A DNA stretch of 64,000 bases from Patescibacteria group bacterium. GTDB lineage: Bacteria > Patescibacteriota > Minisyncoccia > Phycocordibacterales > Phycocordibacteraceae. How positions within the stretch are numbered: the first letter of the stretch is position 1; every line of letters starts with the position of its first letter. Both the position numbers and the translations under genes were made by a program. The notes under the pieces were generated by a model, which made no database searches, was not told the origin of the DNA, and saw nothing but the letters and a program-made list of their open reading frames with translations. Location of the stretch: NCBI GenBank assembly GCA_019744845.1, contig JAIETW010000001.1, positions 282,176 through 346,175 on the forward strand, given 5' to 3'. Shown here piece after piece: positions 1-64,000 of this stretch.

Positions 1-528
1 GGAGTCAGTGGTGATTCACTCCTGCGCGTTCGTTACGCGCACACTGGGATAGAGGGACGAATCTACTTTGACTACATCACCAAAAAGGCCACCACGGGTG
101 CAGAAGTAGAGTATGCCTCTATGGTGTTGCGACGAGGCCACGACGATGAGTATGTGCTTGAGCATCGCTACGTGATTCCTGCCTACAGAAATCACAAAGG
201 TATTGGGTCACGGCTCTATCTTCAAGCAGAAGACTGGGTACGGCAGATTGCCACCCGGATCAAAAAACCAATTACCCTGCTTGCAGGAGTGAGTCAGTAC
301 GATGTGCTTACGTGGCTTACGAAACATGGCTACACGCCTGACGAAGAATCTACGGCTCTCTACCACGATGTCATGGAAAACGTAGGAGTCACTACTAAAT
401 TTAACGTAGAAAATGACGATGATGGACGTCACGCACCCTCCACTATTTATAAGGCCGGATCAGACGAAGACCCCATGCCAAATCCAGTACGTATTATTCT
501 TACGAAAATCATTCAGCCTGGCAGCTGA
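1..528 (+). CDS. GNAT-family N-acetyltransferase (5' end outside window)
   Basis: Frame 1 is open from nt 1. The motif YRNHKGIGSRL resembles the GNAT acetyl-CoA-binding R/Q-x-x-G-x-G/A motif. Confidence 0.4.
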   Translation, partial: GVSGDSLLRVRYAHTGIEGRIYFDYITKKATTGAEVEYASMVLRRGHDDEYVLEHRYVIPAYRNHKGIGSRLYLQAEDWVRQIATRIKKPITLLAGVSQYDVLTWLTKHGYTPDEESTALYHDVMENVGVTTKFNVENDDDGRHAPSTIYKAGSDEDPMPNPVRIILTKIIQPGS

Positions 529-1328
529 AACTTGCCCCTCTTCAGTTCAATCAAACCTTCCTTGGTAAGTGACACGAGCTGCGCGTGTAATTGCGCTTTT
601 CGTGTAGGGCCAAGAAGTGCCGAAAGAAACACTGCGGTGCGAGGTCCTTTCGCCAGCGACTTTAATATCGCCCCTCGCGCCTGACGACGAGATCCCTCAA
701 AGGCCTCCTGTTTTCGGTATGTCTTTGCCTGCGCATTTCTACGTACTCCTGAACGCTTTAAGAAACTTCCATAGTCCATAAGTGCGGAGTGCCACTCCCT
801 ACTCTTCCCTCGTGGCAGCGCCTTATCCAGTACTTGTAGTATCTTCGTGTCGTCTACCTTCTTGGTCTTAGGAAAGAAGTGATGTGTAACGACGGTTCTA
901 ATATTCGTTTCTATAAACACTGCATCTTTATTCTCAGAAAATGCCTGCACCGCACGTGCCGTGTATGGTCCTACTCCAGGAAGTGTTTCTAACTCTTCTG
1001 GAAACTTCCCTTTGTATGTAGTGACTACTTCCTTCGCTGCCTGATGCAACATCTTTCCGCGGCGGTTATAGCCAAGCCCCTGCCATGCACGAAGCACCTC
1101 CGCGAGGGGGGCCTTGGCGAGTACACGCACCGTCGGGAATCGCTTAAGCCATTCTTTGTAGTACGGGATTACTCGCTCCACCTGCGTCTGCTGCAGCATC
1201 ACCTCTGATACAAGAATCTTGTACGGATCTTGTGTCTTCCGCCAAGGCAGATCGTGCCGTCCATGCTTGCGGTAGTGATTCCAGACAACCGATCTAAACG
1301 CAGCGATCTTAGAGCTCGTAGATGACAT
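513..1328 (-). CDS. MutY-like HhH-GPD DNA glycosylase lacking the 4Fe-4S Cys cluster
   Basis: DLPWRKTQDPYKILVSEVMLQQTQV and a GVGPYTA helix-hairpin-helix align with MutY. The C-terminal region has no cysteines. Confidence 0.7.
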   Translation of the reverse strand: MSSTSSKIAAFRSVVWNHYRKHGRHDLPWRKTQDPYKILVSEVMLQQTQVERVIPYYKEWLKRFPTVRVLAKAPLAEVLRAWQGLGYNRRGKMLHQAAKEVVTTYKGKFPEELETLPGVGPYTARAVQAFSENKDAVFIETNIRTVVTHHFFPKTKKVDDTKILQVLDKALPRGKSREWHSALMDYGSFLKRSGVRRNAQAKTYRKQEAFEGSRRQARGAILKSLAKGPRTAVFLSALLGPTRKAQLHAQLVSLTKEGLIELKRGKFQLPG

Positions 1329-2001
1329 CTTTACGCTCCACCACTACTTTCCACATGCGCTTCTTTGCGTGCGTATACAGCTTCTGGTTTGGATTAAACG
1401 CAATCGCCTTCTCTACCATCTCAAGCATAGGAATATCACTCTCGGTGTCACCGACACCAATTGAATTCTCTAGAGTGAGATTCTCTTTTCGTACTGCACG
1501 CTGAAGCACTGCCGCCTTGTTGCGTATGACTTCTACGTCTTCCACTTTTCCGGTAAATGCGCCTGAAGGACCCGTCTCGTAGAAGAAGCCATAGATCTTA
1601 TCAAAACCAAGTTCAAACCCGAACGCATCCACGATAAAGCGTGGTGAATGTGAGATTGCAAGGAGAAAGTATCCTTCCTTTTTCAATTTCTTTACGAGAT
1701 CACGCGTGTAACGATATACACGATCTTTCTTCTCTTCAATAATCTCATTGGCCGTATCTTCCATTGCCTGATACGAGACGCCCTTGATGTGTGAGAGAAA
1801 TACCTCAATCACCTTTTCTACATACGCCTCATAGTCACCCTTACGATCAAGCCACTTCTCATGTTCTTCTTCGTATGCCGCTCTCGTCTCTGGGGGAAAT
1901 ATGCCTTTCTCTATCAAACGCTCTACAAGCTCTAGAAAGAGCGAGGCACGGAATATCGTGCCGTCTATATCAAACACTGCGACAGGACGCTTCTTCTCCA
2001 T
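1309..2001 (-). CDS. HAD-superfamily hydrolase (phosphoserine-phosphatase-like)
   Basis: FDIDGTI (DxDGT) motif I at the N-terminus and a GDTESD motif near the C-terminus. Confidence 0.7.
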   Translation of the reverse strand: MEKKRPVAVFDIDGTIFRASLFLELVERLIEKGIFPPETRAAYEEEHEKWLDRKGDYEAYVEKVIEVFLSHIKGVSYQAMEDTANEIIEEKKDRVYRYTRDLVKKLKKEGYFLLAISHSPRFIVDAFGFELGFDKIYGFFYETGPSGAFTGKVEDVEVIRNKAAVLQRAVRKENLTLENSIGVGDTESDIPMLEMVEKAIAFNPNQKLYTHAKKRMWKVVVERKDVIYEL

Positions 2002-2013
2002 GCCCCTATCCTA

Positions 2014-2670
2014 TCATTTCGCCTTGGGCCAGAGCTTCGCTGCCTTGGGCCAGAGCTTTGTAAGGGGGTGATCCTTGCAGTCATGAGGACGTGCAGGACA
2101 TACATAGCGTCCATACAAGACGAGCCCATTATTGAGGTATTTCCAGTCTTTCTTGGGCACCAGTGCCTCAAGGTCTTTTGATATCTTGGTGAGATCCGTA
2201 TTGTTTGTAAGATCAAACCGGAGCGCGAAGCGCCTTACATGCGTATCCGTTGGTATCCCCTCCCAGAGGTCATACAGCTCCCCGAGGATTACATGCGCAG
2301 TCTTGTATCCGATACCTGGAAGTGCCACCAGTTCCTGTTCAGTCTTCGGCACCTTTCCTTTATGTTTCTCTTGTATCACCTTTGCCGCAGCGGTGATGGC
2401 TTTTGCTTTGTTACGAAAGAATGAAATGGAAGAGATTTCCTTGGTAAACGTGGCGAGTGAGACAGATGCGAAGTCTTTGGGTGTTTTGTACTTCTTCCAG
2501 AGTGTGGCAGTGACCTTGTTCACCTGCTTATCCGTCGCCTGCGCAGACAGCATTACGGAGGCGACAAGCTGAAACGGTGCCTTGTACGCAAGCTCAGTTT
2601 TGGGCGCTGGATACGCTTTCTTCAAATACGCGACAATCTTCCGTGCGCGTGCCTCCCGCTCTTTATTCAT
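2014..2670 (-). CDS. Endonuclease III-like DNA glycosylase (Nth family) with only two Cys at the cluster position
   Basis: ELAYKAPFQLVASVMLSAQATDKQVN, LPGIGYKTAHVIL and DTHVRR are classical Nth motifs. Start chosen at MNKERE, directly after the upstream gene stop. The C-terminus is CPARPHDC followed by a KLWPKA repeat. Confidence 0.7.
   Translation of the reverse strand: MNKEREARARKIVAYLKKAYPAPKTELAYKAPFQLVASVMLSAQATDKQVNKVTATLWKKYKTPKDFASVSLATFTKEISSISFFRNKAKAITAAAKVIQEKHKGKVPKTEQELVALPGIGYKTAHVILGELYDLWEGIPTDTHVRRFALRFDLTNNTDLTKISKDLEALVPKKDWKYLNNGLVLYGRYVCPARPHDCKDHPLTKLWPKAAKLWPKAK
2021..2061. repeat. Two tandem copies of a 21-bp repeat (gccttgggccagagcttygc) at the 3' end of the nth-like gene
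   Basis: Direct tandem duplication seen in the sequence. It encodes the duplicated KLWPKAA heptad at the protein C-terminus. Confidence 0.6.
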
Positions 2671-2671
2671 G

Positions 2672-3814
2672 CTACGCAAGCAAATCTTCGTCTCTCGCAA
2701 ACGCAAACTTGTAGCAAGTGACGACAATCGCTCCTGCTGCGGCAGCGGTAAGCACCACAGACACCAAGAATCCAATCACCGGAATAACTCCTACCAAACG
2801 AAGCACCACCATGCCGAGTACCGCATGCTTCCACGTCACCACCGTGTGCTTAAACGTACGCATGAGGGCTGCACCGGCGAGCACGCCCGCATAGAGGTAT
2901 GCGAGAAGAAGGAGAAGGACATATGCAGCACCTATCACCAGCCCTATGCCAATACCCGCAAAAGAGATCATGAGAATAAATACCAACACCGGAGTTGCGA
3001 TCATTACCGCAAATCCAATGAGCGCGAGAAGTGAGAAACGACCGACGGACTGTGTAAGCGTACGGTCCACTATTCTTTGAGTAAAGACTGGGAAGAGTCC
3101 CGCCATAAGGCCAGAGGCAACCACGGCAGAAATAAGTCGTACGATGAAGAACACGCCGAGGCCTGCGAGCGCAAAGGTTTCTGCCTCTTCGGTGGTTGGA
3201 AGGAACGCAGAAGATCCTGTGTAGGCAACACTACCAACGGTCGCAGATGCAGGTATGTATGCCTCCTGTGGTGCGTTGTACTTAAGAGCGCCGGTGACGA
3301 CCGTTCCCTCTCCAAGTGCGAGACGGTCTGAGGCGACCACCGTCACGTCTCCTGCGTAGTTTCCTGAAAGTGTAACGGATGCTCCATAAATGATCACTGA
3401 TCCTGTCGCACCTTCGGTGATGGTGACCGTGCCTCCTGCGATTCTAATATCCCGCGCAATACCGGTGACAGTGATGGAGCCGCCGGCCGCAATCAAGTCC
3501 CCTGCGACCTCCTGTTCAATAAAGACTCTTCCTCCTGCGACACGAAGATCACCACCAATGGATTCACGAACATTCACATCTCCTCCGAGCAAGAGTGCAT
3601 CCCCTTCTACCGGAGCAGCAAGCACGAGTGTGCCGCCGAGTGCGGCAATGTCTTGAGGCACGGTCGTTGCCACCCGTACTTCTGACCCAAAGAGATAGGC
3701 ATTGTCGGAAGGTGGCTCCGCGACAATAAGTGCCTCATCCCCCGCAAAGGTACTCGCAAAGCTTGTGAATGGAAGGAGGAGTAGGAGGCTTATAACCAGT
3801 GCATTTCGTCGCAT
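2672..3814 (-). CDS. Membrane protein with N-terminal Gly-rich beta-helix-like repeats and C-terminal TM domain
   Basis: Signal peptide MRRNALVISLLLLLPFTSFA. Repeats such as GGDLRVAGGRV, AGGSITVTG and IAGGTVTITEG, then 4-5 hydrophobic helices. Start chosen to avoid overlap with the VKOR gene. Confidence 0.5.
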   Translation of the reverse strand: MRRNALVISLLLLLPFTSFASTFAGDEALIVAEPPSDNAYLFGSEVRVATTVPQDIAALGGTLVLAAPVEGDALLLGGDVNVRESIGGDLRVAGGRVFIEQEVAGDLIAAGGSITVTGIARDIRIAGGTVTITEGATGSVIIYGASVTLSGNYAGDVTVVASDRLALGEGTVVTGALKYNAPQEAYIPASATVGSVAYTGSSAFLPTTEEAETFALAGLGVFFIVRLISAVVASGLMAGLFPVFTQRIVDRTLTQSVGRFSLLALIGFAVMIATPVLVFILMISFAGIGIGLVIGAAYVLLLLLAYLYAGVLAGAALMRTFKHTVVTWKHAVLGMVVLRLVGVIPVIGFLVSVVLTAAAAGAIVVTCYKFAFARDEDLLA

Positions 3815-3819
3815 ACAAA

Positions 3820-4287
3820 TTATGGTAGCACAGCTGGTGGAAGTGGGAGAAGGCGCTTCCGATATGCAACTACGAGACCGGCAAGTATGAATGAAACCAC
3901 CGCAGACGCGAGACAATAAATACAGATTGCCTTAATCACGAATACTTGTAGGAAAAGGAAGTAGGCGGACGCAAGTGCTCCTACCACTGACGCAGCTGCT
4001 AGTCCCTTCACCGCAAGGCGAGATGAGCGAGAAAGGAGGTACACCGAAAGAAGGAGAATGACTGCATAGAAGCCAAGCCCATAGACCGCAAGCGGAATAC
4101 CGAGGAGCTTAGAATACGGGCTTGCTGCCACGGTGTTGCACTTATCAAGGCCTTCAATATCACAGACAAGAGGATCTGCAGTAAGAGCGCTATGAGCAAG
4201 ATAGGCTGAATCTGCGAAACCAATGAGAGTGAGAACGATTAGTATAGAAAGGAGAGCCTGGCGGGTCATATGTCCGCTATAGTACAC
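3820..4287 (-). CDS. Vitamin K epoxide reductase (VKOR) family thiol oxidoreductase
   Basis: Polytopic membrane protein with a loop Cys pair (CDIEGLDKC) and a CxxC in the last TM (CIYC), as in VKOR/DsbB-like proteins. Confidence 0.6.
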   Translation of the reverse strand: MYYSGHMTRQALLSILIVLTLIGFADSAYLAHSALTADPLVCDIEGLDKCNTVAASPYSKLLGIPLAVYGLGFYAVILLLSVYLLSRSSRLAVKGLAAASVVGALASAYFLFLQVFVIKAICIYCLASAVVSFILAGLVVAYRKRLLPLPPAVLP

Positions 4288-4294
4288 TATTCGT

Positions 4295-4690
4295 ATGAAC
4301 CCTGATGTTGAGAGCGAGAAGTGGCGAGAGAAGCTTACTGATGAGGAATATCGTGTTCTGCGGGAACAAGGGACCGAGGCACCTTTCTCAGGTGAATTCG
4401 TGAATCATCACGAAAGCGGTATGTATCGCTGCAAGGCCTGTGGTACCGAACTCTTTTCTTCAGACGCGAAGTTTGACTCGGGTACAGGCTGGCCGTCATT
4501 CACCGATCCTGCAGTCGCAGAGAATGTCGGCACCCGCCCTGATGACTCCTACGGCATGCATCGCACCGAAGTGTATTGTAAGAAATGTGGAGGACACCTT
4601 GGTCACGTATTTAATGATGGTCCTGCAGAACAAGGTGGAAAACGATACTGCATTAACTCAGTGTGTCTTGAGTTTGAGAAGCAAGACTAA
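4295..4690 (+). CDS. msrB: Peptide methionine-R-sulfoxide reductase MsrB
   Basis: RCKACGTELF...GWPSF...CKKCGGHLGHVF..RYCINS. Both zinc CxxC pairs and the catalytic Cys are present. Confidence 0.9.
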   Translation: MNPDVESEKWREKLTDEEYRVLREQGTEAPFSGEFVNHHESGMYRCKACGTELFSSDAKFDSGTGWPSFTDPAVAENVGTRPDDSYGMHRTEVYCKKCGGHLGHVFNDGPAEQGGKRYCINSVCLEFEKQD

Positions 4691-5154
4691 ATGTGACAAA
4701 CCGCGTTCGGGTGCTTTTCAAAATACCTCTGGTGATATTCCTCTGCTTTGTAGAACGGAGTGACAGCAGTAATTTCAGTCGCAATCGTCTTCGGATGGAA
4801 TGAGGGCTGAAGTTCTTTTTTCAATTGCTCAGCGATCTCTTTCTGTTCTTCATTGAGATAAAAGATACCTGAACGATACTGGCTTCCTACATCCGGTCCC
4901 TGACGATTGAGCTGCGTAGGATCGTGCACTGCAAAAAACTTTCGTACAAGCGCTTCATACGTAACCTGTGCTGGATCAAACGTCACGCGCACTGCTTCTG
5001 CATGCCCCGTTTTGTCAGTACACACCTGCTCGTACGTAGGATTCTCCGTATGTCCACCAATGTAGCCTGACTCTGCATCAGTCACTCCAGGAACCTGGAG
5101 AAACGCGTACTCCACGCCCCAGAAGCATCCCGCTGCAAATATTGCTTGATTCAT
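4687..5154 (-). CDS. msrA: Peptide methionine-S-sulfoxide reductase MsrA
   Basis: GCFWG active-site motif directly after MNQAIFAA. Stop codon overlaps the msrB stop (convergent). Start could also be at 5178. Confidence 0.9.
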   Translation of the reverse strand: MNQAIFAAGCFWGVEYAFLQVPGVTDAESGYIGGHTENPTYEQVCTDKTGHAEAVRVTFDPAQVTYEALVRKFFAVHDPTQLNRQGPDVGSQYRSGIFYLNEEQKEIAEQLKKELQPSFHPKTIATEITAVTPFYKAEEYHQRYFEKHPNAVCHI

Positions 5155-5216
5155 GTGGTTAGTATACAGAACACTCATCTAATCGCGATTTTCTCAACAC
5201 TGAATCAAAATGCAGT

Positions 5217-5639
5217 CTAGGACGCGAACCTGTTCGTTCCTCCCCTCTCCCGCTCGTTAATCGGGTGCTCATCTAGGCCAAAGTAGTGCCCCACCTCATG
5301 CCATATAGTCTCTCGTATAACCTGACGCACATACTCCCGAAACTGACTGGTATGGTCGTCAGTAAGTTCCTCAGCCTCTGCAAGGATAGGGAGACGAAAA
5401 AGCGTAATAGTGTCAGGGAGCGTACCGCCCACCCCATACTCACTCCCCCGCTCCGTATTCGGAACGCCGTGATACACCCCAAGTAGGGTCTCTCCCTCTT
5501 GTAACCCTTCTTCTGTACGAAGTGCTGCGCTCGGCTCATCCTCAATCAAAAGCGCGACATTCTGTACGAGTGCCGCAAATCGTTCAGGCACCGATTGCCA
5601 CTCAGAGAGTGCGATTGCCTCAAATTCATCCTGTTCCAT
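5217..5639 (-). CDS. Zincin-like metallopeptidase family protein (COG3824/DUF1025-like)
   Basis: HEVGHYFGL (HExxH) near the C-terminus. Small acidic protein. Confidence 0.5.
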   Translation of the reverse strand: MEQDEFEAIALSEWQSVPERFAALVQNVALLIEDEPSAALRTEEGLQEGETLLGVYHGVPNTERGSEYGVGGTLPDTITLFRLPILAEAEELTDDHTSQFREYVRQVIRETIWHEVGHYFGLDEHPINERERGGTNRFAS

Positions 5640-5662
5640 AGTTGAGATAGTATACTAGCGCG

Positions 5663-6298
5663 ATGGATATTCCCTTCCTCCACGTCACCCTTCCCGAACT
5701 CATACAGATGGTCGGGTATGTGGGCGTATTTGTGATCGTTTTCATAGAGTCCGGCGTACCGATTGGCATCGTCCTCCCACTTCCAGGAGACACCCTTCTC
5801 TTCTCCGCAGGTATCCTCGCCGCCACTCAAGCGTTTGAACTCGTACCCCTTATCGCCACTATTGTCGTCGCCGCAATACTTGGCGACAGTGCAGGCTACT
5901 GGTTTGGCTCACACTACGGCCCAAAGCTTTTTACGAAAGATAATGCGCTCATTCTTAACAAACGATATCTAGAAAAGACTGAGAAGTTCTATCAAAAGTA
6001 CGGACGCATGGCGCTCATTGTCGCGCGGTTCCTTCCCGTCTTCCGTACACTCGTGCCGATCATGGCTGGCATGGGCAGCATGAAGTACCGCACCTTCCTC
6101 GCCTTCAATATTGCCGGGGCCCTTATCTGGGGTATCTCTCTTACCATGCTCGGCTATTTCCTCGGGAACATGATCCCGAACATTGATACCTACGTGCTTC
6201 CTGTCCTTATCCTTGTGATCATCATCACTACTTTTTCTGGCTTCCGCGAAGTCTGGAAGGCGCGGAAAGAAATGCAGAATGAAAAAACCGCCCCCTAG
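5663..6298 (+). CDS. DedA family membrane protein
   Basis: GDTLLF motif, polytopic, VARFLPVFRT. Typical DedA/SNARE-associated layout. Confidence 0.8.
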   Translation: MDIPFLHVTLPELIQMVGYVGVFVIVFIESGVPIGIVLPLPGDTLLFSAGILAATQAFELVPLIATIVVAAILGDSAGYWFGSHYGPKLFTKDNALILNKRYLEKTEKFYQKYGRMALIVARFLPVFRTLVPIMAGMGSMKYRTFLAFNIAGALIWGISLTMLGYFLGNMIPNIDTYVLPVLILVIIITTFSGFREVWKARKEMQNEKTAP

Positions 6299-6326
6299 TG
6301 GAGCGGTTTTTCGTTGAGGAGAAGGA

Positions 6327-7019
6327 TTAGAGCTCAGCCTCCACGAGTGGCTTTACCACTGTGTATGGCTGCGCGCCGGCAACAAGACTGGTGCCAATGA
6401 TAGAACCTGGCGTACCGTTGATACCGAAGGTAGCGCCTTCGTCACGACTTGCACTGATAATGGTCGTGTACTCTCCTCCCTTCTCAGTGATGAGAGTAGC
6501 AACACGTGCCGTATCAATACCAAGTCCTGCGGCAGTTGCATCAAGCGCGGCACGAGAAAGAGTGTTCTCTCCTTCACCGGTCATGACCGCGTCAAACCAG
6601 GTGCCCCACTTATCAGGAGCTGCCTCCCATACGGCGTGTGAGTAGATAGCAGTATCAAGAGATGCCTGACCAAGGAACTGGAAGTCCTTGTAGACAATCT
6701 TCACTTTTCCACTGTCAACGAACTCTGCCTTAAGATCCTTAAGAGTGGTTGACTCAAAGCGCTTACAGAAGCTGCACTGGTAATCAAACCACACTGCAAC
6801 AGTCACTGGAGCGTCCTCATCTCCGATGAATGGAGTTCCTTCCGTCTTCACATCCTTGATATCAACTGCCGCAGCAGGAGCTCCCGCCTCATCCCCTGTC
6901 TTCGGTGCTGAAGGATTACCAAAGTAAATTGCCCCTGCAATGATGATGAGACCGAGAAGGAGCGCGACTGCAGTGCCGTTCTTCTCAATGAAGGTCCCTC
7001 CGTTCGTAGAATCTGCCAT
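6327..7019 (-). CDS. DsbA-like thiol:disulfide oxidoreductase (membrane-anchored)
   Basis: N-terminal TM anchor, then a thioredoxin fold with WFDYQCSFCKRF (CxxC). Confidence 0.7.
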   Translation of the reverse strand: MADSTNGGTFIEKNGTAVALLLGLIIIAGAIYFGNPSAPKTGDEAGAPAAAVDIKDVKTEGTPFIGDEDAPVTVAVWFDYQCSFCKRFESTTLKDLKAEFVDSGKVKIVYKDFQFLGQASLDTAIYSHAVWEAAPDKWGTWFDAVMTGEGENTLSRAALDATAAGLGIDTARVATLITEKGGEYTTIISASRDEGATFGINGTPGSIIGTSLVAGAQPYTVVKPLVEAEL

Positions 7020-7093
7020 AGATAAAAGTTATGCCAAAAAACCTGATATGCCACATAGCATACCAGGCTTCGGCATCCTGCCAAGTACGGGGA

Positions 7094-8483
7094 TTATGAG
7101 ACGAAGGTAAGGGCTTTCCCGACCTTCCCGGCACGGCCTGTACGGCCAATGCGGTGGGTGTAGTCCTCGTAGGACTGCGGAAGGTCATAGTTAATGACGT
7201 GGGACACGCCACTAATATCAAGACCACGCGCAGCCACATCAGTCGCCACAAGCACCTTCACATGATCACGCTTGAAGAGTGCGAGAGCCTGCTGGCGCTT
7301 GCCGTGCGTCTTATCGCCGTGAATAGATTCAGCCGCGATGCCACTACGAACAAGGTCACGTGCAAGACGCTCCACCCCGTGCTTCGTACGTCCGAAGACA
7401 AGCACCTTGTCAAAGGCAGGATCAGACAGAAGCTCTACCAACCGCTCAAACTTCTGTGACGGAGAGACACGGATCACATCCTGATCAATCGTTGCCGCCG
7501 TATCACGCGTCTTCACGGATACGTGTACTGGATCGTTAAGGAAGTCACCAATCAAGCGCTCAATATCACGGCTCATCGTTGCAGAGAAGAAGAGCGTGTG
7601 ACGATTCTTCGGCATGTGGCTCAAGATAAAGCGCATGTCATCAATGAAACCCATATCAAGCATGCGGTCTGCTTCATCAAGTACCACGGTCTGGAATGCA
7701 GAAAGATTAAGCTTCTTGCGGTCCATAAGGTCCTTCAAGCGTCCTGGCGTACCAATGACGAAGGCAGGGTCACGAGACAGTGCACGAATCTGCGGCACAA
7801 TGTTTGCGCCGCCGACACAGGTCACTGACGCAAGGCGAAGCATCTTCGCAAAGCCCCAGAACTCGTTCTCAATCTGAAGTGCAAGCTCACGCGTCGGCAC
7901 CATCACGAGAATACGATTCTCACGATTGGCGATTACCTTCTCAATAAGTGGAATGAGAAAGGCGCCCGTCTTTCCAGTACCCGTGTTTGCAAGTCCGACC
8001 ACGTCACGACCCATAAGGATGTGCGGAATAGCCTGATCCTGAATCGGCGTTGGAGTGGTGTAGCCTTTACCAATAATGTTGTCTTTAAGCTGCTCGCTGA
8101 TCGGAAGATCAATGAATGCAGTCTGAGGAACGTAGGCAACGACGTCTTCCTGAGGAGTGGCTTTGTTAATAAGCTTTGACATATCAAAGCTTGGTTCGGA
8201 GCGACCACGGCGAGAGCCACCACGGCTTCCACCACGAGGACCTCCACGTGAGGGACCTCCTGGACCACGACGGTTTCCCCCTCCGCCTCGGTATGAGGAA
8301 GAAGAGTGTTCTTTAAGGTCATAGCTAGACGCAGTGACTGGAGGCTTCCAGCCTTCCTGTGCAAAACGCATACCTGCTTCAAACGCAGGCGTGCGTACAG
8401 GACCACGGCGATGAGCGCCTGGACGTCCTCCTACCTTGGGGCGGTGACGTGCACCTCCCTTATTATCTGAATTTTTGTTCATA
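7094..8483 (-). CDS. DEAD-box ATP-dependent RNA helicase with N-terminal RGG/Gly-Arg-rich low-complexity region
   Basis: AxTGTGKT, DEAD (VLDEADRMLD), SAT and HRIGRTGR motifs. Start set at MNKNSDNKGG. The first ~110 aa are RGG/GPRGG-rich. Confidence 0.85.
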
Positions 8484-8649
8484 GAATTATGTGAGCGAAC
8501 TCGCGAATAATCGCGATACGTGAATATGGGCTCAAATGGACCGAGCGAGGTCGCAACGTCTCGAGAGTTCCGGGACCGTTCTTTTCTTCTCCCCCGGGTC
8601 TTGAGAACTCTCAAGACGAAAACTGGAGTAACGTTGTAGACGTATTATA

Positions 8650-9552
8650 TCACGTTTGTGGAGCTGACACAAGCGGAAGCCGTGCAACCGCGTACATAGA
8701 GGCTAGAAGAACCACTGCTGCAAGATACTGTCCCCCGGTGAGCGCCGTGCCGTAGAGGAAGTAATCAATCGCAATCGCGGTAAGCGGGAAGGCGAGCTCC
8801 ACAATCGTTGCGGTACTGGCAGGAGTAGAGCGAAGGCCGCGGTAGTAGATCCAAAGCGCGAGCATGCCAGTAGAGACTGCGATAAGCGCAAGTACCCCGA
8901 GTTGTGAGAGGGTGACTGCGGTTAGTGAAGGAGCGGCCCCAAGTGCTCCTACGAAGACAAGTGCAATTGGTACGGTAATAAGAAAACGAAGTCCGGTGAC
9001 GAAGGTATTGTCATGTTTTAACAACAGCGAACGGGAGAATGCAGTAGAAGAGCCCCAAGAGATAGCGGCGAGAAGCGCAAGTCCCGCAGCCATGAGATGC
9101 CCTCCCCCATCAGAGAGATTCACCACTCCTCCCGGGAAGGTCACGAAGTATCCGGCAATGAGCGCGATACCAGCAAGAAGTACATACTTCATACTCACCC
9201 GCTCTTTAAGCACTACAGCAGCGGTCGCAACGGTAAACACCGGCTGAAGCTTTTGAATGAGAAACACCACAGAAAATGGAATGAACGAAACCGCAAGAAG
9301 TGCACTCGTGAAGAAGAGGGTGCCGAGGACACCAGACAATAGCGCAACCAAGAAGATCACTCCCCACTCTTTCTTGGTAAGTACTTCTTTCTTCCAGGCC
9401 TTGAGGAGGAATGGAGAAATGAGTACGAGTCCAATCAAGTGCTCATAAAAGACAATGGTCGTCGGTGGAAGATCATAGAGCGTACGACGAAGCACTCCAT
9501 CAATGCCCCAGAGCACTGCGGCGACAAAGACAAGGAGTGGACCAATATTCAT
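8650..9552 (-). CDS. EamA/DMT-superfamily transporter
   Basis: About 10 TM helices in two similar halves, typical of EamA-domain permeases. Confidence 0.65.
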   Translation of the reverse strand: MNIGPLLVFVAAVLWGIDGVLRRTLYDLPPTTIVFYEHLIGLVLISPFLLKAWKKEVLTKKEWGVIFLVALLSGVLGTLFFTSALLAVSFIPFSVVFLIQKLQPVFTVATAAVVLKERVSMKYVLLAGIALIAGYFVTFPGGVVNLSDGGGHLMAAGLALLAAISWGSSTAFSRSLLLKHDNTFVTGLRFLITVPIALVFVGALGAAPSLTAVTLSQLGVLALIAVSTGMLALWIYYRGLRSTPASTATIVELAFPLTAIAIDYFLYGTALTGGQYLAAVVLLASMYAVARLPLVSAPQT

Positions 9553-9554
9553 GG

Positions 9555-10244
9555 CTAGCGCTTACGAGGTTTGAGTCCGCGCTCTACTGCTTCAATTGCA
9601 CCGAAGAGTGCACCACTCCCTACATACCAGAGCATGTGGATGATGATCGCGTAATACACACCACCAGGAACGAGGAGAATAATAAACGGAATCATGAACC
9701 CGCCAACCGTCGCACTAATCGTGAAGTATGTGGCCCAAAGTGCACGTGTGGTGGCGTAGAGGTGCAAGTGAATGATCGCAAAGATCACTGCAAACATTGG
9801 CACCAACTCTGAAAGTGGGATTCCTGCTCCGTACAAAAGGAGGAGGAGAATACCAACTGCCGTTTGCTGGAACACTACATCCCCTGTTTTAGAGAACAAG
9901 AAACGAGTATCAATCAAAAGAAACTGCTGATCAGGATATGCATGCGCAAGACGTGAAGGAGTCTGGTGCAGCTTCTTCATGCGCTCGTACACCCACGGAT
10001 TCACCACAAACAACATGAAGAGCGTAAAGAACACCGTGAGAGATGATACTGGATCAAACAGGCGCATCGCTTCCGCAGGAAACAGCACCGCGAGCACCAG
10101 CGCCATCAAAAGGAAGTACACAAACGTAAGGCGCGGATTCTTCGTAAGCGTGAAATGGAGCTTACGATTCACCACGTAAATAAACGCGAGCCGGTTCACC
10201 ATGACGATGAACAAAAGAAAGGCAATCTGTATGAGGAGGGCCAT
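9555..10244 (-). CDS. Polytopic membrane protein (possibly CPBP-like intramembrane protease)
   Basis: Multiple TM segments. FAIIHLH resembles the CPBP FxxxH motif, but the other CPBP motifs are weak. Confidence 0.35.
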   Translation of the reverse strand: MALLIQIAFLLFIVMVNRLAFIYVVNRKLHFTLTKNPRLTFVYFLLMALVLAVLFPAEAMRLFDPVSSLTVFFTLFMLFVVNPWVYERMKKLHQTPSRLAHAYPDQQFLLIDTRFLFSKTGDVVFQQTAVGILLLLLYGAGIPLSELVPMFAVIFAIIHLHLYATTRALWATYFTISATVGGFMIPFIILLVPGGVYYAIIIHMLWYVGSGALFGAIEAVERGLKPRKR

Positions 10245-10285
10245 GCCTATGAGGATACTCTATTCCTCCTCTAGATAAAACAGGG

Positions 10286-12087
10286 TTATCGGCGGGCTTT
10301 TGCGCGGTCGGTCTCGGTCAAGTACTGCTTGCGGAGGCGCACGCTCTCAGGAGTGACTTCAAGGTATTCATCCTCTGCCATCACTTCAAGACCGCGCTCA
10401 ATCGTGAGATTGAATGGAGGCACGAGCGTAATTGCCTCGTCATTACCTGAAGAACGAACGTTCGTAAGGTTCTTACCCTTGGTTGGGTTCACCATCATCT
10501 CCTCACCCTTAGAGGTGTTACCAAGCACCATACCCTCGTACACTTCCGTACCAGGACCAATGTAGAGCACACCGCGCTCCTGAAGACCCCAGAGGGCGTA
10601 ACCAAGCGCTTTACCAGTTGCCATAGAAATCATAGAGCCGACAAGGCGCTTCTTGATCTCTCCTGCGTGTGGCTTAAAGCCAGTCACACGAGAAGAAAGA
10701 ATCCCCTCTCCCTTGGTATCAATCACAAACTGATTCTTGTATCCAAGAAGTCCACGAGTCGGTCCTTCAAGCGTAAGGCGCACTAGCGCATCATTCTGTA
10801 CCAAGTTCTGGAGCACAAAGGCGCGCATACCAAGGCGCTCAATAATCGCTCCCTGAAATTCAGATGGCGTATCAATGATCACCTCTTCGTATGGCTCAAG
10901 CTTCTTGCCTTCCTCCTCACGGATAATGACCTGCGGCTGAGACACCTGAAGCTCGTAGCCTGCACGACGCATGTTTTCCATCAAAATAGCGATGTGGAGT
11001 TCACCACGACCAGATACCTTGAAGGCATCAGGAGAAATAAAGTCCACCTTAAGTCCGACGTTCACCTCAAGCTCGCGCTCAAGATATTCACGAAGCTGAC
11101 GACTGGTCACATACTTTCCTTCGCGTCCGGCAAACGGAGAATTGTTCACGAGGAAGTTAAGAGTGATGGTGGGCTCATCAATCGCAATTGCGGGAAGCGA
11201 CTCTGCGCTTTCATCCACACACACCGTTTCTCCAATGAAAATGTCAGGAAGTCCGGCGATAAGCACGATGTCCCCTGCTTCTGCGCGCTCAGCCTCTACA
11301 CGCTCAAGACCCTTGAATGAGAAGATCTTCGTGACCTTCCCCTTGCGACTTTCTCCACTTGGCTTCTTGACGATGACTTCCTGTCCCGTCTTTACCTCTC
11401 CTTCGTACACGCGGGCGATTGCCAAACGACCAAGGAAGTTGTCATAGCCAAGGTTAAATGGCTGGAGGCGGAGAGGCTTTGCCGCTGCCTCTGGAGTGGA
11501 TGCGGGCGGAACGTGCTCAAGAATCACATCAAGGAGCTGCGTAAGATCACGTGCGGATCCTCCATTGCTTGGCATGTCGGCAAGTGTGCGTGCCGCCACA
11601 CCATCGCGACCTATTGCATACACCACTGGGAAGTTTGACTGTGCATCAGAGGCACCAAGTTCAAAGAAGAGCTCAAGCACCTGCTCCTCAGCGCGTGCAG
11701 GATCTGCCGCAGGCTTATCAATCTTGTTCAATACCACGATTGGCTTAAGCCCAAGCTCAAGCGACTTCTTAAGTACGAAACGAGTCTGCGGCATTGGACC
11801 CTCCTGTGCGTCCACAATCAAAAGCACAGAATCAATGGAGCGAAGCACGCGCTCCACCTCAGAACCGAAGTCCGCGTGTCCTGGGGTGTCTACGATGTTG
11901 ATCTTGGTACCCTTGTACTCCACCGCCGCGTTCTTGGAGTAAATAGTAATGCCGCGCTCCTTTTCAATAGAGTTGGAGTCCATAGACACCCCTTCTACGG
12001 CAGCTCCTGTCTGACGCAGCAAGGCATCGGTCAAGGTCGTCTTGCCGTGGTCCACGTGCGCGATAATAGCGATGTTTCGGATTTCCA
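10286..12087 (-). CDS. typA: Translational GTPase TypA/BipA
   Basis: IRNIAIIAHVDHGKTTLTD G1 motif and DTPGHADF, with EF-G-like domains. Length ~600 aa. Start at MEIRN. Confidence 0.9.
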
Positions 12088-12175
12088 TACAATAAAAAGA
12101 GGCCGTGCGGCCATTCCTTCCTACACTACCGTATATATAAGGTGCGTCAATCTTTTGCCAGGTATACTCATACCC

Positions 12176-13588
12176 ATGCACGAAGACCGCGCACGCTCAC
12201 TCAACAGTACCTCTGCCCGCCCCGGACCCGTCCTGTATTGGATGGATCGTGACATGCGCCTTAAAGACAACTGGGCACTCCTCCATGCCCGTGCACTCGC
12301 AGGACCCTCTCCCCTCCTGATCGCCTATAATCTCGTGCCCTCTTTTCTTAACGGAGGAAAGCGACAGCTCGCATTCAAGCGAGATGCGCTTAAAGAACTT
12401 GAACGAGATGCTCGCGCACTGGGTATTCCCTTTATTCTCTTGGTTGACGAGAAAGGAACGAATACACCCAAACTCATCACTGCGTGTGTAGAGCGCTACG
12501 GTATCGGTACAGTAGTCACTGACTTCTCTCCTCTTCGTATTCAGAGAGCATGGAAAACAGAAATAGCAGATACACTTCCCTGTCCTCTTATAGAAGTAGA
12601 TGCACACAACATCGTGCCTGCGTGGGTCACCTCTCCAAAGGTAGAGTTTGCGGCATACACCATTCGCCCGAAGATTCACACGCTTCTCCCTACATACTGC
12701 GTAGAATTTCCTGATCTTGCTGCCCCTGAGACCGATATGGATGTGCCGATGGTTGATTGGAAACTAATAGACGCACGTCTTGAGGGATGGACTGACACCA
12801 TTCGCTTTGTCCCTGGAGAAAAAGCAGCGACCGAAGCACTACATACTTTTCTTAATGAACGACTCCCGCGCTATGGAAGTGATCGTAATGACGCGCTCGC
12901 CGATGGTCAATCAGGTCTTTCTCCCTACCTTCACTACGGCATGCTCTCTGCACAGCGTATCGCTCTCTTAGTGGTAGAAGAGGTTCAAAAACCAATTGAG
13001 ATGATTCTTTCTAAGAGTAGAAATAAGGCAAAAGTTGAGGAAGGAAAGACACTTGCACTCATAGACCATGCAGGAGCGTTCCTGGAAGAACTAATCGTGC
13101 GACGCGAACTCTCTGACAACTTCTGTTTATACAATCCTGCGTATGACTCATACGAAGGGTTCCCTGACTGGGCGAAACGTTCGTTTAATGCACATCGCAA
13201 TGACGAACGAGCGTATACCTATAGCGTAGAACAGTTTGAGAAAGGCCAGACACACGACCCACTCTGGAATGCGGCACAGTATGAAATGGTGACTTCAGGA
13301 AAAATGCACGGATATATGCGTATGTACTGGGCAAAAAAGATACTTGAGTGGACCCGAGATCCAGAAACGGCAATGGAGATCGCGATTACATTAAATGACC
13401 GCTACGAACTTGATGGCAGAGATCCAAATGGATACGCGGGTATTGCGTGGTCTATCGGTGGCACCCACGACCGTGCATGGTTCACTCGTCCTATATTCGG
13501 CCAGGTGCGGTTTATGGCTCGTAGTGGTGCGGATAAGAAGTTTGATACTGATGCCTATATTGCAAAGTGGAGTCCGAGACTTCTCTAA
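12176..13588 (+). CDS. Class II CPD deoxyribodipyrimidine photolyase
   Basis: VLYWMDRDMRLKDNWALL near the N-terminus and a C-terminal FAD-binding region (WAKKILEW, GYMRMYWAKK). Start at MHEDRARS, not overlapping typA. Confidence 0.85.
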   Translation: MHEDRARSLNSTSARPGPVLYWMDRDMRLKDNWALLHARALAGPSPLLIAYNLVPSFLNGGKRQLAFKRDALKELERDARALGIPFILLVDEKGTNTPKLITACVERYGIGTVVTDFSPLRIQRAWKTEIADTLPCPLIEVDAHNIVPAWVTSPKVEFAAYTIRPKIHTLLPTYCVEFPDLAAPETDMDVPMVDWKLIDARLEGWTDTIRFVPGEKAATEALHTFLNERLPRYGSDRNDALADGQSGLSPYLHYGMLSAQRIALLVVEEVQKPIEMILSKSRNKAKVEEGKTLALIDHAGAFLEELIVRRELSDNFCLYNPAYDSYEGFPDWAKRSFNAHRNDERAYTYSVEQFEKGQTHDPLWNAAQYEMVTSGKMHGYMRMYWAKKILEWTRDPETAMEIAITLNDRYELDGRDPNGYAGIAWSIGGTHDRAWFTRPIFGQVRFMARSGADKKFDTDAYIAKWSPRLL

Positions 13589-13597
13589 TTCTCGTTC

Positions 13598-13625
13598 GCT
13601 GTCTGGGACGATGTTGGAACCGCCT
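13598..13625. repeat. Copy A of a ~24-bp repeated motif (ctgtctKggacgatgtKggaacc)
   Basis: Sequence gctgtctgggacgatgttggaaccgcc lies between convergent gene ends. Near-identical copies at 32146, 32757 and a diverged one at 52672. Confidence 0.5.
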
Positions 13626-14362
13626 TACTCTACGAACCTATAAATTTCAACCTTCCCGTCTTTTGAGGGCTCATATTGAACGTTAGGGAACCGTAGAGGT
13701 TTCTTGTTTTTACGAAGCGTTAAAAGGGCTTTGTCTGAGTCATACGATATCTTGATTCCTGACGCCCTCGCTCTTTGCACCAGGTCGGTAATGGCCTCTT
13801 CAGCGTCATCTCTATTGCTCCAATTTATATCACTTGGCACCATGAAGACCCGCAAGACGCCACCTTGCTCTAATGCGACATACAGTTCTTTCAGTGTTCG
13901 GAGCGGATCAGGAAGAGAGTGGAATGCAAGGTGACTAACGATTAGATGATATTTCTCGTCGGGACGGAATGTTAGGTTTTTCTGATCGATGAAAGTGATC
14001 CTGTGCTTTTTATCAAATCTCTTCTCTTCTGGAGTTCTAAGATCTCCCACGCTTATCCCTGTTACCTCAACAGGCACTTCCCCAAGCTCTTGCTTCAGCT
14101 CCCTCATTGCTTGATTTGCTCCACAACCGAAATCGAGCACGCGAATAGTCTCACCTGGGTGTTTTTCTAAAAGTTTTCTGACCCGTGTAGTAATTGCTCC
14201 CTTCTTATGCCAAAGCCTGCGGTTGTACTCTTGTAAACTGGTGCGCAGCCAAGCATAACGGTCATAAGGTTCTGGATTCGTCGTTCTTGTACGTGCTCGC
14301 TCAAGCGACCACCGGCCTGTTTCTTTAATGTTAGAGAGTTTCTGCTTGTGCCCTTCCGACAT
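13625..14362 (-). CDS. Class I SAM-dependent methyltransferase
   Basis: VLDFGCGANQ (motif I) and downstream acidic-loop motifs. Confidence 0.6.
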   Translation of the reverse strand: MSEGHKQKLSNIKETGRWSLERARTRTTNPEPYDRYAWLRTSLQEYNRRLWHKKGAITTRVRKLLEKHPGETIRVLDFGCGANQAMRELKQELGEVPVEVTGISVGDLRTPEEKRFDKKHRITFIDQKNLTFRPDEKYHLIVSHLAFHSLPDPLRTLKELYVALEQGGVLRVFMVPSDINWSNRDDAEEAITDLVQRARASGIKISYDSDKALLTLRKNKKPLRFPNVQYEPSKDGKVEIYRFVE

Positions 14363-14404
14363 TTGTAAAGTATACCAACCTGCTGGCGGTCCAGGACTTG
14401 AACC

Positions 14405-16195
14405 CTATGAACTCTTCCTAAGGTCATCAGTCAAAAATCCTCCCGCCTGTATCTCCCAGAGCTTCTTGTAGAGCCCACCCTCGTGCTTAACGAGGTCCTG
14501 GTGCGTACCCGTCGTCACCACCTTCCCATTCTCAATGACGATAATGCGGTCCATCTTCATGACTGTAGAGAGACGATGCGCAATCGCAATCACGGTCTTG
14601 TCAGCCATAAGCTTCGTAAGGGCGTCCTGAATAAGAGATTCAGACTCTGAATCAAGAGACGAAGTCGCCTCATCAAGCACGAGAATTGGCGCATCCTTTA
14701 GGATGGCACGTGCAATCGCAATACGCTGGCGCTCCCCTCCTGAAAGCTTAATGCCACGCTCTCCCACGAAGGTATCAAACCCTTCTGGTGCCTTAGTGAT
14801 GAATTCATCACAGTGTGCTTTACGCGCTGCCTCAATCACCTCGTCGTCGGTGGCATCCAGGCGTCCATACCGAATGTTTTCCATGAGGGTGCGATGGAAG
14901 AGAGTGGGCTCCTGTGGCATAAAGGCAATAGATTCGCGGAGGCTCTTCTGCGTCACCTCTGCAATGTTCTGCCCATCAATCACAATCGCTCCCCCCTTCA
15001 CATCAAAGAAGCGGAGGATGAGTTTGGTGATGGTCGTCTTCCCTGCACCCGACGGGCCCACGAGCGCGACTTTCTCATGACTTCCAATGGAGAGATTGAA
15101 GTCCTGAAGCACATTCCCACTGTCATTGAACCCAAAGTCCACGTTGTTAAATGAAATAGCTCCACCGGTGACTGAAAGTGCTTTCGCATTCTTCACATCC
15201 TGCACCTCATGCGGCTCATCCATAATCTCCACCATTTCGGTGGCGTCCGCGAATGCTTCAAAGAGCTTTCGGAGCGCAGAACCAAAGTTCCACAAACGAT
15301 CAATGGCCACCAAAAGGTATGCCTGGATCAATACAAAGTCTCCAACCGTGAGCACTCCTTCTGCCCAGAGATGAATAGCGGTAAAGAAAAGAACAAACTC
15401 AATCAGCACCATCATCACGGTCTGCACACTATTCACGATTTCGTTTAAGGTCCAGGACTTATAGAACGCTTTGCGTTGTTTGGTCACCGCCTCACCCAAA
15501 AGCCGTCGCTCCTCATCCTCTCCTGCAAACGTCTTGATCGTGACATCATTTGAAATAGCATCAGACAACACACCCGTCACCTCCGAGTCACGCTCGGCGA
15601 CGGCAAGATTGTATTTGAGCATCCAGCGTGCAACTCCGATTTGAATAGCAAGAAAGATCACCACCCACACCCCAAACGCGAGACCAAGCTTTGGATCACG
15701 CAAAAAGAGCACAATAGTTATACCGGTAAGCGAGACACCAATCGGAATGAAGTCATACACGAGACGATCAAACCACTCTTCGTACGCACGAGTGAGACGT
15801 CCCACACGACGCACAAGGGATCCTGTGAAGTTATTCACGAAGAACCGATAGGAGTGACCGACGAGATACGAATACGCATTCTGCGTCATATCGCTCATGA
15901 CCTTTGGCTCTACATAGATACTGGCAATCACCCCTCCACGACGGGCCGCCTGTCGGACAATGACGACGCTAATAGTGAGTACCAGCATCCCAATCATGAG
16001 CGCCGCCACTTCTTCTGTGGCCATAGGTGCCGCCGCAGCCGTATCAATGATCCGCTTATACAGAAGCGGAATGAAAATATCTATCGCAATCGCAAGCGCA
16101 GTGAGTCCGATCGCAAGAAACGTCGCGACTGGATAGGGCTTCAAGTGTCTGAAAAACACCTTGAGCACGGCACCAACAGCAAGATGTTTTTTCAT
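14405..16195 (-). CDS. ABC transporter, fused permease/ATPase (MsbA-like exporter)
   Basis: Six N-terminal TM helices. Walker A GPSGAGKTT, signature LSGGERQRIAIARA, Walker B ILVLDEATS. Confidence 0.85.
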   Translation of the reverse strand: MKKHLAVGAVLKVFFRHLKPYPVATFLAIGLTALAIAIDIFIPLLYKRIIDTAAAAPMATEEVAALMIGMLVLTISVVIVRQAARRGGVIASIYVEPKVMSDMTQNAYSYLVGHSYRFFVNNFTGSLVRRVGRLTRAYEEWFDRLVYDFIPIGVSLTGITIVLFLRDPKLGLAFGVWVVIFLAIQIGVARWMLKYNLAVAERDSEVTGVLSDAISNDVTIKTFAGEDEERRLLGEAVTKQRKAFYKSWTLNEIVNSVQTVMMVLIEFVLFFTAIHLWAEGVLTVGDFVLIQAYLLVAIDRLWNFGSALRKLFEAFADATEMVEIMDEPHEVQDVKNAKALSVTGGAISFNNVDFGFNDSGNVLQDFNLSIGSHEKVALVGPSGAGKTTITKLILRFFDVKGGAIVIDGQNIAEVTQKSLRESIAFMPQEPTLFHRTLMENIRYGRLDATDDEVIEAARKAHCDEFITKAPEGFDTFVGERGIKLSGGERQRIAIARAILKDAPILVLDEATSSLDSESESLIQDALTKLMADKTVIAIAHRLSTVMKMDRIIVIENGKVVTTGTHQDLVKHEGGLYKKLWEIQAGGFLTDDLRKSS

Positions 16196-16216
16196 GAAGT
16201 TCCCACTATATCACTG

Positions 16217-17209
16217 CTACCGAAGATACCGATCTATGTTTGCGCGATGTGCGTTATACGAAGAGGCGCAGTGAATATCGCCATCATAATCATGCAAATA
16301 GTAGTAGCATTCAGTCTCTTCTGGATTGAGTACAGCGACAATTGCCTCAACACTGGGGTTTGCAATTGGATGCGGAGGAAGCCCCGGACGGAAATAGGTG
16401 TTGTACGGAGACTCTAGATACTTATCTTCCGACTGTGGGACTGGCCACCACTTCGTGGGCTCACCACGTATATATTGGAGTGTCGCATCTATCCCAAGCG
16501 GCATATCAATCTCAAGACGATTCCAAATAACACCCGCAATGAGTGGCATATCGTGTGCACCGTCTGCCTCTCGCTGAATCAAAGACGCAATCACCAGCGC
16601 CTCGTTCCAGTTAATTCCCTTCTCTATTGCTTCGTCCCTCAGATCCTTCGTCATGTGTGCAAAACGTGCGCGCATACGTTCGGCAACTTCGGTGGTGCTT
16701 TGGTCTGAAGGGATCAAATAAATATCCGGGAAATACACGCCCTCTACTACATCCTCCCCAATCACCGTGTCGCGGGTAATCCACTGTTGCTTCTCCTCCT
16801 CCGTCCACCCAAGTGCACGCGCAAAGAGTTCTGCAGTCTGCTCTTTCCGATATCCATCAGGCACTCGTATCCACGCAAGACGTGGTGGCTCAGAGAGAAT
16901 GGTCGCGACCGTCCACGCATCCATGTTCGGTGCGATCTCGTATCCTCCCGGCGTCAGCTCTACGCTTCCGTGCCGAATGGCATACGCAATACTGAATCCA
17001 AAGGTATTTCCGATAAGTCCACGTGCGGCAAGCGCATGCGACACATCTTCTAGTGTTTCCTCAGGAGTGACCAAGAACTCCTCATGTTCCCCCTCTTTCC
17101 CGGGTGGGCCAAAGAGCCCTGCGTATGAAAGTCCAAGGAGAATAATAAGAAGCGCGAACGTACAAAGACTGTACGCGAGCGGATGATTGCGACGAAACGA
17201 AAGAAACAT
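16217..17209 (-). CDS. mltG: Endolytic murein transglycosylase MltG (YceG-like)
   Basis: N-terminal TM. SPYNTYFRPGLPPHPIANPS matches the YceG/MltG signature. Confidence 0.8.
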   Translation of the reverse strand: MFLSFRRNHPLAYSLCTFALLIILLGLSYAGLFGPPGKEGEHEEFLVTPEETLEDVSHALAARGLIGNTFGFSIAYAIRHGSVELTPGGYEIAPNMDAWTVATILSEPPRLAWIRVPDGYRKEQTAELFARALGWTEEEKQQWITRDTVIGEDVVEGVYFPDIYLIPSDQSTTEVAERMRARFAHMTKDLRDEAIEKGINWNEALVIASLIQREADGAHDMPLIAGVIWNRLEIDMPLGIDATLQYIRGEPTKWWPVPQSEDKYLESPYNTYFRPGLPPHPIANPSVEAIVAVLNPEETECYYYLHDYDGDIHCASSYNAHRANIDRYLR

Positions 17210-17279
17210 AGAGGGAACGTTCCTATAAGTATACTGGCGCCCCAGTGAAGGAGCGCCAGTATATCAACACAGTGTCACA

Positions 17280-17807
17280 CTATGCGCTCAGCTCTGTGAA
17301 GGTCACGGTGCTTGGCACTATGAACTTACTCCCGTCCACTGACCAGGGTGCACAGTGATAATCCACTGCCGCAGATGCATCCATGGCACCCTGCGTGGTG
17401 GTCTCTGTGCTTCCGTCCGTCGCCACCTTCATCTTCATTCCCTGTGGCATCATATCGCTCCAGGTGTAGACATACCCTTCACGAGAAATCATGTATGAAT
17501 TAATCGTCATACCAGAGACCTTCGTGGCGAAGTCTCCGCGCATTTTACCCTCACTTATATATACGGTGCCGGCGCTCTCTGACGCACCATTGGTTGCCTC
17601 CGCCTTCATTTCCACATCGCAACGGAATGAACCGGTACGCATCATAAGATCTGCCAAGGTGGCAGAGCCTTCTGCCTTCTCTTCCGTCGTACCGGTGGCC
17701 CCCTCTTCAGTAGGAGCGACTGCAGCATTGTGAGATGAGAAGTACCAGACCCCTCCTCCTACCACCACGACTGCGACGAGAATACCGATAAGTGTTTTTG
17801 GTTCCAT
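17280..17807 (-). CDS. Hypothetical membrane-anchored exported protein
   Basis: N-terminal TM helix, Thr/Gly-rich linker. No recognisable motif. Confidence 0.4.
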   Translation of the reverse strand: MEPKTLIGILVAVVVVGGGVWYFSSHNAAVAPTEEGATGTTEEKAEGSATLADLMMRTGSFRCDVEMKAEATNGASESAGTVYISEGKMRGDFATKVSGMTINSYMISREGYVYTWSDMMPQGMKMKVATDGSTETTTQGAMDASAAVDYHCAPWSVDGSKFIVPSTVTFTELSA

Positions 17808-17931
17808 GTATCTTTCAAAAGTTCGTAATAGAGAAAGTATACCGCCAGACTTTCACCATGCATCCACTGACTCTCCTATATGTTTATAAGCGTATGAAAG
17901 AATCCGAAGAAACGTTGAACATACGGGCTTT

Positions 17932-19491
17932 TTGGGCTATGCTCACTACATGAAATCAGTTACTACCGGCCTACGCCGACTCCTCATGGGCATACTTCAT
18001 CCACTACGCATCACGTGGCGTAAGTACCGCACGCTTGGACGTCGTTATCAGTGGGCTATTGGGCTTGTCCTTGCCATTATCATTCTTTCCTTTGTGCTGT
18101 TCGGTGGACAGGGTACCGCGCCACAGCTTGGAAGCTACGAGCGTACCGTTACCCTCTCTACCGTAAGTAACCTCTCAGGCGTGGGTGGAGGCGGTAATGC
18201 GATTGGTACCGTACGCTCAGTCACGGAAGCAAAGCTCCTCGCACAAACGGGTGGCACCGTACGCCGTGTGAATGTAGAGGTTGGTTCTTCAGTTAGCGCG
18301 GGTGCCGTTCTTGCTGAACTTGAGAACGCGAGCGAGCGCGCAGCGGTCCTTCAGGCAGAAGGTTCGTACGACGCGGCAGTGGCAGCAAACTCGGTGTCAG
18401 TGAAGGATGTCTCTACTGATATCCGTAACGCCTACCGCTCTAACTTCGCTGAGCTTGAAACCGCGTTTGAGATCCAGATAGATAGTTTGTTTGCCGATCC
18501 TGCACCTGGGGTTCCAGGAATAATCTCTATTGCTGGGTACGAGAAAGGTACCGAGCTTCAGGATACCCGTCGCACCATTACGTATCGGCTGAACGACTGG
18601 CGCCGAAACCTTGCGACCGCAAACACCGCGCGCGCTGATGCACTCCTCATCGAAATGGAAAACGCTGTGTCTCTTTCCTCTACCTTTGTGGTACAGCTCG
18701 CACAGGCGGCAAACCGTTCTGATTCCGGCGCAACGGCAACCCAGCTTGCCAATGTCGCGGCAGCACGCACGACAATCACCAGCATGTCTGCAGAAGTATC
18801 AGGACTTCGTAATACCTATGAAGCACAGCAGACCTCTGTTCCCTCAGGTACTAGCTCCGCGACCGAAGCAGCAGTAAAGCAAGCGCTCGGTTCCCTCCGC
18901 CTCGCACAGGCGGCACTTGAGAAAACGGTGATCCGCGCCCCAATTGCGGGAACCGTAAACTTCCTCCCTATTCGCGTGGGAGACTACGTCACTTCCTTCA
19001 CCCACGTTGCTACCGTGGCACAGAATGGCGCTCTTGAGATTGTCATCTACATGTCTGAAGACCAGCGTGCAGCCCTTGCGGTTGGTGACCGGCTTATGAT
19101 TGAAGACGGACGAAGTGGGATCGTTACCTCTATCGCCCCTGCACTTGATCCTGTCACCAAACAGATTGAAGTACACATTGCGGTAGAAGGCGCGACCGAA
19201 GAAGATACGTTCGTGAACGGGCAGACCGTACGCGTGTCTATCCCAGCGATTGCGACGAGCCCGACTGGTGAAGGACCTCTCCTCCTGCCGCTGTCTGCGG
19301 TAAAGCTCTACGCCGATAGCCGTGTCGTGTTTACCGTAAGCGAAGAAGGTCGTCTGGTCGCCACTCCTGTGGAGATTGGTGATGTACGGGGTGAACGAGT
19401 AGAGATTCTCACTCCCCTTTCTCCTGACCTTCGTATTGTGACTGACGCACGTGGCCTTGCGGAAGGTGAACGGGTGAAGATCGCCCCCTAA
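17932..19491 (+). CDS. Efflux transporter periplasmic adaptor (membrane fusion protein, HlyD/AcrA-like)
   Basis: N-terminal TM. Lipoyl-like GTVRRVNVEVGSSVSAGAVLAELEN, coiled-coil region, C-terminal beta-barrel. Immediately upstream of the RND pump. Confidence 0.7.
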   Translation: MGYAHYMKSVTTGLRRLLMGILHPLRITWRKYRTLGRRYQWAIGLVLAIIILSFVLFGGQGTAPQLGSYERTVTLSTVSNLSGVGGGGNAIGTVRSVTEAKLLAQTGGTVRRVNVEVGSSVSAGAVLAELENASERAAVLQAEGSYDAAVAANSVSVKDVSTDIRNAYRSNFAELETAFEIQIDSLFADPAPGVPGIISIAGYEKGTELQDTRRTITYRLNDWRRNLATANTARADALLIEMENAVSLSSTFVVQLAQAANRSDSGATATQLANVAAARTTITSMSAEVSGLRNTYEAQQTSVPSGTSSATEAAVKQALGSLRLAQAALEKTVIRAPIAGTVNFLPIRVGDYVTSFTHVATVAQNGALEIVIYMSEDQRAALAVGDRLMIEDGRSGIVTSIAPALDPVTKQIEVHIAVEGATEEDTFVNGQTVRVSIPAIATSPTGEGPLLLPLSAVKLYADSRVVFTVSEEGRLVATPVEIGDVRGERVEILTPLSPDLRIVTDARGLAEGERVKIAP

Positions 19492-19494
19492 CAC

Positions 19495-22400
19495 ATGACG
19501 AAGTTCTGGACCTTCTTCATAGATCGGCATCACTTCACGATTCTTCTTACGATCGTACTTATTCTTGCGGGTTTCACTGCAGTAAGCGCCATTCCAAAAG
19601 AGTCTGCGCCTGAAGTGCAGGTGCCGCTTGGTATTGTCACGACCATTCTTCCAGGCGCGTCGGCAGAAGATATTGAGCAGCTCATTACGAACAAGATAGA
19701 GGACCGCGTCCTCTCTCTTGAGCGCGTGTCTAAAGTCACCTCTTCTTCAGGCGCAGGAGTGTCAAGTGTCTCGGTTGAGTTTGAAGCAAGTGCGGACATT
19801 GATCGTTCTATCCAGCTCCTCAAGGATGAAGTGGATAAGGTACGTCCTGAGCTCCCTTCGGAAGCCGAGAACCCTACCGTTTCTGATGTAAATTTCGCCG
19901 ATCAACCAATCATCATTGCCTCTATTGCAGGCGACCTCTCTCCAGGAGAACTGACTGCCCTTGGTGAAGCCGTGAAAGATGAACTTGAGCGTGTGACCGG
20001 CGTGTCTTCGGTGGCGCTCTCAGGCGTGCGCCCACGTGAGGTGCAAGTGATCGTACAGCAGGAGAAACTTCTTCAGTACGGCCTTTCGCTCGGTGATGTC
20101 ACCAACGCCATTCGTGCCTCAGGCGCTGCCTCTCCTGCCGGCACCATCACCATTGATCAGGTGAAGTATTCCGTGCGCTTTGAGGCAGGGCTTGAAGAAA
20201 CAGAAGAGGTCGCGAATGTGGCGATTGCAGGTCCCGGAGGTGCCGCGCTTCGCATACGCGATATCGCCGATGTGATTGACAGCGTTGCCGATCCTGCGAC
20301 TTTCTCTCGCGTCTCCGTTGAAAACTCACCCTCCGCTCCTGCCCTCACCCTTTCCATATTCAAGAGCCGCGGTGGAAACATCCTGCAGACAGGTACAGAC
20401 GTAAAAGATACTCTTGAGAAACTTCAGGAGACGACACTCGCCGGCACCGAGGTGGTGATTACGTATGACGCAGCAGACGACATCGCACACGATCTGATAG
20501 AGCTTTCCCGTGTTGGTATTGAAACCGTGGTGCTCGTGATGCTAATGCTATTCCTCACGCTTGGATGGCGTGAGTCTCTTGCGGCCGCACTCTCTATTCC
20601 CCTCTCTTTCCTTATCGCCTTTATTGGTATCTACGCGTCCGGAAACACCATTAACTTTATTTCGCTCTTCTCGCTGATTCTTGCGATCGGTATCTTGGTT
20701 GACTCCGGCATTGTGATTGTGGAAGCGATCCACACCCGCTTGGTGAAATTCGGTGATAAGCGTGCCGCCGCAATCGCCGCCATCCAGGAATATGCGTGGC
20801 CGCTTATCGCGGGTACCTTCACGACGATCGTGGTGTTCGTGCCGCTCTTCTTCCTCTCAGGAATCGTGGGCCAATTCATCGCCTCCATTCCATTCACGAT
20901 CATATTCGTGCTTCTTGCCTCTATTGTGGTGGCACTTGGTTTGGTTCCCCTCTTCACCATGTACATTATTCGTCCGGAGCTCTCTCCGATGGAGAAGATT
21001 CAAGAGGAATACAACGAGAAAGCACAGCACTGGTATAAGTCATTACTTCGCTCCATTCTTGGTGATCGAAAGAAGGAGAACCGCTTCCTTATTGCGATGG
21101 GTGTACTGTTCGTTATTGCACTCACTCTACCCGTCGTAGGACTCGTGAAGAGTGAGTTCTTTCCTCCTGAAGAAGCAGACCTTGCATTCATTGAGCTTGA
21201 GACTCCTCCAGGGACGCCCCTTGCCGAAACCGATCTCTCCGTGCGCGAGGTAGAGGAACACCTCTATGGCAAGGAATACATTGAATCCTTTGTGACCGAG
21301 ACGGGTGCAGGGAGCTCTCTTGCAAGCAGTAACTTTGCAGGACCTGGCAGCAATGAAAACATAGCGAACATTACGCTGAACCTTCGCGAGAAGCGTGACC
21401 TCACCAGCGCAGAGATTGTGGCAGAACTTCGCCAAGAACTCTCCTCTATCACTTCAGCTCGTATCAACGTGCTAGAGCTTCAGGGCGGTCCTCCAAGTGG
21501 CAGCGCACTTTCCGTGACCTTCTCGGGAGAAGATCTTGCCGCTCTTACGGTTGCTGCAGATCGTGCAGCTCGTCTTCTCTCCGATATTCCTGGTGCAGTA
21601 AACGTATCCGCCTCCACAAAGAGTGACGTGCCTGAGTTTGTCGTGCGTCTTGATACCGCACGCGCAGTAGAGCTCGGTGTGTCTCCTGCAACGGTGGCTG
21701 GAACACTTCGTGGTGCTCTGTTTAGCACCGAGGCCACGACCATCCGCACGGGGGGTGAAGACATAGAGGTACGTACAAAACTTAACCTCAATCCCGACTA
21801 TGTAGACCCAAGCGAGGCAACTCGTGCCACCATTGATGCAGTACGTGAGCTCTCAATCATGGGTGCCAACGGCCCTGTTCCTCTCTCCACGATTGCCACC
21901 GTGTCCTTTGAGCCATCGGTATCTACCATCCGACACGAAGGCGGTGAACGTATTGCCACCATTGCAGGAGATGTCGCTGCAGGTGCAAATGCCATAGAGA
22001 TTACCAGCACCTTGAGTCGTCTTCTTGATGAGGAAGGACTCCCCGAGGGAGTAACCAAGAAGGTCGGTGGTGAAAGTGAGGATGTGAACCAATCCTTTAC
22101 TGAAATGGGTCTCGCCCTTCTTGCGGGTCTCGCACTCATGCTTTCCATTCTCGTATTGGAATTTAACTCTTTCCGCCACTCCTTCTATCTCCTCTCCATC
22201 ATTCCACTCTCCCTTATTGGGGTGCTGTTCGGTCTTATGCTCACCGGACAGGCGCTGTCCTTCACCTCTATGCTTGGTGTGATCGCGCTTGCGGGAGTGA
22301 TCGTCAATCACGCCATTATTCTCATGGATTCTATTGCACGAATCGGTCGCGAGAATCCTGATCAAACCTTGATTGATGTGGTGGTCAACGCGTCAGCATC

Positions 22401-22647
22401 ACGCTTCCGTCCCATCATCCTCACGACCATCACCACCGTGGTGGGTATGATTCCGCTCTCATTCGCTTCTGCACTGTGGGGCCCACTCGCGTTCGCAATT
22501 ATGTTCGGCCTCACCTTCTCTATGGCCCTTACACTCATCCTCATTCCTGTGCTGTACCACCGCTGGCCAGGAAGTGCGGTGAAGAAACGGTTTAAAGAAA
22601 ACGGCACTGCGACTACGACGCCGTCAACGCCCGAGAGTGTTCATTAA
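19495..22647 (+). CDS. RND-superfamily efflux permease (AcrB/HAE family)
   Basis: 1050 aa, 12 TM helices in two repeats with large periplasmic loops. Typical AcrB architecture. Confidence 0.85.
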   Translation: MTKFWTFFIDRHHFTILLTIVLILAGFTAVSAIPKESAPEVQVPLGIVTTILPGASAEDIEQLITNKIEDRVLSLERVSKVTSSSGAGVSSVSVEFEASADIDRSIQLLKDEVDKVRPELPSEAENPTVSDVNFADQPIIIASIAGDLSPGELTALGEAVKDELERVTGVSSVALSGVRPREVQVIVQQEKLLQYGLSLGDVTNAIRASGAASPAGTITIDQVKYSVRFEAGLEETEEVANVAIAGPGGAALRIRDIADVIDSVADPATFSRVSVENSPSAPALTLSIFKSRGGNILQTGTDVKDTLEKLQETTLAGTEVVITYDAADDIAHDLIELSRVGIETVVLVMLMLFLTLGWRESLAAALSIPLSFLIAFIGIYASGNTINFISLFSLILAIGILVDSGIVIVEAIHTRLVKFGDKRAAAIAAIQEYAWPLIAGTFTTIVVFVPLFFLSGIVGQFIASIPFTIIFVLLASIVVALGLVPLFTMYIIRPELSPMEKIQEEYNEKAQHWYKSLLRSILGDRKKENRFLIAMGVLFVIALTLPVVGLVKSEFFPPEEADLAFIELETPPGTPLAETDLSVREVEEHLYGKEYIESFVTETGAGSSLASSNFAGPGSNENIANITLNLREKRDLTSAEIVAELRQELSSITSARINVLELQGGPPSGSALSVTFSGEDLAALTVAADRAARLLSDIPGAVNVSASTKSDVPEFVVRLDTARAVELGVSPATVAGTLRGALFSTEATTIRTGGEDIEVRTKLNLNPDYVDPSEATRATIDAVRELSIMGANGPVPLSTIATVSFEPSVSTIRHEGGERIATIAGDVAAGANAIEITSTLSRLLDEEGLPEGVTKKVGGESEDVNQSFTEMGLALLAGLALMLSILVLEFNSFRHSFYLLSIIPLSLIGVLFGLMLTGQALSFTSMLGVIALAGVIVNHAIILMDSIARIGRENPDQTLIDVVVNASASRFRPIILTTITTVVGMIPLSFASALWGPLAFAIMFGLTFSMALTLILIPVLYHRWPGSAVKKRFKENGTATTTPSTPESVH

Positions 22648-22844
22648 CTCTTAAGCTGTTTCCAAGTGTAGCCGCGATACGCAAGGTACCCGGCAATAAT
22701 GACTGCAACACCACTCACCCAGAGGGGTACAAACACACCTGCAATGAAGGCATCCCATCCGTACAGGAGGCGTATGCCGTGAAGAACGGCAATAATAAGG
22801 AATACAAGCGAAGTAACTTGGTAGTACGTCTTTCTATTTTTCAT
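22644..22844 (-). CDS. Small membrane protein (2 TM), hypothetical
   Basis: 66-aa ORF with two hydrophobic helices. Overlaps the RND stop by 4 nt. Confidence 0.3.
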   Translation of the reverse strand: MKNRKTYYQVTSLVFLIIAVLHGIRLLYGWDAFIAGVFVPLWVSGVAVIIAGYLAYRGYTWKQLKS

Positions 22845-23042
22845 ACCAAAAGTATATCAAATGGTTCTTATCCGCAGATTCGCGCCTCCGCTTCAGAGAG
22901 TTCAGGATGCGGCGTTCCTGCACGAAACTCTATTGCCTGTTGTGGATGTATAGGACGGATATATAGTTCGTGTCGGTCCTTACGTGTCCCCCGAAGCACG
23001 AAGTTCTGTATCCGTTTGATACTCATAGATTTTTTACCGGAT

Positions 23043-23181
23043 TCTCGCCACGAATAATGCGAATAAGCACCATGATAATGGCGAGCACGAGTAAGAGGTG
23101 TACGAACGAACCTAATGTATAAGCGCCGAGCACCCCAATAAACCAGAGGATTAACAATATAACTGCGATGGTGATTAACAT
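23043..23181 (-). CDS. Very small membrane protein (46 aa; lmo0937-like)
   Basis: Not in the ORF track (<60 aa). MLITIAVILLILWFIGVLGAYTLGSFVHLLLVLAIIMVLIRIIRGENPVKNL. A perfect palindrome cctcacagtgtgagg lies just 5' of the start. Confidence 0.4.
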
Positions 23182-23226
23182 ATCCTCACAGTGTGAGGTA
23201 CAGAGGGTGAAAATAGCGTGAGGTGC

Positions 23227-24042
23227 CTACAGGCGACTCATGTTTGAAATACGCATGACTCCCTCAATAGCATAGTTGTGGAGAGAATCGCCGAGAGGAA
23301 TCTGTGCAATCAGCGTGATGGTTCCTTCCACACGAATGGTTTCTCCGGTCGCAATGGTCATACCCTGTTCACTCGTAAACGCACTAAAATCAAGTGCGTA
23401 GTAGACGGCACCTGTCTGAATACCGAAGGCACATTCCATGGTCTGTGGTCCGGACTGATCTTTGTGTGGAAGACAAACATAGGTACCCGTAAGCGTAGTT
23501 GGTGGATTCGGTATCACCTCTTCAGGAGACGCTGTAGTGCGAAGTTCAAAAGAGGTAATCTTCCACCCCTCCGCGCGACGTTCAAGAGTCGCGACGATAG
23601 GATATCCAATCGCTTGTCCTCCCTGTGCGGCAATCTCACTCGTGTATTCCACGATGACACCTTCCACGCGTGCAGTGTTTTCTTCACGTGTTGTCGTTCC
23701 GACTTCTATACGCTCAGGCCAGGGACTTGAAGTCACTCGTCCTGGCGCTGAGTCCGGATTCTGTTTCCATGCGTCAAGCGTTTCTGATGCCACATAGGGA
23801 GCGTAGTGTGTATCCATCGCTGCTGCCGCAAGTATCGGAGGAGCGAGAAGCGACACATCCTTGAGACGGGCACCAAATGCCTCCACCACTTCCTCAGGTG
23901 GCATGGAGTCATCAGTAAGAGGCGTACCATCTTCACCGTAGAAGTGCCCATAATACGCAATGCTGAAGAGCAGTGTTCCTCCTACTGCAATAAGGAGAAT
24001 TGAGGTTAAGAGCGCCTGGTTGTTTGCGGGACTCATTGCCAT
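23227..24042 (-). CDS. Hypothetical membrane-anchored exported protein
   Basis: N-terminal TM, then a soluble domain with a Cys pair (CLPHKDQSGPQTMEC). Confidence 0.4.
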   Translation of the reverse strand: MAMSPANNQALLTSILLIAVGGTLLFSIAYYGHFYGEDGTPLTDDSMPPEEVVEAFGARLKDVSLLAPPILAAAAMDTHYAPYVASETLDAWKQNPDSAPGRVTSSPWPERIEVGTTTREENTARVEGVIVEYTSEIAAQGGQAIGYPIVATLERRAEGWKITSFELRTTASPEEVIPNPPTTLTGTYVCLPHKDQSGPQTMECAFGIQTGAVYYALDFSAFTSEQGMTIATGETIRVEGTITLIAQIPLGDSLHNYAIEGVMRISNMSRL

Positions 24043-24083
24043 AGGACCTATATATCCGTAGTGACGGTTAACTCTGGATGAAA

Positions 24084-24851
24084 TTACTCAGCACGCTTTT
24101 CTATCCCGAAGGTAAATCGGTACTCGCCTAGGGGCGTGACCACTCCTGCACGAGGCGCTGGTTCCACCGCTACCAAGGTTATAGTCTCTTGTTCCCTAGT
24201 CTCTACGATTCCAAGGGTGAACACCCCCTCAGTGGTACGCGCGCCTGAGGTGACTGACGCGCGCACGCGCACTGTTCCTGCCTGAATACACGCTACGTCT
24301 TCAGGACAGCGACTGTCCTCAAGAAGTTCTACAGGAGTCACCCGCACCCCAAGACCGCTCGCATGTTCATCAATGCGTGTCTTTAGAAGTACACTGTCTC
24401 CCGTTTTCTTAAGCACGAAGAATGGTTCAAATCCTCCACGCATTCCTTCTTCCTCTGCACTCCCTTCATCAAGATATCCACGCTTTACGATCAACTCTCC
24501 TCCTTCTTCAAACACACCAAGCTCAACACCTCCGCCTGCCCACCAGCAAATGGCACCAGACTTTTCTCCAGGGACAAGTGCCCAGCTAGACCCCTCAATT
24601 GCAACGCAGCTTCCTGGATGTGTCCCCGCGTCAAAGGTTTTCCCTTCCCAAATGAGCGACACGGCCGTGAGTGGCGTATCAGTCTCATCGGTGCCCGCAG
24701 GATCAAACGCCCACACTATTTCAGGTATACCCACGACTTCTACGGGCGTACGCACTAATTCATCCGTAGTCGTGAGTCCCTTATACGTGAAGTACCCACC
24801 CACAAGCACGACCGCGAGGACCGCGATCGTACCTGCAATCTTTTCAGTCAT
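24084..24851 (-). CDS. Hypothetical membrane-anchored exported protein
   Basis: N-terminal TM. Cys pair (RCPEDVAC). Same architecture as the upstream neighbour, possibly a paralogue. Confidence 0.4.
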   Translation of the reverse strand: MTEKIAGTIAVLAVVLVGGYFTYKGLTTTDELVRTPVEVVGIPEIVWAFDPAGTDETDTPLTAVSLIWEGKTFDAGTHPGSCVAIEGSSWALVPGEKSGAICWWAGGGVELGVFEEGGELIVKRGYLDEGSAEEEGMRGGFEPFFVLKKTGDSVLLKTRIDEHASGLGVRVTPVELLEDSRCPEDVACIQAGTVRVRASVTSGARTTEGVFTLGIVETREQETITLVAVEPAPRAGVVTPLGEYRFTFGIEKRAE

Positions 24852-24856
24852 GAACG

Positions 24857-25288
24857 TTACGCAGCCTTCTTTGAGAGCTTGGAATCAACTGCCCACTTTC
24901 CAGGACCCGTGAAAACGAGTGAGAGGGTTGCAGCGAGAATAAGAAGGATGAACTCGTAGCCACCGGTTGCCATGAAGAATCCGTTCTGTGCGTGTACGGT
25001 GAAGAGTGCAATAACCGCAACCACCGCAAGAATCTTTGCCGTCCAGTGCGTAAAGGCGCCAAGGATGAGCAAGATACCACCAATAAGCTCAGCGGCGATA
25101 AGCAGCACCGCAAATACCTCGGGAGCTGGGAATCCAAGAGAGCCAAGGAATCCTGCAACGCCTGGGACACCGCCTTCAAGCTTCTGCCACCCATGCATGG
25201 CAAAGATGAGACCGACAGTGATACGAACGAGGAACGGTCCAACACCGATCCACTTCTCTCCACAGGTGCACTTAAGAATATTTTGCAT
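24857..25288 (-). CDS. DoxX family membrane protein
   Basis: Four TM helices. VRITVGLIFAMHGWQKL is typical of DoxX. Confidence 0.7.
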   Translation of the reverse strand: MQNILKCTCGEKWIGVGPFLVRITVGLIFAMHGWQKLEGGVPGVAGFLGSLGFPAPEVFAVLLIAAELIGGILLILGAFTHWTAKILAVVAVIALFTVHAQNGFFMATGGYEFILLILAATLSLVFTGPGKWAVDSKLSKKAA

Positions 25289-25391
25289 AGATATAACTGA
25301 TATATAGGGTTATACGTCTATTGTACCCTGCCCCTAGGGCCCGCAACCTGGGGACGGGGACAGACCTGCCACGGTACAATGGCTTCCCCCT

Positions 25392-26009
25392 ATGCCACGC
25401 GCCGGACACCAAGCAAAGCTCTTTGATACGGGAACCTCGCTGCCAAACGGCTTTGTATACCGCCCCCACTTCCTTACTCCTGAAGAAGAGAATGAACTCG
25501 TAGAGTGGTTTGCTGATCTTCCTTTTGAGCGCTCACTCAGTGCTGAAGGATACGAAGCAAAACGCCGCATCGTGAATTTCGGATGGTCCTATGATTTTGA
25601 AACAGGTGCACTCATTCCCGGTCCTGCCCTGCCACCCTTCCTACAACCACTCGCCCGTAAGGTGGCAAAATGGATAGATGTTCCAAAAACGCGCGTGGTG
25701 GAAGCACTGATTAGTGAATATGAACCCGGCGCCGCAATCGGATGGCATCGTGATAACGAACCGTTTGAATCCGTTATTGGGATCTTTCTTGCTGGGTGGG
25801 CGCGCATGCGCCTGAGGCCCATTGCGCCCCTCGGGCAGCGTAACCCGAAAGACGTAGTCTCTCTTGAGGTAGAGCCTAGAAGTGCGTACCTTATGCAAAA
25901 AGAAAGCCGGTGGAACTATCAACACTCTATTCCAGCACTCAACGCGCTTCGGTATTCCATTACATTCCGCACACTCCCTCCTCATGTGCGTATCCCGAGA
26001 CGTAGATAA
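25392..26009 (+). CDS. alkB: AlkB-like Fe(II)/2-oxoglutarate-dependent dioxygenase (alkylation repair)
   Basis: IGWHRDNE (HxD) and a C-terminal RYSITFRT, as in the AlkB H-D...H...R-x-S-x-T-x-R arrangement. Confidence 0.75.
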   Translation: MPRAGHQAKLFDTGTSLPNGFVYRPHFLTPEEENELVEWFADLPFERSLSAEGYEAKRRIVNFGWSYDFETGALIPGPALPPFLQPLARKVAKWIDVPKTRVVEALISEYEPGAAIGWHRDNEPFESVIGIFLAGWARMRLRPIAPLGQRNPKDVVSLEVEPRSAYLMQKESRWNYQHSIPALNALRYSITFRTLPPHVRIPRRR

Positions 26010-26017
26010 AAAATAAT

Positions 26018-26527
26018 TTACTGACGTGCGTATGTGCGCAGCACGGTCTCGTATGCGTGGGTATGATCCCCACGTGACAGCCACGTGCGGGAGATTGCCA
26101 CCACCTGATTCCCCTGGATAAACGCAGTGGTGTCACCTTCGTACAGCCCTGACCACGAATATCTCACTGCCTCCATACTGTTTACCAATGCGCTGGTGTG
26201 TGTTTCAGCACCAAGCTCATAGTTAGATGCTCCATTCTCAAGCCACTGTGTAAGTGTCTCGCCCTCGTTGAGCGGGTGCATGGTAATCGTGATACCTGTC
26301 GGACCTTCACCTGCAATCGGTGCAACCGTGTCATCACTTCGCACCATACTCACTCCCTCAGGGGTCGGGGTGACTACATACCCGTCAGGATATGAAAACG
26401 TATAGTTCGTTCCTTCATAGACCATAAGACCTTCCCCTGGGACCGGTGCCTTGTGTTCGGTATACAAGAAGAACCCAAGCAGCAAGATCAGAAGGCCAAT
26501 GAGTGCGAATGGAAGTTTTTGTATCAT
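26018..26527 (-). CDS. Hypothetical exported protein (signal-anchored)
   Basis: Start taken at MIQKLPFALIGLLILLLGFFLY. No known motif. Confidence 0.35.
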   Translation of the reverse strand: MIQKLPFALIGLLILLLGFFLYTEHKAPVPGEGLMVYEGTNYTFSYPDGYVVTPTPEGVSMVRSDDTVAPIAGEGPTGITITMHPLNEGETLTQWLENGASNYELGAETHTSALVNSMEAVRYSWSGLYEGDTTAFIQGNQVVAISRTWLSRGDHTHAYETVLRTYARQ

Positions 26528-26590
26528 AGAGAAAGTATAGCGCGTCTCTACCCGCATCACGACAAGAGCACCCCATGGGTGCTCTTTCAC

Positions 26591-26878
26591 TTACGGCCAC
26601 CAGTAGCGGCTGTAGTCCCCACCGTAGTAATTGTAGAAGCTGCGCTTTTTCTTCTTCTCACTGTAGTACGGATCGTTATACGGGAACTCGTACGGATCAA
26701 AGTAGAACTGGGGACGGTGATACCCACTCCAGTCCCAGTACCCGCGCTGATATGGGCGCTCGCCATAGTAATCGTACCCACCGTTACAGTAGTAACGACC
26801 GTAACAGGCCTCCGCAACGGGAGTGAGTACAAAGAATCCAGCAAGTATGAGCGCGAGAAATCCAGTTATGTATTTCAT
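26591..26878 (-). CDS. Small secreted Tyr/Gly/Pro-rich low-complexity protein
   Basis: Signal peptide MKYITGFLALILAGFFVLTPVAEA, then a YGRYYCNGGYDYYGERPYQRGYWDW... region with very high Tyr content. Start inferred at the internal Met. Confidence 0.4.
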   Translation of the reverse strand: MKYITGFLALILAGFFVLTPVAEACYGRYYCNGGYDYYGERPYQRGYWDWSGYHRPQFYFDPYEFPYNDPYYSEKKKKRSFYNYYGGDYSRYWWP

Positions 26879-26937
26879 ACAGAGTGTGGCACAGGGTGCC
26901 TCCATAAACCATACAATGCGATACAAAAAAGGCAACT

Positions 26938-27351
26938 CTACCCCTCCTTGCGCTTCACTGACGGAATACGAGGGATCACCGCAGCGGCGATACCACCGAT
27001 AATTGCAATGAAGTAGAAGCCGAACCCGATTGCCATACCAAGCGCAGCCGCATACCAAAGAGACGCAGCGGTGGTGAGATTTTTCACGGACGCACCTTCC
27101 TTAAGAATGAGTCCTGCACCTAGAAAGCCGATACCTGCGACAATCTGTGACGCAATGCGTGATGTAGAGTTCGGATCTACGTTCATAGAGAGGATAGTGA
27201 AGATCATAGATCCTCCGATCACCATCATGTGGGTAGAGATTCCTGCATCCTTTCCGCGACTCTCACGCTCAATACCAATAATGAGTCCGATAAGAATAGA
27301 GAGGGCGAGTCCCATTACGAACTGCCCTTCAATAGGTCCAATGAATTCCAT
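26938..27351 (-). CDS. MgtC/SapB family membrane protein
   Basis: LALSILIGLIIGIERE...GISTHMMV matches the MgtC signature. Confidence 0.8.
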   Translation of the reverse strand: MEFIGPIEGQFVMGLALSILIGLIIGIERESRGKDAGISTHMMVIGGSMIFTILSMNVDPNSTSRIASQIVAGIGFLGAGLILKEGASVKNLTTAASLWYAAALGMAIGFGFYFIAIIGGIAAAVIPRIPSVKRKEG

Positions 27352-27379
27352 GCCACTATCCTAGCACGCACGCTCTCCC

Positions 27380-28147
27380 CTATTTCAAGGTTCTGTTAAG
27401 AAATGCGAGGGTCTTCTCCCACGCATCAGCGGTCTCTTCTGGGGCGTAATTATTTCCTGTGGGGTTCGCAAACGCATGTCCCACTCCCTCGTACATATAA
27501 ATCTCATTCTCTACCCCCACTTGATCAAGTGCGCGCTCAAACGTCGCAACCGTCGTTGTGGAGATGGATTGGTCGGCACTGCCGAACACTCCAAGCACTG
27601 GCCACTCAATTGCACTGAGACGTGCAGGGTCGGTCACAAGTGTGCCGTAGTACACCACCGTCGCATCCAACTCTTCACCTGCAAGGGAGAACTGAAGTGC
27701 CTGTCCTCCTCCAAAGCACCATCCAAGTGCGGCAATCTTTTCTGCACCTTCTTGTGTAAGAAACGCCGTTGCTGCCTTCATATTCGCGAGTGCCTCTTCC
27801 TGATTAAGCGCTCCGACGAGCGCCATCGCCTCTTCACGTGTGGTCGCGATGGAGCCATGGAGATCAACGGCAAGGACACGGTACCCATGTCCTGCAAGTT
27901 CCTCTGCCTTTTCTTTTATGTGCTCATTAAGCCCCCACCATTCATGCACCATCACTACTCCTGGGTAGTTCCCTTCTCCTTCAGGCTCGGCGTACCATCC
28001 TTTCGTGGTTTGGTGGTACACCAGCTCATGCGACGATACTGGAAGCTCAGAGACAGAATTCTGTTTTGAAAGTGGCCCACCGACAAACAAATACAGTCCT
28101 ACTACGATAAGTGCACCGGCAAATGCAGGGAGAAGGTGCTTTTTCAT
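27380..28147 (-). CDS. Dienelactone hydrolase family alpha/beta hydrolase
   Basis: VVMVHEWWGLNEHIK, nucleophile elbow GWCFGG, and a C-terminal His (GVGHAF). Start at MKKHLLP. Confidence 0.7.
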   Translation of the reverse strand: MKKHLLPAFAGALIVVGLYLFVGGPLSKQNSVSELPVSSHELVYHQTTKGWYAEPEGEGNYPGVVMVHEWWGLNEHIKEKAEELAGHGYRVLAVDLHGSIATTREEAMALVGALNQEEALANMKAATAFLTQEGAEKIAALGWCFGGGQALQFSLAGEELDATVVYYGTLVTDPARLSAIEWPVLGVFGSADQSISTTTVATFERALDQVGVENEIYMYEGVGHAFANPTGNNYAPEETADAWEKTLAFLNRTLK

Positions 28148-28175
28148 ACACCTCCAAGTATACCAGCGAGAGAGG

Positions 28176-28493
28176 TTATGACGCCTTAGAACCAATCCAC
28201 ATGTAGAGACCAAATGCAGGGATCACAAATGGAAACGCCGTGTAGAGGGCACCGGCAAGAGACTGCGTCTGCATCAGTGCGGCAATTAGAATATGAAGAG
28301 AAAACACGAGAAATATGAAAAACACCATGTATCCCTGAAGAGACACGGGTCTATACAACCACCCGAACGAGACGAACCATTTCATGCTTTTTCCTGCTTT
28401 CATGAAGATAACAACGATGAGGGAACGAAGGGCACGAACGAACGCAACGAAAAGAGTGATAATACCAAAGACGAGAGCATAAATGCCGTTCAT
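28176..28493 (-). CDS. Small polytopic membrane protein, hypothetical
   Basis: 105 aa, three hydrophobic helices. Confidence 0.3.
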   Translation of the reverse strand: MNGIYALVFGIITLFVAFVRALRSLIVVIFMKAGKSMKWFVSFGWLYRPVSLQGYMVFFIFLVFSLHILIAALMQTQSLAGALYTAFPFVIPAFGLYMWIGSKAS

Positions 28494-28516
28494 AAAAAGT
28501 ATAACCTAGAAGAGAC

Positions 28517-29482
28517 TTATGTCGTTGCAAATCTCACGAGGTTTGCCAATTGTATCACGAGGAACACGACGTAGAAAAGAAGCAGAACACCCCCTTCCAT
28601 GCGTGACAACTTGTGTTCTGATCGTGCAAAGAGGTAGAAAAGTGGCACACCGACAAGCATGAGGCTCGTGGTGAGGAAGAACTCACTTGCCTCTAGGAAG
28701 AAAGTTCCCGAGGCAATTGCGACGAAACCAAAAATCACCAAGTTCATGGACGCAGAGCCGAGATAGTCTCCAAACGCAATATCCATGCGCTTCCCTGCGA
28801 TAGACCGTACGGCAATGACCAACTCCGGAAGATTCGTACCAATAGAGAGAATGAGAAGACCAATCAACGATGCGGGGATGGTCAAAAGATTCGCAAAATA
28901 CACTGACTCTTCCACCAAAAAGTGGGTGGCAAGGAAAATACCGATGGCACCGACCACAATACGGCCAATGTCACGAAACAGTGTGGAGACTCCTCGCTGC
29001 TCAGGCTCAGGCGCTGCCGTAACCAAGGTCGTGTGCTGACGACGAATAGCATAGAAGAGTGCTGCGTATACAAGAATCGACAGCAGTCCTTCGGTTGCCG
29101 TGACATTCCCATCCATCACCAAGAGTGCCGGGAGCATGATTGCGGCAAGTGCAAAAAGGAGATTCCGCTGTGAAATCGCGTGCGCAAGCCGTATCCCGTT
29201 TCCTGCAATAGCGAAAATAGGAATGATGAGGAACATGATCACAAACGTGGCACCGATGAGGTTACCGACAGACACCTCAGGCGCACCTGCAAGTATGGAG
29301 TTAGTTGCAACAGAAAACTCACTGATAGACGTGAGGAGACCGAGCACAAGGAACGCGACACTAAATCCGCTCTTATGGAGGTGTTTGGCGAGACGATCTA
29401 CCGCAGAGACGAGTGAGCCTGCAAAGAACCACAGCACCGCGGCTGAGGCAAAGAAAATAACGAGGTTAACGAATATCGTCAT
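28517..29482 (-). CDS. Ca2+/cation antiporter (CaCA family, YrbG-like)
   Basis: Two alpha-repeat regions (GNLIGATFV... and GDYLGASMNLV...) in a 10-TM protein. Confidence 0.75.
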   Translation of the reverse strand: MTIFVNLVIFFASAAVLWFFAGSLVSAVDRLAKHLHKSGFSVAFLVLGLLTSISEFSVATNSILAGAPEVSVGNLIGATFVIMFLIIPIFAIAGNGIRLAHAISQRNLLFALAAIMLPALLVMDGNVTATEGLLSILVYAALFYAIRRQHTTLVTAAPEPEQRGVSTLFRDIGRIVVGAIGIFLATHFLVEESVYFANLLTIPASLIGLLILSIGTNLPELVIAVRSIAGKRMDIAFGDYLGSASMNLVIFGFVAIASGTFFLEASEFFLTTSLMLVGVPLFYLFARSEHKLSRMEGGVLLLFYVVFLVIQLANLVRFATT

Positions 29483-29506
29483 GCTGCCGCCACTATAGCA
29501 GACTCT

Positions 29507-29881
29507 CTACTCTCCGGGACACGGAGCAAATTCACAGTTCGGGCCACTGCGTCCCACCCCTGTTCCGTCAGGACATATCTTGGCGTCCGCGGGACACGCC
29601 ATCGGTTCTTGTGGTGTGGGTCGTGAGATTGGCGTCTGGTCAATTTCGTTCTCCTCAGGAATCTCCCGGATAAAGAGCTGCCCGTCAGGGGTGCGACACT
29701 GCTCGGGGTATGACTCCATCACTGGGTACCCCGCAGCCGCACATTCTTCAAAAGAATCAATCATTTCTTGAGTGGTCGTTTGCACTCCATGATCATAGCC
29801 GAACAAGTACCCCATACCCGCGCCAAGAATAAGGGCAAAGAGAAGTGCGACTAAAATTGAAAATACGAGTGTGTTGTTCAT
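29507..29881 (-). CDS. Hypothetical exported protein with C-terminal Cys-rich segment
   Basis: N-terminal TM or signal. C-terminal CPADAKICPDG...CEFAPCPGE. Confidence 0.35.
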   Translation of the reverse strand: MNNTLVFSILVALLFALILGAGMGYLFGYDHGVQTTTQEMIDSFEECAAAGYPVMESYPEQCRTPDGQLFIREIPEENEIDQTPISRPTPQEPMACPADAKICPDGTGVGRSGPNCEFAPCPGE

Positions 29882-29884
29882 GGG

Positions 29885-30298
29885 TTAGCTTGTGCGAATC
29901 TTCTTTCCCTCTTTGCCCCATTCAGTAAACCGCCACCACGTTGGAGAAAACGTGAAGAAAATCACATTCTCTCCCTGTGCCTTTGCCACCTTTTCCGGAA
30001 ACTTCGCGAGGTATGTGGCTTTAAGTGTCTCATCATTGGTAAGAGAGACCACTCCATCTAGCTGAAGTGTCTCCGTCTTCCCTTCTACAGTGCCCACCAC
30101 CACGGACGCACGAGAGGTCTCGCGTCCAAAAAGAGGCTCACTCTTCCGATATGTTTTGTCAGTCTCAAAAATAAAACAGAAAGGATCTTCGGCAGTTGCA
30201 AAATGGACCGTAGACGCATGAGGAGATCCGTCCATCATCTCCACTGCAACGACACAGGTTCGCTCCCCCTTTAAATACTCACGTATGTCCTGATCCAT
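29885..30298 (-). CDS. Pyridoxamine 5'-phosphate oxidase-like FMN-binding split-barrel protein
   Basis: Size and pattern (TCVVAV..DGSPHASTVHFA...) fit the PPOX/general-stress-26 family. Confidence 0.55.
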   Translation of the reverse strand: MDQDIREYLKGERTCVVAVEMMDGSPHASTVHFATAEDPFCFIFETDKTYRKSEPLFGRETSRASVVVGTVEGKTETLQLDGVVSLTNDETLKATYLAKFPEKVAKAQGENVIFFTFSPTWWRFTEWGKEGKKIRTS

Positions 30299-30307
30299 AT
30301 CCCAATA

Positions 30308-30607
30308 TTACACTGTTCGTGACCGAAGGACGCAGCGTGCCGTTACTTGCACACCTTCTTCAAGAGCTTCTGCCTTGCGTACCGCTGCCTTTATAGGAAG
30401 AAGGTACGGACCTTCTTTACTGGGGAATATGCTCGTGTCCCAGGTACTGGTGCCGATCGTGGCGCGAACAGGAACCGATCCCCACCCAAGTCGTCGCTTT
30501 TCTTGTGCTTTTATCTGTACTCCCTGTGCCTTGGTCGTAGAAAGGAAATACCAAGCCGCAGTTCCTTGGTATTTCCAGAGTGTTCCTTCAATCACCACTT
30601 CTTTCAT
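30308..30607 (-). CDS. DUF1905 domain protein
   Basis: WKYQGTAAWYFLS...GWGSVPVRATIGTSTWDTSIFPSKEGPYLLPIKAAVRKAEALEEGVQV matches the DUF1905 consensus. Start at MKEVV gives the typical ~100 aa. Confidence 0.6.
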   Translation of the reverse strand: MKEVVIEGTLWKYQGTAAWYFLSTTKAQGVQIKAQEKRRLGWGSVPVRATIGTSTWDTSIFPSKEGPYLLPIKAAVRKAEALEEGVQVTARCVLRSRTV

Positions 30608-30649
30608 ATGCGTAGAGGAGTATACCAAGTGATGGTATTCTTCCCTCAT

Positions 30650-31495
30650 ATGGCACACAAAGACGGACTGCGACCAGGCGACAGCTTTGCTCCTGAGGAA
30701 TGGAATTACCACGAAAGCACGGAGCTTCCCCCTAATTCTTCTTTGGGAGAAGTGTTCAAATTCGCCCACGGTCTGACCAAAGAACGTAACGAACGTAGAT
30801 TCCCTACTCCTCTTCACCGTACCAGCCACCTTGTTGACGGTGGAGGGGAGGTGCTTGATGCACTGCGTGTAGAAAACAAAGAGATCCTCCGTAAAGTCGG
30901 TGCAAAAGTTGCAATGCGTATTTTCAATGTGCTTCAGGGACTTGGCGAGCGCGACACTGCACTTATTGATGCGGTCATAGAGAAGTATTACTTCTACTCT
31001 GCGGACACACCTGAGGGTGGGTGTTGCTATTGTGGAGAGAAACCATGTGTCTGTGGTCTTGATAAGCCAAAGAAAGAACTAGTACGTGCAGACATGCCTC
31101 AAGAGGTGCGTGAGAAACTCGCGTCATGGACCTTCACTGACTGGCAGCGATACTTTGATGAACTCTACGGTGCGAACAACCGTGCACGTGGACTTACCCT
31201 AACCGCCGATCGGTTGACCTCTGAAATCATAGAGGCAAATACTGCGAGTCTCCGCATGAGCACCGCAATCTCTCCTGAACATGTAGACGCACAGAGGAAA
31301 GCACTGCTCCTTGAGCTTGCAGATTCATTTGCCTGGCTTGCGGGCCTCTACAACGTGCTTGGCACTTCCTTTGAGAACGCGCCAAAGCTAGACGATGAAT
31401 TTATTGCCATCTATGGTAACGGCTGCCCTAACTGCAAAAAGTTCCCGTGTGTCTGTGGCGCATTTGGCTATGTCGCTGATCGTAAGCAGAAGTAA
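30650..31495 (+). CDS. Tandemly duplicated MazG-like nucleotide pyrophosphohydrolase, each half ending in a Cys4 motif
   Basis: Two homologous halves. The second has an EIIEA...ELADSFAWL MazG-type motif. Each ends in CCYCGEKPCVCG / CPNCKKFPCVCG. Start inferred at MAHKDG, back-to-back with the DUF1905 gene. Confidence 0.5.
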   Translation: MAHKDGLRPGDSFAPEEWNYHESTELPPNSSLGEVFKFAHGLTKERNERRFPTPLHRTSHLVDGGGEVLDALRVENKEILRKVGAKVAMRIFNVLQGLGERDTALIDAVIEKYYFYSADTPEGGCCYCGEKPCVCGLDKPKKELVRADMPQEVREKLASWTFTDWQRYFDELYGANNRARGLTLTADRLTSEIIEANTASLRMSTAISPEHVDAQRKALLLELADSFAWLAGLYNVLGTSFENAPKLDDEFIAIYGNGCPNCKKFPCVCGAFGYVADRKQK

Positions 31496-32122
31496 CTACT
31501 TCTCATCAATCCACTTCACACCGCTCCGCTCAAACTGACGTTTTAAATCCTCTTTTACCGCATCAAGAAAATCCTTGAGTTCAGGGAAATGGTGTGTTGC
31601 CTCATCAAAGGCGTCTACTGCCTTATTGGCATAGTCCGCATGGAACTCCTTCGGGATGTACATCTGCACCTCCCCTTCGGCGATGTGGAGGAACCCTTCA
31701 ATCTTGTCCAGCGCTTTAATAAACTTCGCCTCAGTCGTTTCCTGCGCTTCGTATTCCTTCCATAGGGTATAAATGCGATCTCCAAACGAAATATCTCCTG
31801 TCATTTCGCGCATCGTACTTTCTTCCTCCTGTTCTTTTGCTTGTAAGACTTGATTCCCTCCCTGTATCTGCGTGTACGCGTCTACATCCCCCGAGCGCGC
31901 TTCGCCAAGATCATGAATGAGTGCAAGTGCCAGCGCATGGCTCATATCCACCTGTATGTTGCATTCAGATCCTATGACGTAGGCCATGAGTCCAAGGCGC
32001 CATGAGTGTTCAGCAACGGTGTTACGACCCCCTCGGAGTGAGGAGCTATAGCGCTCTTTGGATTCAAGTGCCTTACTTCTATGTAAGAAGGTGAGGATGT
32101 CACGTACTTGGGTTCGTTGCAT
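31496..32122 (-). CDS. HD-domain phosphohydrolase (YfbR-like 5'-deoxynucleotidase family)
   Basis: VAEHSWRL...ALIHDLGEARSGD, an H..HD..D metal-binding pattern. Confidence 0.75.
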   Translation of the reverse strand: MQRTQVRDILTFLHRSKALESKERYSSSLRGGRNTVAEHSWRLGLMAYVIGSECNIQVDMSHALALALIHDLGEARSGDVDAYTQIQGGNQVLQAKEQEEESTMREMTGDISFGDRIYTLWKEYEAQETTEAKFIKALDKIEGFLHIAEGEVQMYIPKEFHADYANKAVDAFDEATHHFPELKDFLDAVKEDLKRQFERSGVKWIDEK

Positions 32123-32145
32123 ACGGTCGGATAAGTATAACCTTG

Positions 32146-32173
32146 CTGGCTGTCTTGGACGATGTGGGAACCC
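32146..32173. repeat. Copy B of the ~24-bp motif (ggctgtcttggacgatgtgggaaccc)
   Basis: Direct repeat of copy C. Together they flank the low-GC gene 32185..32730. Confidence 0.5.
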
Positions 32174-32184
32174 TTCTGGATTCT

Positions 32185-32730
32185 TTATATTCCTGAATAC
32201 TCGCTGCTTAACCGGGTCGTTGAACCTGTGCGCACATCAAGGTTCCACTTTTCAAAGACACCTCCCCCGCCATCTCCACTGGAAGCGGTGAAGAATACCG
32301 TGTTTTCATCTATAAAGCGCAAGCTATCAGGATCAATTCCCGGACCTCCCGTGTAAGAACCAATGTATTCAATAGAAGGAGTATATGCCCACGTAGACTC
32401 AAGGAAGAAATAGCACGTTGGCGGTCCATAAGGGCCACATGAAGAATCATTTATTCCCCGCTCAACTACCACATACAGTCCATCATAATGATGGGTGGTG
32501 GTTGAGAATTCTGAAACAAATTGGTTTCTTACAATACTAACGACTTTAAATTTAGAACTTTCATATAACTCAGGAGTTGAGAAGCCACTTACTGCCTCAG
32601 CATTCAAAGAAACTTCTGGCGAGGTATTTGAGCTTAAGTCTCTATTTTTTGTATAAACAATAAAAATAACAACACTGACTACAATTACTAGAACGATACC
32701 CACTCCAATTCGTCCTATTTTTGTATTCAT
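32185..32730 (-). CDS. Hypothetical membrane-anchored protein in a low-GC insert
   Basis: N-terminal TM. Visibly AT-richer than the flanks. Bounded by direct copies of the 24-bp motif. Confidence 0.4.
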   Translation of the reverse strand: MNTKIGRIGVGIVLVIVVSVVIFIVYTKNRDLSSNTSPEVSLNAEAVSGFSTPELYESSKFKVVSIVRNQFVSEFSTTTHHYDGLYVVVERGINDSSCGPYGPPTCYFFLESTWAYTPSIEYIGSYTGGPGIDPDSLRFIDENTVFFTASSGDGGGGVFEKWNLDVRTGSTTRLSSEYSGI

Positions 32731-32756
32731 ACAGTAAACATACTATCACCAAGTGC

Positions 32757-32785
32757 TGACTGTCTTGGACGATGTTGGAACCAGA
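32757..32785. repeat. Copy C of the ~24-bp motif (gactgtcttggacgatgttggaaccag)
   Basis: See copies A and B. Confidence 0.5.
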
Positions 32786-33214
32786 TTATGCTGCTGGTCT
32801 TTCCCCCAAATCCTGGTAGAAGCGTAGCAGATATCCATCTGGGTCTTGCACCCAGAACTGTCTGTTCCCTCCCTCTGTTGCGCCAGTCCTATACCACTTA
32901 TCTTCCATCTCACTAAAAATTGGATAGGCGTTGTCTTTGAAATTCGTGTACAGAGCCTCAACGTCTTCAACTTCTATCTGAAAGTGCATTCCTCGGCCTA
33001 GTGGATATTCCAACGCTCCGACCTGCATAGTGCGGCTTTTCTCTGTAAGAGATTCAATCATGACCCACGCCCTCCCTTTACTGAGCATCGCAAACTCTTC
33101 TTCTGGTCGTTGGTATTCAACGTCAAACTGAGCGAGTTTCGTATAAAACTCACGACTCTTATTGAAGTCAGTGACTTTCAACTCAGGAATGAGTGCGGGC
33201 GACTTTCTTTCCAT
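32786..33214 (-). CDS. VOC-family (glyoxalase/bleomycin-resistance-like) protein
   Basis: Paired beta-alpha-beta-beta-beta modules. MHFQIEVEDVEAL is typical of the family. Confidence 0.6.
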   Translation of the reverse strand: MERKSPALIPELKVTDFNKSREFYTKLAQFDVEYQRPEEEFAMLSKGRAWVMIESLTEKSRTMQVGALEYPLGRGMHFQIEVEDVEALYTNFKDNAYPIFSEMEDKWYRTGATEGGNRQFWVQDPDGYLLRFYQDLGERPAA

Positions 33215-33235
33215 GCGTCTATCTTACCTTACGAG

Positions 33236-33306
33236 CTGCGGGACTAGGACTCGAACCTAGATAAACGCCTCCAGAGGGCGCTGTCCTACCATTAGACGAT
33301 CCCGCA
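33236..33306 (-). tRNA. tRNA-Gln (anticodon CTG)
   Basis: Cloverleaf with U1:A72 and G73 (Gln identity elements), U8, anticodon loop CUCUGGA, T-loop TTCGAGT. No encoded CCA. Confidence 0.8.
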
Positions 33307-33371
33307 ATATTGAGAGCGGCAGGAGCCGCCTCAATCTGCGCACGATACTTTAAAATCTGCTTTCCTTCAAC

Positions 33372-33794
33372 CTATCCGAAGTACCCAAGGATAGCACCCA
33401 TGAGGAGCAGAGATACGAGATAGTAGGACGCATTCAGTACCCAGAGCGTGATGGACTTCCCTTCCCAGAGATACGCACCGGCCGTAAGAGGGACGGCGAA
33501 ACCAAGCCAGTACCAGAATGCACCCATCATTCCTCCCGCAACTCCTGTCGTGCCCAGATACGCATTCCCGAACACAATCCCGTGCGCAAGCACATACGCC
33601 ATAAGCAGCGTGGTGATGAGTCCAAGCCCCATTGCCATCGCAGGTGAGAGCTTCATTGCTTTCATTCCTTCCGGGGTAAGTCCTATCATTCCCATCCACT
33701 GTTTTCCAAACAGTGGACCATACCAAAGTGCACCAAGAATGATTGCGGCAACTGCTGCACCAAGCACTGCCCAATAGTTAATGATTATTTCCAT
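33372..33794 (-). CDS. DUF1761 family membrane protein
   Basis: INYWAVLGAAVAAIILGALWYGPLFGKQWM matches the DUF1761 N-terminal signature. Four TM helices. Confidence 0.5.
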   Translation of the reverse strand: MEIIINYWAVLGAAVAAIILGALWYGPLFGKQWMGMIGLTPEGMKAMKLSPAMAMGLGLITTLLMAYVLAHGIVFGNAYLGTTGVAGGMMGAFWYWLGFAVPLTAGAYLWEGKSITLWVLNASYYLVSLLLMGAILGYFG

Positions 33795-33854
33795 ACGTCT
33801 ATGTGGTTATGTACTAAGTATATACCTGATGCTATAGTGCTCCTGGAATTATTA

Positions 33855-33946
33855 GTATCCAGAGCGCGACGAGGGATCTGGCCCTTTGACTCGCCGGCAA
33901 CCTGTAAAAATACAAGGTGCCTCCAGCCCCGTATGGGGGACGATAC
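33855..33946 (+). promoter_or_regulatory. SAM-I (S-box) riboswitch in the metK leader
   Basis: GUAUCCAGAGCGCGACGAGGGAUCUGGCCCUUUGACUCGCCGGCAACC...GGUGCCUCCAGC...GAUAC matches the S-box consensus (AUCaAGAG.GG.GGAGGGA.UGGCCC.AUGA..CCGGCAACC...GGUGC.A.UCCAGC). A P1 helix GUAUC/GAUAC closes it. Confidence 0.65.
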
Positions 33947-33956
33947 CTACTATCTA

Positions 33957-33990
33957 TCATCCCGCATACGCGGGATTTGCGTTTATGTTT
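33957..33990 (+). terminator. Putative riboswitch expression-platform terminator (atcccgc-ata-gcgggat + U-tract)
   Basis: Hairpin followed by tttgcgtttatgttt. The U-tract runs into the metK start codon, so the exact mechanism is uncertain. Confidence 0.35.
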
Positions 33991-35037
33991 CATCTACTTA
34001 CCCACTACACCACCGAAAGCGTGACGCGAGGGCACCCTGACAAAGTCTGTGACCAGATCTCAGATGCTATTCTTGATGCCTGCCTCGCTGAGGATCCACA
34101 GTCCCGTGTCGCGGTAGAAACGTTCGGGAGCCATGGCACTTTAATGATCGGGGGTGAAATCACCACAAACGCAAAACCAAATTGCGAGGCAATTGCTCGT
34201 AAAGTATATGAAGACATCGGGTACACCGAGGAGCTGGATATCCTCTCTCGTGTCGTCTCTCAGTCTCCTGATATTGCGATGGGAGTAGATACGGGTGGTG
34301 CCGGTGATCAAGGCATCATGTATGGATACGCTACTGATGAAACTCCTGAGTATCTTCCGAAAGGAGTGGTGCTTGCGCACGCACTTGCACGAAGGCTTGA
34401 GAAACTCCGTACGGATGGCACCCTCCCCTATTTGCGCCCTGATGGGAAAACCCAGGTGACAATCAAAGAGGGACAAGTAGTGACCGCGCTCACCTCTACT
34501 CAACATGCAGAGGAGGCAGATCTCAAAGATATTGAGCGCGATCTTAAAGAACATCTCTTCACTCCCGTACTTGGAAGTCTTGAGGGTATAGAAATACTGG
34601 TGAATCCTACAGGACGTTTTGTACAGGGAGGCTTTGAAGCAGATGCCGGACTCACGGGGCGCAAGATCATGGTGGATACCTACGGTGGCCTCATCCCCCA
34701 CGGTGGAGGCTGTTTCTCTGGGAAAGACTCAACAAAAGTGGACCGTTCTGCAGCATACATGTGCCGTTTCGTGGCAAAGAACTTGGTCGCAAACGGCTAC
34801 GCAAAGAAAGCATTGGTTTCCGTCGCGTACGCCATCGGACGCGTAGAGCCCGTGATGGTGGAAGCCTTCGGTGACGATGGAAAGAATCTCACCGACATTG
34901 TGACCAAGAACTTTGACTTCCGTCCACGAGAAATAGAAAAGCGCCTCCAACTACGTCGCCCTATCTTCCAAGAAACCGCAGCGTATGGACACTTCGGTGT
35001 AGACGGACGCCCCTGGGAAGCAGTAGAAAAGATCTAA
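33985..35037 (+). CDS. metK: S-adenosylmethionine synthetase
   Basis: ESVTRGHPDKVCDQISDAILDA, GAGDQGIMYGYA, TGRKIMVDTYGG and DRSAAY are all MetK signatures. Start at MFHLL. Confidence 0.92.
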   Translation: MFHLLTHYTTESVTRGHPDKVCDQISDAILDACLAEDPQSRVAVETFGSHGTLMIGGEITTNAKPNCEAIARKVYEDIGYTEELDILSRVVSQSPDIAMGVDTGGAGDQGIMYGYATDETPEYLPKGVVLAHALARRLEKLRTDGTLPYLRPDGKTQVTIKEGQVVTALTSTQHAEEADLKDIERDLKEHLFTPVLGSLEGIEILVNPTGRFVQGGFEADAGLTGRKIMVDTYGGLIPHGGGCFSGKDSTKVDRSAAYMCRFVAKNLVANGYAKKALVSVAYAIGRVEPVMVEAFGDDGKNLTDIVTKNFDFRPREIEKRLQLRRPIFQETAAYGHFGVDGRPWEAVEKI

Positions 35038-35798
35038 ACCTTTTCTAGCATCGCCACAATAGCGGCATGATCTGAGACTCCGAGCCGCAATGACACATCC
35101 CTTGCCTCATACTCCGGTGAGGTAAAGAGCCCATCTACCATAAGTTTGGAGAGGTTCTCTCCATCTGTTTCTCCTGCCCGGTGTACTGAGATATCAAGAC
35201 TGGTCTTGTAATGGACAGGAATGTTGTCTTTGTACTCCCTGGCCAGCAATGAAAAGATCTCTCCTCCACGCGGTGCATTGAAATCCCCGCACACAATGAC
35301 GGGAGATTCTTTTTTCAATAGTGAAAGAAGTGCCCGTATGTCCGTGCGCTGATACTCATCTGCATTCCCTCTCGGAGTCCATGTGAAGTGCGTGGTGCCA
35401 ATACGATATAGTGCTCCCTCGTACATCACCTCAGACACCGCAAGCACACAGTGCTGCGTCTTCCGTTTCTCTTCTGGAGAGCCGTCAATAAATACAGGCA
35501 TGTCCTCTGCCGAACGATGGTAGTAATGCACGACCTCACGCGAGCGCGGCAGACGAGTGATGATCCCCACCCCCATCACGACGGTTTCCCCCTTCGGTGC
35601 AATGCGAGTTCCTGCAGGGAGCACCATCATTGGTGCATAGAAACACTTCCCGCCCATCAACTCTTCAAGGAGCGGAATGTCCGACTTCAACAGTTCCTGT
35701 ATACAAAGTACGTCTGGTTGTGCCTCTTCTATAAAGGCTTGCACCTTCTCTAGATGAAGGCCTCCTTCAATATTTATGGAAACAAGCGAGAGCGCCAC
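35034..35798 (-). CDS. Endonuclease/exonuclease/phosphatase (EEP) family protein
   Basis: SINIEGG...DVLCIQEL N-terminal motif and a C-terminal GVSDHAAIVA (SDH) motif. Confidence 0.7.
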   Translation of the reverse strand: MALSLVSINIEGGLHLEKVQAFIEEAQPDVLCIQELLKSDIPLLEELMGGKCFYAPMMVLPAGTRIAPKGETVVMGVGIITRLPRSREVVHYYHRSAEDMPVFIDGSPEEKRKTQHCVLAVSEVMYEGALYRIGTTHFTWTPRGNADEYQRTDIRALLSLLKKESPVIVCGDFNAPRGGEIFSLLAREYKDNIPVHYKTSLDISVHRAGETDGENLSKLMVDGLFTSPEYEARDVSLRLGVSDHAAIVAMLEKV

Positions 35799-35800
35799 GA

Positions 35801-37447
35801 CTATTTTGACTGCACACGATTCTTTGCAGCTTTCATGAACTCGGTGAACAAAGGATGCGGTGCGAGAGGGCGTGCCTGAAGTTCTGGATGGAACTGCGTA
35901 CCGAGGAAGAATGGATGTACCTCACGAGGAAGCTCTGCAATTTCCATCAGCACGCCATCTGGTGACTTTCCAGAGAATACGACACCTGCGCCTTCAAGTT
36001 TAGGAATGTATTCAGGATTTACCTCATAGCGATGACGGTGGCGCTCCTCTACTTTGTCTTTCTTATACGCGTCGCGCGCAATAGTGCCCTTCCCAAGCTC
36101 TGCCGTGTAGGAACCAAGACGCATAGTGCCACCGTAGTCTGCGGTTGCAATGATGTCCTTCTGCTCTGGCATCACGTCAATAATTGGGTGTGGGCAGGTA
36201 GGATTGATCTCTACCGTGTGAGCACCTTCAAGACCAATGCCGTGGCGCGCAATCTCCACCATCGCAAGCTGCATACCGTAGCAAAGACCAAAGTATGGGA
36301 TCTGGTTCTCGCGTGCGTAACGAATGGTGTTGATCTTTCCTTCAATGCCCGTCTCTCCGAATCCTCCTGGCACGATAATGCCGTCGTAGGTCGCAAGACG
36401 ATCCATGTTCTTCCCTTCTTGGAAGTCTTTGGCGTTAATCCAATCAATCTTTGCAGTCACTCCGACTTCTGCTGCAGAGAATTTAATCGCCTCAATCACG
36501 GAAAGGTACGCATCAGAAAGAATATAGTCCCCCGTATCAAAGTATTTCCCGACAATACCGATAGTCACCTCAGGACCGCCTGCAGAAATACGCCCGACAA
36601 ACTGCTCCCATTCCTTAAGATCAGAGTTGCCACGCTTCAAATCAAGCTCATCAAGAATCATGTTCCCAAAGTCATCCTTCTCAAAGTTGAGTGGCACATC
36701 GTAAATAGAATTCACATCTGGTGCAGAGATGATGTGCTCAGGAGGCACGTTCGTAGAAATCGCGAGCTTCTCTTTACGCTTCTCATCAAGACGCTCTTTT
36801 GCGCGCGCAATAATAAAGTCAGGCTGCACTCCGTATGCATTCAATTCACGCACTGCACTCTGCGTCGGCTTCGTCTTCATCTCTCCGAGCGTGGACGGTA
36901 CTGGAAGGAAGGACACCATGACAAACAAGACATCATCCTTGTGATGCATCTTAAGTACGCGTGCTGCTTCTATGTAGAGCGCATTCTGGAAATCACCCAC
37001 CGTGCCTCCGATCTCAATCACAGAAATCTGACTGCCATTGTGTGCAGCAGCGGCTTCAATGCGGCGAAGAATCTCATCACGCACATGTGGAATCGCTTCT
37101 ACACATTTACCTCCGTACTTAAGCGCACGCTCTGCTTCAATCACCGACTTGTACACCATGCCTGAAGTCATGTAATCTTCAGGACCAAGATCGCGTCCGA
37201 GGAACCGCTCGTAGTTCCCCATATCCTGATCAGTCTCAAGACCCGAGTTAAGCACGAACACTTCTCCGTGTTCGGTTGGGTTCATCGTTCCCGCGTCTAC
37301 GTTCAAGTACGGATCTATCTTTACGAGATTCACTTTATATCCACGACGATTCAAGATAAGACCAATGGAAGAAGAAGCGATGCCCTTTCCGACGCCGCTC
37401 ATCACCCCGCCTATCACGAATATGTACTTGTGACCTTTGGTCGCCAT
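35801..37447 (-). CDS. pyrG: CTP synthase
   Basis: YIFVIGGVMSGVGKGI N-terminus. C-terminal glutamine amidotransferase domain with GLCYGMQ and H/E residues. Confidence 0.95.
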   Translation of the reverse strand: MATKGHKYIFVIGGVMSGVGKGIASSSIGLILNRRGYKVNLVKIDPYLNVDAGTMNPTEHGEVFVLNSGLETDQDMGNYERFLGRDLGPEDYMTSGMVYKSVIEAERALKYGGKCVEAIPHVRDEILRRIEAAAAHNGSQISVIEIGGTVGDFQNALYIEAARVLKMHHKDDVLFVMVSFLPVPSTLGEMKTKPTQSAVRELNAYGVQPDFIIARAKERLDEKRKEKLAISTNVPPEHIISAPDVNSIYDVPLNFEKDDFGNMILDELDLKRGNSDLKEWEQFVGRISAGGPEVTIGIVGKYFDTGDYILSDAYLSVIEAIKFSAAEVGVTAKIDWINAKDFQEGKNMDRLATYDGIIVPGGFGETGIEGKINTIRYARENQIPYFGLCYGMQLAMVEIARHGIGLEGAHTVEINPTCPHPIIDVMPEQKDIIATADYGGTMRLGSYTAELGKGTIARDAYKKDKVEERHRHRYEVNPEYIPKLEGAGVVFSGKSPDGVLMEIAELPREVHPFFLGTQFHPELQARPLAPHPLFTEFMKAAKNRVQSK

Positions 37448-37449
37448 AC

Positions 37450-38364
37450 CTAGACTTTAAGGTATTTCCGCACTGCAAACCAGCTCGCGACCCCTCCAAG
37501 TACGACCCCAGATCCGACCAAGGTGAGGAAGATCATCGGGAAATGGTCTAGATAGTAGGTAAAGAGGTTAAACCCGCCCAGCCAGCCGCTCGCGCTTTCG
37601 CCTATATACCAGGCTATCGGATAGAACACGACTAAGGTAATCACTGCCGAAAGGAGGCCTGCGATGATGCCTGCCACCACGAAGGGCGCCCGAATATACA
37701 TGTTGGAAGCTCCCACGAGGCGCATCACGGCAATCTCGTCACGAGCGGTGTAGATTGCAAGACGGATGGTGGCAAAGATAATGGTGGCTGAGGCAAGGGC
37801 AAATAGCGCCACAATGACTGCTCCTGCGCTCTCAGTGGCCCGAATCGCAGAGGTGAGGCGATCAATCACCGTCTTGTTTTGGAAATAGTTAATACGATCA
37901 ATGATGACCTCATTACTTATGTCGTCCGAAAGGAAGCGGACGATGCTCTCATACTGTCCCGGATCCTTTGCTTTCACTGCAAGAGAGGCGCCAAGTGGGT
38001 TCTCTCCAAGCTCTTCAAGCGCCTGAAGGGTCAATTGATCATCTGCATGTCGCTCACGGAATTCTGCAAGTGCCTTATCACGAGAGGTATAGGTCACCAC
38101 GGCCACTTCAGGAAGTGTCGCAAGCTGGTCTCGTACTAAAAGAATCTCTGGCTCACTTGCGGTCGTCACAAAATAAATATTCACGTCCACCTTGTCTTCA
38201 ATTGCGGCAAGGGTGTAGGAGAGAATCGCTGAGAGGAAGATCAAGAACCCGACAATCATCAGGGTCACCGTCATCACGAGCACGGTCGCAAAGGAGACAG
38301 AGCCACTTCGCATGAAGCTCTTTGCTCCTCCTCCAATCATTCGCTTTAGCATCGTGAAGTTCAT
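37450..38364 (-). CDS. ftsX: Cell-division ABC transporter permease FtsX
   Basis: N-terminal TM, large periplasmic loop, three C-terminal TM helices. Directly follows ftsE. Confidence 0.8.
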   Translation of the reverse strand: MNFTMLKRMIGGGAKSFMRSGSVSFATVLVMTVTLMIVGFLIFLSAILSYTLAAIEDKVDVNIYFVTTASEPEILLVRDQLATLPEVAVVTYTSRDKALAEFRERHADDQLTLQALEELGENPLGASLAVKAKDPGQYESIVRFLSDDISNEVIIDRINYFQNKTVIDRLTSAIRATESAGAVIVALFALASATIIFATIRLAIYTARDEIAVMRLVGASNMYIRAPFVVAGIIAGLLSAVITLVVFYPIAWYIGESASGWLGGFNLFTYYLDHFPMIFLTLVGSGVVLGGVASWFAVRKYLKV

Positions 38365-38367
38365 AGG

Positions 38368-39048
38368 CTAGAGAATATAGTGACCATTCTTATCATCGCG
38401 CACGACCTTTCCCTTCTCCATCGTAATCACGCGCTTCCCCATCGCATCCACGACACCTTTGTTGTGCGTCGTGATGATGACGGTGGTACCGAGCTCATTA
38501 ATCTTTTTCAAGATCTCAATAATCTCGTACGTGTTCACGGGATCAAGGTTTCCGGTTGGTTCATCTGCCACAATCAAATCTGGTTGGTTGATGATGGCGC
38601 GACCAATCGCCACACGCTGCTGCTCTCCACCTGAAAGCTGCGATGGAAAATGGTCTGCCTTATCTCCAAGATCGACGAGGTCAAGAATGTAGGGGACATC
38701 GGACGCAATCTCATCATCCGCACGTCCTGCTGCCTCCATTGCAAACGCAATGTTCTCGTAGGCAGTCTTGTTGGGGATAAGGCGGAAATCCTGGAACACA
38801 GTTCCAATCTTGCGGCGATAGTGATGGAGAGAACTGGAAGGAAGGGTGTGAATATCCACCTCCTCAAAGAAGACTGCGCCCTGGGAAGGCTTCTCCTGTG
38901 CCAGGAGCATTTTAATGAGAGTGGTTTTCCCTGCACCTGAGTGGCCGACGATAGAAACGAACTCTTTTGGAGAGATGCCGAGTGTCACATCGGAGAGAGC
39001 AGGAGTTCCATCGCGATACTCTTTCGTTACGTTGTCGAAGTAGATCAT
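38368..39048 (-). CDS. ftsE: Cell-division ABC transporter ATPase FtsE
   Basis: GHSGAGKTT Walker [15 protein letters not shown] signature, [11 protein letters not shown] Walker B. Confidence 0.9.
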
Positions 39049-39057
39049 ATAACCGAG

Positions 39058-39933
39058 CTATTCTACCGCACTTGTGGTACCCGCGTCTATAAAACCATCA
39101 AGATCTCCTTCAAGTACACTCTCAGGATCGTGGGATTCATGTCCTGTTTCGTGATCTTTCACCATCTTGTATGGGTGAAGGACATAGGAACGACGCTGAC
39201 TCCCCCACTCATTCTTCGTTGAGGCAGAGATGGAGCGCCCTTTTGCCTCTGCTTCACGCTTTTCTTCCTCCATACGAAAGAGTTTTGCCTTTACGAGCTC
39301 CATTGCACGCTCACGGTTCGCAAGCTGGCTGCGCTCAGAAGACACATGCGCAGAGACTCCCGTAGGCGTATGCACGATACGCACTGCGGTCTCACGCTTG
39401 TTCACATTCTGTCCTCCTGCACCCCCGGAGCGTGCAAATTGAATATCTAGATCATCTGGCCGTATCTCTATCTTGTCTGAAGGCGCGATACGCGGGAGCA
39501 CTTCTACCATGACAAACGAAGTCTGACGCTTTGCCTGTGCGTTAAACGGAGAAATGCGCACCAAGCGATGCACACCAGACTCCGACTTTAGTCGCCCGTA
39601 TGCGCCAGTACCATTAACTTCAATCAATACGTTACGATATCCCCCATGATCATTCTCGTTCGCATGCAGTTCGCGTACCGTCCATCCCTTTGATACGGCG
39701 TACCCTTCATACATACGCCGAAGCATGTGTGCGAAATCTTCTGCGTCATCCCCTCCTGCTCCTGCAAGCACGGCAAGCGTGGCATCTCCGTCATCATGTA
39801 CATCACCTGAACCTCCTTCCTTAAGTGCCTGATATTCACGCACAATCTGCTGTGCCTTGTCTTTGTCGGCCCAGAAGTCAGGCGATGCCATCATCGCTTC
39901 TATCTCAGCGAGTCGTGGATTCTCCTCGTTCAT
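39058..39933 (-). CDS. prfB: Peptide chain release factor 2 (N-terminally short, no programmed frameshift)
   Basis: SPF tripeptide (RF2-specific) and GGQ motif ([11 protein letters not shown]). Only 291 aa. A tRNA gene sits immediately upstream, so there is no room for a frameshifted leader. Confidence 0.85.
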
Positions 39934-39958
39934 AGGGCGAGTATACCGCAGAACTTCT

Positions 39959-40034
39959 TGGAGCCACCTCCCGGGATTGAACCGGGGACCTCTTCGTTAC
40001 GAGTGAAGTGCTCTACCAACTGAGCTAAGGTGGC
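39959..40034 (-). tRNA. tRNA-Thr (anticodon CGT), CCA encoded
   Basis: Acceptor GCCACCT/AGGTGGC, D-arm GCTCAGTTGGTAGAGC, anticodon loop CTCGTAA, variable AGGTC, T-arm CCCGGTTCAATCCCGGG, 3' TCCA. Confidence 0.8.
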
Positions 40035-40102
40035 GCGTACCTTTTATAGCCTCTTCCACACAGATGTGCAATGCAAGACAGAGGAGAGGTATACTGTCAT
40101 GA

Positions 40103-40696
40103 ATGATCCCTACTGATTTTACATTCGTAGGAAAGCATTACGCGGCACGTACGCATGAAAAGATGCGCGAGGTGCTTATGAACCCAGACGCACCGGGACC
40201 AGAGGTGCACTACTACATGATTCGTGGCGGGGAGACGCAGCGAAACATCACCGTCTGGGAGCCAGGGCTGGTCGGCGGTGAATACATTAAGACCTACGGC
40301 CACTACCATGTGGGAGAACTTGATGAGACCTATTGGATTATTTTTGGAGAAGGACTCATCCTCAAACAAAAGATGACGAATGATCCGACCGTGGTTGAAG
40401 AGTTCTCTATCACCCGCGTCACTCAGGGCGACAGTGTCTTTCTCGCTCCTGGATACGGACACCTCGCCATCAACATTGGTTCTACCTTCTTTGTCACTGC
40501 GGATGACAGTCCTGTGCGTTTTGATGATCCCGATCCTGCAGGGCTTCCCGGACACGCAGACTACGAGCCCGTACGAAAGATGCGCGGGTTTGCGTACTAT
40601 GTGATTGAACAGAATGGTGGACCTGCTCTCGTCCGCAATACGAACTACGCCGCAATACGAAAAGAAGACCTTGCAGGTCTTCTTGTTGTGAAATAA
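40103..40696 (+). CDS. Cupin-type glucose-6-phosphate isomerase (archaeal-type cPGI family)
   Basis: KTYGHYH...GEGLILKQ...APGYGHLAINIG aligns with Pyrococcus cPGI (TKGHFH...GKGGMLLQ...PPYWAHRTVNIG): metal-binding His and Glu within a cupin fold. Confidence 0.6.
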   Translation: MIPTDFTFVGKHYAARTHEKMREVLMNPDAPGPEVHYYMIRGGETQRNITVWEPGLVGGEYIKTYGHYHVGELDETYWIIFGEGLILKQKMTNDPTVVEEFSITRVTQGDSVFLAPGYGHLAINIGSTFFVTADDSPVRFDDPDPAGLPGHADYEPVRKMRGFAYYVIEQNGGPALVRNTNYAAIRKEDLAGLLVVK

Positions 40697-40700
40697 ACAC

Positions 40701-40851
40701 TTGGAGACCCTATTAAACTCCGTTAGAACCCATTTTGCAAAGGAGCCCTGATTACTCGCGCCTCGCAGACTCGGCGCTCGCCCCGACCCCGGTCCGCACT
40801 GAAATCCTTTTCTTTTTTCGCGGGGGGAATCCAAAAATCCGGGCTCGGAGC
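40701..40851. repeat. Repeat X, inverted copy (attR-like: X arm + CTCCA + cPGI 3' end)
   Basis: 150 bp, the near-perfect reverse complement of 45021..45161. It ends in gggtCTCCA, abutting the cPGI stop. Confidence 0.85.
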
Positions 40852-40950
40852 GGCAGGGCTCGGGGGTAGCCCAAAATACCCAGTGGTCTCGTGTCTGTTT
40901 TTATCCGCTTTGAATCGTCCCTGACTAAAGAGATTCACCCCTCGGCATCC

Positions 40951-41253
40951 GCCTCGGGGCTGTTTCCGCTATGGCTACGAAGGCCTAGATTTCTCTGTGC
41001 CGCCTTTTTCCTTGCTCTCCGCCCTGCGGGGCGGGAGCTTCGGGGCGGCTTCCAGTTTGGGGGAAGGAAGTTATCCTTCCCCCAGCTTCGGCCTCCTCCT
41101 CGTTCCTTCGGAGTCCGGCCTCGCACAACCCCCATCCTCGTTTGCATACGCGAGTGTTCGTTGTGTCGCTTCCGCTTCGGGATACGGTGCCTCCGGTGTT
41201 CGTCGGCCTTCGTCCTTTAGCCATGGACGCTCATAGCGGAAACAGCCCCGAGG
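40951..41253 (+). other. GC-rich ~300-bp noncoding element with 23-bp perfect terminal inverted repeat and multiple C(UUCG)G tetraloop hairpins (candidate structured RNA or MITE)
   Basis: gcctcggggctgtttccgctatg at 40951 is the reverse complement of catagcggaaacagccccgaggc at 41231. The interior holds a 10-bp perfect hairpin (gggggaagga/tccttccccc) and four cttcgg motifs. Only spurious high-GC ORFs overlap it. Confidence 0.4.
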
Positions 41254-41317
41254 CAAATACATAATGCTTGCCCCTCCCACCCGTGCGCGCATACCGCCTA
41301 GCAGAACGGCGGGCTCC

Positions 41318-41686
41318 CTAAGAACGACGCAGCTGCTTATATACAAACCAGCCCAGGGGTATGAAAAACAGAGATGTAATGAGGCCGGGAGAGTAGGCTT
41401 GATCCGCAAATGCGGTAAACGGATGAGACAGTTCGATTACGCAGAAAACTAAAAGAACGAACCACAGTATTTTTGCTTTTGGATTTTCACGAATCTTGTA
41501 CAAAAGGTACAGGAAAATAAAGACCACTACTTGCACCAACAACCAAACAATTACTTGCGGGAGAAAAAGAGTTTCTGAAAACCATTTAAGAATAGTGTCA
41601 GTTCGATGGAATCCAGACAGATATTCTTCAACGGCGTGGGCCAGGAATAAAAACGCGGCAAGAGCAAGGATAACGGTCTTATTCAT
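41318..41686 (-). CDS. HXXEE-domain membrane protein
   Basis: LAHAVEEYL HXXEE motif in the first TM region. Four TM helices. Confidence 0.5.
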   Translation of the reverse strand: MNKTVILALAAFLFLAHAVEEYLSGFHRTDTILKWFSETLFLPQVIVWLLVQVVVFIFLYLLYKIRENPKAKILWFVLLVFCVIELSHPFTAFADQAYSPGLITSLFFIPLGWFVYKQLRRS

Positions 41687-41689
41687 AAG

Positions 41690-42127
41690 TTAGTGTTTAA
41701 CCAAATATGCTAGTTGCTCAGCTGATAAAATTTCTGAGATCGGATACAAGAATAAGAATCTTGGATCATATGGCTCACGTTTCTGAGATAAATCGACCGA
41801 AATACCTTTACCTTTCAAATACTGTATTGCGGCATTTACTGCCTTCAACTCTTCATCACGACGAAATGAGGTGGAGAAGATGTATTGCAGTGCGAATTTA
41901 AAAGGACCCTTCTTTTGCTCGCGCCTATGTTCCTCCTCATGAACTAGCAGGGCTTGAAAGGTTATTTCTGGGTTTTCACTGTGTAGATTTTCGTAGATTG
42001 ATTCTGGCAAGAATATGTATGGATAAATTGAATAAGCAACCTTCTTTCTAAGAAAGAATCTCAAGGAGCTCGGGGTTTTTCGCACATACCGAGGTAATTC
42101 CATTGCTCTCAATAGTACACTCCTCAT
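41690..42127 (-). CDS. Hypothetical protein with HEEEH (HExxH-like) motif
   Basis: LLVHEEEHRRE. Possible minimal zinc-metallopeptidase-like fold. No other support. Confidence 0.3.
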   Translation of the reverse strand: MRSVLLRAMELPRYVRKTPSSLRFFLRKKVAYSIYPYIFLPESIYENLHSENPEITFQALLVHEEEHRREQKKGPFKFALQYIFSTSFRRDEELKAVNAAIQYLKGKGISVDLSQKREPYDPRFLFLYPISEILSAEQLAYLVKH

Positions 42128-42157
42128 ATCAAAAAGCCCCTTTCGGGGCTTTTTGAT

Positions 42158-42784
42158 CTAGAGAAGAATCAGGAGTAATCCTGCTAACGCCGCCATGCCG
42201 AAGTCCTCGATGAGAGTGATCTTCGTTAGCGGAACTTTGAGGAAAGTTCCGAGGCACGCGCACATGAATTCTTCCTTCTTCGCTATCTTGATCGCAACTC
42301 CGATACCGCTGAAAAGCATCACGACGAGTTCCGTCCACAAGAGCCACGCATCGTGAATACCCGCGAGCATCAGGAGACCGAACGCGAGTTCTATGAACGG
42401 GTAGATATACCCGTAGGAAGACCAGCGACTTGCAAGGAGGTCATAGGTTGAGTACCCCTCCGCAAATCCCTTGAGGTCTAGGAACTTGAATCCCGCGAAG
42501 ACGAGGAAGAATCCTGCCATGAAGTACCCGATAGTGTTCGGGAGTGCGAATTCTCCGTTCGCATAATCTCCCCACGAAGCCGCAAGCGTGCCCGCGATGA
42601 GGAGCCCGAAGATAACCATGAGCGGGATATAACTCTTCCAAGTTATCGGCCCGAGGCCTCGGTCTTCAATGTGTCGTTTTGGGGTTGCGATTACTTCCGC
42701 TTCCGGTACGAGCGCCATGTGGCACTTCGGGCATCGCCCCGGCCCTTCTTGTCGCACTTCAGGATGCATTGGACAGGTATACAT
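42158..42784 (-). CDS. Heavy-metal-binding domain (CPMHPE...CPKC) fused to MauE/DoxX-like membrane domain
   Basis: N-terminal MYTCPMHPEVRQEGPGRCPKCHMAL (HMBD/YHS-like Cu-site). Membrane domain with FMCACLGTF, characteristic of MauE/DoxX redox proteins. Confidence 0.6.
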   Translation of the reverse strand: MYTCPMHPEVRQEGPGRCPKCHMALVPEAEVIATPKRHIEDRGLGPITWKSYIPLMVIFGLLIAGTLAASWGDYANGEFALPNTIGYFMAGFFLVFAGFKFLDLKGFAEGYSTYDLLASRWSSYGYIYPFIELAFGLLMLAGIHDAWLLWTELVVMLFSGIGVAIKIAKKEEFMCACLGTFLKVPLTKITLIEDFGMAALAGLLLILL

Positions 42785-42786
42785 GG

Positions 42787-43278
42787 CTATATCGCTTCAT
42801 AACTGATAATGACTTTCTCTTTGTCTTTGAGCACGGTGTTTTCGTAGGTGTCCACTTCCTTGCCATCCACCAGAACCTTAATCCGGTGAGTCTCGTCCGT
42901 TTTGTACCCGAGGATTTCTTCGCTCGTGAACGGCTCTCCCCACACCGCGAAGAAGTCGGCGAGCGTGAAGTCGCGCCGTTCCGGCGATTCCACATGAATT
43001 GTTCCTATCGCATCGTGCGTATGAAGAGCGTTCATGCAGTCAGTACGCACACCAATATTCACGGGTATCTCCTGTATCTGCCCGTTCACGACTATTTCAA
43101 GCGTCGGATGAATGTGGAACTCAGTCGCCATATCCGTCGTACAAGTCAGAGCGACTTCCCTGTTCGTGCGTTCGGTCTTTATGGGTTCTTGCTCTCCTCG
43201 CGTGAAGAGGACGAAGAGCAGGATGAGTGCCGATATGCCGAAGACGATTGCGATGTTCGTCTTCATACTATCCTTCAC
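42787..43278 (-). CDS. Hypothetical exported His-rich protein
   Basis: Signal anchor. HIHPTLEIVVNG and ALHTHDAIGTIHVE His motifs (candidate metal ligands). Confidence 0.35.
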   Translation of the reverse strand: MKDSMKTNIAIVFGISALILLFVLFTRGEQEPIKTERTNREVALTCTTDMATEFHIHPTLEIVVNGQIQEIPVNIGVRTDCMNALHTHDAIGTIHVESPERRDFTLADFFAVWGEPFTSEEILGYKTDETHRIKVLVDGKEVDTYENTVLKDKEKVIISYEAI

Positions 43279-43364
43279 GCAAGGCTTGCTCTATCGACTC
43301 ATACGGCTGCGCGCCCGAGAACAGGGTGAGATACTTCTCCAGCGTCGAGTTCATGGTCGGTTTT

Positions 43365-43757
43365 TTACTCAGTTCCGTACCACGCCTTCTGCCACTCTTT
43401 CATCTGCGCGATTTCTGCATTCTGTGCCGAGATGATGGCGTTCGCCATTGCCTTTATCTCTGCGTGCTTCGCATCCTTAAGTGCCGCTTCTGCCATCGCG
43501 ACTGCTCCTTCGTGATGCATGATCATCTCCGAGAGAAACGCCTTATCAAAGGCATCCCCCGTCTTTCCAGAAAGACCCATCATCATAGAGTCCATTTCGC
43601 CCTCCATGCCGGATGACATGGAACCAGACATCATGTTTCCGTCCGGCATCATGTGCCCGTTCTGTTGCTCGGGAGCAGTTTTCCCTACAAATGCATAGGT
43701 GCCAAGACCCCCGATAATAAGAGATACAAGTGCGACGAGAACGATATTTTTTTGCAT
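43365..43757 (-). CDS. DUF305 family protein with Met-rich segment
   Basis: MIMHHEGAVAMAE matches the DUF305 HH-x-GA motif. Preceded by MMPDGNMMSGSMSSGMEGEMDSMMMG (Met-rich, Cu(I)-binding-like). Start at MQKNIV. Confidence 0.6.
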   Translation of the reverse strand: MQKNIVLVALVSLIIGGLGTYAFVGKTAPEQQNGHMMPDGNMMSGSMSSGMEGEMDSMMMGLSGKTGDAFDKAFLSEMIMHHEGAVAMAEAALKDAKHAEIKAMANAIISAQNAEIAQMKEWQKAWYGTE

Positions 43758-43799
43758 AGGTTTTGAATCAAAGCGAATAAGCGCACGAAAACGCGGCAC

Positions 43800-44162
43800 T
43801 TAGTACGCTTTTGAATTCAGGAGTCCTTGCGCGAACAGTTCTTGAAAGAGTGTCGGTCGAGCCGCGTATGTAGGTGGCGGAGGCGACCATTCGTTCCGGC
43901 GAGGAAGAAGGTACGCAAAGCCAATCGTTGCAATGACAGCAAGGTATGGAAGCGAATCAACGAGCGTAGTCGTGAACGCACTTTGCCAATGCTCTATGTG
44001 ATCGAACACGCTCATGGCGCAGATGGACATCTGTCCCTGCATGAACGGACAGCCGATGTCGTGATTCTCGGACATGGAGAGAAGCGTGAACGGCCCGAGC
44101 ACGACCATCACAAAGACGGCGGCAGTGAGCCCTATGGAGACAAATACCTTCCTGATAGCCAT
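43800..44162 (-). CDS. Hypothetical membrane protein with CPF...C motif
   Basis: Two TM helices. GCPFMQGQMSIC. Confidence 0.3.
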   Translation of the reverse strand: MAIRKVFVSIGLTAAVFVMVVLGPFTLLSMSENHDIGCPFMQGQMSICAMSVFDHIEHWQSAFTTTLVDSLPYLAVIATIGFAYLLPRRNEWSPPPPTYAARPTLFQELFAQGLLNSKAY

Positions 44163-44251
44163 GTATGTATTATACCGCGCAAGTCAAGGGCGCGGAATTA
44201 TACCCCCTCATGCGTACTTCATACCTTCTTAACTAGGATTATACTTAGGAT

Positions 44252-44704
44252 ATGAATCACAGCCCCTACCCGCGCTTTGCCCTGATGATTCTGCTTTCGT
44301 TCGTCGCGATGTACATCCTTATGTTTTCAATGGCGAACGTGTTTGCGAATGTGTATCCGAGCTTCAATCAACTCTACATGGCAGGGCTTATGACCGCGCC
44401 CATGGTGCTGTTTGAAATATTCCTTATGGGCGCTATGTACCAGAACAAGAAACTTAACCTCGCGATTGTTGCTGTGGCGCTACTCGCGCTCATCGGCTTC
44501 TTTTTCGCGATTCGCTACCAAGTGGGCATATCGGACGAGGAATTTCTAAAATCAATGATTCCTCACCATGCTGGGGCAATCCTTATGTGTGAAAAGGCCT
44601 CGATTGATGACCCGGATATCAAGGAACTATGTAGCGGTATTCTCTCTGGGCAACAGTCAGAGGTGGATTGGATGAAAGCAAAACTGAGTGAATTAGAAAA
44701 ATAA
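44252..44704 (+). CDS. DUF305 family membrane protein
   Basis: MIPHHAGAILMCE DUF305 motif after three TM helices. Confidence 0.55.
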   Translation: MNHSPYPRFALMILLSFVAMYILMFSMANVFANVYPSFNQLYMAGLMTAPMVLFEIFLMGAMYQNKKLNLAIVAVALLALIGFFFAIRYQVGISDEEFLKSMIPHHAGAILMCEKASIDDPDIKELCSGILSGQQSEVDWMKAKLSELEK

Positions 44705-44721
44705 ACAATTAATTCAAAAAT

Positions 44722-44943
44722 ATGAAATTATCAAAACCAATGCATGTTATTAGTGTCATAGTTGGACTTGTTGGGATTGGCACATTAATTGCGGCAACTG
44801 TTGCCGGACAAAGTAATTTGGTGTTTGGATTTACTCGGGAGCATTTACTCTTTTGTTCCATCATTGTCTTTCTCGTAGCAATCTGGCTTCAGATTGCCAC
44901 CATCCATCATATGATGCTTGAGAAGCGCGGAGAGGTGGTCTAA
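44722..44943 (+). CDS. Small membrane protein, hypothetical
   Basis: 73 aa, two TM helices. Confidence 0.3.
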   Translation: MKLSKPMHVISVIVGLVGIGTLIAATVAGQSNLVFGFTREHLLFCSIIVFLVAIWLQIATIHHMMLEKRGEVV

Positions 44944-45020
44944 CTAACGGTCTGCAACTAGTTAGCCGATACAGCAAGAGATAATCTAGTTAAAAAATTC
45001 CTCGCCCTGCCGCTCCTTGC

Positions 45021-45310
45021 CGGATTTTTGGATTCCCCCCGCGAAAAAAGAAAAGGATTTCAGTGCGGACCGGGGTCGGGGCGAGCGCCGAGTCTGCGAG
45101 GCGCGAGTAATCAGGGCTCCTTTGCAAAATGGGTTCTAACGGAGTTTAATAGGGTCTCCAAAATCGAAATCAGCCCAGTTTTTCCCGAATGCATTTTTGC
45201 GCAGTGCAATTCCCGCCAAGGGAGTTCAGGGATTCCGCGCGCTTCGCGCGCGTGGAGGGAGGTTCAGAAATACAGAATCCGAAAATTTTCTGGAGGGAGG
45301 ATTTTTTATT
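45021..45310. repeat. Repeat X+Y contiguous (attP-like: X arm, CTCCA at 45156-45160, Y arm)
   Basis: 45021-45161 is the reverse complement of 40701-40851. 45156-45307 is the reverse complement of 48683-48825, about 95% identical with one small indel. Confidence 0.85.
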
Positions 45311-45393
45311 CCTTGTGTGCTTGCCCCACCCTTCCCGTGCGCGCACACGAGCCCTTTCGCTAAAAACGCTGTAATTAGCGAAACTCCCTCCTA

Positions 45394-46683
45394 TTACTTC
45401 AGAAGATCATCCAGTTCACTGGATAGTAAAGCAGATTTATTGAGCAAAATCTCCTCTTTCTGATTCAGATTCTCAGCAGTCATTCTAATGACTTTCGTAC
45501 GGATTATGTTGCCTAAAATAATGTTCCCGGTTTTATCTAGATATTTCCTTGTTTTCCTTGCAAACAAAGTCGCATACTGTCGCAATTTCTCTTCAGAAGC
45601 AGGATGGGAGCTTGAGCCGTTGGCGCCAAACTCTATTTTATTATCAAGCGATATATCTCGCTCAGTTGGCAAGTCTCCGTCGCGGAAGTGGATCCAATAC
45701 TCACTAATTGCATACTGAACATGTACGGGTTCCCCTTCTTCGGTTGAGTAGTCGTAACTAAAGAAAAACGTATCCGTACGGAAATCCTGAAATACGCGAA
45801 TGTGTTCAAGTGAACGAACCTTCCTAATTCCATAACTATCCAGAAGGCGAAGATAACTCTCGCGCCAGTTTGTAAGCCAATTTGTAACGAAGGTCTGATT
45901 TACGAACAGCGGGCTTAGATCCTGCTTAAGGTTTTCGTCGCTCACTTTATTCATCTGAAGAGTGAGCTTGTCGAACAGTGCGCGCGGGTCTTTCACGTCA
46001 ATGCCTTTCGCAATCAGATAATCAAAATCAGGAACAACTTTCTTAGTCATATACCAGAGCAAATCATAGATATCTCTTCCCTTTTCTTCATATGTAGCCT
46101 GTCCAACCCCCCTTGTTCCGCGTAGGAAAATTGCAGCAATTTTACTAGCCATCAGTGAAGACATGTTGTAGGTGAGAATGACGAATGACATTTGGTCGCG
46201 GTTAATCGGCCTACGCTCCGTCACAGTCTTTGGGGCAACAAAATGATTTAGGTCTATTTTTACGTGAATCTGTTTTGAAGGATGTCCCGAGCTCAAATCG
46301 TCTCCAACAATAAACCTGAGCAACAACCCTCTACCGGTAGTTACTTTGATGGTAAGAAAGTCGCTACCGGCGCCATATGTATTAGCAAAATACTCTTCCA
46401 CCTCACTCTTTAGACTTTCCAAGAACTTTTCTGTGATTGAATGACCTACCTCAAAATCCAAATCAACAGACATACGATCTAGCCCGTGGATGATGCGAAG
46501 AGCGGAACCGCCGTACATGACCCATTTGCTGTATTCGGGATGGTGATAGACAAAGTCGAGAACAAAATACTGAAGCTCTTCTTTAAGCGCATTTCGACGT
46601 GTTTCCGCATCCAAGCCACCGTAAGCGGAAAGTTCTTCAAGTTTTCTTTTCAAGATTGTTACGATCTGTTCACTCATAGACAT
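45394..46683 (-). CDS. AbiEii/AbiGii-family nucleotidyltransferase toxin (type IV TA / abortive infection)
   Basis: VMYGGSALRIIHGLDRMSVDLDFEV matches the AbiEii GG(S/T)AL...R.S.DLDF signature. At 429 aa it is longer than typical. Overlaps the upstream antitoxin gene by 14 nt. Confidence 0.75.
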   Translation of the reverse strand: MSMSEQIVTILKRKLEELSAYGGLDAETRRNALKEELQYFVLDFVYHHPEYSKWVMYGGSALRIIHGLDRMSVDLDFEVGHSITEKFLESLKSEVEEYFANTYGAGSDFLTIKVTTGRGLLLRFIVGDDLSSGHPSKQIHVKIDLNHFVAPKTVTERRPINRDQMSFVILTYNMSSLMASKIAAIFLRGTRGVGQATYEEKGRDIYDLLWYMTKKVVPDFDYLIAKGIDVKDPRALFDKLTLQMNKVSDENLKQDLSPLFVNQTFVTNWLTNWRESYLRLLDSYGIRKVRSLEHIRVFQDFRTDTFFFSYDYSTEEGEPVHVQYAISEYWIHFRDGDLPTERDISLDNKIEFGANGSSSHPASEEKLRQYATLFARKTRKYLDKTGNIILGNIIRTKVIRMTAENLNQKEEILLNKSALLSSELDDLLK

Positions 46684-47287
46684 ACGCTTTTATCATGTCA
46701 TTAAATTTCTGCTGTTCACTAATTTCCATTTCTTCAAAATCTATTCTAAGTTCGTTAATTATTTTTGGTATTTCATTACGACGAACACCACGAAACTGAC
46801 GTGTCCTGAAATATAGCAAGTCAAACAATGCTTTCGAGGGAGAGGCGATAAAGAAATTAAACTTCCCTTCCATAAGTGAGTAGTCAGAAAAGAGTTCTTT
46901 TTTAATTGACTGATACGAAAATGTCCCAGCTTTTGTTTCGTAATCTCTGGTCACCTTAAGTGAGACTGACGTAACTGAGCGAATAACCTCTGTAGTGAGA
47001 TTGTAATACTGAAGTGCCGTCCACGAGCTTATGTACGATGGCTTCCGAAGGATGTTCGCAAGGTAGTAAAGATACGAAATTTCACTTTTGTTTTTTTCAA
47101 AGAAGTCTCCCGAAATATATAGGCCATTTTTAAGCGCAAGAATTTCCCTCCGCTTAAGAAAACGGCTTACATAGGTGTTAATTGTGCTCTTTTTGAGGCC
47201 TAGCTGATCAGCAAGCTGAAAAACTGTATTTTTGCTGAAATGAGGTAGAGCCTTGAGCTGTTCTATTAGATTGCTCTTGCTTTTCAT
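46670..47287 (-). CDS. AbiEi-like antitoxin/transcriptional regulator (wHTH)
   Basis: About 200 aa, N-terminal winged-HTH-like region, immediately upstream of and overlapping AbiEii. Canonical AbiE operon order. Confidence 0.6.
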   Translation of the reverse strand: MKSKSNLIEQLKALPHFSKNTVFQLADQLGLKKSTINTYVSRFLKRREILALKNGLYISGDFFEKNKSEISYLYYLANILRKPSYISSWTALQYYNLTTEVIRSVTSVSLKVTRDYETKAGTFSYQSIKKELFSDYSLMEGKFNFFIASPSKALFDLLYFRTRQFRGVRRNEIPKIINELRIDFEEMEISEQQKFNDMIKAYVYE

Positions 47288-47328
47288 AAATATGACACTA
47301 GTGTATTATATATGAAATAAGAAGTCAA

Positions 47329-48900
47329 TTGGCTATGAAATACTTCCTATACGCCCGCAAAAGCACCGACACAGAGGACAAACAGGTTCTCTCTATTGAG
47401 GCGCAACTAGCCGAATTGCGCTCCCTCGCCCGTCGTGATGGGCTAGAAATCGCTGAGGAGTTTGTAGAAAAGCGGAGCGCGAAATCGCTTGGTCGTCCCG
47501 TGTTCGGCGAAATGATGACGCGCATCCAAAACGGTGAGGCACAAGGAATACTCTGTTGGAAGATAGATCGCCTCGCACGTAATCCTGTAGACGGTGGACA
47601 GATTCAGTGGCTACTTCAACAAGGCGTGATTCGCCATATCCAAACGCACGACCGCTCCCACTTTCCGAACGACAATGTGCTGATGATGTCGGTAGAACTC
47701 GGCATGGCGAACGAATATATACGCCAACTCTCCGCAAACACCGCACGGGGATTACGACAGAAAGCGCGAACGGGCGTGTACCCCGGTCTCGCCCCTATCG
47801 GCTACCTAAACGACCCACGCACGAAAACTATCCGCACTCACAAAAAGAACTCTGTACTTGTGCGTGAAATGTTTGAGCGGTACGCGAACGGAAACACAAC
47901 ACTAAACGATCTCGCGCTCTTTCTTGAAAACTCTGGGGTGATTTCTAAGGGCAGTAAGCGCGTAAATATTTCGCGTGTCTCGTTTGTTTTGCAGAACCCT
48001 TTTTACTACGGCCATTTCCGCTACGCGGGCGAAGTATATGAGGGTAAGCACGAGCCGATCATCACGAAAGCGTTATACGACAAAGCGAATACGGTACTGC
48101 GAAGCCGTGGCCGAACTCCGGCCTCTAAAGCCGTTCCTAGCCCCTATTGTGGCCTCCTACGCTGTGGCGAGTGCGGTATGGGCATCACGGCCGAAGTGAA
48201 GGAAAAGCACCAAAAGAACGGCAATGTCCACCACTACACCTACTACCGTTGTACCCGTAAATCTAAAACTCAAAAGTGCAAAGAAGCGCCGATACGAAGC
48301 GAACTTCTTGATTCGCAACTAACGGCACTTCTAGGCGAGTACACGATGCCTGCCGAGTGGGTGTCCCCTCTAAACGAAATGCTCAACCGCGAGGCGACTA
48401 TGGCCTCACAGACCGCATCAGGGGCGATTTTTGAACTACGAGCAAAAGCGGAAGATATATCGCGCCAACTTTCTCGCCTCACGGATTTGTATGTGGCGGA
48501 AGATTTGGAGCGCGATGACTATCTTGCTCGCCGAAAGTCCCTCGTGTCCGACAAGCGGACGCTAGACGAGAAAATCGCCAAACTTGAACAAGCCCCTTCG
48601 GCTTGGGTTGAACCTGTTAGGGAATGGATTTCGGACGCTTCGCGCCTGGGTGAAATCGCAAAGTCCGAAGACCCGCATTCCAAAAAATCCTCCCTCCAGA
48701 AAATTTTCGGACTGAACCTCTCCCTCCACGCGCGCGAAGCGCGCGGAATCCCTGAACTCCCTTGGCGGGAATTGCACTGCGCAAAAATGCATTCGGGAAA
48801 AACTGGGCTGATTTCGATTTTGGAGCCGATGTCCGGGATTGAACCGGAGACCTCGTCCTTCGCTTACACTCTCGCTTCTTGCATGCGCGCGAAAGGCTAG
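47329..48900 (+). CDS. Large serine recombinase (integrase); annotated 3' end uncertain
   Basis: YARKSTDTEDKQ catalytic Ser motif, resolvase domain, recombinase domain, zinc ribbon CGLLRCGECG...YYRC and coiled-coil. The last ~85 codons run through repeat Y and the tRNA. Confidence 0.8.
   Translation: MAMKYFLYARKSTDTEDKQVLSIEAQLAELRSLARRDGLEIAEEFVEKRSAKSLGRPVFGEMMTRIQNGEAQGILCWKIDRLARNPVDGGQIQWLLQQGVIRHIQTHDRSHFPNDNVLMMSVELGMANEYIRQLSANTARGLRQKARTGVYPGLAPIGYLNDPRTKTIRTHKKNSVLVREMFERYANGNTTLNDLALFLENSGVISKGSKRVNISRVSFVLQNPFYYGHFRYAGEVYEGKHEPIITKALYDKANTVLRSRGRTPASKAVPSPYCGLLRCGECGMGITAEVKEKHQKNGNVHHYTYYRCTRKSKTQKCKEAPIRSELLDSQLTALLGEYTMPAEWVSPLNEMLNREATMASQTASGAIFELRAKAEDISRQLSRLTDLYVAEDLERDDYLARRKSLVSDKRTLDEKIAKLEQAPSAWVEPVREWISDASRLGEIAKSEDPHSKKSSLQKIFGLNLSLHAREARGIPELPWRELHCAKMHSGKTGLISILEPMSGIEPETSSFAYTLASCMRAKG
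48683..48825. repeat. Repeat Y, inverted copy (attL-like: tRNA-Thr 3' end + CTCCA + Y arm)
   Basis: Reverse complement of 45156-45307. The CTCCA core is nt 72-76 of tRNA-Thr(GGT). Confidence 0.85.
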
Positions 48901-49074
48901 ACTGTATCTTTATCCTAACGGATACCCTTGTCAGTCGTTCGGGCGATATCTCGCCACGGTCTTGTCTCGCATGAGATATTAACCGTTATTCGGGATTCAC
49001 CTACACATTGCTGCATAAGTGGGCAGGGTCTGCGACCCACCATGGACGCGCTCTACCAACTGAGCTACATCGGC
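48821..49074 (-). tRNA. tRNA-Thr (anticodon GGT) split by a 178-nt group-I-like intron in the anticodon loop; CCA encoded
   Basis: 5' exon GCCGATGTAGCTCAGTTGGTAGAGCGCGTCC-ATGGT; 3' exon AA-GGACG-AGGTC-TCCGGTTCAATCCCGGA-CATCGGC-T-CCA. The exons are near-identical to E. coli tRNA-Thr(GGU). The anticodon stem halves CGTCC/GGACG lie 185 nt apart. Confidence 0.65.
48861..49038 (-). ncRNA. Group-I-like intron in tRNA-Thr(GGT), inserted after anticodon nt 36
   Basis: The 5' exon ends in U. The intron ends in G (GTGTAAGCG|AA). P7-like pairing CGACTGACAAGG...AGATACAGTCTAGCC resembles Tetrahymena CAGACUAAAUG...AGAUAUAGUCGGACC. Confidence 0.5.
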
Positions 49075-49193
49075 ATTATCTGACTCGTAAGGAACCCAGG
49101 CATCCTAACGCGACTGCACTAATCTTTCAATCTTCACCAAGTAACCTGGTAGGCTTGCGAGTGGTTCATAAAGGTATACTCTGCTCATAATAT

Positions 49194-51020
49194 ATGTGTG
49201 GCATCGTTGGATACGTGGGCTCCCGAAGTGCATCTCCTATTCTGATGAATGGGCTTCGTGCGCTTGAATACCGTGGATATGATTCCGCGGGCATCTATAT
49301 AAGCGGTGCGGGCGCTATGAAGCGTGCAGGACAGGTCTCAGCCCTTGCTGATGCCCTTCCAGCCTCCTTTGAGGGTACCTGTGGGATTGCACACACCCGC
49401 TGGGCTACCCATGGCGCCCCAACTGAAGTAAACGCACACCCTCATACCGATGGCGAGGAGAGCGTTTGGCTCGTACATAACGGCATTATTGAAAACTATG
49501 CTGATATCCGTGCCGAACTCGTGAAAGATGGTGCAACGTTTAAATCAGACACGGATACCGAAGTACTCGCGGCCCTCATCGCCAAGAAATACACGGAGGA
49601 TATGCTTCTTGAAGATGCGGTTGCCGCAGCCCTTAAGGAAGTGCGTGGCACCTATGGCATTGCGGTTGCGTCTACCCGCGAACCCGAGAAGATTGTCGCT
49701 GCACGCCTCGCAAGCCCAATCATGCTTGGTATAGGTACTGATGGGTATTACGTTGCCTCTGATGCAACGCCAATTCTGAAACACACACGCGAGGTGGTGT
49801 ATCTGGACGATCGTGAGATGGCAATCCTCACTCCTGATGGATACCGCGTCACGACCCTCTCCAAGGAAGTACTCCAAAAAGAAGTAGAAACTCTAGAGTG
49901 GGATATTGAGTCTGCACAGAAGAAGGGATACGAACACTTCATGCTGAAAGAGATGATGGAGATCCCTGATGCCATTGAAAACACGCTCCGTGGCCGTTTG
50001 GTCCCTGCAAGTGGTGAGGTAAATCTGGGTGGGCTTCGCGATGTACTCCCTCGTATTAAGAATGCAAAGCGCATCGTGATCACTGCCTGCGGAAGCGCCT
50101 TCTACGCCGCACAGGCAGGCGAACTTCTGATTGAAGAGCTTACTGGTATTCCGGTAGAGACGGTACTTGCCTCTGAACTCCGCTATCGTCGCAATACGAT
50201 GGATCCAAACGACACCATCCTCTTTGCGATCTCTCAGTCTGGAGAAACGTTGGATACACTTGAAGCAATTCGTGAAGCAAAGCGTCATGGCATTCTTGTT
50301 CTCGGCGTCGTCAACGTAGTCGGATCTTCTATCGCACGCGAAACAGATGCAGGCGTGTACAACCACGCCGGTCCTGAGATAAGTGTCGCCTCTACTAAGG
50401 CCGTGATCTCACAAATGACGGTACTCGCCCTCATTGCCATTCTTATGGGCCGTAATAATGGGCTCTCCCTTCCCGATGGCGAACGCCTCGTGAAAGAGAT
50501 TGCCCGTCTTCCTGAACTTGCACGCAAGGTGCTTGAAGGACACGAGAAGATTCAAGAGATTGCAAAGAAGTATTCCGACACCACGGGTGCCTTCTACCTC
50601 GGCCGCAAGTTCCAGTATCCGGTTGCGTACGAAGGCGCAATCAAACTTAAGGAGATTTCCTACATCCACGCAGAAGCGTACGGCGCAGGAGAAATGAAGC
50701 ACGGACCTATCGCGCTTATTGAGCCAGCCTTCCTTTCCGTCGTACTTGCACCGGAGGATTCTATGTATGAAAAGTCTAAATCAAACATGCAGGAAATCCG
50801 TGCACGTGGTGGACGCATCCTTGCCATTACCACCGAAGGAAAAGAAGAAGATCTAAAGGGTCTTGCGGATGATGTCCTTTCCGTACCAAAGACGGGTGAA
50901 CTCTTCCTCCCTATTCTCACGACTATTCCTCTGCAGCTCTTTGCATACTATGTCGCCCTACGCCGTGAACTTCCTATTGATAAACCTAGGAATCTTGCGA
51001 AGTCGGTGACTGTGGAGTAG
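49194..51020 (+). CDS. glmS: Glutamine--fructose-6-phosphate aminotransferase
   Basis: MCGIVGY N-terminal nucleophile and two SIS domains. 608 aa. C-terminal ...KSVTVE. Confidence 0.95.
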   Translation: MCGIVGYVGSRSASPILMNGLRALEYRGYDSAGIYISGAGAMKRAGQVSALADALPASFEGTCGIAHTRWATHGAPTEVNAHPHTDGEESVWLVHNGIIENYADIRAELVKDGATFKSDTDTEVLAALIAKKYTEDMLLEDAVAAALKEVRGTYGIAVASTREPEKIVAARLASPIMLGIGTDGYYVASDATPILKHTREVVYLDDREMAILTPDGYRVTTLSKEVLQKEVETLEWDIESAQKKGYEHFMLKEMMEIPDAIENTLRGRLVPASGEVNLGGLRDVLPRIKNAKRIVITACGSAFYAAQAGELLIEELTGIPVETVLASELRYRRNTMDPNDTILFAISQSGETLDTLEAIREAKRHGILVLGVVNVVGSSIARETDAGVYNHAGPEISVASTKAVISQMTVLALIAILMGRNNGLSLPDGERLVKEIARLPELARKVLEGHEKIQEIAKKYSDTTGAFYLGRKFQYPVAYEGAIKLKEISYIHAEAYGAGEMKHGPIALIEPAFLSVVLAPEDSMYEKSKSNMQEIRARGGRILAITTEGKEEDLKGLADDVLSVPKTGELFLPILTTIPLQLFAYYVALRRELPIDKPRNLAKSVTVE

Positions 51021-51747
51021 GAAGTTTTTCTCCAGCACGAGGACCAGCAGTAATAAGTGCAATGTAGGATTCAGACGCAACACTCACGGCGTCCACTATA
51101 TCTAGTTTCCCCTGCACCTCGTGGGTACCCACCAAGAGCATCTTTTCATATCGTGAATTGATAGTTTTCATATCCCCAATCAACTCCAGCATACGATCTA
51201 TCGCCGTTGTGATTTCTGCGGCGCGTGGAATCTCGTACACCGGGCGGTTCCGGTTAAACATTGAACTCTTCGGATTGAGGCGCTCACGTACCTGTATGAG
51301 TTTAGAAATCACACCCGTGCAGAATGAAAGACGGAAGCGGTTTGCCTCAAACACCTTTTTAAAGGCAGAGCCGAATAATTCATTGTTTTTCCCCTTGAAT
51401 TCGCGTCGCTGCTGATGGGTCATGAAATCATCCTGCGTTGCATCGGTAGCAAGAAAGTGAGCTGCAAGATCAGCGGTAAACTGCAATTCACGCATAATCT
51501 CTTCAGGAAGATGGCCGAACACCTCCAGATTCAGATCTGAATTCACCCGTTCGGCATGCCGCCATACTTCTACGAGGTGGTCAGTCACTACCGCCTGTAC
51601 TGCCTGCAACAATTCTGCCTCCGTGCTGATCTTCACGGTAGGAGGAATGTTGGCGAGTACGTCTGGTATCTCGCGACGCCACGGACGAAGTGGGTCGGGT
51701 ACCGCGACAGGCTGTTCGGGTGGAGTGTAGCGCGCAGCCTCTGACAT
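50986..51747 (-). CDS. Hypothetical protein
   Basis: 253 aa, no recognised motif. Second gene of a two-gene minus-strand unit. Overlaps the glmS 3' end by 35 nt. Confidence 0.4.
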   Translation of the reverse strand: MSEAARYTPPEQPVAVPDPLRPWRREIPDVLANIPPTVKISTEAELLQAVQAVVTDHLVEVWRHAERVNSDLNLEVFGHLPEEIMRELQFTADLAAHFLATDATQDDFMTHQQRREFKGKNNELFGSAFKKVFEANRFRLSFCTGVISKLIQVRERLNPKSSMFNRNRPVYEIPRAAEITTAIDRMLELIGDMKTINSRYEKMLLVGTHEVQGKLDIVDAVSVASESYIALITAGPRAGEKLPTPQSPTSQDS

Positions 51748-51783
51748 ACGTATGATTTTACTATAGAATGTAAAAAGATAATG

Positions 51784-52623
51784 TCAATGCTCCCCTTCTA
51801 CCCCATACATTCTATAGAAGTCCTCTATTGCACCTTCTGCTTTGTAGGATTTTAAGGGGAAAAGCTTCATAAGGTCTTGGTCCGTGATGCTATCACCTAG
51901 TGCGTAGAGATTTTGAATAAACTCTCGTCGTGCATCATCTGACTTCAAACGAAGCGTATGATCTAGAAATTGTCCCCAGATCTGCCGACCACGAGAGAAT
52001 ACCCCCGCGCTGGTTTCAAGCGTAAGGTGCGACGTATAACTTTCAGGAAATAGACGCCGATATGCCTCAAGGTTATAGAGCCAGGAGTTTCCGTTTACTG
52101 TCTTTGCATCAGGGTACAGTCGTCGTATGAGCGTAAACATGTCGCGAAGTTCACGACGTCTACGATATATCTTCTCTTCAGTGAGCGGTCCCGTGGCATC
52201 CCGCTCATCGTTTTGAAAGTGAATGGTCACTGCCTGCTCTTCGGGATCGTACTCAGAGTTAAAGCAGCCAAACCGGAACGAACCTTCTGGGTGGTATGGC
52301 TGAGGAGCCATCTTCTCAAGTTGGGTTTTATACTGATCCACGAGTGCATGCGTGACTGTATCTACGGACGCAGTGTTGAACCACTCAGGTACGGTCCCCT
52401 CTACAAAGGTTTCTATTGCAGAAGTAAATCTATGAAGTACTTTCACGAATGGAGCCCCTGTTTGTTCGGAAAGTCGCTTCGCCACAAACACCTGAAACCG
52501 TACATACTCTGGCGCAGGTGGGGCCTCCTTTGTTTCAACCCACCAGTCCGGCGCAGGAAATGTGCTTGCAGGTGCGCGTGCTTCTACTCGCGAAACTTCT
52601 GACATGAAGAGAGTATAAAACAC
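51784..52623 (-). CDS. Hypothetical protein
   Basis: 279 aa. Weak resemblance to GNAT-like/acyltransferase folds (FRFGCFNSEY...NGNSWLYNLEAY), not confirmed. Confidence 0.4.
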   Translation of the reverse strand: MFYTLFMSEVSRVEARAPASTFPAPDWWVETKEAPPAPEYVRFQVFVAKRLSEQTGAPFVKVLHRFTSAIETFVEGTVPEWFNTASVDTVTHALVDQYKTQLEKMAPQPYHPEGSFRFGCFNSEYDPEEQAVTIHFQNDERDATGPLTEEKIYRRRRELRDMFTLIRRLYPDAKTVNGNSWLYNLEAYRRLFPESYTSHLTLETSAGVFSRGRQIWGQFLDHTLRLKSDDARREFIQNLYALGDSITDQDLMKLFPLKSYKAEGAIEDFYRMYGVEGEH

Positions 52624-52735
52624 AAAACCACCTCATGGTGGGGTGGGGTGGCACATGTATGTTGGCGCAGGCTACTGAACGTTGTTGGAACTAGGATACA
52701 GAGAAGATTAATCAAGAGGCTCCTATGTGAAGTTT

Positions 52736-52744
52736 GTTATAATC
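52736..52744 (+). promoter_or_regulatory. Extended -10 promoter element TGtTATAAT upstream of the zinc-ribbon gene
   Basis: tgttataat lies about 30 nt upstream of the 52773 start. No clear -35. Confidence 0.3.
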
Positions 52745-52772
52745 AAGATTATTATTCTTTTGCTAAATTCGT

Positions 52773-53063
52773 ATGAACTGCCCAACCTGTAGTGTTCCCC
52801 TGCTCATTAGCGAGCGTCAAGGAATTGAAATAGATTACTGCCAAAAGTGCCGCGGCGTCTGGCTTGATCGCGGTGAGCTCGACAAGCTTATTGAACGTGC
52901 TGGCTCAACTAGTGCTCGACAACACGGCTCTGGGTACGAAGACGATGATGATGAAAAAAAGGGATTCGGTCAATCCTCAAAACCTGACGGTTTTGGTATG
53001 GGGGGTATGGGGAAAAGACGAGAACGAGAAAACCCTATTGGTGAACTCTTTGATTTCTTCTAG
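52773..53063 (+). CDS. TFIIB-type zinc-ribbon protein (COG3809-like)
   Basis: CPTCSVPL...YCQKCRGVWLDRGELDKL matches the zf-TFIIB family. Acidic/Gly-rich C-terminus. Confidence 0.6.
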   Translation: MNCPTCSVPLLISERQGIEIDYCQKCRGVWLDRGELDKLIERAGSTSARQHGSGYEDDDDEKKGFGQSSKPDGFGMGGMGKRRERENPIGELFDFF

Positions 53064-53261
53064 GCATTCCCCTGTTACTTCCGTTTGAACCAGAAAGACC
53101 GCCCAACGAGGCGGTCTTTCTGTATTCTTTGAGCGTTCAACGTTATGCTTAACCCTTCTTTTCGTCAGGCATTGTGTAATACGTTTCTTCTCTTTCTATG
53201 TACACATTCTTTATATTCCTCAAACCAGCAGTATCATCGAGCGAACCAGCACTGATGAATA

Positions 53262-54186
53262 ACTTGGTAGTTATCCCTTGACAACAGGTAACCCCCGGAA
53301 CTAGAATTGGAGTATATGAAGTACACCATTATCCAGTTCCAGAAAGATTATCCGACCGACGATGCCTGCCTTGAACGCCTCTTTAGGCAGAAGTTCCCCA
53401 ATACCGAGGGATACTACAGAATCAAGAATCGCATGTGCTACTCCCACAAGACCACCCGCCACCAGATACATCCCCTCGCAGGCACTATCTTTGAGAAGAC
53501 CTCAACTCCTCTCACGCTCTGGTTCCATGCAATATATCTCTTCTCTACTTCTAAGAATGGAGTATCTGCCAAAGAGCTTCAGCGTCAGCTTGGCGTCACA
53601 TACAAGACTGCATGGCGCATGGCGCATCAGATTCGGAAGCTCATGGAGCAGGGCTCAGATCCGCTTTCAGGGGTGGTGGAAGTAGATGAGACGTACTTCG
53701 GGAAGCGAGGAGACAATGAGAGAAAATTCAAGAACAAGGCGGCGCTTATCGGAGCCGTGGAGCGCAAGGGACGTGTACGGGCAGTCAAAGCTCCTAATCG
53801 TAGAGCAGAAATAGTCTTACCCTTCGTAAAGGAGAACGTGGAGCGCGGCGCTCACGTGATGACGGATGAATACAGCGCCTATGGCAGGCTTACAGGTTCA
53901 GCGTATGGATACGCCCACACGTCCGTAAAGCACGGCAAGAAACACTACACCTGGGGCGAGAGCCACACGAATACCATTGAGGGCTTCTGGGGCCAGTTTA
54001 AGCGCTCTGTTAGGGGGACGTACTCTTTCGTTTCTTCGCAGCACCTGCAGGCTTACGTGAACGAGTTCGCGTTCCGCTATAATTACCGGTCTTCTTCGGT
54101 TTTCGACCAACTACTGGCGAGGATATAGCTTTGGAGAGGAGGCGTTCGAAGTCGTCCTTTTGGGTCATGGAAGGAATTCTACCATT
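53262..54186. mobile_element. Tentative IS1595-family element boundaries (imperfect 12-bp IRs TGGTAGTTATCC / GGAATTCTACCA)
   Basis: Left IR tggtagttatcc at ~53265. Right gga​attctacca at ~54173, reverse complement tggtagaattcc (9/12 match). Boundaries not certain. Confidence 0.3.
53307..54128 (+). CDS. IS1595-family transposase (ISXO2-like DDE domain)
   Basis: N-terminal zinc region, VEVDETYFGKRG, HVMTDEYSAYGRL, NTIEGFWGQFKR. Characteristic ISXO2-like domain. Confidence 0.85.
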   Translation: MEYMKYTIIQFQKDYPTDDACLERLFRQKFPNTEGYYRIKNRMCYSHKTTRHQIHPLAGTIFEKTSTPLTLWFHAIYLFSTSKNGVSAKELQRQLGVTYKTAWRMAHQIRKLMEQGSDPLSGVVEVDETYFGKRGDNERKFKNKAALIGAVERKGRVRAVKAPNRRAEIVLPFVKENVERGAHVMTDEYSAYGRLTGSAYGYAHTSVKHGKKHYTWGESHTNTIEGFWGQFKRSVRGTYSFVSSQHLQAYVNEFAFRYNYRSSSVFDQLLARI

Positions 54187-54214
54187 TGCTGTCTGAGGCA
54201 ATTGTGGAACTTTC

Positions 54215-54826
54215 TTAGGTTCTCGTTTGTTCTAATAAGGTGAAGGGAATGTGCATTATTTGCTCTTTCTTGTATACAGCATAATGCGTCTTGTCATAAA
54301 AATTGTCTTTTATGCCATCGTACGCGATACTCCTGTCGTATTCCAAACCATTTCGAGTTACTTTTGCAATACGCGGTGTTCTGATGTTTAAAAAACAGGG
54401 ATAAACGGAGCGCTCGGCTGCTTTTCCTGGAGCTGTTTTTATTCTTCCCCAATACTCAGCATAACTCCATAGATCGGAAAAGTAGACCAGGTCGTCAGAT
54501 AAAGAGTCAGGCATTAACCCTTCGGCATTTGGAATATCTACCGGTGTTCCGTGGAAAAATACTTTTGGCTCTCCTGTGGATTCGTAAACGACTGTGCTTG
54601 CGTTCTTGGAATCGGATTCCCAATCTCCAAACCAATTCTTAAATGTGCTTGTTCTTATTATTCTGCAGAGGAGTTCATTGTCCCGAAGTTCGGAGATTTC
54701 CCCGTTAGGAGCCAAAATTTCTCCCTTTTCGTTGCGTTCCAATATGATGCTTTCTGCCTCTTTCTCGCACTGCTCAAATAGAGTAAACATGTGCTCTGGT
54801 GAACGAAAAGTCTCTGGAGATTGCAT
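54215..54826 (-). CDS. Hypothetical protein with ART-fold-like HGT motif (possible ADP-ribosyltransferase/Tpt1-like)
   Basis: KVFFHGTPVD...VYFSDLWSY...EYD is reminiscent of H-Y-E ART-fold proteins (diphtheria-toxin/Tpt1-like HGT). Weak. Confidence 0.3.
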   Translation of the reverse strand: MQSPETFRSPEHMFTLFEQCEKEAESIILERNEKGEILAPNGEISELRDNELLCRIIRTSTFKNWFGDWESDSKNASTVVYESTGEPKVFFHGTPVDIPNAEGLMPDSLSDDLVYFSDLWSYAEYWGRIKTAPGKAAERSVYPCFLNIRTPRIAKVTRNGLEYDRSIAYDGIKDNFYDKTHYAVYKKEQIMHIPFTLLEQTRT

Positions 54827-54872
54827 GACCGTATTTTAACCTATTGCTTGGCTGTCTAGAATTCGAACATTC

Positions 54873-55172
54873 TTAAACTACCTGTCTCCAGGGGATAAGT
54901 ACCAATAACTTAGGCCCTGCTGTCTGTCTTTTAAAGAGTGCAGAACCACATGCTGCACAGAAACCGCGCTCTGCCGACTCTGAAGAGGCGAACCATGAGA
55001 TGTCTCCTTTAAGCGCCACATCTTCTACGTTGGCCACTATCATTGGATTGTAGTTTCCGTGGTACCGCTGACAACTCTTACAGTGGCAAGAAACCACCCC
55101 AGTATATTCACCAGTGATGCTATAGGTTACGTTCCCGCATACACATGCTCCTGTTTTTTCTTTCATATGCAT
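54873..55172 (-). CDS. GFA (glutathione-dependent formaldehyde-activating/CENP-V-like) family protein
   Basis: CVCGNV...CHCKSCQRYHG...CAACGSALF: the Zn-binding Cys pattern of the GFA domain. Confidence 0.65.
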   Translation of the reverse strand: MHMKEKTGACVCGNVTYSITGEYTGVVSCHCKSCQRYHGNYNPMIVANVEDVALKGDISWFASSESAERGFCAACGSALFKRQTAGPKLLVLIPWRQVV

Positions 55173-55244
55173 CAGTATACTGCCAGTTTAAACGTCTCGT
55201 TTACCGAAACACAAAACCGCCTAGATAGGCGGCTTGTGTGAGTG

Positions 55245-55318
55245 CGCGGTCGACGAGACTTGAACTCGCAACCTCCCGCGTGACAGGCGGGTGCTCTAAC
55301 CAGTTGAGCTACGACCGC
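55245..55318 (-). tRNA. tRNA-Asp (anticodon GTC)
   Basis: GCGGTCG acceptor, anticodon arm CCCGC-CTGTCAC-GCGGG, T-arm GCGAGTTCAAGTCTCGT, discriminator G. Confidence 0.85.
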
Positions 55319-55592
55319 AAACGAGCACAGAGGGCACTTTAGCTGGTTTTTGCTCCTGGAGCAAGCTTCTTCCACATCCCCCGAAGGGCCACAAGGGCCC
55401 ATACTGTCTCAATGACAATGAAAGGCCAGGAGTTGATAAGGACCGCATACCAGGTGAGGAGTGCTGCCCCTACAAAGTTAAGCGTGTTGTACCAGAGACC
55501 CTCATCCTCCATGACGTTCAGCGCGCCTGCAATAAACGCAGCCAGCAGAAGAGCTGCTCCGAGAACGCCTATAAGGGTAATGGGATCTATAG

Positions 55593-55666
55593 TGCTGGTG
55601 GGAGGACTTGCACCTCCGACCTTGGGTTTATGAGTCCCATGCTCTAACTACCTGAGCTACACCAGC
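55593..55666 (-). tRNA. tRNA with CAT anticodon (elongator Met or Ile2-lysidine type)
   Basis: G1:C72, anticodon loop CTCATAA, variable AGGTC, atypical T-loop TGCAAGT. Not initiator-like. Confidence 0.65.
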
Positions 55667-55700
55667 AGTCTCCGCACCTTACTATTTTTATGCCCGTACT

Positions 55701-56375
55701 TCAACGCCCTAGTTTTACTTCCGCAGTGGCGATGTCTTCTGGGCGTCCGATTGGAATCCACAGCGACTGCTCCACCACCGTAATCGGAAGCTCCTTCGCC
55801 ATCAAATTAAGGGGGTGGGTCATGAAGTATTCCCCACTCTCATGCCGTGCAGCCTCAAAAGAGAAGAGGCGCTCATCAAGCACCATGCCGCCGGTAGAGA
55901 CCAGATTCCCTTTCGGGTGCTCTGGCTTCTCTATGACCTCCTCAAGTGTACCGTTCTCCCGTACCGACACCACGCCCATGCTTTCAGGACGATCATGCGG
56001 TGCAACGAGAATGGCGAGCTCGTGTGATACCGCCTTAGTGAGTGCTTCTTTTCCTTGAATATCATCTGCATTCAAAAGAAGAAACTTCCCCGTGATAAGA
56101 GGACGTGCGACTGAAAGTGCGTGTGCCGTGCCTGCAGGCATCCACTGATGCGCATAGCGGACCGGAAGACCTTGGTAGGAGTCTCCAATATGCGCCCGCA
56201 CCATGTCGGCCTTGTACCCCACTATAAGAATGATCTCCGTTATGGAGTCAGGGAGTGCATCAAGCACATGCTCAAGAATAGTCTTTCCCGAGACCTCAAT
56301 AAGAGGCTTCGGACGCTCAAGGGTAAGGGGGCGCATGCGCTTCCCTTCTCCCGCTGCCATGATGACTGCCTGCAT
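55701..56375 (-). CDS. Sugar-phosphate nucleotidyltransferase (NTP-transferase family)
   Basis: VIMAAGEGKRMRPLT (G-x-G-x-R) and LLNADDI motifs. 224 aa. Confidence 0.75.
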   Translation of the reverse strand: MQAVIMAAGEGKRMRPLTLERPKPLIEVSGKTILEHVLDALPDSITEIILIVGYKADMVRAHIGDSYQGLPVRYAHQWMPAGTAHALSVARPLITGKFLLLNADDIQGKEALTKAVSHELAILVAPHDRPESMGVVSVRENGTLEEVIEKPEHPKGNLVSTGGMVLDERLFSFEAARHESGEYFMTHPLNLMAKELPITVVEQSLWIPIGRPEDIATAEVKLGR

Positions 56376-56441
56376 ATAGAGAGACTATACGACATAGCCG
56401 CCTCGTTTTATAGCGGTATCCCGTATGCTAAAGTACACACC

Positions 56442-57167
56442 ATGAACGAGGAATTTGACGCACATGAGGCGTTAGTGCGCGAACTCTCTGATCCCCACCT
56501 TCGTGAGCAGTACGCCCGCCCCTATAACGGACGAAAGATCGGCCTTGTGCCAAAGATTCTTGCTGCCTTCCTTGTAGGTTCTGGCACTCTGCTTTACGGC
56601 CGTCGCCCTTCCTACGGGAAATTCAAGGCAATTGAGGTCATTGCGCGTGTTCCCTACCAATCATGGGAAGTGGCAGCGTACACGCTCGTCTCTGCCTTTC
56701 ATGGAAACGAGAAGATGGCGATTGAGCTTTGTAAGACGAGTGCCTTTAGCCGCTTCGCACAGGACAATGAAACGATGCACGTCGTCGTGATCTCACACCT
56801 CGCACGACGCAAGAAAGATCATGGACTCTTCCGGTTCACCCTCATACCTCTCATTTTCGCCCTCATCTACTTCTGGGCGATTTACTTCCTCTACATGATT
56901 TCTCATAAGGCAGCACTAGAGCTGAACTACCTCTTTGAGTCTCATGCCTATGAGCAGTACCAGGAGTTTATTGATACGAACGAAGAAATGCTCAAACAGA
57001 CTCCTGTGATGTCCGACTTCCTCGCCTTCTACGGTCGGAACGTAAAGAGTGAGTATGAGTTCTTTGAGAGTGTACGTAACGACGAACTCATCCACCGCAA
57101 CCGTTCTATCCGCGAACTTGAGGTGCGCGGCACTCGCATTAAGCCTTCGTTTGAGGAGACGGTGTAG
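56442..57167 (+). CDS. Alternative-oxidase (AOX/PTOX)-like membrane di-iron carboxylate protein
   Basis: IEVIARVPYQSW (AOX LETVA-VP), LFESHAYEQY and RNDELIHRNRS (AOX RADEAHHR) give an E...ExxH...E...ExxH pattern with an amphipathic membrane helix region. Start at MNEEF after the upstream gene. Confidence 0.5.
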   Translation: MNEEFDAHEALVRELSDPHLREQYARPYNGRKIGLVPKILAAFLVGSGTLLYGRRPSYGKFKAIEVIARVPYQSWEVAAYTLVSAFHGNEKMAIELCKTSAFSRFAQDNETMHVVVISHLARRKKDHGLFRFTLIPLIFALIYFWAIYFLYMISHKAALELNYLFESHAYEQYQEFIDTNEEMLKQTPVMSDFLAFYGRNVKSEYEFFESVRNDELIHRNRSIRELEVRGTRIKPSFEETV

Positions 57168-57747
57168 TGTTTCTCTGCTTTTGAATAAAGAGCACCATGA
57201 GCGTGTTGATGCAGATCATCGCAACTGAATGAATTGTCGTCGCGATATTGTAGGAACCAAGTGAGAGGAGAGTCAGCACATGACGTCCGACGTTCATACC
57301 GTAGAGAAGTGGCTGTTCGGTTTCAGGATGCATCCACGTCTTTCGTAAGGTCGGAATGAATGCGACCACATCAATTCCCACCATAATCACTACGGATATA
57401 GTGGGATCCTTCGTAAGTGCCCATGGAATAAGACCAATGAGCGCTACGGCAAGGAAATAATTATCTATAGGGCGTATGTGCTGCCCACGATCTGTGAACA
57501 GATACTTAAGAGAGAGCAGAAAAATAATGATCGTAAATGCTTCGGCAATTCCGGTAGGAATGGCACCAATCCCTGCACCCTTCACTACCCCACCAAGAAA
57601 GGTCGTCATGGAGACGATTGACCATATAAACCACGTGTACGGGTGCGGCTTTACTCGCCCACTAAGCGCATCCCTGAGATAGGAGACGTTCCCCACGATC
57701 GCCAAGATTGAGGCGATAATCACAAAAAGCACAGTAAGATCAAACAT
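57139..57747 (-). CDS. Polytopic membrane protein, hypothetical
   Basis: About six TM helices. No motif recognised. Confidence 0.4.
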   Translation of the reverse strand: MFDLTVLFVIIASILAIVGNVSYLRDALSGRVKPHPYTWFIWSIVSMTTFLGGVVKGAGIGAIPTGIAEAFTIIIFLLSLKYLFTDRGQHIRPIDNYFLAVALIGLIPWALTKDPTISVVIMVGIDVVAFIPTLRKTWMHPETEQPLLYGMNVGRHVLTLLSLGSYNIATTIHSVAMICINTLMVLFIQKQRNTTPSPQTKA

Positions 57748-57806
57748 AGTTGAATGGTATCACTCGTGAACGAAGAAAAGCGCCACTGGCGCTTTTCTAT
57801 ATCTTG

Positions 57807-58123
57807 TTGCGGGGGCCGGAATCGAACCGGCGTCTGGAGGTTCTTTTACACCTTCTGTTTCCAGAAGGAATGGACTATCCCATAATCCTGACGGATTCTC
57901 CCATTATAGTCTCTGAACCTTCCCCGAATGTACTCGAGGCTTGGCTGCTGATTGCCGAATCTTTTTGTTTTTCAAACCGTCGCATCCATCCTTTCGGATC
58001 ACGCTGTGGTACAAAAAGCTCTAACGGTGTTCCAGCAATTTAGAGAGTTTTTCCACTACCCGTTGCCGGATAGGGTCACGTTTACCACATGAGCCTCCCG
58101 AGGTACCTCTCCTCTACCCCGCG
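57807..58123 (-). tRNA. Initiator tRNA-fMet (anticodon CAT) split by a 246-nt group-I-like intron after anticodon nt 36
   Basis: 5' exon CGCGGGGTAGAGGAGAGGTACCTCGGGAGG-CTCAT, nearly identical to E. coli tRNA-fMet including the C1xA72 mismatch and A11:U24. 3' exon AA-CCTCC-AGAC-GCCGGTTCGATTCCGGC-CCCCGCA-A. Confidence 0.7.
57843..58088 (-). ncRNA. Group-I-like intron in tRNA-fMet
   Basis: The 5' exon ends in U. The intron ends in G (GGTGTAAAAG|AA). GGTTCAGAGACTATAATGGG...GGATAGTCCATTCC resembles the Tetrahymena J6/7-P7 segment AGUUCACAGACUAAAUG...GAUAUAGUCGGACC. Confidence 0.55.
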
Positions 58124-58245
58124 ATATATTGCTTCGTTCACCGAAGCCCCAGGCAAATTACCATTTTAGACACTAAATGGCAACAAAATTATGAAAATGA
58201 TCATTCATAACCTCGTATGTATTTTATGATACTATTTGTGTAGCT

Positions 58246-58617
58246 ATGCCCCTTTCAGACCCACATAAGCGAAAAAAGTACCACGCAAAATATATGAGAG
58301 AGGTGTGGTATCCGAAGAATAAAGAGCGGCACCTCACTTACGTAAAGCGAAACAAGCAACGCGTGACAGAGTTTATTGAAAGTTACAAGAGAGCCCGGTC
58401 ATGTATTGACTGTGGTTTTTCCGGTAAAAACTTTCCTTATGTTTTAGATTTTGACCATATACATGGAAGAGACGCTAAGAAGTTCACTATCGGCAGCTGG
58501 TCTCACTCAGTACTTAGCGTTGAGGCTATTAGGAAGGAAATAGAAAAGTGTGAACTAGTATGTGCAAACTGTCATCGTATACGAACATTCAAAACGAAAC
58601 AGCGTGCTCAAAAATAG
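58246..58617 (+). CDS. HNH endonuclease (free-standing, adjacent to intron-containing tRNA-fMet)
   Basis: CIDCGF...LDFDHIHG...CANCHR gives C-x2-C...HH...C-x2-C-H, an HNH/zinc-finger nuclease motif. Confidence 0.6.
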   Translation: MPLSDPHKRKKYHAKYMREVWYPKNKERHLTYVKRNKQRVTEFIESYKRARSCIDCGFSGKNFPYVLDFDHIHGRDAKKFTIGSWSHSVLSVEAIRKEIEKCELVCANCHRIRTFKTKQRAQK

Positions 58618-58621
58618 AGCC

Positions 58622-59239
58622 TTATACATCAATCGTATCAAACTCCCTAAACACCGCTTCATAGTGCTTAATCGCGCGATACGCCACTTCATCCTTTAGG
58701 GGCTCCTCTGGCGCTGCGGCCATTTGGTTTCGTACGTTATGTGCCTCCCATGCCTCGTTCAAAGTCTTAAACCGTGCAGGGTCCACCTTCGCAAGCTTCT
58801 CCGCGACCGTGTTTCCTTCGTAGTGTTGTTCGGTCAAAATCTCATCAAGCATGATGTCAGCCTCAATCACTGCCTGACGCCAGTCCTTTTCATGAGGACT
58901 TTCAACAAGTGAAACCACATGCTGCCAGCGTGAGCGGTCTACCTGACGATCTGCCTCTTCAAATTCAATATCTTCATACAAATGTTCCTCCGCACGACGA
59001 ATCTGGTAGATACGAACAGTGGCAAACACCAGCACCATAAGTGCGAGCAAGGAGATCACAAACCCAAGAATGGTTACTACATTCCATATCGCACTCATGA
59101 TGGGGCCAAACTGAATGGCGTTCACATTAATCGTTGCCCCACTCTCTATATGTCCGCGGAACAACGCCTCATAGATAAGGCGAAAGAAATACTCAACGTT
59201 AAGAAAATGAATTGGTCCCTCTCCTTCAGCCATTAGCAC
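58622..59239 (-). CDS. Hypothetical membrane-anchored protein
   Basis: One central TM helix, then an acidic helical C-terminal region. Confidence 0.35.
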   Translation of the reverse strand: MLMAEGEGPIHFLNVEYFFRLIYEALFRGHIESGATINVNAIQFGPIMSAIWNVVTILGFVISLLALMVLVFATVRIYQIRRAEEHLYEDIEFEEADRQVDRSRWQHVVSLVESPHEKDWRQAVIEADIMLDEILTEQHYEGNTVAEKLAKVDPARFKTLNEAWEAHNVRNQMAAAPEEPLKDEVAYRAIKHYEAVFREFDTIDV

Positions 59240-59242
59240 TGA

Positions 59243-60676
59243 TTATAGCGTTTCTTTGGTCACTCGGGCGCCGATTGTAAACAGGAGGTCATCTGCACCG
59301 AGAGGCGCGGTGAAGTGGATCCCAGTAGGAAGAGAGACCCCGTCGCGCTCTACATTCCCCATAGGCACGGAAAGGGCCGGCATTCCAGTAAGGTCCGCAG
59401 ACACCGTAAAGATATCTTCAAGATACATGGACACCGGATCACTCTTCTCACCAAACTTGAAGGCAGGAGACGGTGTAGTAGGAGAGGCAATGACGTCTAC
59501 CGTTTCAAACGCACGGTCATATTCTTCACGCAGCACCTGTCTTGCCGCATCTGCCTTGCGATAGTAGGCATCTATATACCCTGAAGAAAGTACAAAAGTG
59601 CCAAGAAGAATACGCCGTTTCGTTTCAGGACCAAATCCTTCAGTACGAGACGCAAGATACCCAGCAAGAAGATCCTTCCCTTCTTTGGATACACCATAGC
59701 GAATACCATCAAAGCGTGCGAGGTTCGTGGATGCTTCTGCAGGTTGAATCACGTAGTACGCCGCAAGCGCGTACGGACTCGTCGGAAGTGAGACTTCTAC
59801 AAGCGTATGTCCTTCTGCCTCAAGTTCTTTGAGAGTACGCTCAAAATTCTCCTTCACATCAGGATCAAGTCCTTCTTCAAGCAAATGGTATGGCACGCCG
59901 ATGCGGAACGTCTTTGGCGTTTCCTTACGTGGATACGTCGTATCGGTAATAGATGTTGAATCAAGTACGTCCGGTCCCCTAACCGCATCAAAGAGTGCTT
60001 TAGCGTCTGCAACTGATTTTGCGAGTGGTCCTGCCTGATCGAGCGAAGAGCCAAGAGCGATAAGACCATGACGAGAGATCGCGCCGTAGGTAGGCTTGAG
60101 TCCTACCAGACCGCAGTGTGCAGCAGGCTGACGAATAGACCCTCCAGTATCGGTACCAAAGGAGCCAAGACACAGATGTCCGGCTGAGGCAGCAGCAGAG
60201 CCTCCTGAGGAGCCTCCAGGCACACGAGTAGGATCAATAGGGTTCCGTACGGGTCCGAATGCTGAGTTTTCGGTAGAGGAGCCCATTGCGAACTCATCCA
60301 TGTTCGTGCGGCCAATAAATAGTGCCCCTGCCTCCTTCAGCTTCTTAGTAACAGTCGCGTCGTAGGTCGCTTTGTAGTTTGAAAGAATCTTAGACGCAGC
60401 ACTTGCGATATGTCCTTCAATCAAAATGTTGTCCTTCATTGCAAGCGGAATGCCGCAGAGAAGCGGTGCCGCGTCTCCTTCGGTATCAATTCGTGTCTGT
60501 GCAGCCGCAATCGCCATTTCATCAGCCTCAAAAAGCTCAAGATACACGTTAAGCGCTACATTCTTTTCTCTCGCGGCGTGCACACAGGCGTCATACAACT
60601 CACGCACCGTACACTCGCCTGCACGAAGCATGCGTGCGGCCTCTGTAATGGTGAGCTCGTTTAATGCCTTAGTCAT
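59243..60676 (-). CDS. gatA: Asp-tRNA(Asn)/Glu-tRNA(Gln) amidotransferase subunit A
   Basis: Amidase signature GGSSGGSAAA with Ser-cisSer-Lys residues. About 478 aa. Start at MTKALNELT, overlapping gatC by 8 nt. Confidence 0.9.
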   Translation of the reverse strand: MTKALNELTITEAARMLRAGECTVRELYDACVHAAREKNVALNVYLELFEADEMAIAAAQTRIDTEGDAAPLLCGIPLAMKDNILIEGHIASAASKILSNYKATYDATVTKKLKEAGALFIGRTNMDEFAMGSSTENSAFGPVRNPIDPTRVPGGSSGGSAAASAGHLCLGSFGTDTGGSIRQPAAHCGLVGLKPTYGAISRHGLIALGSSLDQAGPLAKSVADAKALFDAVRGPDVLDSTSITDTTYPRKETPKTFRIGVPYHLLEEGLDPDVKENFERTLKELEAEGHTLVEVSLPTSPYALAAYYVIQPAEASTNLARFDGIRYGVSKEGKDLLAGYLASRTEGFGPETKRRILLGTFVLSSGYIDAYYRKADAARQVLREEYDRAFETVDVIASPTTPSPAFKFGEKSDPVSMYLEDIFTVSADLTGMPALSVPMGNVERDGVSLPTGIHFTAPLGADDLLFTIGARVTKETL

Positions 60677-60959
60677 AGAAAATAATCTGTGGCACCTTAA
60701 GTGCGTTCCCCTCCTTCTTTGGGAACTGCTCAACTATCTTTTTTGTGTACGTACCTTTCTCACGAGGCTCTCCATCCTCTCTAAATACGTTACGTACTGG
60801 AGAGACCACCTCCTCTTTTGCAGACACCTTCAGATCTTCAAGCTGACTCACGTACGCCAAAATACCTTCAAACTGCTCTGCAAATTTTGCGAGCTCAGCG
60901 TCGGTAAAGTCTATGCGCGCAAGCGCTGCAAGCTTTCGTACGTCCTCTACGGATGCCAT
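60669..60959 (-). CDS. gatC: Asp/Glu-tRNA amidotransferase subunit C
   Basis: 96 aa, VEDVRKLAALARIDFTDAEL, typical of GatC. Directly upstream of gatA. Confidence 0.8.
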   Translation of the reverse strand: MASVEDVRKLAALARIDFTDAELAKFAEQFEGILAYVSQLEDLKVSAKEEVVSPVRNVFREDGEPREKGTYTKKIVEQFPKKEGNALKVPQIIFYD

Positions 60960-60971
60960 GGTGCCACTCTA

Positions 60972-63447
<2,476 letters not shown>

Positions 63448-63451
<4 letters not shown>

Positions 63452-63933
63452 AGCCAGTCGCGTAGATTTTCAGACACCGAGAGCGAGAAGGTGCCTCCGC
63501 CCGTCTGCCACTCAACCGTCACGGTCACCAACACTTCGTTCGTACTGATGGTCGTGATGGTCACCTCACGAGTGAAACGCGTAAGCGGGTACCCGCCCGT
63601 CACCTGTTGGGTATAGAGCCCCGTCGGAGAGAGGCGTAGTGGCGCAATAGAGGCACTCACCGTCCCCTGCGTGGCATCCACGACGCACGGCCCTGGCTGG
63701 CAAGCAGCAAGGCCCGCAAGCCAGCTGCTGCGACCAAGGTAGTTCCCGTCTCGCACGCTGCGCACATACTCAATTCCTTCCTGGGCAAGTGAGGCTGCCA
63801 CGAGCTGATCACGCGCCACAAAAGAGTTACGAAGCGCGCCCTGAATGGCCTGAAAAGGACCGGCAACCGCAAGCGCAAGCACCGTAATGGCGACCAAAGT
63901 CTCAATAAGGGTAAATCCTTTCATAGGCGTCAT
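63448..63933 (-). CDS. Type IV pilin / type II secretion pseudopilin (prepilin N-terminal methylation domain)
   Basis: MKGFTLIETLVAITVLALAVAG is the canonical GFTLIE class-III signal peptide. Overlaps the downstream pilin-like gene by 4 nt. Confidence 0.65.
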
Positions 63934-64000
63934 ATTTCAATCAGGCGCTGCGTGGCACTCGTCTGAATGGAGAAGTCAGTGGTGCGATTACTGATACCTA

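What the first reader, a model, noticed from the sequence alone, without database searches (positions are those of the whole stretch)
40951..41253. GC-rich ~300-bp noncoding element with 23-bp terminal inverted repeat and four C(UUCG)G tetraloops
A 23-bp perfect IR (gcctcggggctgtttccgctatg / catagcggaaacagccccgaggc), extendable to ~35 bp with bulges, encloses ~220 bp. The interior holds a 10-bp perfect hairpin gggggaagga-agtta-tccttccccc and repeated cttcgg motifs (UUCG tetraloops closed by C-G), all on the plus strand. Only spurious high-GC ORFs overlap it. The element sits just inside the left end of the mobile element, next to repeat X. It could be a structured ncRNA carried by the element or a MITE. 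I could not match it to RNase P, tmRNA, 6S, SRP or a group II intron.
Basis: seen in the sequence. Interest (0 to 1): 0.6.

Follow-up and report, generated by a model that had tools for sequence, protein, structure and literature searches.

The report
Core of novel large structured RNA
The GC-rich 300-bp hairpin-rich stretch is real and is the central domain of an apparently undescribed, heavily base-paired noncoding module of about 0.62-0.75 kb, conserved in more than 130 loci of Patescibacteria (CPR bacteria), where it sits at one end of tRNA-targeting serine-recombinase genomic islands; it is most likely a new class of large structured RNA.

Summary
The 23-bp perfect inverted repeat (40951-40973 / 41232-41254) and the inner hairpin are real and far beyond chance. 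The element is not a MITE and not noise. It is the core of a larger conserved module, window ~40701-41320: repeat X, then the core, then a "tail".

I found the module in 17 loci from 15 Patescibacteria MAGs and in 113 metagenome contigs. There were none in viral contigs, phage or plasmid records, and no Rfam 15 family matches.

On 35 non-redundant homologues, 54 of 170 predicted pairs change on both sides (shuffles 27.4 +/- 2.8, 0/500). Spacing between invariant blocks varies by 1-2 nt, so it is not coding.

The module begins exactly at a TTGGAG core shared with tRNA 3' ends. That core marks one end of an 8.1-kb large-serine-recombinase island (40701-48825) inserted at an intron-containing tRNA gene.

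Only one of four CTTCGG motifs is conserved, and it lies in an invariant 10-nt loop.

The strand leans minus. Oddly, G.U pairs are no commoner than A.C mismatches on either strand, so a folded-DNA role remains a live rival.

Best reading: a new large structured RNA of a mobile island, similar in context to ROOL and GOLLD. Its function is inferred only.

The parts
40701..41320 (-). Whole conserved structured module (X domain + linker + core + tail). The minus strand is the probable transcript strand, but this is not proven.
   Evidence: nhmmer with window 40700-41340 finds 127 loci, many covering query 3-625. The alignment is A2. Covariation: 54 of 170 pairs change on both sides. Strand clues are; a counter-clue is.
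40701..40706 (.). TTGGAG core at the outer edge of X. Inferred crossover core of the left junction (chromosomal flank | X).
   Evidence: The same hexamer is the 6-bp overlap of inverted repeats I1 and I2 at 45156-45161 (CTCCAA). It also abuts tRNA 3' ends at 48820-48825 and 39958-39963.
40701..40866 (.). X domain: a hairpin-rich end of the module. A 98-100% identical inverted copy lies at 45004-45161.
   Evidence: Inverted repeat I1 is 142 nt at 100%, or 159 nt at 98%. The hairpin 40758-40765 / 40770-40777 covaries (helix 2). Similar X/X' pairs lie 2.5-9.4 kb apart in at least 12 other loci.
40951..41254 (.). Core domain (the finding itself): a closing helix of 25 + 7 bp around a multi-helix interior.
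   Evidence: In helices 17 and 18, 9 pairs change on both sides and 97.6-98% of cells are paired.
40951..40985 (.). 5' strand of the closing helices. 40951-40975 pairs with 41229-41254, and 40979-40985 pairs with 41205-41211.
   Evidence: For example, column pair 486-719 is AU:17 / GC:17 and pair 477-743 is UA:23 / GC:9.
40999..41049 (.). Branch with a variable covarying hairpin: 40999-41004 / 41044-41049 and 41018-41024 / 41029-41037.
   Evidence: Helices 20 and 22. All 7 pairs of helix 22 change on both sides.
41058..41084 (.). 11-bp hairpin GGGGGAAGGA / TCCTTCCCCC.
   Evidence: In helix 24, GC<->AU swaps occur at two adjacent pairs in 6-7 sequences.
41090..41120 (.). Helices 41090-41093 / 41117-41120 and CUCC/GGAG (41096-41099 / 41110-41113) around the invariant loop TCGTTCCTTC. 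This loop holds the only conserved CTTCGG.
   Evidence: Helices 26 and 27. Pair 605-622 is CG:24 / AU:11, and the loop is identical in 35/35 sequences.
41121..41204 (.). Mostly unpaired region with invariant blocks (TCGCACAACCCC, CCTCGTTT, GTGTCGCTTCCGCT) followed by a variable stretch.
   Evidence: Invariant columns. No supported pairing was found.
41255..41320 (.). Tail module: GCTTGCCCC, then (in most homologues) an inserted covarying hairpin, then CCCGTGCGCGCA containing the palindrome GTGCGCGCAC, then a variable hairpin, ending at (G/A)CTCCCT against the stop codon of the HXXEE gene.
   Evidence: In helix 34, 9 of 10 pairs change on both sides.
45004..45161 (.). X': inverted copy of X at the far end of the 4.2-kb cargo segment.
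45156..45307 (.). Y': inverted copy of the 3' coding end of the recombinase gene. It meets X' head to head at the CTCCAA core, giving an internal attP-like junction.
   Evidence: Inverted repeats I2 and I4; sequence; 92% identity over 154 nt including a gap.
45319..45395 (.). Orphan copy of the tail module with no core, abutting the stop codon of AbiEii.
   Evidence: (D3). Similar orphan tails occur in L019, L020, L110, L056, L064 and L072.
47329..48900 (+). Large serine recombinase gene. Its last ~80 nt overlap the tRNA gene.
   Evidence: Pfam Resolvase 4e-22, Recombinase 1.5e-14, Zn_ribbon_recom 8e-9. Homologues lie in the same relative position in 13 loci.
48682..48825 (.). Y arm, ending in TTGGAG at the tRNA 3' end (right junction).
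48821..49074 (-). Target tRNA gene (ARAGORN calls it Arg-GCG) with a 178-nt intron at position 34/35.
   Evidence: ARAGORN with introns allowed. It is missed.

Best explanation
The 304-bp element is the central domain of a conserved, heavily base-paired noncoding module of about 620 nt (650-750 nt in most relatives). This module is a backbone part of a family of genomic islands in Patescibacteria. The islands are moved by a large serine recombinase and insert at the CCA end of tRNA genes. In the window the island spans 40701-48825, and the module occupies the end farthest from the recombinase, starting exactly at the TTGGAG crossover core.

I read the module as a new class of large structured RNA. 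Inferred steps: it is most probably made from the minus strand as the last part of the island's leftward transcript, after the cargo genes. In relatives it follows two winged-helix genes and often an island-borne tRNA-Arg. It would be trimmed by tRNA-processing enzymes and by a double-strand-specific RNase at the ~35-bp closing helix. It would then persist as a stable folded RNA serving the island, alone or with the winged-helix proteins, and possibly self-associating through the invariant palindrome GUGCGCGCAC. In this it would resemble the large ROOL and GOLLD RNAs that phages carry next to tRNA genes.

Shown here: conservation, covarying structure, absence of coding, position at the island end, and the link with recombinase, tRNAs and winged-helix genes. 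Inferred only: transcription, strand, processing and function.
For: Conservation:
- An exact 20-mer of the repeat arm hits 17 loci in 15 Patescibacteria MAGs.
- An internal 28-base pattern that does not include the arms hits 113 metagenome contigs and 0 viral contigs.
- nhmmer defines the unit as window 40701-~41320 in 127 loci.

Structure:
- RNAalifold on 13 sequences gives 19 pairs with compensatory changes.
- On 35 sequences, 92.6% of cells are paired. 54 pairs change on both sides against 27.4 +/- 2.8 in shuffles (0/500). The covariation score is 0.131 against ~0.04 when partners are slid by 1-3 columns.

Not coding: 1-2-nt length changes occur between invariant anchors.

Not a known family: no Rfam 15 hit, and nothing in four targeted literature searches plus two on related topics.

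Island context:
- The TTGGAG core occurs at 40701, 45156 (inverted) and 48820 next to tRNA 3' ends.
- The recombinase domains are confirmed.
- L026 has the same architecture with a different tRNA.
- L083 has a direct recombinase-Y.X-module junction.
- Cargo varies: metal-related genes, AbiE, type III restriction-modification.

Minus-strand lean:
- All 29 tRNAs within 1.5 kb are co-directional with the minus strand, and 11 abut the tail.
- 96 of 113 nearest tail-side ORFs are co-directional.
- Two winged-helix genes end 14-60 nt before the tail in 40 loci.
- Unpaired positions are A 37%, G 26%, U 20%, C 17% on the minus strand.
- The minus strand folds better in 36 of 40 homologues.

ROOL and GOLLD are described as encoded in phages and prophages, often near tRNA islands (PMC12286853).
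Against: - No transcription data could be examined.
- The helices show no wobble tolerance. In 14 well-supported helices there are 3290 Watson-Crick cells, 50 G.U and 50 A.C on the plus strand. The counts are therefore the same viewed from the minus strand, and no higher than any other mismatch type. By contrast, 47 tRNAs from the same loci carry 5% G.U. This is unusual for an RNA.
- Hairpin loops of two helices (AGGAA; AAGA/AGUA/AUUA) are A-rich on the plus strand, against the minus-strand call.
- Co-orientation with tRNAs could simply follow from the polarity of insertion at tRNA genes.
- The consensus scan found no promoter-like site anywhere in the module. Its only terminator-like matches inside the module are two overlapping weak plus-strand hairpins at 41137-41156, and the total found was at the level of shuffles.
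- The X part also doubles as an arm of the recombination site, and its inverted copy is kept 97-100% identical. That is a DNA-level property.
Confidence: 0.55

Rival explanations
1. The module works as DNA, not RNA. It would be a folded single-stranded (or protein-bound palindromic) region next to the recombination site. Possible roles are a priming or replication site for the excised circle, an accessory region for recombination or inversion, or an array of operators for the two winged-helix proteins.
For: - Strictly Watson-Crick helices, with G.U equal to A.C on both strands (against 62).
- It starts exactly at the crossover core.
- Its X part is duplicated as a 97-100% identical inverted repeat that behaves in concert within each locus.
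- Both inversion isomers of the X..X' segment occur in nature.
- No replication protein was seen among the ORFs checked against Pfam (only representative ORFs were scanned).
- DNA-binding winged-helix genes lie next to it in 40 loci.
- There is an invariant 10-bp palindrome, GTGCGCGCAC.
Against: - Serine recombinases act on short double-stranded sites and need no 600-bp structured region (established knowledge).
- A stem whose arms lie 258 nt apart cannot form as a cruciform, and no single-strand-generating enzyme (relaxase, rolling-circle Rep, HUH transposase) was seen among the ORFs scanned.
- Operators normally keep their half-site sequence, whereas these stems change sequence and keep only the pairing.
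- Composition of unpaired positions and gene order look like a transcribed RNA gene.
Confidence: 0.25
2. It is an RNA read from the plus strand. In the excised circle (or in a tandem copy) the recombinase gene runs directly into X, the core and the tail. The module would then be a long structured 3' untranslated region that appears only when the island is out of the chromosome, and would tune recombinase expression.
For: - A direct recombinase-Y.X-module junction exists in L083.
- Inverted Y'.X junctions occur in the window, L026 and L130.
- Read by eye, X has GC-rich hairpins followed by a T-rich run on the plus strand.
- The A-rich loops of helices 24 and 34 are on the plus strand.
Against: - The plus strand is C/U-rich (A only 11% in the core) and its unpaired positions are U/C-rich, which is atypical for structured RNAs.
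- It folds less well in 36 of 40 homologues.
- A tRNA gene on the other strand abuts the tail in 11 loci.
- The terminator scan did not flag X.
Confidence: 0.15
3. It is a chromosomal housekeeping RNA gene of these lineages (as tmRNA or tRNA genes are) that islands merely use as a landing site.
For: - Very high sequence conservation across several orders.
- It sits in or next to tRNA gene clusters, co-directionally.
- It is usually one copy per MAG.
Against: - Its outer edge is joined to the recombinase arm in circle-like junctions (L083; window 45156).
- One MAG carries two diverged copies.
- Neighbouring genes are variable defence or cargo genes.
- Related genomes carry it at different tRNA genes.
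- IS insertions and internal deletions are tolerated.
- Its size and sequence fit no housekeeping RNA family.
Confidence: 0.07
4. It is a MITE, that is, a short non-autonomous transposon bounded by the 23-bp inverted repeat.
For: A perfect terminal inverted repeat, ~300 bp in size, non-coding.
Against: - One copy in the 64-kb window, and one (once two) per MAG in 15 MAGs.
- No direct repeat flanks the arms (GGCATCC on the left, AAATACA on the right).
- Sequence outside both arms is conserved together with the element in all loci.
- No homologue lacks precisely the 304 bp. The only internal deletion seen, in L055, removes a different segment.
- The arms covary, as a helix would.
Confidence: 0.02

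Closest known systems
ROOL RNA (Rfam RF03087) and GOLLD RNA (RF01998)
   Same: Large (~0.6-0.8 kb), multi-helix noncoding RNAs of unknown function carried by mobile DNA and typically found beside tRNA genes (PMC12286853). Here the module is ~0.62-0.75 kb, lies in a mobile island, abuts a tRNA gene in 11 loci and lies within 40 nt of one in several more. A conserved GC-rich palindrome could mediate self-association, as kissing loops do in those RNAs (inference).
   Different: No sequence or structure match to either model. The host is Patescibacteria, and the carrier is a serine-recombinase island rather than a phage (0 hits in viral contigs and phage records). The helices lack G.U pairs. One end doubles as a recombination-site arm and is repeated in inverted form.
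OLE and raiA RNAs (large structured bacterial RNAs of unknown or partly known function)
   Same: Size class, many conserved helices, invariant single-stranded blocks.
   Different: Those are chromosomal genes of Bacillota or Actinomycetota with fixed gene neighbourhoods. There is no model match here, and the context is a mobile island.
ColE1-type primer RNA II with its origin
   Same: A ~550-nt highly folded RNA encoded in cis on a mobile replicon that needs no replication protein of its own (my own knowledge). The islands here show no Rep gene among the ORFs scanned.
   Different: No sequence similarity. No antisense partner or origin features were tested or seen. This is purely an analogy.
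Folded single-stranded recombination sites (integron attC; CTX-phage attP)
   Same: Function depends on strict intrastrand pairing of DNA, so stems covary without wobble pairs (my own knowledge). They lie at cassette or element ends.
   Different: Those sites are 60-150 nt and serve tyrosine recombinases acting on single strands. Here the module is ~620 nt beside a large serine recombinase, which acts on duplex sites.
MITEs / Correia / REP-type palindromic repeats
   Same: Short, non-coding, terminal inverted repeat, hairpin-forming, located after a gene's 3' end.
   Different: Single copy, no target duplication, and the repeat is not the unit boundary.
Yeast 2-micron plasmid architecture
   Same: A mobile replicon divided into two arcs by a pair of long, identical inverted repeats, each holding a site for the element's own recombinase, with both flip isomers found (my own knowledge of 2-micron; for the island).
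   Different: Different recombinase class (serine against tyrosine). Inversion by the recombinase is not shown here. This concerns the island, not the 304-bp element itself.

Membership tests
MITE | Many dispersed copies per genome | tested here: not met
   One copy in the window. Among 15 MAGs, 14 have one locus and one has two.
MITE | Target-site duplication flanking the terminal inverted repeats | tested here: not met
   The flanks GGCATCC and AAATACA differ.
MITE | Terminal inverted repeats mark the edge of the mobile or conserved unit | tested here: not met
   Conservation continues ~250 nt to the left and ~65 nt to the right of the arms in all loci.
Known RNA families (RNase P, tmRNA, 6S, SRP, group I/II introns, ROOL, GOLLD, OLE, raiA, HEARO and all others in Rfam 15) | Match to the family covariance model | tested here: not met
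   No hit over the element at gathering score, at E<=10 on 40600-41500, or at E<=1 in ten homologous loci. ARAGORN finds no tmRNA.
Structured noncoding RNA (generic) | Conserved secondary structure supported by compensatory changes | tested here: met
   54 pairs change on both sides against 27.4 +/- 2.8 in shuffles (0/500). The covariation score is 0.131 against ~0.04 for slid partners.
Structured noncoding RNA (generic) | G.U wobble pairs tolerated on the transcribed strand far more than A.C | tested here: not met
   50 G.U against 50 A.C in 3584 cells of 14 supported helices. tRNAs of the same loci have 51 G.U per 1006 stem pairs.
Structured noncoding RNA (generic) | Transcribed, with defined ends | not testable with these tools
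   No expression data are available. The consensus promoter and terminator scan is uninformative.
Structured noncoding RNA (generic) | Not protein-coding | tested here: met
   Distances between invariant anchors take all values mod 3 in 73 distinct sequences. Gene callers placed no gene there in L004.
   Two motifs are GCTCGG in most homologues, one is in a variable stretch, and one is inside an invariant 10-nt loop.
Large-serine-recombinase integrative element (the island that carries it) | Recombinase with resolvase, recombinase and zinc-ribbon domains | tested here: met
   Pfam PF00239, PF07508 and PF13408.
Large-serine-recombinase integrative element (the island that carries it) | Element ends share a short core with the target site (here a tRNA 3' end) | tested here: met
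   TTGGAG at 40701-40706 and at 48820-48825 next to the tRNA. The same hexamer lies at the unoccupied tRNA-Thr end 39958-39963.
Large-serine-recombinase integrative element (the island that carries it) | Excised circle junction and empty target site exist | tested here: inconclusive
   A direct Y.X junction occurs in L083 at a contig start, which could be a circle or a tandem copy. No empty site was examined.

The most novel reading that the evidence does not exclude
The module is the only universally conserved backbone part of an undescribed family of CPR genomic islands that carry two inverted copies of their own attachment site and flip their halves. It would act without a dedicated protein, either as a self-assembling RNA particle (ROOL/GOLLD-like) or as an RNA- or folded-DNA-based replication or priming device that lets the excised circle persist. 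The strict absence of wobble pairs would then reflect a need for both the RNA and its DNA template (or both strands) to fold.
Probability: 0.15. Interest if true: 0.85.

Novelty: new member of a known kind. Interest (0 to 1): 0.7.

Why it matters
Large, highly structured bacterial RNAs are rare. Each new class found so far (RNase P, group II introns, OLE, ROOL, GOLLD) has revealed unusual biochemistry.

This one is about 0.62-0.75 kb and has more than a dozen covariation-supported helices. It is absent from Rfam 15 and comes from Patescibacteria, whose mobile elements and noncoding RNAs are almost unexplored.

It is also the best-conserved part of a family of tRNA-targeting serine-recombinase islands that carry defence and metal-related cargo. 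That makes it a ready marker for finding such islands in CPR genomes. It may also explain why CPR assemblies break at these points: 61 of 127 contigs end within 100 nt of it.

The lack of wobble pairs makes it a useful test case for telling RNA structure from folded-DNA structure by comparative analysis.

Tried and rejected
- **Phage and plasmid records.** blastn of the element found no match.
- **Viral contigs.** An 18-mer of the arm gave three hits, but they lie in unrelated coding sequence and match only 21-25 nt, so they are chance. The internal pattern gave 0 viral hits.
- **Rfam.** Nothing at gathering score or at permissive E-values.
- **Strand from wobble pairs.** Inconclusive, 53 against 65 and then 50 against 50.
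- **Strand from hairpin-loop types.** Mixed; there is no consistent GNRA or UNCG pattern on either strand.
- **tRNA-like or tmRNA-like 3' end.** I considered that the minus-strand end (...CUCCA) might be one. About half of the homologues lack CCA there, no T-arm can be drawn, and ARAGORN finds nothing. The CCA-like end is better explained as the recombination core shared with tRNA genes.
- **RNase P, SRP or 6S identity.** Conserved motifs compared by eye do not match.
- **Terminal pairing of the whole 620-nt unit.** Not supported by the alignment fold.
- **Promoter and terminator scan.** At background level.
- **Contigs bounded by X at both ends as linear replicons.** Rejected. Their ends fall at variable depth inside X, as expected from assembly breaks at an inverted repeat.
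- **Literature.** Six searches found no description.
- **Covariance model of the core.** Not built, because 304 positions exceed the feasible calibration time.
Full report
**1. The observation**

The sequence at 40951-41254 contains a perfect 23-nt inverted repeat, 40951-40973 / 41232-41254. With up to three mismatches it occurs only as this pair in the 64-kb window, against zero expected in shuffles. The pairing continues inward to 25 bp and then 7 bp (40979-40985 / 41205-41211), with a small side hairpin between them. The inner hairpin is 11 bp, 41058-41068 / 41074-41084. Four CTTCGG strings are present. G+C is 62% against about 50% around it. Both strands fold far better than shuffles, z = -8.1 and -10.7. 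The physical description is therefore right, apart from an end coordinate one base short.

**2. What surrounds it**

The window comes from a Patescibacteria (CPR) genome. All related loci are Paceibacteria, Kaiserbacteria, Taylorbacteria, Parcubacteria or "Saccharibacteria" MAGs.

- To the left lie ftsX, ftsE, prfB, tRNA-Thr(CGU) at 39959-40034, and a cupin-type glucose-6-phosphate isomerase.
- To the right is a minus-strand run of small metal-related genes (HXXEE, HMBD-MauE, DUF305), then a plus-strand DUF305 gene and an AbiEii/AbiEi pair.
- A 523-aa large serine recombinase follows, at 47329-48900.
- With introns allowed, ARAGORN finds a tRNA gene at 48821-49074 (minus strand) carrying a 178-nt intron. 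The recombinase ORF runs into its 3' half.

Repeat X (40701-40842, extending to ~40866) has a 98-100% identical inverted copy at 45004-45161. The last ~145 nt of the recombinase gene (Y, 48682-48825) have an inverted copy at 45156-45307. The two inverted copies meet head to head and overlap by six bases.

That hexamer is TTGGAG, the reverse complement of the ...C-U-CCA-A end of a tRNA gene. It lies at the outer edge of X (40701-40706), at the X'/Y' junction (45156-45161, inverted), at the Y/tRNA junction (48820-48825), and at the unoccupied end of tRNA-Thr (39958-39963).

I infer that 40701-48825 is one serine-recombinase island inserted at the CCA end of the intron-bearing tRNA gene. X and Y would be the two arms of its attachment site, with a second, inverted copy of that site kept inside.

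Three loci support this reading.
- L026 has the same architecture at tRNA-Arg(UCU), with a recombinase 71% identical in DNA.
- L083 has the direct junction recombinase-Y.X-module expected of an excised circle or a tandem copy.
- L130 has the opposite flip isomer of the X..X' segment.

Independent short-read assemblies of the same population are 100% identical to the window and break exactly in X.

**3. Relatives**

Phage and plasmid records have nothing similar. An exact 20-mer of the arm finds 17 loci in 15 MAGs. One MAG carries two diverged copies, one of them split over two contigs. A 28-base internal pattern that does not include the arms finds 113 metagenome contigs and no viral contig.

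blastn and nhmmer show that the conserved unit is larger than the finding. It begins at the outer edge of X (window 40701). It runs through a linker and the 304-bp core, and ends in a "tail" at ~41320, flush with the stop codon of the HXXEE gene.

The tail reads GCTTGCCCC, then an optional inserted hairpin, then CCCGTGCGCGCA, then a variable hairpin, then (G/A)CTCCCT. Most relatives carry two extra hairpins, which makes the unit 650-750 nt. An orphan copy of the tail alone follows Y' at 45319-45395, and orphan tails occur in six other loci.

**4. Is it structure, and is it coding?**

- On 13 genome sequences, RNAalifold predicts 77 pairs, 19 of them with compensatory changes.
- On 35 non-redundant full-length sequences, the predicted structure has 170 pairs with 92.6% of cells paired.
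- Of those pairs, 54 change on both sides, against 27.4 +/- 2.8 in column shuffles (0 of 500 reach the observed value).
- The covariation score is 0.131, against 0.073 for shuffles and ~0.04 when partners are slid by 1-3 columns.
- The closing helix, the 11-bp hairpin, the variable hairpin at 41018-41037, the CUCC/GGAG helix, the tail hairpin and hairpins in X all carry clean GC<->AU or GC<->CG swaps.
- Distances between invariant blocks vary by 1-2 nt and take all residues mod 3 in 73 distinct sequences, so no reading frame is conserved.

The structure is real and the element is noncoding.

**5.

Two of the four CTTCGG motifs read GCTCGG in most homologues, and one lies in a variable stretch. 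The only invariant one sits inside an invariant 10-nt loop (UCGUUCCUUC on the plus strand) closed by a covarying 4-bp helix. They are not UUCG tetraloops and give no evidence for the plus strand.

The MITE idea fails on every defining feature. There are one or two copies per genome and no target duplication. The inverted repeat is internal to the conserved unit, and its arms covary like a helix.

**6. Which strand, and RNA or DNA?**

*Clues for the minus strand.*
- All 29 tRNA genes within 1.5 kb of the module are co-directional with it. In 11 loci a tRNA (ten Arg-UCU, one Lys-UUU) abuts the tail.
- 96 of 113 nearest tail-side ORFs are co-directional.
- In 40 loci two winged-helix genes end 14-60 nt before the tail, with the tRNA, when present, between them and the module.
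- Unpaired positions are A 37%, G 26%, U 20%, C 17% on the minus strand, a profile I regard as typical of structured RNAs (own knowledge).
- The minus strand folds better in 36 of 40 homologues.

*Clues against the minus strand.* Two hairpin loops are A-rich on the plus strand. tRNA co-orientation may also simply reflect the polarity of insertion.

*The main anomaly.* In 14 well-supported helices there are 3290 Watson-Crick cells, 50 G.U and 50 A.C. Neither is commoner than other mismatch types. The 47 tRNAs in the same loci have 5% G.U. Neither strand therefore shows the wobble tolerance expected of an RNA. This keeps a folded-DNA or duplex-DNA function alive, especially because X doubles as a recombination arm and is homogenised with its inverted copy.

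*Points against a pure DNA role.* Serine recombinases need only short duplex sites. A stem with arms 258 nt apart cannot extrude as a cruciform. None of the island ORFs scanned encodes a single-strand-generating enzyme. The stems change sequence while keeping pairing, unlike operators.

**7. Best explanation and rivals**

I conclude, with confidence about 0.55, that the finding is the core domain of a new class of large structured RNA belonging to the backbone of tRNA-targeting serine-recombinase islands of Patescibacteria. It is probably read from the minus strand at the end of the island's leftward transcript and processed at the flanking tRNA and at the long closing helix.

Its role is inferred only. 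I propose a stable RNA serving the island, by analogy with ROOL and GOLLD, which are also large, ornate, of unknown function and encoded on mobile DNA next to tRNA genes (PMC12286853).

Rivals:
- a DNA-level recombination, replication or operator structure (0.25);
- a plus-strand 3' untranslated region of the recombinase that forms only in the excised state (0.15);
- a housekeeping RNA gene used as a landing site (0.07);
- a MITE (0.02).

**8. Novelty**

No Rfam 15 family matches the window or ten homologues. Six full-text searches found no description. I rate it a new member of a known kind, namely large structured RNAs of mobile elements. The lack of wobble pairs and the double role of one end as a recombination arm leave room for something more unusual.

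Noticed in passing
window 48821-49074 (-): A tRNA gene (ARAGORN: Arg-GCG) interrupted by a 178-nt intron at position 34/35. Default ARAGORN misses it, and Rfam does not recognise the insert as a group I intron. The recombinase ORF overlaps its 3' half, and it is the inferred insertion target of the island.
   Followed up: partly
window 57806-58123 (-): tRNA-Met(CAT) gene with a 246-nt intron. This is the Rfam group I intron hit at 57851-58100 (71 bits). It fits the recent report of group I introns in Patescibacteria tRNA genes (PMC13011429).
   Followed up: partly
window 40701-40866 / 45004-45161 and 45156-45307 / 48682-48825: Two nested pairs of long inverted repeats, 92-100% identical, meet head to head at a shared 6-bp core. 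Within a locus the copies are 97-100% identical, but between loci only 70-90%. Both flip isomers occur in different loci (window and L026 against L130).
   Followed up: partly
window 45319-45395: An orphan copy of the 'tail' module (GCTTGCCCC..CCCGTGCGCGCAC..hairpin..ACTCCCT) with no core, directly after the stop codon of AbiEii. Similar orphans occur in L019, L020, L110, L056, L064 and L072.
   Followed up: partly
L010 5997-7009, L130 6564-8743 and 38 other loci: Two winged-helix genes in tandem (~98 aa, and ~170-230 aa with a Pro/Thr-rich N-terminus; HTH_24 / DUF977 / DeoR-like) end 14-60 nt before the module's tail. In 11 loci a tRNA (mostly Arg-UCU) lies between them and the module.
   Followed up: partly
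alignment A2, helices in window 40758-41254: Helices are strictly Watson-Crick. G.U pairs (50) are no commoner than A.C mismatches (50) on either strand, whereas tRNAs from the same loci have 5% G.U.
   Followed up: yes
L043 1-131, L115 1-127, L117; L055 5836-6365: Natural disruptions of the module. An IS-like insertion replaces everything left of the window-equivalent ~41088 in three contigs. L055 has a clean internal deletion of the equivalent of 40976-41089.
   Followed up: partly
metagenome loci L027-L139: 61 of 127 contigs end within 100 nt of the X side of the module, and several contigs are bounded by X at both ends. X is a frequent assembly break point in CPR metagenomes.
   Followed up: partly
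window 33852-33949 (+): SAM-I riboswitch (Rfam 56 bits) upstream of the S-adenosylmethionine synthetase gene. This is ordinary.
   Followed up: no
window 40662-40684: A 10-bp hairpin just outside X, at the 3' end of the cupin-type glucose-6-phosphate isomerase gene. It is a terminator-like site on the minus strand and would end any minus-strand transcript leaving the module.
   Followed up: no
window 45394-47287 (-) and 41318-44704: Island cargo. An AbiEii toxin with an AbiEi-like partner, and a set of small metal-related genes (HXXEE, HMBD-MauE fusion, two DUF305). In relatives the cargo is instead type III restriction-modification, a LexA-methylase fusion, or DUF5677.
   Followed up: partly

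What the first reader, a model, noticed from the sequence alone, without database searches (positions are those of the whole stretch)
48821..49074. tRNA-Thr(GGT) interrupted by a compact 178-nt group-I-like intron at the same anticodon-loop position, and serving as the integration site
The exons reconstruct a canonical tRNA-Thr(GGU). The insert lies after anticodon nt 36, the same position as in the tRNA-fMet. It ends in G and has a P7-like GACTG.../...CAGTC pairing with flanks similar to the fMet intron (GTGTAA..G|AA). At 178 nt it would be an unusually small group I intron. The tRNA 3' end is also the attL core of the adjacent integrative element. The integrase ORF, as drawn, reads through both repeat Y and this tRNA.
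Basis: partly seen in the sequence, partly recalled or inferred. Interest (0 to 1): 0.65.

Follow-up and report, generated by a model that had tools for sequence, protein, structure and literature searches.

The report
Compact group I intron in tRNA-Thr
The threonine tRNA gene of this Patescibacteria (CPR) genome is split by a real but very small (178-nt) group I intron of a type already described in this phylum. The same tRNA's 3' end is also the docking site of a mobile element that encodes a serine recombinase.

Summary
On the minus strand, window 49074-49039 and 48860-48821 are the two exons of tRNA-Thr(GGU). A 178-nt insert (49038-48861) lies exactly between nt 36 and 37.

Syntenic relatives carry the uninterrupted gene with the junction CCATGGT|AAGGACG.

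The insert belongs to a large, conserved intron family. I recovered 140 members, 169-254 nt long (median 194), almost all in Patescibacteria tRNA-Thr(GGU) at 36/37. A covariance model built without the window sequence matches the insert end to end (152 bits).

Covariation supports P2, P3, P5, P6, P8, P9 and P9.0. U-1 and omega-G are invariant. P1 covaries in a phage copy.

Rfam RF00028 and ARAGORN miss or miscall it. Nakagawa et al. 2026 and Williams 2020 reported the same behaviour for "divergent" Thr(GGU) 36/37 introns, so this is a new member of a known kind.

178 nt is small for group I introns but ordinary for this family.

The integration-site claim also holds. A large serine recombinase ORF reads antisense through the 3' exon. 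A TTGGAG core at the tRNA 3' end recurs at 40701. Homologous recombinases sit the same way in other genomes.

Self-splicing of this family has not been tested.

The parts
49039..49074 (-). 5' exon of tRNA-Thr(GGU), nt 1-36, ending in anticodon GGU. U36 is the -1 residue of the 5' splice site.
   Evidence: Identical to the intron-less orthologue in L004.
48861..49038 (-). 178-nt group I intron of the Patescibacteria tRNA-Thr(GGU) 36/37 family.
   Evidence: Model R1, built without this sequence: 151.9 bits, E~1e-53, model positions 1-189 of 189. Covariation.
49022..49038 (-). P1 region. Intron nt 1-13 form the hairpin extension GGGUC-GCA-GACCC. Nt 15-17 (GCC) are the internal guide that pairs with exon GGU, with U-1 opposite G15.
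   Evidence: GCCC is invariant in A2. P1 covaries in phage copy L140 intron 1: exon GCU with guide GGC.
48998..49021 (-). P2 hairpin, intron nt 18-41, with GCAA (GNRA) loop.
   Evidence: All 8 tested pairs show compensatory changes.
48992..48994 (-). P3 5' strand, CCC, intron nt 45-47.
   Evidence: Pairs with 48925-48927. 3 of 3 pairs show double changes and 100% of cells are paired.
48942..48986 (-). P4-P5-P6 domain, intron nt 53-97. P4 is ACGGUU/GACCGU. P5 is UCUC/GAGA. P6 is GGCGA-GAUA-UCGCC. J4/5 and J5/4 are A-rich.
   Evidence: P4 is invariant apart from U.G to C-G. P5 and P6 covary.
48925..48936 (-). P7 5' strand GACUG (nt 103-107), J7/3 ACAA, and P3 3' strand GGG (nt 112-114).
   Evidence: CGAACGACUGACAA is invariant in the 25 aligned tRNA-Thr introns of A2. 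P3 covariation.
48911..48924 (-). P8 hairpin UAUCC-GUUA-GGAUA, nt 115-128.
   Evidence: 4 of 4 tested pairs are compensatory.
48900..48910 (-). J8/7 AAGAUA and P7 3' strand CAGUC, nt 129-139.
   Evidence: Invariant. Same form as the Rfam group I consensus AAGAUAUAGUC seen in the tRNA(CAU) intron alignment.
48861..48897 (-). P9.0 5' half (GC, nt 142-143), P9 hairpin (nt 144-170), GUGUAA, P9.0 3' half (GC, nt 176-177) and omega-G (nt 178).
   Evidence: Both P9.0 pairs covary: GC/GC, AU/AU, GU/AC, AC/GU. The terminal G is present in 139 of 139 other members.
48821..48860 (-). 3' exon of tRNA-Thr(GGU), nt 37-76 including the encoded CCA.
47329..48900 (+). Large serine recombinase ORF (523 aa). Its last 26 codons are antisense to the tRNA 3' exon and 40 nt of the intron, and its stop codon lies inside the intron.
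   Evidence: Pfam Resolvase + Recombinase + Zn_ribbon_recom. Homology to other recombinases runs to about residue 493. Same layout in L208 and L209.
48820..48825 (+). Core TTGGAG at the tRNA 3' end. This is the tRNA-proximal junction of the element (arm b | tRNA).
40701..40706 (+). Direct copy of the core TTGGAG at the distal junction (host flank | arm a). The GPI gene just to its left is syntenic with relatives.
45156..45161 (-). Inverted copy of the core inside the element. It is flanked by perfect copies of arm b (106 nt) and arm a (142 nt), giving an attP-like b|a junction.

Best explanation
Window 49038-48861 (minus strand) is a compact group I intron that interrupts the genome's syntenic tRNA-Thr(GGU) gene between anticodon nt 36 and nt 37. 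It belongs to the 'divergent' tRNA-Thr(GGU) 36/37 intron family of Patescibacteria.

**Mechanism (inferred from group I chemistry, not shown here).**
- The anticodon GGU pairs with the internal guide GCC (intron nt 15-17) to form P1, with the U36.G15 wobble marking the 5' splice site.
- An exogenous guanosine bound in P7 (GACUG/CAGUC) attacks after U36.
- The terminal G178, positioned by the 2-bp P9.0, then occupies the same pocket.
- The freed 3' OH of U36 attacks after G178. This joins CCAUGGU to AAGGACG and yields mature tRNA-Thr. The exon-exon anticodon stem probably takes the place of a long P10.

**Architecture.** The ribozyme is minimal: P1 with a short extension, P2 with a GNRA loop, a 3-bp P3, short P4-P5-P6, P7, P8, P9 and P9.0. 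It has no peripheral domains and no ORF.

**Separate feature.** The tRNA's 3' end (core TTGGAG, which is the reverse complement of the tRNA's 3'-terminal CTCCA plus the next base) is the attachment site of an ~8.1-kb element carrying a large serine recombinase and an AbiE toxin-antitoxin pair. The intron and the element appear to be independent tenants of one gene.
For: **Exons and boundaries**
- Exons and boundaries were read directly and confirmed by intron-less orthologues at the same locus.
- The exons carry compensatory changes relative to L004 (T-stem U-A versus C-G). The gene is therefore under selection.

**Family membership**
- 25 homologues came from species-representative genomes, mostly Patescibacteria MAGs.
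- 115 more came from metagenomes, all in tRNA-Thr(GGU) at 36/37.
- Model R1, built without the window, gives 151.9 bits end to end.

**Structure**
- RNAalifold independently predicts P2 and P4-P9, with 24 of 37 pairs compensatory.
- With P3 and P9.0 added, 95.2% of cells are paired against 26-43% for slid partners. 29 of 42 pairs show double changes, and 0 of 500 shuffles reach this.
- U-1 and omega-G are invariant.
- P1 guide covariation is seen in a phage copy: GCU/GGC against GGU/GCC.
- The window fold has z = -4.2.

**Literature**
- Thr(GGU) 36/37 introns in Patescibacteria are missed by RF00028 and called Arg(GCG) 34/35 by ARAGORN (PMC13011429, Table 1). reproduce exactly this behaviour.
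- tFind's gpI_bact_tRNA model is described in bioRxiv 10.1101/2020.01.27.920355.

**Integration site**
-.
Against: - No experiment shows splicing for this family. Nakagawa et al. tested only the Asn and Asp 35/36 introns.
- Rfam RF00028 gives no hit even at E<=10.
- P3 is only 3 bp and the exon part of P1 only 3 bp. Unaided self-splicing could therefore be weak or depend on a protein or high Mg.
- P4 and P7 never vary, so covariation says nothing about them.
- Only 64 kb of the genome could be examined. A second, intact tRNA-Thr(GGU) elsewhere is not excluded.
Confidence: 0.88

Rival explanations
1. The insert has a group I fold but does not self-splice. Removal would need a host or element-encoded protein cofactor, or be so inefficient that the intron acts mainly as a brake on tRNA-Thr(GGU) supply.
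For: The architecture is very reduced: a 3-bp P3, a 3-bp exon-guide pairing and no peripheral domains. No splicing assay exists for this family (PMC13011429).
Against: All catalytic-core junctions are invariant in the aligned members, and P9.0 and the GNRA L2 are conserved. This is what an autonomous ribozyme would show. Other small Patescibacteria tRNA introns self-splice in vitro (PMC13011429). No maturase-like ORF lies in or next to the intron.
Confidence: 0.1
2. The gene is a disrupted tRNA pseudogene. The insert would be an inert remnant, with ACY codons read by another tRNA-Thr copy elsewhere in the genome.
For: ARAGORN and Rfam's tRNA model do not call the gene. The rest of the genome could not be searched.
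Against: The locus is the syntenic orthologue of the tRNA-Thr(GGU) of relatives. The exons are intact, with compensatory substitutions. The same precise 36/37 interruption is conserved, with covariation, in 140 loci. Nakagawa et al. report that intron-bearing and intron-less copies of the same anticodon rarely coexist in one genome.
Confidence: 0.02
3. The recombinase ORF overlaps the tRNA by chance, and the tRNA 3' end is not an attachment site. The repeats would reflect assembly artefacts or unrelated duplications.
For: - The shared core is only 6 nt.
- The long repeats are inverted, not direct.
- An internal attP-like junction is not expected in a simple prophage-like insertion.
- The sequence is a metagenome-assembled genome.
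Against: - Arm b and its inverted copy differ by an 8-nt indel beyond the perfect 106 nt, so they are real paralogues and not assembler copies.
- The three junctions combine exactly as host|a, b|a and b|tRNA.
- Homologous recombinases (62% identity in L208) read through the same tRNA in other genomes, and L008 keeps a remnant.
- The 8.1 kb is absent from relatives.
Confidence: 0.12

Closest known systems
Patescibacteria tRNA-Thr(GGU) 36/37 'divergent group I introns' (Nakagawa et al. 2026, mSystems, PMC13011429; found with tFind's gpI_bact_tRNA model, Williams 2020, bioRxiv 10.1101/2020.01.27.920355)
   Same: Same host phylum, same tRNA and anticodon, and same 36/37 site with U-1 and omega-G. 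RF00028 misses it and ARAGORN miscalls it as Arg(GCG) 34/35. It has no homing endonuclease ORF.
   Different: - This is a different genome.
- At 178 nt it lies below the 184-894 nt range that paper gives for 333 tRNA introns of complete genomes.
- I could not align it directly with their three sequences, because they are not in the held supplement.
Azoarcus sp. BH72 pre-tRNA-Ile(CAU) intron (IC3, 205 nt; Reinhold-Hurek & Shub 1992). The length and subgroup are from my own knowledge.
   Same: It is a small bacterial group I intron at 36/37 of a tRNA anticodon loop. P1 is formed with the anticodon. It has a GNRA L2, P9.0 and omega-G, and no ORF.
   Different: The P4-P6 and J6/7 sequences belong to a different subgroup: ACGGUU/GACCGU and CGAAC here, against the IC3 consensus seen in the window's own tRNA(CAU) intron. 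P3 is shorter. The intron is 27 nt shorter. Model R1 does not cross-hit the IC3-like introns of the window or of L019.
Phage group I introns in structural and other protein genes (subgroup IA type, e.g. the three introns of Staphylococcus phage Twort orf142; from my own knowledge)
   Same: The core CGAACGACUGACAA...AUACAGUCUA is identical. R1 scores reach 140.8 bits on IMG/VR contigs. One major head protein gene carries three copies. Nakagawa et al. place the Thr introns with the IA clade.
   Different: The host gene here is a tRNA, not a protein gene. There are no P7.1/P7.2 insertions between P3' and P8 in the window intron.
Integrative elements that target the 3' end of tRNA genes
   Same: The recombinase gene lies next to the tRNA 3' end. 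A core repeat overlaps the tRNA 3' terminus and leaves the tRNA intact. Cargo includes a defence-type toxin-antitoxin pair (AbiEii).
   Different: - The recombinase is a large serine recombinase, not the usual tyrosine integrase.
- The core is only 6 nt.
- The recombinase ORF runs across the core, so its stop codon comes from the flank.
- The element holds an internal inverted attP-like junction.

Membership tests
Group I intron | U at -1 forming a U.G wobble with an internal guide sequence in P1 | tested here: met
   U36 precedes the intron. The guide GCC (nt 15-17) is invariant in A2. In phage copy L140 intron 1 the exon GCU pairs with guide GGC, which is a covariation.
Group I intron | Guanosine (omega-G) as the last intron nucleotide | tested here: met
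   G at 48861. G is present in 139 of 139 other members.
Group I intron | Core helices P3-P9 in canonical order, with the P3/P7 pseudoknot | tested here: met
   RNAalifold and pair counts: 95.2% of cells paired and 29 of 42 pairs with double changes. All three P3 pairs are compensatory. P4 and P7 are invariant, so covariation is uninformative for them.
Group I intron | P9.0 pairing that positions omega-G | tested here: met
   Both pairs covary: GC/GC, AU/AU, GU/AC, AC/GU.
Group I intron | Match to the Rfam RF00028 covariance model | tested here: not met
   No hit at the gathering score or at E<=10. Family members L027, L032 and L065 also give no hit. This is a known false negative for this intron type (PMC13011429).
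Group I intron | Guanosine-dependent self-splicing that yields ligated exons | not testable with these tools
   Needs an in-vitro splicing assay or RNA-seq. It has not been reported for the Thr family.
Patescibacteria tRNA-Thr(GGU) 36/37 intron family | Host gene is tRNA-Thr(GGU), with the insertion between nt 36 and 37 | tested here: met
Patescibacteria tRNA-Thr(GGU) 36/37 intron family | Sequence and structure homology to other members | tested here: met
   R1, built from 24 other members, gives 151.9 bits, E~1e-53, over the full length. The nearest member is 83% identical.
Patescibacteria tRNA-Thr(GGU) 36/37 intron family | Host is a member of Patescibacteria | tested here: met
   The GlmS of the window is 100% identical to an NCBI 'Patescibacteria group bacterium' protein. 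Relatives are Parcubacteria and Minisyncoccia.
Patescibacteria tRNA-Thr(GGU) 36/37 intron family | Direct alignment with the three published examples (GCA_001029635.1, GCA_016700375.1, GCA_030583745.1) | not tested
   Their sequences are not in the held part of the supplement. The diagnostic tool behaviour is the same: RF00028 misses it and ARAGORN calls Arg(GCG) 34/35.
Group I subgroup IA | Extra helices P7.1/P7.2 between P3' and P8 (from my own knowledge of the Michel-Westhof classes) | tested here: not met
   P3' (nt 112-114) is followed directly by P8 (nt 115-128). Nakagawa et al. nevertheless group the Thr introns with IA by covariance model and tree. I leave the subgroup open.
tRNA-targeting integrative element (large serine recombinase) | Recombinase gene at the element end next to the tRNA | tested here: met
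   Pfam Resolvase, Recombinase and Zn_ribbon_recom. The ORF ends inside the intron.
tRNA-targeting integrative element (large serine recombinase) | The same core at both element ends, with one copy overlapping the tRNA 3' end | tested here: met
   TTGGAG at 40701-40706 and 48820-48825. Six nt alone is weak evidence. It is strengthened by the b|a junction at 45156-45161, which has perfect 106-nt and 142-nt arms.
tRNA-targeting integrative element (large serine recombinase) | Empty site in relatives | tested here: inconclusive
   Relatives lack the 8.1 kb but hold other genes between GPI and the tRNA. No exact empty junction was seen.
tRNA-targeting integrative element (large serine recombinase) | Recurrence of the same recombinase-tRNA arrangement in other genomes | tested here: met
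   In L208 (547 aa, 62% identity) and L209 the ORF reads through the tRNA-Thr 3' exon and stops 33 nt inside the intron. There are remnants in L008, L174, L177 and L229.

The most novel reading that the evidence does not exclude
This family may hold the smallest natural self-splicing group I ribozymes: 169-181 nt at the short end, with 116 of 140 members below the 205 nt of the Azoarcus intron. It may also form one mobile pool shared between CPR tRNA-Thr(GGU) genes and phage structural genes, since up to three copies occur in one major head protein gene. Current Rfam models largely miss it.

The patchy presence among syntenic relatives would then reflect ongoing gain and loss without a homing endonuclease. 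The intron is present in the window and in the relative at 74% GlmS identity. It is absent at 89%, 76% and 75%.
Probability: 0.4. Interest if true: 0.5.

Novelty: new member of a known kind. Interest (0 to 1): 0.3.

Why it matters
**For annotation.** Standard tools (ARAGORN, the Rfam tRNA and RF00028 models) either miss this tRNA-Thr(GGU) or would call it tRNA-Arg(GCG). The genome would then look as if it lacked an essential tRNA, which affects completeness estimates for CPR genomes.

**For RNA biology.** The family is a naturally minimised group I ribozyme with strong comparative support. It could be a convenient small model, but the type is already in the literature, so this instance adds little that is new.

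**Side observations.** The same intron family occurs in phage capsid and tail genes. A serine-recombinase element repeatedly targets the same tRNA. Both are useful leads, not discoveries.

Tried and rejected
- **Rfam search of the region at E<=10:** no hit. This is not evidence against a group I intron, because the whole family is invisible to RF00028.
- **Alternative P3.** I first considered ACCCU (nt 9-13) pairing with AGGGU. I rejected it because covariation supports CCC (nt 45-47) with GGG (nt 112-114), and nt 1-13 form the P1 extension.
- **Exon-based genome scan.** It returned many false positives from tandem tRNA genes in Bacillus, Acidobacteria and others. I filtered them out by splicing in silico and running ARAGORN. 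L019 (Magnetovibrio) has a different, IC3-like intron in tRNA-Thr(GGU) and was excluded.
- **Arm b as native flank.** I first read arm b (48682-48820) as native tRNA flank because L008 has it. I rejected this once tblastn showed that it encodes the conserved recombinase C-terminus.
- **Cargo ORFs.** PHROGs and Pfam searches of the element's small ORFs gave nothing useful.
- **Published Thr intron sequences.** The supplement of PMC13011429 is truncated as held, so they could not be retrieved.
- **Origin of the internal inverted attP-like junction.** I could not derive a simple series of events that produces it.
Full report
**1. What is there**

The feature lies on the minus strand.
- Window 49074-49039 reads GCCGATGTAGCTCAGTTGGTAGAGCGCGTCCATGGT, which is tRNA positions 1-36 and ends in the anticodon GGU.
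- Window 48860-48821 reads AAGGACGAGGTCTCCGGTTCAATCCCGGACATCGGCTCCA, which is positions 37-76 with an encoded CCA.
- Between them are 178 nt (49038-48861) that start GGGTCGCAG and end GTGTAAGCG.

Default ARAGORN and the Rfam tRNA model do not call the gene. The in-silico spliced sequence is called tRNA-Thr(ggt). With its intron option, ARAGORN calls the locus tRNA-Arg(gcg) with a 178-nt intron at 34/35. That placement has neither U at -1 nor G at the intron end.

**2. Organism and orthologues**

The adjacent GlmS is 100% identical to a protein of an NCBI 'Patescibacteria group bacterium' on a 554-kb contig. Its relatives are Parcubacteria and Minisyncoccia. I used GlmS as an anchor to fetch syntenic loci.

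| GlmS identity | Locus | tRNA-Thr(GGU) upstream of glmS |
|---|---|---|
| 89% | L003, L004 | uninterrupted |
| 76% | L008, L271 | uninterrupted |
| 75% | L006, L007 | uninterrupted |
| 74% | L273 | 179-nt intron, ~80% identical to the window's |

- The uninterrupted genes read ...CCATGGT|AAGGACG.... This fixes the insertion point. The bases on either side differ, so the boundary cannot slide.
- The L273 intron differs from the window's by compensatory changes in P1, P2, P5, P9 and P9.0.
- Presence is therefore patchy among relatives.
- The window exons differ from L004 by a compensatory T-stem change and a better-paired acceptor stem. The gene is under selection.

**3. The intron family**

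After filtering out tandem tRNA genes it gave 24 homologous introns in tRNA-Thr(GGU) at 36/37, 176-210 nt long. Most come from Patescibacteria MAGs: Kaiserbacteria, Saccharibacteria, Parcubacteria, Komeilibacteria and Paceibacterota.

A core-based scan of metagenomes (CGAACGACTGACAA...ATACAGTCTA) also reached its limit. Of its 120 loci, 115 showed both tRNA-Thr(GGU) exons.

Across 140 members (132 distinct):
- Length is 169-254 nt, median 194.
- 13 are shorter than the window's 178 nt, and 116 are shorter than 205 nt.
- All end in G.

A covariance model built from the 24 genome members, without the window sequence, matches window 48861-49038 end to end at 151.9 bits, E~1e-53. Nothing else in the window matches, including the tRNA(CAU) intron.

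**4. Structure**

RNAalifold on 25 sequences independently predicts P2, P4, P5, P6, P7, P8 and P9. 24 of its 37 pairs are kept through changes on both sides.

I added the pseudoknotted P3 (CCC nt 45-47 with GGG nt 112-114) and P9.0 (GC nt 142-143 with GC nt 176-177) and counted pairs.
- 95.2% of cells are standard pairs, against 26-43% when partners are slid by 1-3 columns.
- 29 of 42 pairs show double changes.
- None of 500 shuffles reaches any measure.
- P3 and P9.0 are fully supported. P4 and P7 never vary, so covariation says nothing about them.

The order of elements is canonical for group I:
- P1: exon GGU with guide GCC, U36.G15 wobble, plus a short hairpin extension.
- P2 with a GNRA loop.
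- P3.
- J3/4 GAAUA.
- P4 ACGGUU/GACCGU, with A-rich J4/5 and J5/4.
- P5 and P6.
- J6/7 CGAAC.
- P7 GACUG/CAGUC.
- J7/3 ACAA and P3'.
- P8.
- J8/7 AAGAUA and P7'.
- P9.0 and P9.
- GUGUAA, P9.0' and omega-G.

J8/7-P7' (AAGAUACAGUC) has the same form as the Rfam consensus AAGAUAUAGUC seen in the window's other intron. The anticodon is fixed, so P1 cannot covary within the tRNA family. In a phage copy, however, the exon ends GCU and the guide is GGC. The window sequence alone folds with z = -4.2.

**5. What is already known**

Nakagawa et al. 2026 (PMC13011429) list tRNA-Thr(GGU) genes with 36/37 introns in three complete Patescibacteria genomes. They report that:
- RF00028 does not detect them.
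- ARAGORN calls two of the three Arg(GCG) 34/35.
- tFind's gpI_bact_tRNA model (Williams 2020, bioRxiv 10.1101/2020.01.27.920355) finds them.
- They sit on a long branch with the IA clade.
- tRNA introns in complete genomes range from 184 to 894 nt.
- Splicing assays were done only for the Asn and Asp 35/36 introns.

My reproduce the diagnostic behaviour. The window intron is therefore a new member of a published kind. I could not align it directly with their three sequences, because the held supplement is cut.

**6. Size**

178 nt is small for group I introns in general and lies just under the published 184-nt minimum. Within this family it is ordinary.

**7. Relatives outside tRNA**

The same core pattern hit 20 IMG/VR contigs, none of them in a tRNA.
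- Model R1 scores these copies up to 140.8 bits, and several contigs have more than one copy.
- In L140, three copies (190, 190 and 184 nt) interrupt one gene. Removing them at U|...G| boundaries gives a continuous 447-aa ORF that matches a PHROG major head protein.
- Other hosts look like tape-measure or lysozyme-type proteins and another capsid protein.
- RF00028 gives only one weak hit (21.6 bits) among these copies.

**8. The integration-site claim**

ORF 47329-48900 (+) is a large serine recombinase, with Resolvase, Recombinase and Zn_ribbon_recom domains. Its homology to other recombinases runs to about residue 493, so the 140 nt next to the tRNA ('arm b') encode its true C-terminus.

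The hexamer TTGGAG occurs at three junctions:

| Site | Orientation | Junction |
|---|---|---|
| 40701-40706 | direct | host flank \| arm a |
| 45156-45161 | inverted | arm b \| arm a, attP-like |
| 48820-48825 | direct | arm b \| tRNA (TGGAG is the reverse complement of the tRNA's CTCCA end) |

- The arms are perfect repeats of 142 nt and 106 nt.
- Beyond the 106 nt, the two b copies differ by an 8-nt indel, so they are real paralogues and not assembler copies.
- The 8.1 kb between the direct cores is absent from relatives, while the GPI gene on its left is syntenic with them.
- In L208 a 547-aa homologue (62% identity), and in L209 a partial one, also read antisense through the tRNA-Thr 3' exon and stop 33 nt inside the intron. 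L008 (intron-less), L174, L177 and L229 keep remnants.

The tRNA 3' end is therefore a recurrent target of this recombinase family. The crossover lies about 40 nt from the intron. I see no evidence that intron and element depend on each other.

The internal inverted attP-like junction remains unexplained.

**9. Verdict**

The mechanism (guanosine-initiated self-splicing) is inferred from the fold and from group I chemistry, not shown. The kind is already described, so interest is modest.

Noticed in passing
window 57843-58088 (-), within tRNA(CAU) 57790-58140: A second intron-bearing tRNA. A 246-nt intron matches RF00028 (71 bits) and lies after CAU, at 36/37. The tRNA has initiator features (C1xA72 mismatch, A11-U24). 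Published fMet introns are at 33/34, and 36/37 is the classical site for tRNA-Ile2(CAU). Its 3' end (P9-GUGUAA-P9.0-G) has the same layout as the Thr intron, but model R1 does not cross-hit it.
   Followed up: partly
window 40701-40842 / 45020-45161 and 45156-45261 / 48720-48825: Two abutting pairs of perfect inverted repeats (142 and 106 nt) meet at an inverted TTGGAG core. This places an attP-like b|a junction inside the serine-recombinase element and leaves two potentially invertible segments: small unknown ORFs in one, AbiE plus the recombinase in the other. The origin is unexplained. It could be recombinase-driven inversion, or less likely a contig problem.
   Followed up: partly
L140 6280-6469, 6746-6935, 7569-7752 (IMG/VR contig 3300020570_000137); also L137, L141, L143, L149, L133, L135, L136, L146: The same compact intron family (R1 up to 140.8 bits) interrupts phage protein genes. 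Three copies sit in one major head protein gene, and others sit in tape-measure or lysozyme-like genes. RF00028 largely misses them. L140 intron 1 shows P1 covariation (exon GCU, guide GGC).
   Followed up: partly
L273 818-996 (-), Logan SRR31802128: A relative at 74% GlmS identity has the orthologous intron (179 nt) in the same tRNA-Thr-glmS synteny. Closer relatives (89%, 76%, 75%) lack it. This is patchy gain or loss without a homing endonuclease gene.
   Followed up: partly
L008 9738-9914: An intron-less relative keeps a remnant of the recombinase 3' end (63% aa, 79-90% nt identity) abutting its tRNA-Thr(GGU), next to a copper-resistance gene cluster. The same site seems to have been used there too.
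   Followed up: no
L001 (ends inside the tRNA T-arm) and L002 (ends 5 nt before the intron): Independent Logan assemblies of the same strain break inside this tRNA gene. That would fit repeats or population variants at the locus (element or intron presence or absence).
   Followed up: no
L019 6324-6516 (+), Magnetovibrio sp. MAG: tRNA-Thr(GGU) of an alphaproteobacterium carries a 193-nt intron at the same 36/37 site, but of the ordinary IC3-like type (AAAUUCGGGG...GUAGAGACUAGACGG). It is unrelated to the Patescibacteria family.
   Followed up: no
window 33852-33949 (+): SAM (S-box) riboswitch, 56 bits. By synteny with L003/L004 it probably lies upstream of the S-adenosylmethionine synthetase gene.
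   Followed up: no
window 45394-47287 (-) and 53307-54128 (+): An AbiEii toxin gene with an upstream 205-aa partner lies inside the element. An IS1595-family transposase lies a few kb beyond glmS.
   Followed up: no

Follow-up and report, generated by a model that had tools for sequence, protein, structure and literature searches.

The initiator-type tRNA gene in the 64,000-nt stretch of DNA analysed here (the window) is interrupted directly after the third anticodon base by a 246-nt group I intron. The intron is very probably spliced out of the transcript and has long resided in one clade, where it is passed on mainly by vertical descent. The core reading of the first-pass annotation, an initiator-type tRNA(CAU) interrupted in its anticodon loop by a group I intron of this length, is supported. 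The most interesting lead lies beside the split gene, in the form of a small HNH endonuclease gene. The host is an uncultured ultra-small bacterium of the Patescibacteria (CPR): matches to the window's LigA come from metagenome contigs only (Logan, SRR15085126), and the nearest named relatives of the window's genes are found in MAGs labelled Paceibacterota, Kaiserbacteria, 'Patescibacteria group' and Saccharibacteria (third-party assemblies).

Layout of the split tRNA gene

Run in intron mode, ARAGORN returns tRNA-Met(cat) i(36,246) on the minus strand, and gene positions p were converted to window positions as 58124-p (Table 1); without intron mode, the program finds no tRNA at 57807-58123. 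The 5' exon holds the acceptor 5' strand, the D arm with A11:U24, the 5' strand of the anticodon stem (GGAGG) and CUCAU, and it is identical or near-identical in 27 aligned relatives. The 3' exon, which reads AACCTCC...CCCCGCAA, contributes AA, CCUCC, a 4-nt variable loop, the T arm, the acceptor 3' strand and A73, and CCA is not encoded in it (57842-57807). The insertion is placed at 36/37: the 5' exon ends in CUCAU and the 3' exon starts with AACCUCC, without a CAU of its own. Between the two, the intron, GUGGUAAACGUGACC...GGUGUAAAAG, starts with GUGG and ends with AAAAG (58088-57843), and the ORF list has no sense-strand reading frame within it. Splicing in silico yields a product of 71-72 nt that forms a clean cloverleaf with the anticodon loop CUCAUAA. 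That the anticodon-stem halves GGAGG and CCTCC are parted by 246 nt, as had been noticed at first pass, is exact to the base on the minus strand, and the U said to precede the insert and the G said to end it are U36 and G57843. The hairpin just 3' of the tRNA is likely a terminator.

Table 1. Features of the split initiator-type tRNA gene and its surroundings, in window coordinates
Feature	Position	Strand	Length and remarks
Whole split tRNA-fMet(CAU) gene	57807..58123	-	317 nt; ARAGORN -i, sequence read directly
5' exon, tRNA positions 1-36	58089..58123	-	35 nt, CGCGGGGTAGAGGAGAGGTACCTCGGGAGGCTCAT; ends in U36
P1 hairpin	58073..58095	-	exon GG-UCAU + intron GU with internal guide AC-GUGA-CC
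Group I intron	57843..58088	-	246 nt; RF00028 match, homologues in at least 30 GTDB species
P2 hairpin, GNRA loop (GCAA)	58057..58072	-	6/6 pairs changed on both sides, 100% paired
P3 5' strand CUCUC	58043..58047	-	pairs with 57898-57902; 3/5 compensatory, 100% paired
P4-P5 domain	57946..58037	-	P4 = 58037-58032 / 57951-57946, then P5, P5a, bulge, P5b, P5c
P6/P6a hairpin	57917..57945	-	P6 invariant; P6a 6/6 pairs with double changes
J6/7-P7 5' strand, G-A(bulge)-GACUAU	57906..57913	-	7 pairs, 100% complementary, invariant in 27 sequences
P3 3' strand GGGAG	57898..57902	-	crosses P7, giving the core pseudoknot
P8 hairpin	57884..57897	-	3/5 pairs with double changes, 100% paired
P7 3' strand AUAGUCC	57872..57878	-	same P7 helix, 27 sequences
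P9 hairpin, GAAA loop	57851..57868	-	6/7 pairs with double changes
Terminal guanosine (omega-G), 3' splice site	57843..57843	-	G281, invariant in the alignment
3' exon, tRNA positions 37-73	57807..57842	-	36 nt, AACCTCCAGACGCCGGTTCGATTCCGGCCCCCGCAA
G+C-rich palindromic hairpin, flanking T/A runs	57774..57798	.	just 3' of the tRNA, terminator-like
Free-standing HNH endonuclease gene, unannotated	58246..58617	+	123 aa; divergent, 123 nt from the tRNA 5' end

Elsewhere in the window, a SAM riboswitch (S-box) match lies at 33852-33949 (+), scoring 56 bits (gathering score 44.4). An IS1595-family transposase ORF (53307-54128) stands beside an ORF (54215-54826) with a sub-threshold ART-PolyVal (ADP-ribosyltransferase) match; the segment 53307-54826, which has a tRNA-Asp/tRNA-Met cluster just downstream of it, is possibly what is left of a mobile element. 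The ORF at 56121-57167 (+) matches the Pfam alternative oxidase family (AOX) with 28 bits (cut-off 22.7) and is kept beside the tRNA at loci L025, L116 and L006; one would not expect an oxygen-related enzyme in a genome of Patescibacteria type.

Covariance-model match and secondary structure of the intron

The Rfam scan for Intron_gpI (RF00028) that the first-pass annotation had proposed as a check gives a full-length match on the minus strand (58100-57851), covering model positions 1-253 of 253 with 71.1 bits (gathering score 50, E=4.7e-16). The second check it had named, a foldable P1-P9 with a P3/P7 pseudoknot, is likewise borne out, the model being supported by compensatory changes. An explicit structure model was laid on an alignment of 27 sequences and its pairs counted, the controls being partner strands slid by 1-3 columns and 500 shuffles. 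Standard pairs occupy 97.9% of the cells as compared with 41-47% in the slid controls, both sides of the pair change in 46 of 89 pairs, and none of the 500 shuffles attains any of the observed measures. Every helix is 93-100% paired except the weak P5c (75%). Folding of the single sequence points the same way: the centroid structure (z=-2.56) recovers P2, P4, P5, P5a-c, P6a and P9.

Individual elements differ in how they vary. In P1, the wobble between U36 (58089) and G (58079) at the splice site is U.G in all 27 sequences, and the two intron-side pairs show exchanges of G-C for C-G and of U-A for G-C. In the P4-P5 domain, which carries a conserved A-rich bulge (GAAAAAC) and a GAAA loop on P5b, P4 is invariant and double changes affect 2/3 pairs of P5, 7/8 of P5a and 5/8 of P5b. 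The introns of L030, L089 and L109 have about 95 extra nt in the P6a loop, too short for an endonuclease gene. P7 never varies, so its support comes from complementarity and conservation and not from covariation; its G-A(bulge)-G:C pattern is present and invariant in the alignment, and G57911:C57873 is presumed, from the Rfam consensus alignment, to be the guanosine-binding pair. The motifs GGTTCAGAGACTATAATGGG and GGATAGTCCATTCC, which had been quoted at first pass, are both there and form J6/7-P7 and the P7 3' strand. The invariance of P4, P6, P7, the splice-site U.G and the terminal G is what would be expected of a catalytic core under selection.

P8 starts directly after the P3 3' strand (gene positions 226 and 227 are adjacent), leaving no P7.1/P7.2 between them, so the helices specific to IA introns are absent. 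When the family profile was compared with ten labelled introns, the best match, at 29 bits over almost the whole length, was a tRNA-Lys intron of Actinomycetota that the 2026 census labels IB2, and IC3-labelled tRNA introns scored 11-17 bits; the intron may accordingly be described as 'IB-like', a term that here reflects this profile comparison with ten introns. A P10 of 3 bp, between GGU and ACC of the 3' exon, can be drawn in the window and was dropped as a conserved element; L1 differs among the relatives in the alignment.

Initiator identity of the tRNA

The tRNA has the anticodon CAU, an unpaired 1:72 (C1xA72) and the D-stem pair A11:U24, which is AU in 27/27 sequences. Both of these latter features had been claimed at first pass and are present, whereas the description of the exons as 'almost identical' to E. 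coli tRNA-fMet was overstated: the spliced tRNA shares 77% identity with E. coli tRNA-fMet and 55-58% with E. coli elongator Met and Ile2. The three consecutive G-C pairs at 29-31:39-41 that are a hallmark of bacterial initiators are absent as a set, two of the three being present: in the stem GGAGG/CCUCC, only 30:40 and 31:39 are G-C and 29:41 is A-U. Because intron-less relatives have A29-U41 too, this pair is a trait of the lineage. The related tRNAs (family loci L006-L117; L121-L240), with or without the intron, mostly have A1xA72 and not the canonical C1xA72, and three family relatives have U1-A72 or U1xU72; the mismatch at 1:72 is kept in most relatives despite A1 for C1. Initiator identity at 1:72 seems relaxed in this Patescibacteria clade. 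From the features listed, we infer that the spliced product is used as an initiator tRNA.

The 64-kb window contains a second CAU tRNA, at 55592-55666 (-) with G1-C72, and no further one. This tRNA(CAT) has an A.A mismatch at the bottom of the anticodon stem and could be either elongator Met or lysidine-modified Ile2.

Distribution and inheritance of the intron

Across 185,579 GTDB species genomes, a scan with the pattern GCGGGGTRGAGN{5,12}CTCNNNNGGCTCATB, which describes an initiator-type tRNA with a base other than A37 after the anticodon, found at least 119 loci. Among the matches listed, 31 (plus 4 cut by contig ends) have the architecture of the window, that is GGCTCAT / G..GTGACC... / AACCTCC with inserts of 243-341 nt. 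Homologous introns, 75-90% identical in nucleotide sequence to that of the window and at the same site, are found in at least 30 Patescibacteria GTDB species, the closest among the matches listed being that of a Paceibacterota MAG (JAGOSU010000006.1, 90.5%). The gene order ligA-gatC-gatA-p205-tRNA-fMet, as traced by tblastn of the window proteins, holds in nearly all family loci, at which GatA is 52-79% and LigA 47-73% identical to the window's.

Intron-less alleles are common among close relatives. A metagenome scan with GGTAYCTCGGGAGGCTCATAACCTCCAGRC found at least 120 contigs with an uninterrupted gene (AGCGGGGTAGAGGAGAGGTACCTCGGGAGGCTCATAACCTCCAGACGCCGG... at L127 or L232), and about 90 of those listed share the p205/GatA synteny of the window, their GatA reaching up to 80% identity with the window's. 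On a neighbour-joining tree of GatA from 64 loci, intron-bearing and intron-less loci are intermingled, and Fitch parsimony requires at least 16 state changes. At the same time, intron distances track GatA distances (Spearman rho=0.79; Mantel 0/2000), and rampant horizontal transfer of the intron was ruled out on this ground. The simplest reading would be that the intron is old and mainly vertically inherited, and that close relatives have repeatedly lost it precisely or had it replaced by an intron-less allele; the number of such events is rough because it comes from a single-gene tree and from intron-bearing and intron-less samples drawn from different databases (GTDB and metagenomes, respectively).

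Introns in initiator tRNAs were also found in Nitrospirales, Omnitrophota, Planctomycetes, Andersenbacteria, further Saccharibacteria-labelled MAGs and Clostridia MAGs, so they are far from confined to cyanobacteria. In the Clostridia gut MAGs (L016 2792-3100; also L055, L075 and L091), an E. coli-like initiator tRNA has an insert of about 240 nt after CAT. The L016 insert matches Intron_gpI with 85 bits in a laxer run and gives no match in the gathering run with default filters; in this and the similar Clostridia introns, no terminal G could be placed beside the expected AACCC 3' exon. Longer inserts of 300-980 nt occur in the initiator tRNAs of Nitrospirales, Omnitrophota, Planctomycetes and Elusimicrobia MAGs (L005, L014, L027, L042, L057, L059, L080, L108, L113, L119), most of them with Intron_gpI matches; they apparently lie at 33/34, with the intron starting at CAT, and those of 645-980 nt could encode endonucleases.

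An HNH endonuclease gene adjoining the tRNA

The divergent HNH gene upstream of the split tRNA is a clean presence/absence insertion of about 430 bp between p205 and the tRNA: the gap measures 470-510 nt with the gene and 40-190 nt without it. When the window's HNH subfamily is counted at loci whose upstream sequence spans 520 nt or more, 13 of 29 intron-bearing loci among the matches listed have the gene and none of 90 intron-less loci does (Fisher p=9e-10); when the set is restricted to loci with GatA at least 65% identical and p205 directly upstream, the counts are 10/19 and 0/22 (p=8e-5). In both cases, these are counts without phylogenetic independence, taken from two databases. Tips with the HNH gene are scattered on the GatA tree (at least 7 changes), and on the intron tree too, yet they always carry the intron. 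The protein belongs to a family with 363 unannotated relatives, apparently restricted to Patescibacteria.

More distant members widen the picture. At L058, the HNH gene is on the opposite side of the split tRNA, and at L241-243, about 90 nt separate a tRNA-fMet split at 33/34 from a downstream homologue with 55% identity. The intron at these latter loci is a different one, with an IC3-like core (GGTGTAGAGACTAGACG...GGTATAGTCCAGACCAC), adjoined by the same endonuclease family (L241 2578-2909 and 3001-3405; also L242 and L243). At L244, L245 and L246, distant homologues (55-57% identity) adjoin intron-less tRNA-fMet genes, whose anticodon stems are CAAGG, GCAGG and GAAGG, and a strict rule that the HNH gene never accompanies an intron-less gene was dropped after these three. 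As far as the loci compared here go, the constant feature is an HNH family adjoining the initiator-tRNA gene, the exclusive link with the intron being found only in the window's subfamily. Separately, at L245 (209-1550), the HNH homologue precedes a pair of tRNA-Met(CAT) genes, of which the first resembles an initiator and has no intron; behind the pair comes a 223-aa ORF with a weak LAGLIDADG_3 match, which may be a second free-standing endonuclease at this tRNA cluster.

Could the intron and the free-standing gene be a functional pair, engaged in collaborative homing or immunity? We regard this as possible, though less likely than not. The HNH protein would cut tRNA-fMet DNA that has no intron, in the anticodon loop or close to it, and the intron would remove the site and so protect the gene that it sits in. 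When a cut intron-less allele is repaired, the intron would be copied into it, either alone or along with the HNH gene, and a genome carrying the HNH gene could not lose its intron. This is not without precedent, the concept being established in phages (PMC3984707), and it agrees with the closeness of the two elements, with the clean indel, with both sets of counts among the matches listed, with the scattered tips that nonetheless always have the intron, and with the homologues on the other side of a split tRNA-fMet at L058 and, beside a different intron, L241-243. On the other hand, the homologues at L244-L246 sit beside intron-less tRNA-fMet genes, albeit with other anticodon stems, the largely vertical phylogeny of the intron leaves little homing needed to account for its distribution, and the counts, drawn from two databases, lack phylogenetic independence; a single ancestral insertion into a chromosome that had the intron, followed by tight linkage (about 155 bp), could suffice. 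The HNH data may be fitted by collaborative homing or intron-as-immunity and, equally well, by simple tight linkage after one insertion: the association suggests, and does not prove, an intron-endonuclease partnership. A bolder form of the idea, which we offer as speculation that has the odds against it, makes the 123-aa HNH family initiator-tRNA-specialised homing endonucleases and, in the window's lineage, where uninterrupted anticodon-loop DNA would be cut, the ORF-less 36/37 intron their immunity determinant, the two together being a chromosomal addiction or collaborative-homing unit; if true, no earlier intron-endonuclease unit of such a kind would be on record for the tRNA gene of a cell, or for a genome so strongly reduced.

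Proposed splicing and the possibility of decay

A mechanism can be proposed from the structure model. The transcript would fold into P1-P2, a P4-P6 domain with a P5abc-like extension and a P3-P7-P8-P9 domain with the P3/P7 pseudoknot. The guide GUGA would pair with exon UCAU, which would put U36 into the U.G pair that marks the 5' splice site. Attack at this site would come from an external guanosine docked in P7, and the 3'-OH of U36 would then attack after the terminal G, joining CUCAU to AA. The ligation product would have a 7-nt anticodon loop in an initiator tRNA of 71 nt, to which CCA would be added afterwards. We infer from the conserved fold that the intron is self-splicing. As P10 is not conserved, the exons would have to be aligned by the anticodon stem, whose formation competes with the two outer pairs of P1. 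In the Anabaena pre-tRNA, the anticodon stem reportedly aligns the exons (work of Zaug et al. in 1993), and by analogy it probably does so here.

Alternatively, the interrupted gene might be a decaying pseudogene, in which a dead intron sits in an unused tRNA copy and a functional initiator gene lies elsewhere. The view is limited to 64 kb of the genome, and A29-U41 is atypical of initiators, both of which would suit decay. Yet the exons are identical or nearly so across at least 30 species, at a protein identity of only 47-79%, the helices stay paired through compensatory changes around an invariant catalytic core, and intron-less relatives have the same tRNA, A29-U41 included, as an ordinary gene at the same locus. 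Exon conservation, compensatory pairing and the invariant core argue for purifying selection on both tRNA and ribozyme, making decay highly improbable and leaving a spliced intron in a working gene as the preferred reading.

Implications

Since ARAGORN without intron mode misses the gene, genomes of the clade appear to be without an initiator tRNA, which distorts inferences on completeness and on the translation machinery in Patescibacteria. The catalogue of bacterial tRNA introns gains an initiator tRNA split at 36/37, a combination unlisted in the main text and Table 1 of the complete-genome census as regards Patescibacteria (PMC13011429). One fixed locus, with and without intron and with and without endonuclease, offers a well-sampled series for intron gain, loss and persistence in minimal genomes. 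Should the link between HNH gene and intron be functional, collaborative homing or intron-as-immunity would become testable on an essential gene of a cellular organism.

Comparison with known tRNA introns

In their census of 4,934 complete genomes, Nakagawa et al., 2026 (PMC13011429) report 333 tRNA group I introns from 18 phyla, with 33/34 in tRNA-fMet and 36/37 in tRNA-Arg as usual sites, and group I introns in about 40% of Patescibacteria genomes; for the Patescibacteria Asn and Asp introns, self-splicing was demonstrated in vitro. For 95 complete Patescibacteria genomes, Table 1 of the census gives Asn and Asp introns at 35/36, Thr introns at 36/37 and two Microgenomatia Met(CAU) introns at 33/34; an initiator tRNA split at 36/37 is absent from that table and from the main text, and on these parts of the census we found no description of the combination. 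The first-pass annotation had called the present intron notable on the ground that tRNA-fMet introns are known mainly from cyanobacteria: the intron itself stands, and the ground is outdated, given the 333 introns in 18 phyla in the census (PMC13011429), the at least 30 Patescibacteria species with the window's intron and the Clostridia MAGs that also have fMet introns at 36/37.

The nearest comparison is with the other Patescibacteria introns. These share with the window intron not only the phylum but also a short and mostly ORF-less sequence, a place in the anticodon loop after a U and a terminal G; default tRNA finders miss them, and none is of IC type (PMC13011429). There are differences, however: (i), the census introns are classed as IA, while the window intron is without P7.1/P7.2 and closest to an IB2-labelled intron; (ii), the census scored endonuclease genes inside introns only and not adjoining ones such as the HNH gene (PMC13011429).

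The tRNA-fMet intron of Synechocystis PCC 6803 (I-Ssp6803I; PMC1995217, PMC13011429) is alike in occupying the initiator anticodon loop and in being sporadic among relatives. The cyanobacterial intron, however, is at 33/34 with an IC3 core (PMC13011429), and that of the window at 36/37 with a non-IC3 core and a P5abc-like extension; some cyanobacterial fMet introns contain a PD-(D/E)XK endonuclease gene, whereas the window intron is ORF-less and has its HNH gene outside. Recent transfer of a cyanobacterial tRNA-fMet intron, for which the same type of host gene and the anticodon-loop location might speak, is the least credible of the readings, contradicted by the insertion at 36/37 and not 33/34, by a J6/7-P7 core of GGUUCAGAGACUAUAAUGG as against GGUGUAGAGACU(A/G/U) in the tRNA introns labelled IC3 in Table S5, by the weak match of a Bacteroidota fMet 33/34 IC3 intron to the family profile (17 bits, as against 29 for the IB2-labelled Lys intron), by the lack of an internal PD-(D/E)XK ORF and by vertical inheritance within Patescibacteria. 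Identity with the cyanobacterial intron is refuted by insertion site and core sequence: site, core and the missing internal PD-(D/E)XK gene all differ, so this is not the cyanobacterial fMet intron.

The Azoarcus tRNA-Ile(CAU) intron is also inserted at 36/37, and its 5' exon, which ends in CAU, pairs with a GUG-type guide. Introns in tRNA-Ile2 and tRNA-Arg(CCU) at 36/37 resemble that of the window in lying right after the third anticodon base (Table S5, PMC13011429). The Azoarcus, Ile2 and Arg introns are IC3 (IA1 for the Bacteroidota Ile2 example) and reside in elongator-type tRNAs, and their profile similarity to the window family is only 13 bits.

Collaborative homing, in which an ORF-less intron is served by a free-standing endonuclease, is known from phages (PMC3984707). 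The arrangement in the window is similar, with an ORF-less intron and a free-standing endonuclease gene adjoining the interrupted gene, but the latter is a protein gene of a phage in one case and a tRNA gene of a cellular chromosome in the other (PMC3984707); moreover, the window intron is mostly vertical, and distant HNH homologues coexist with intron-less tRNA-fMet. The intron of the window adds another lineage to a kind already known, the group I introns of bacterial tRNA genes.
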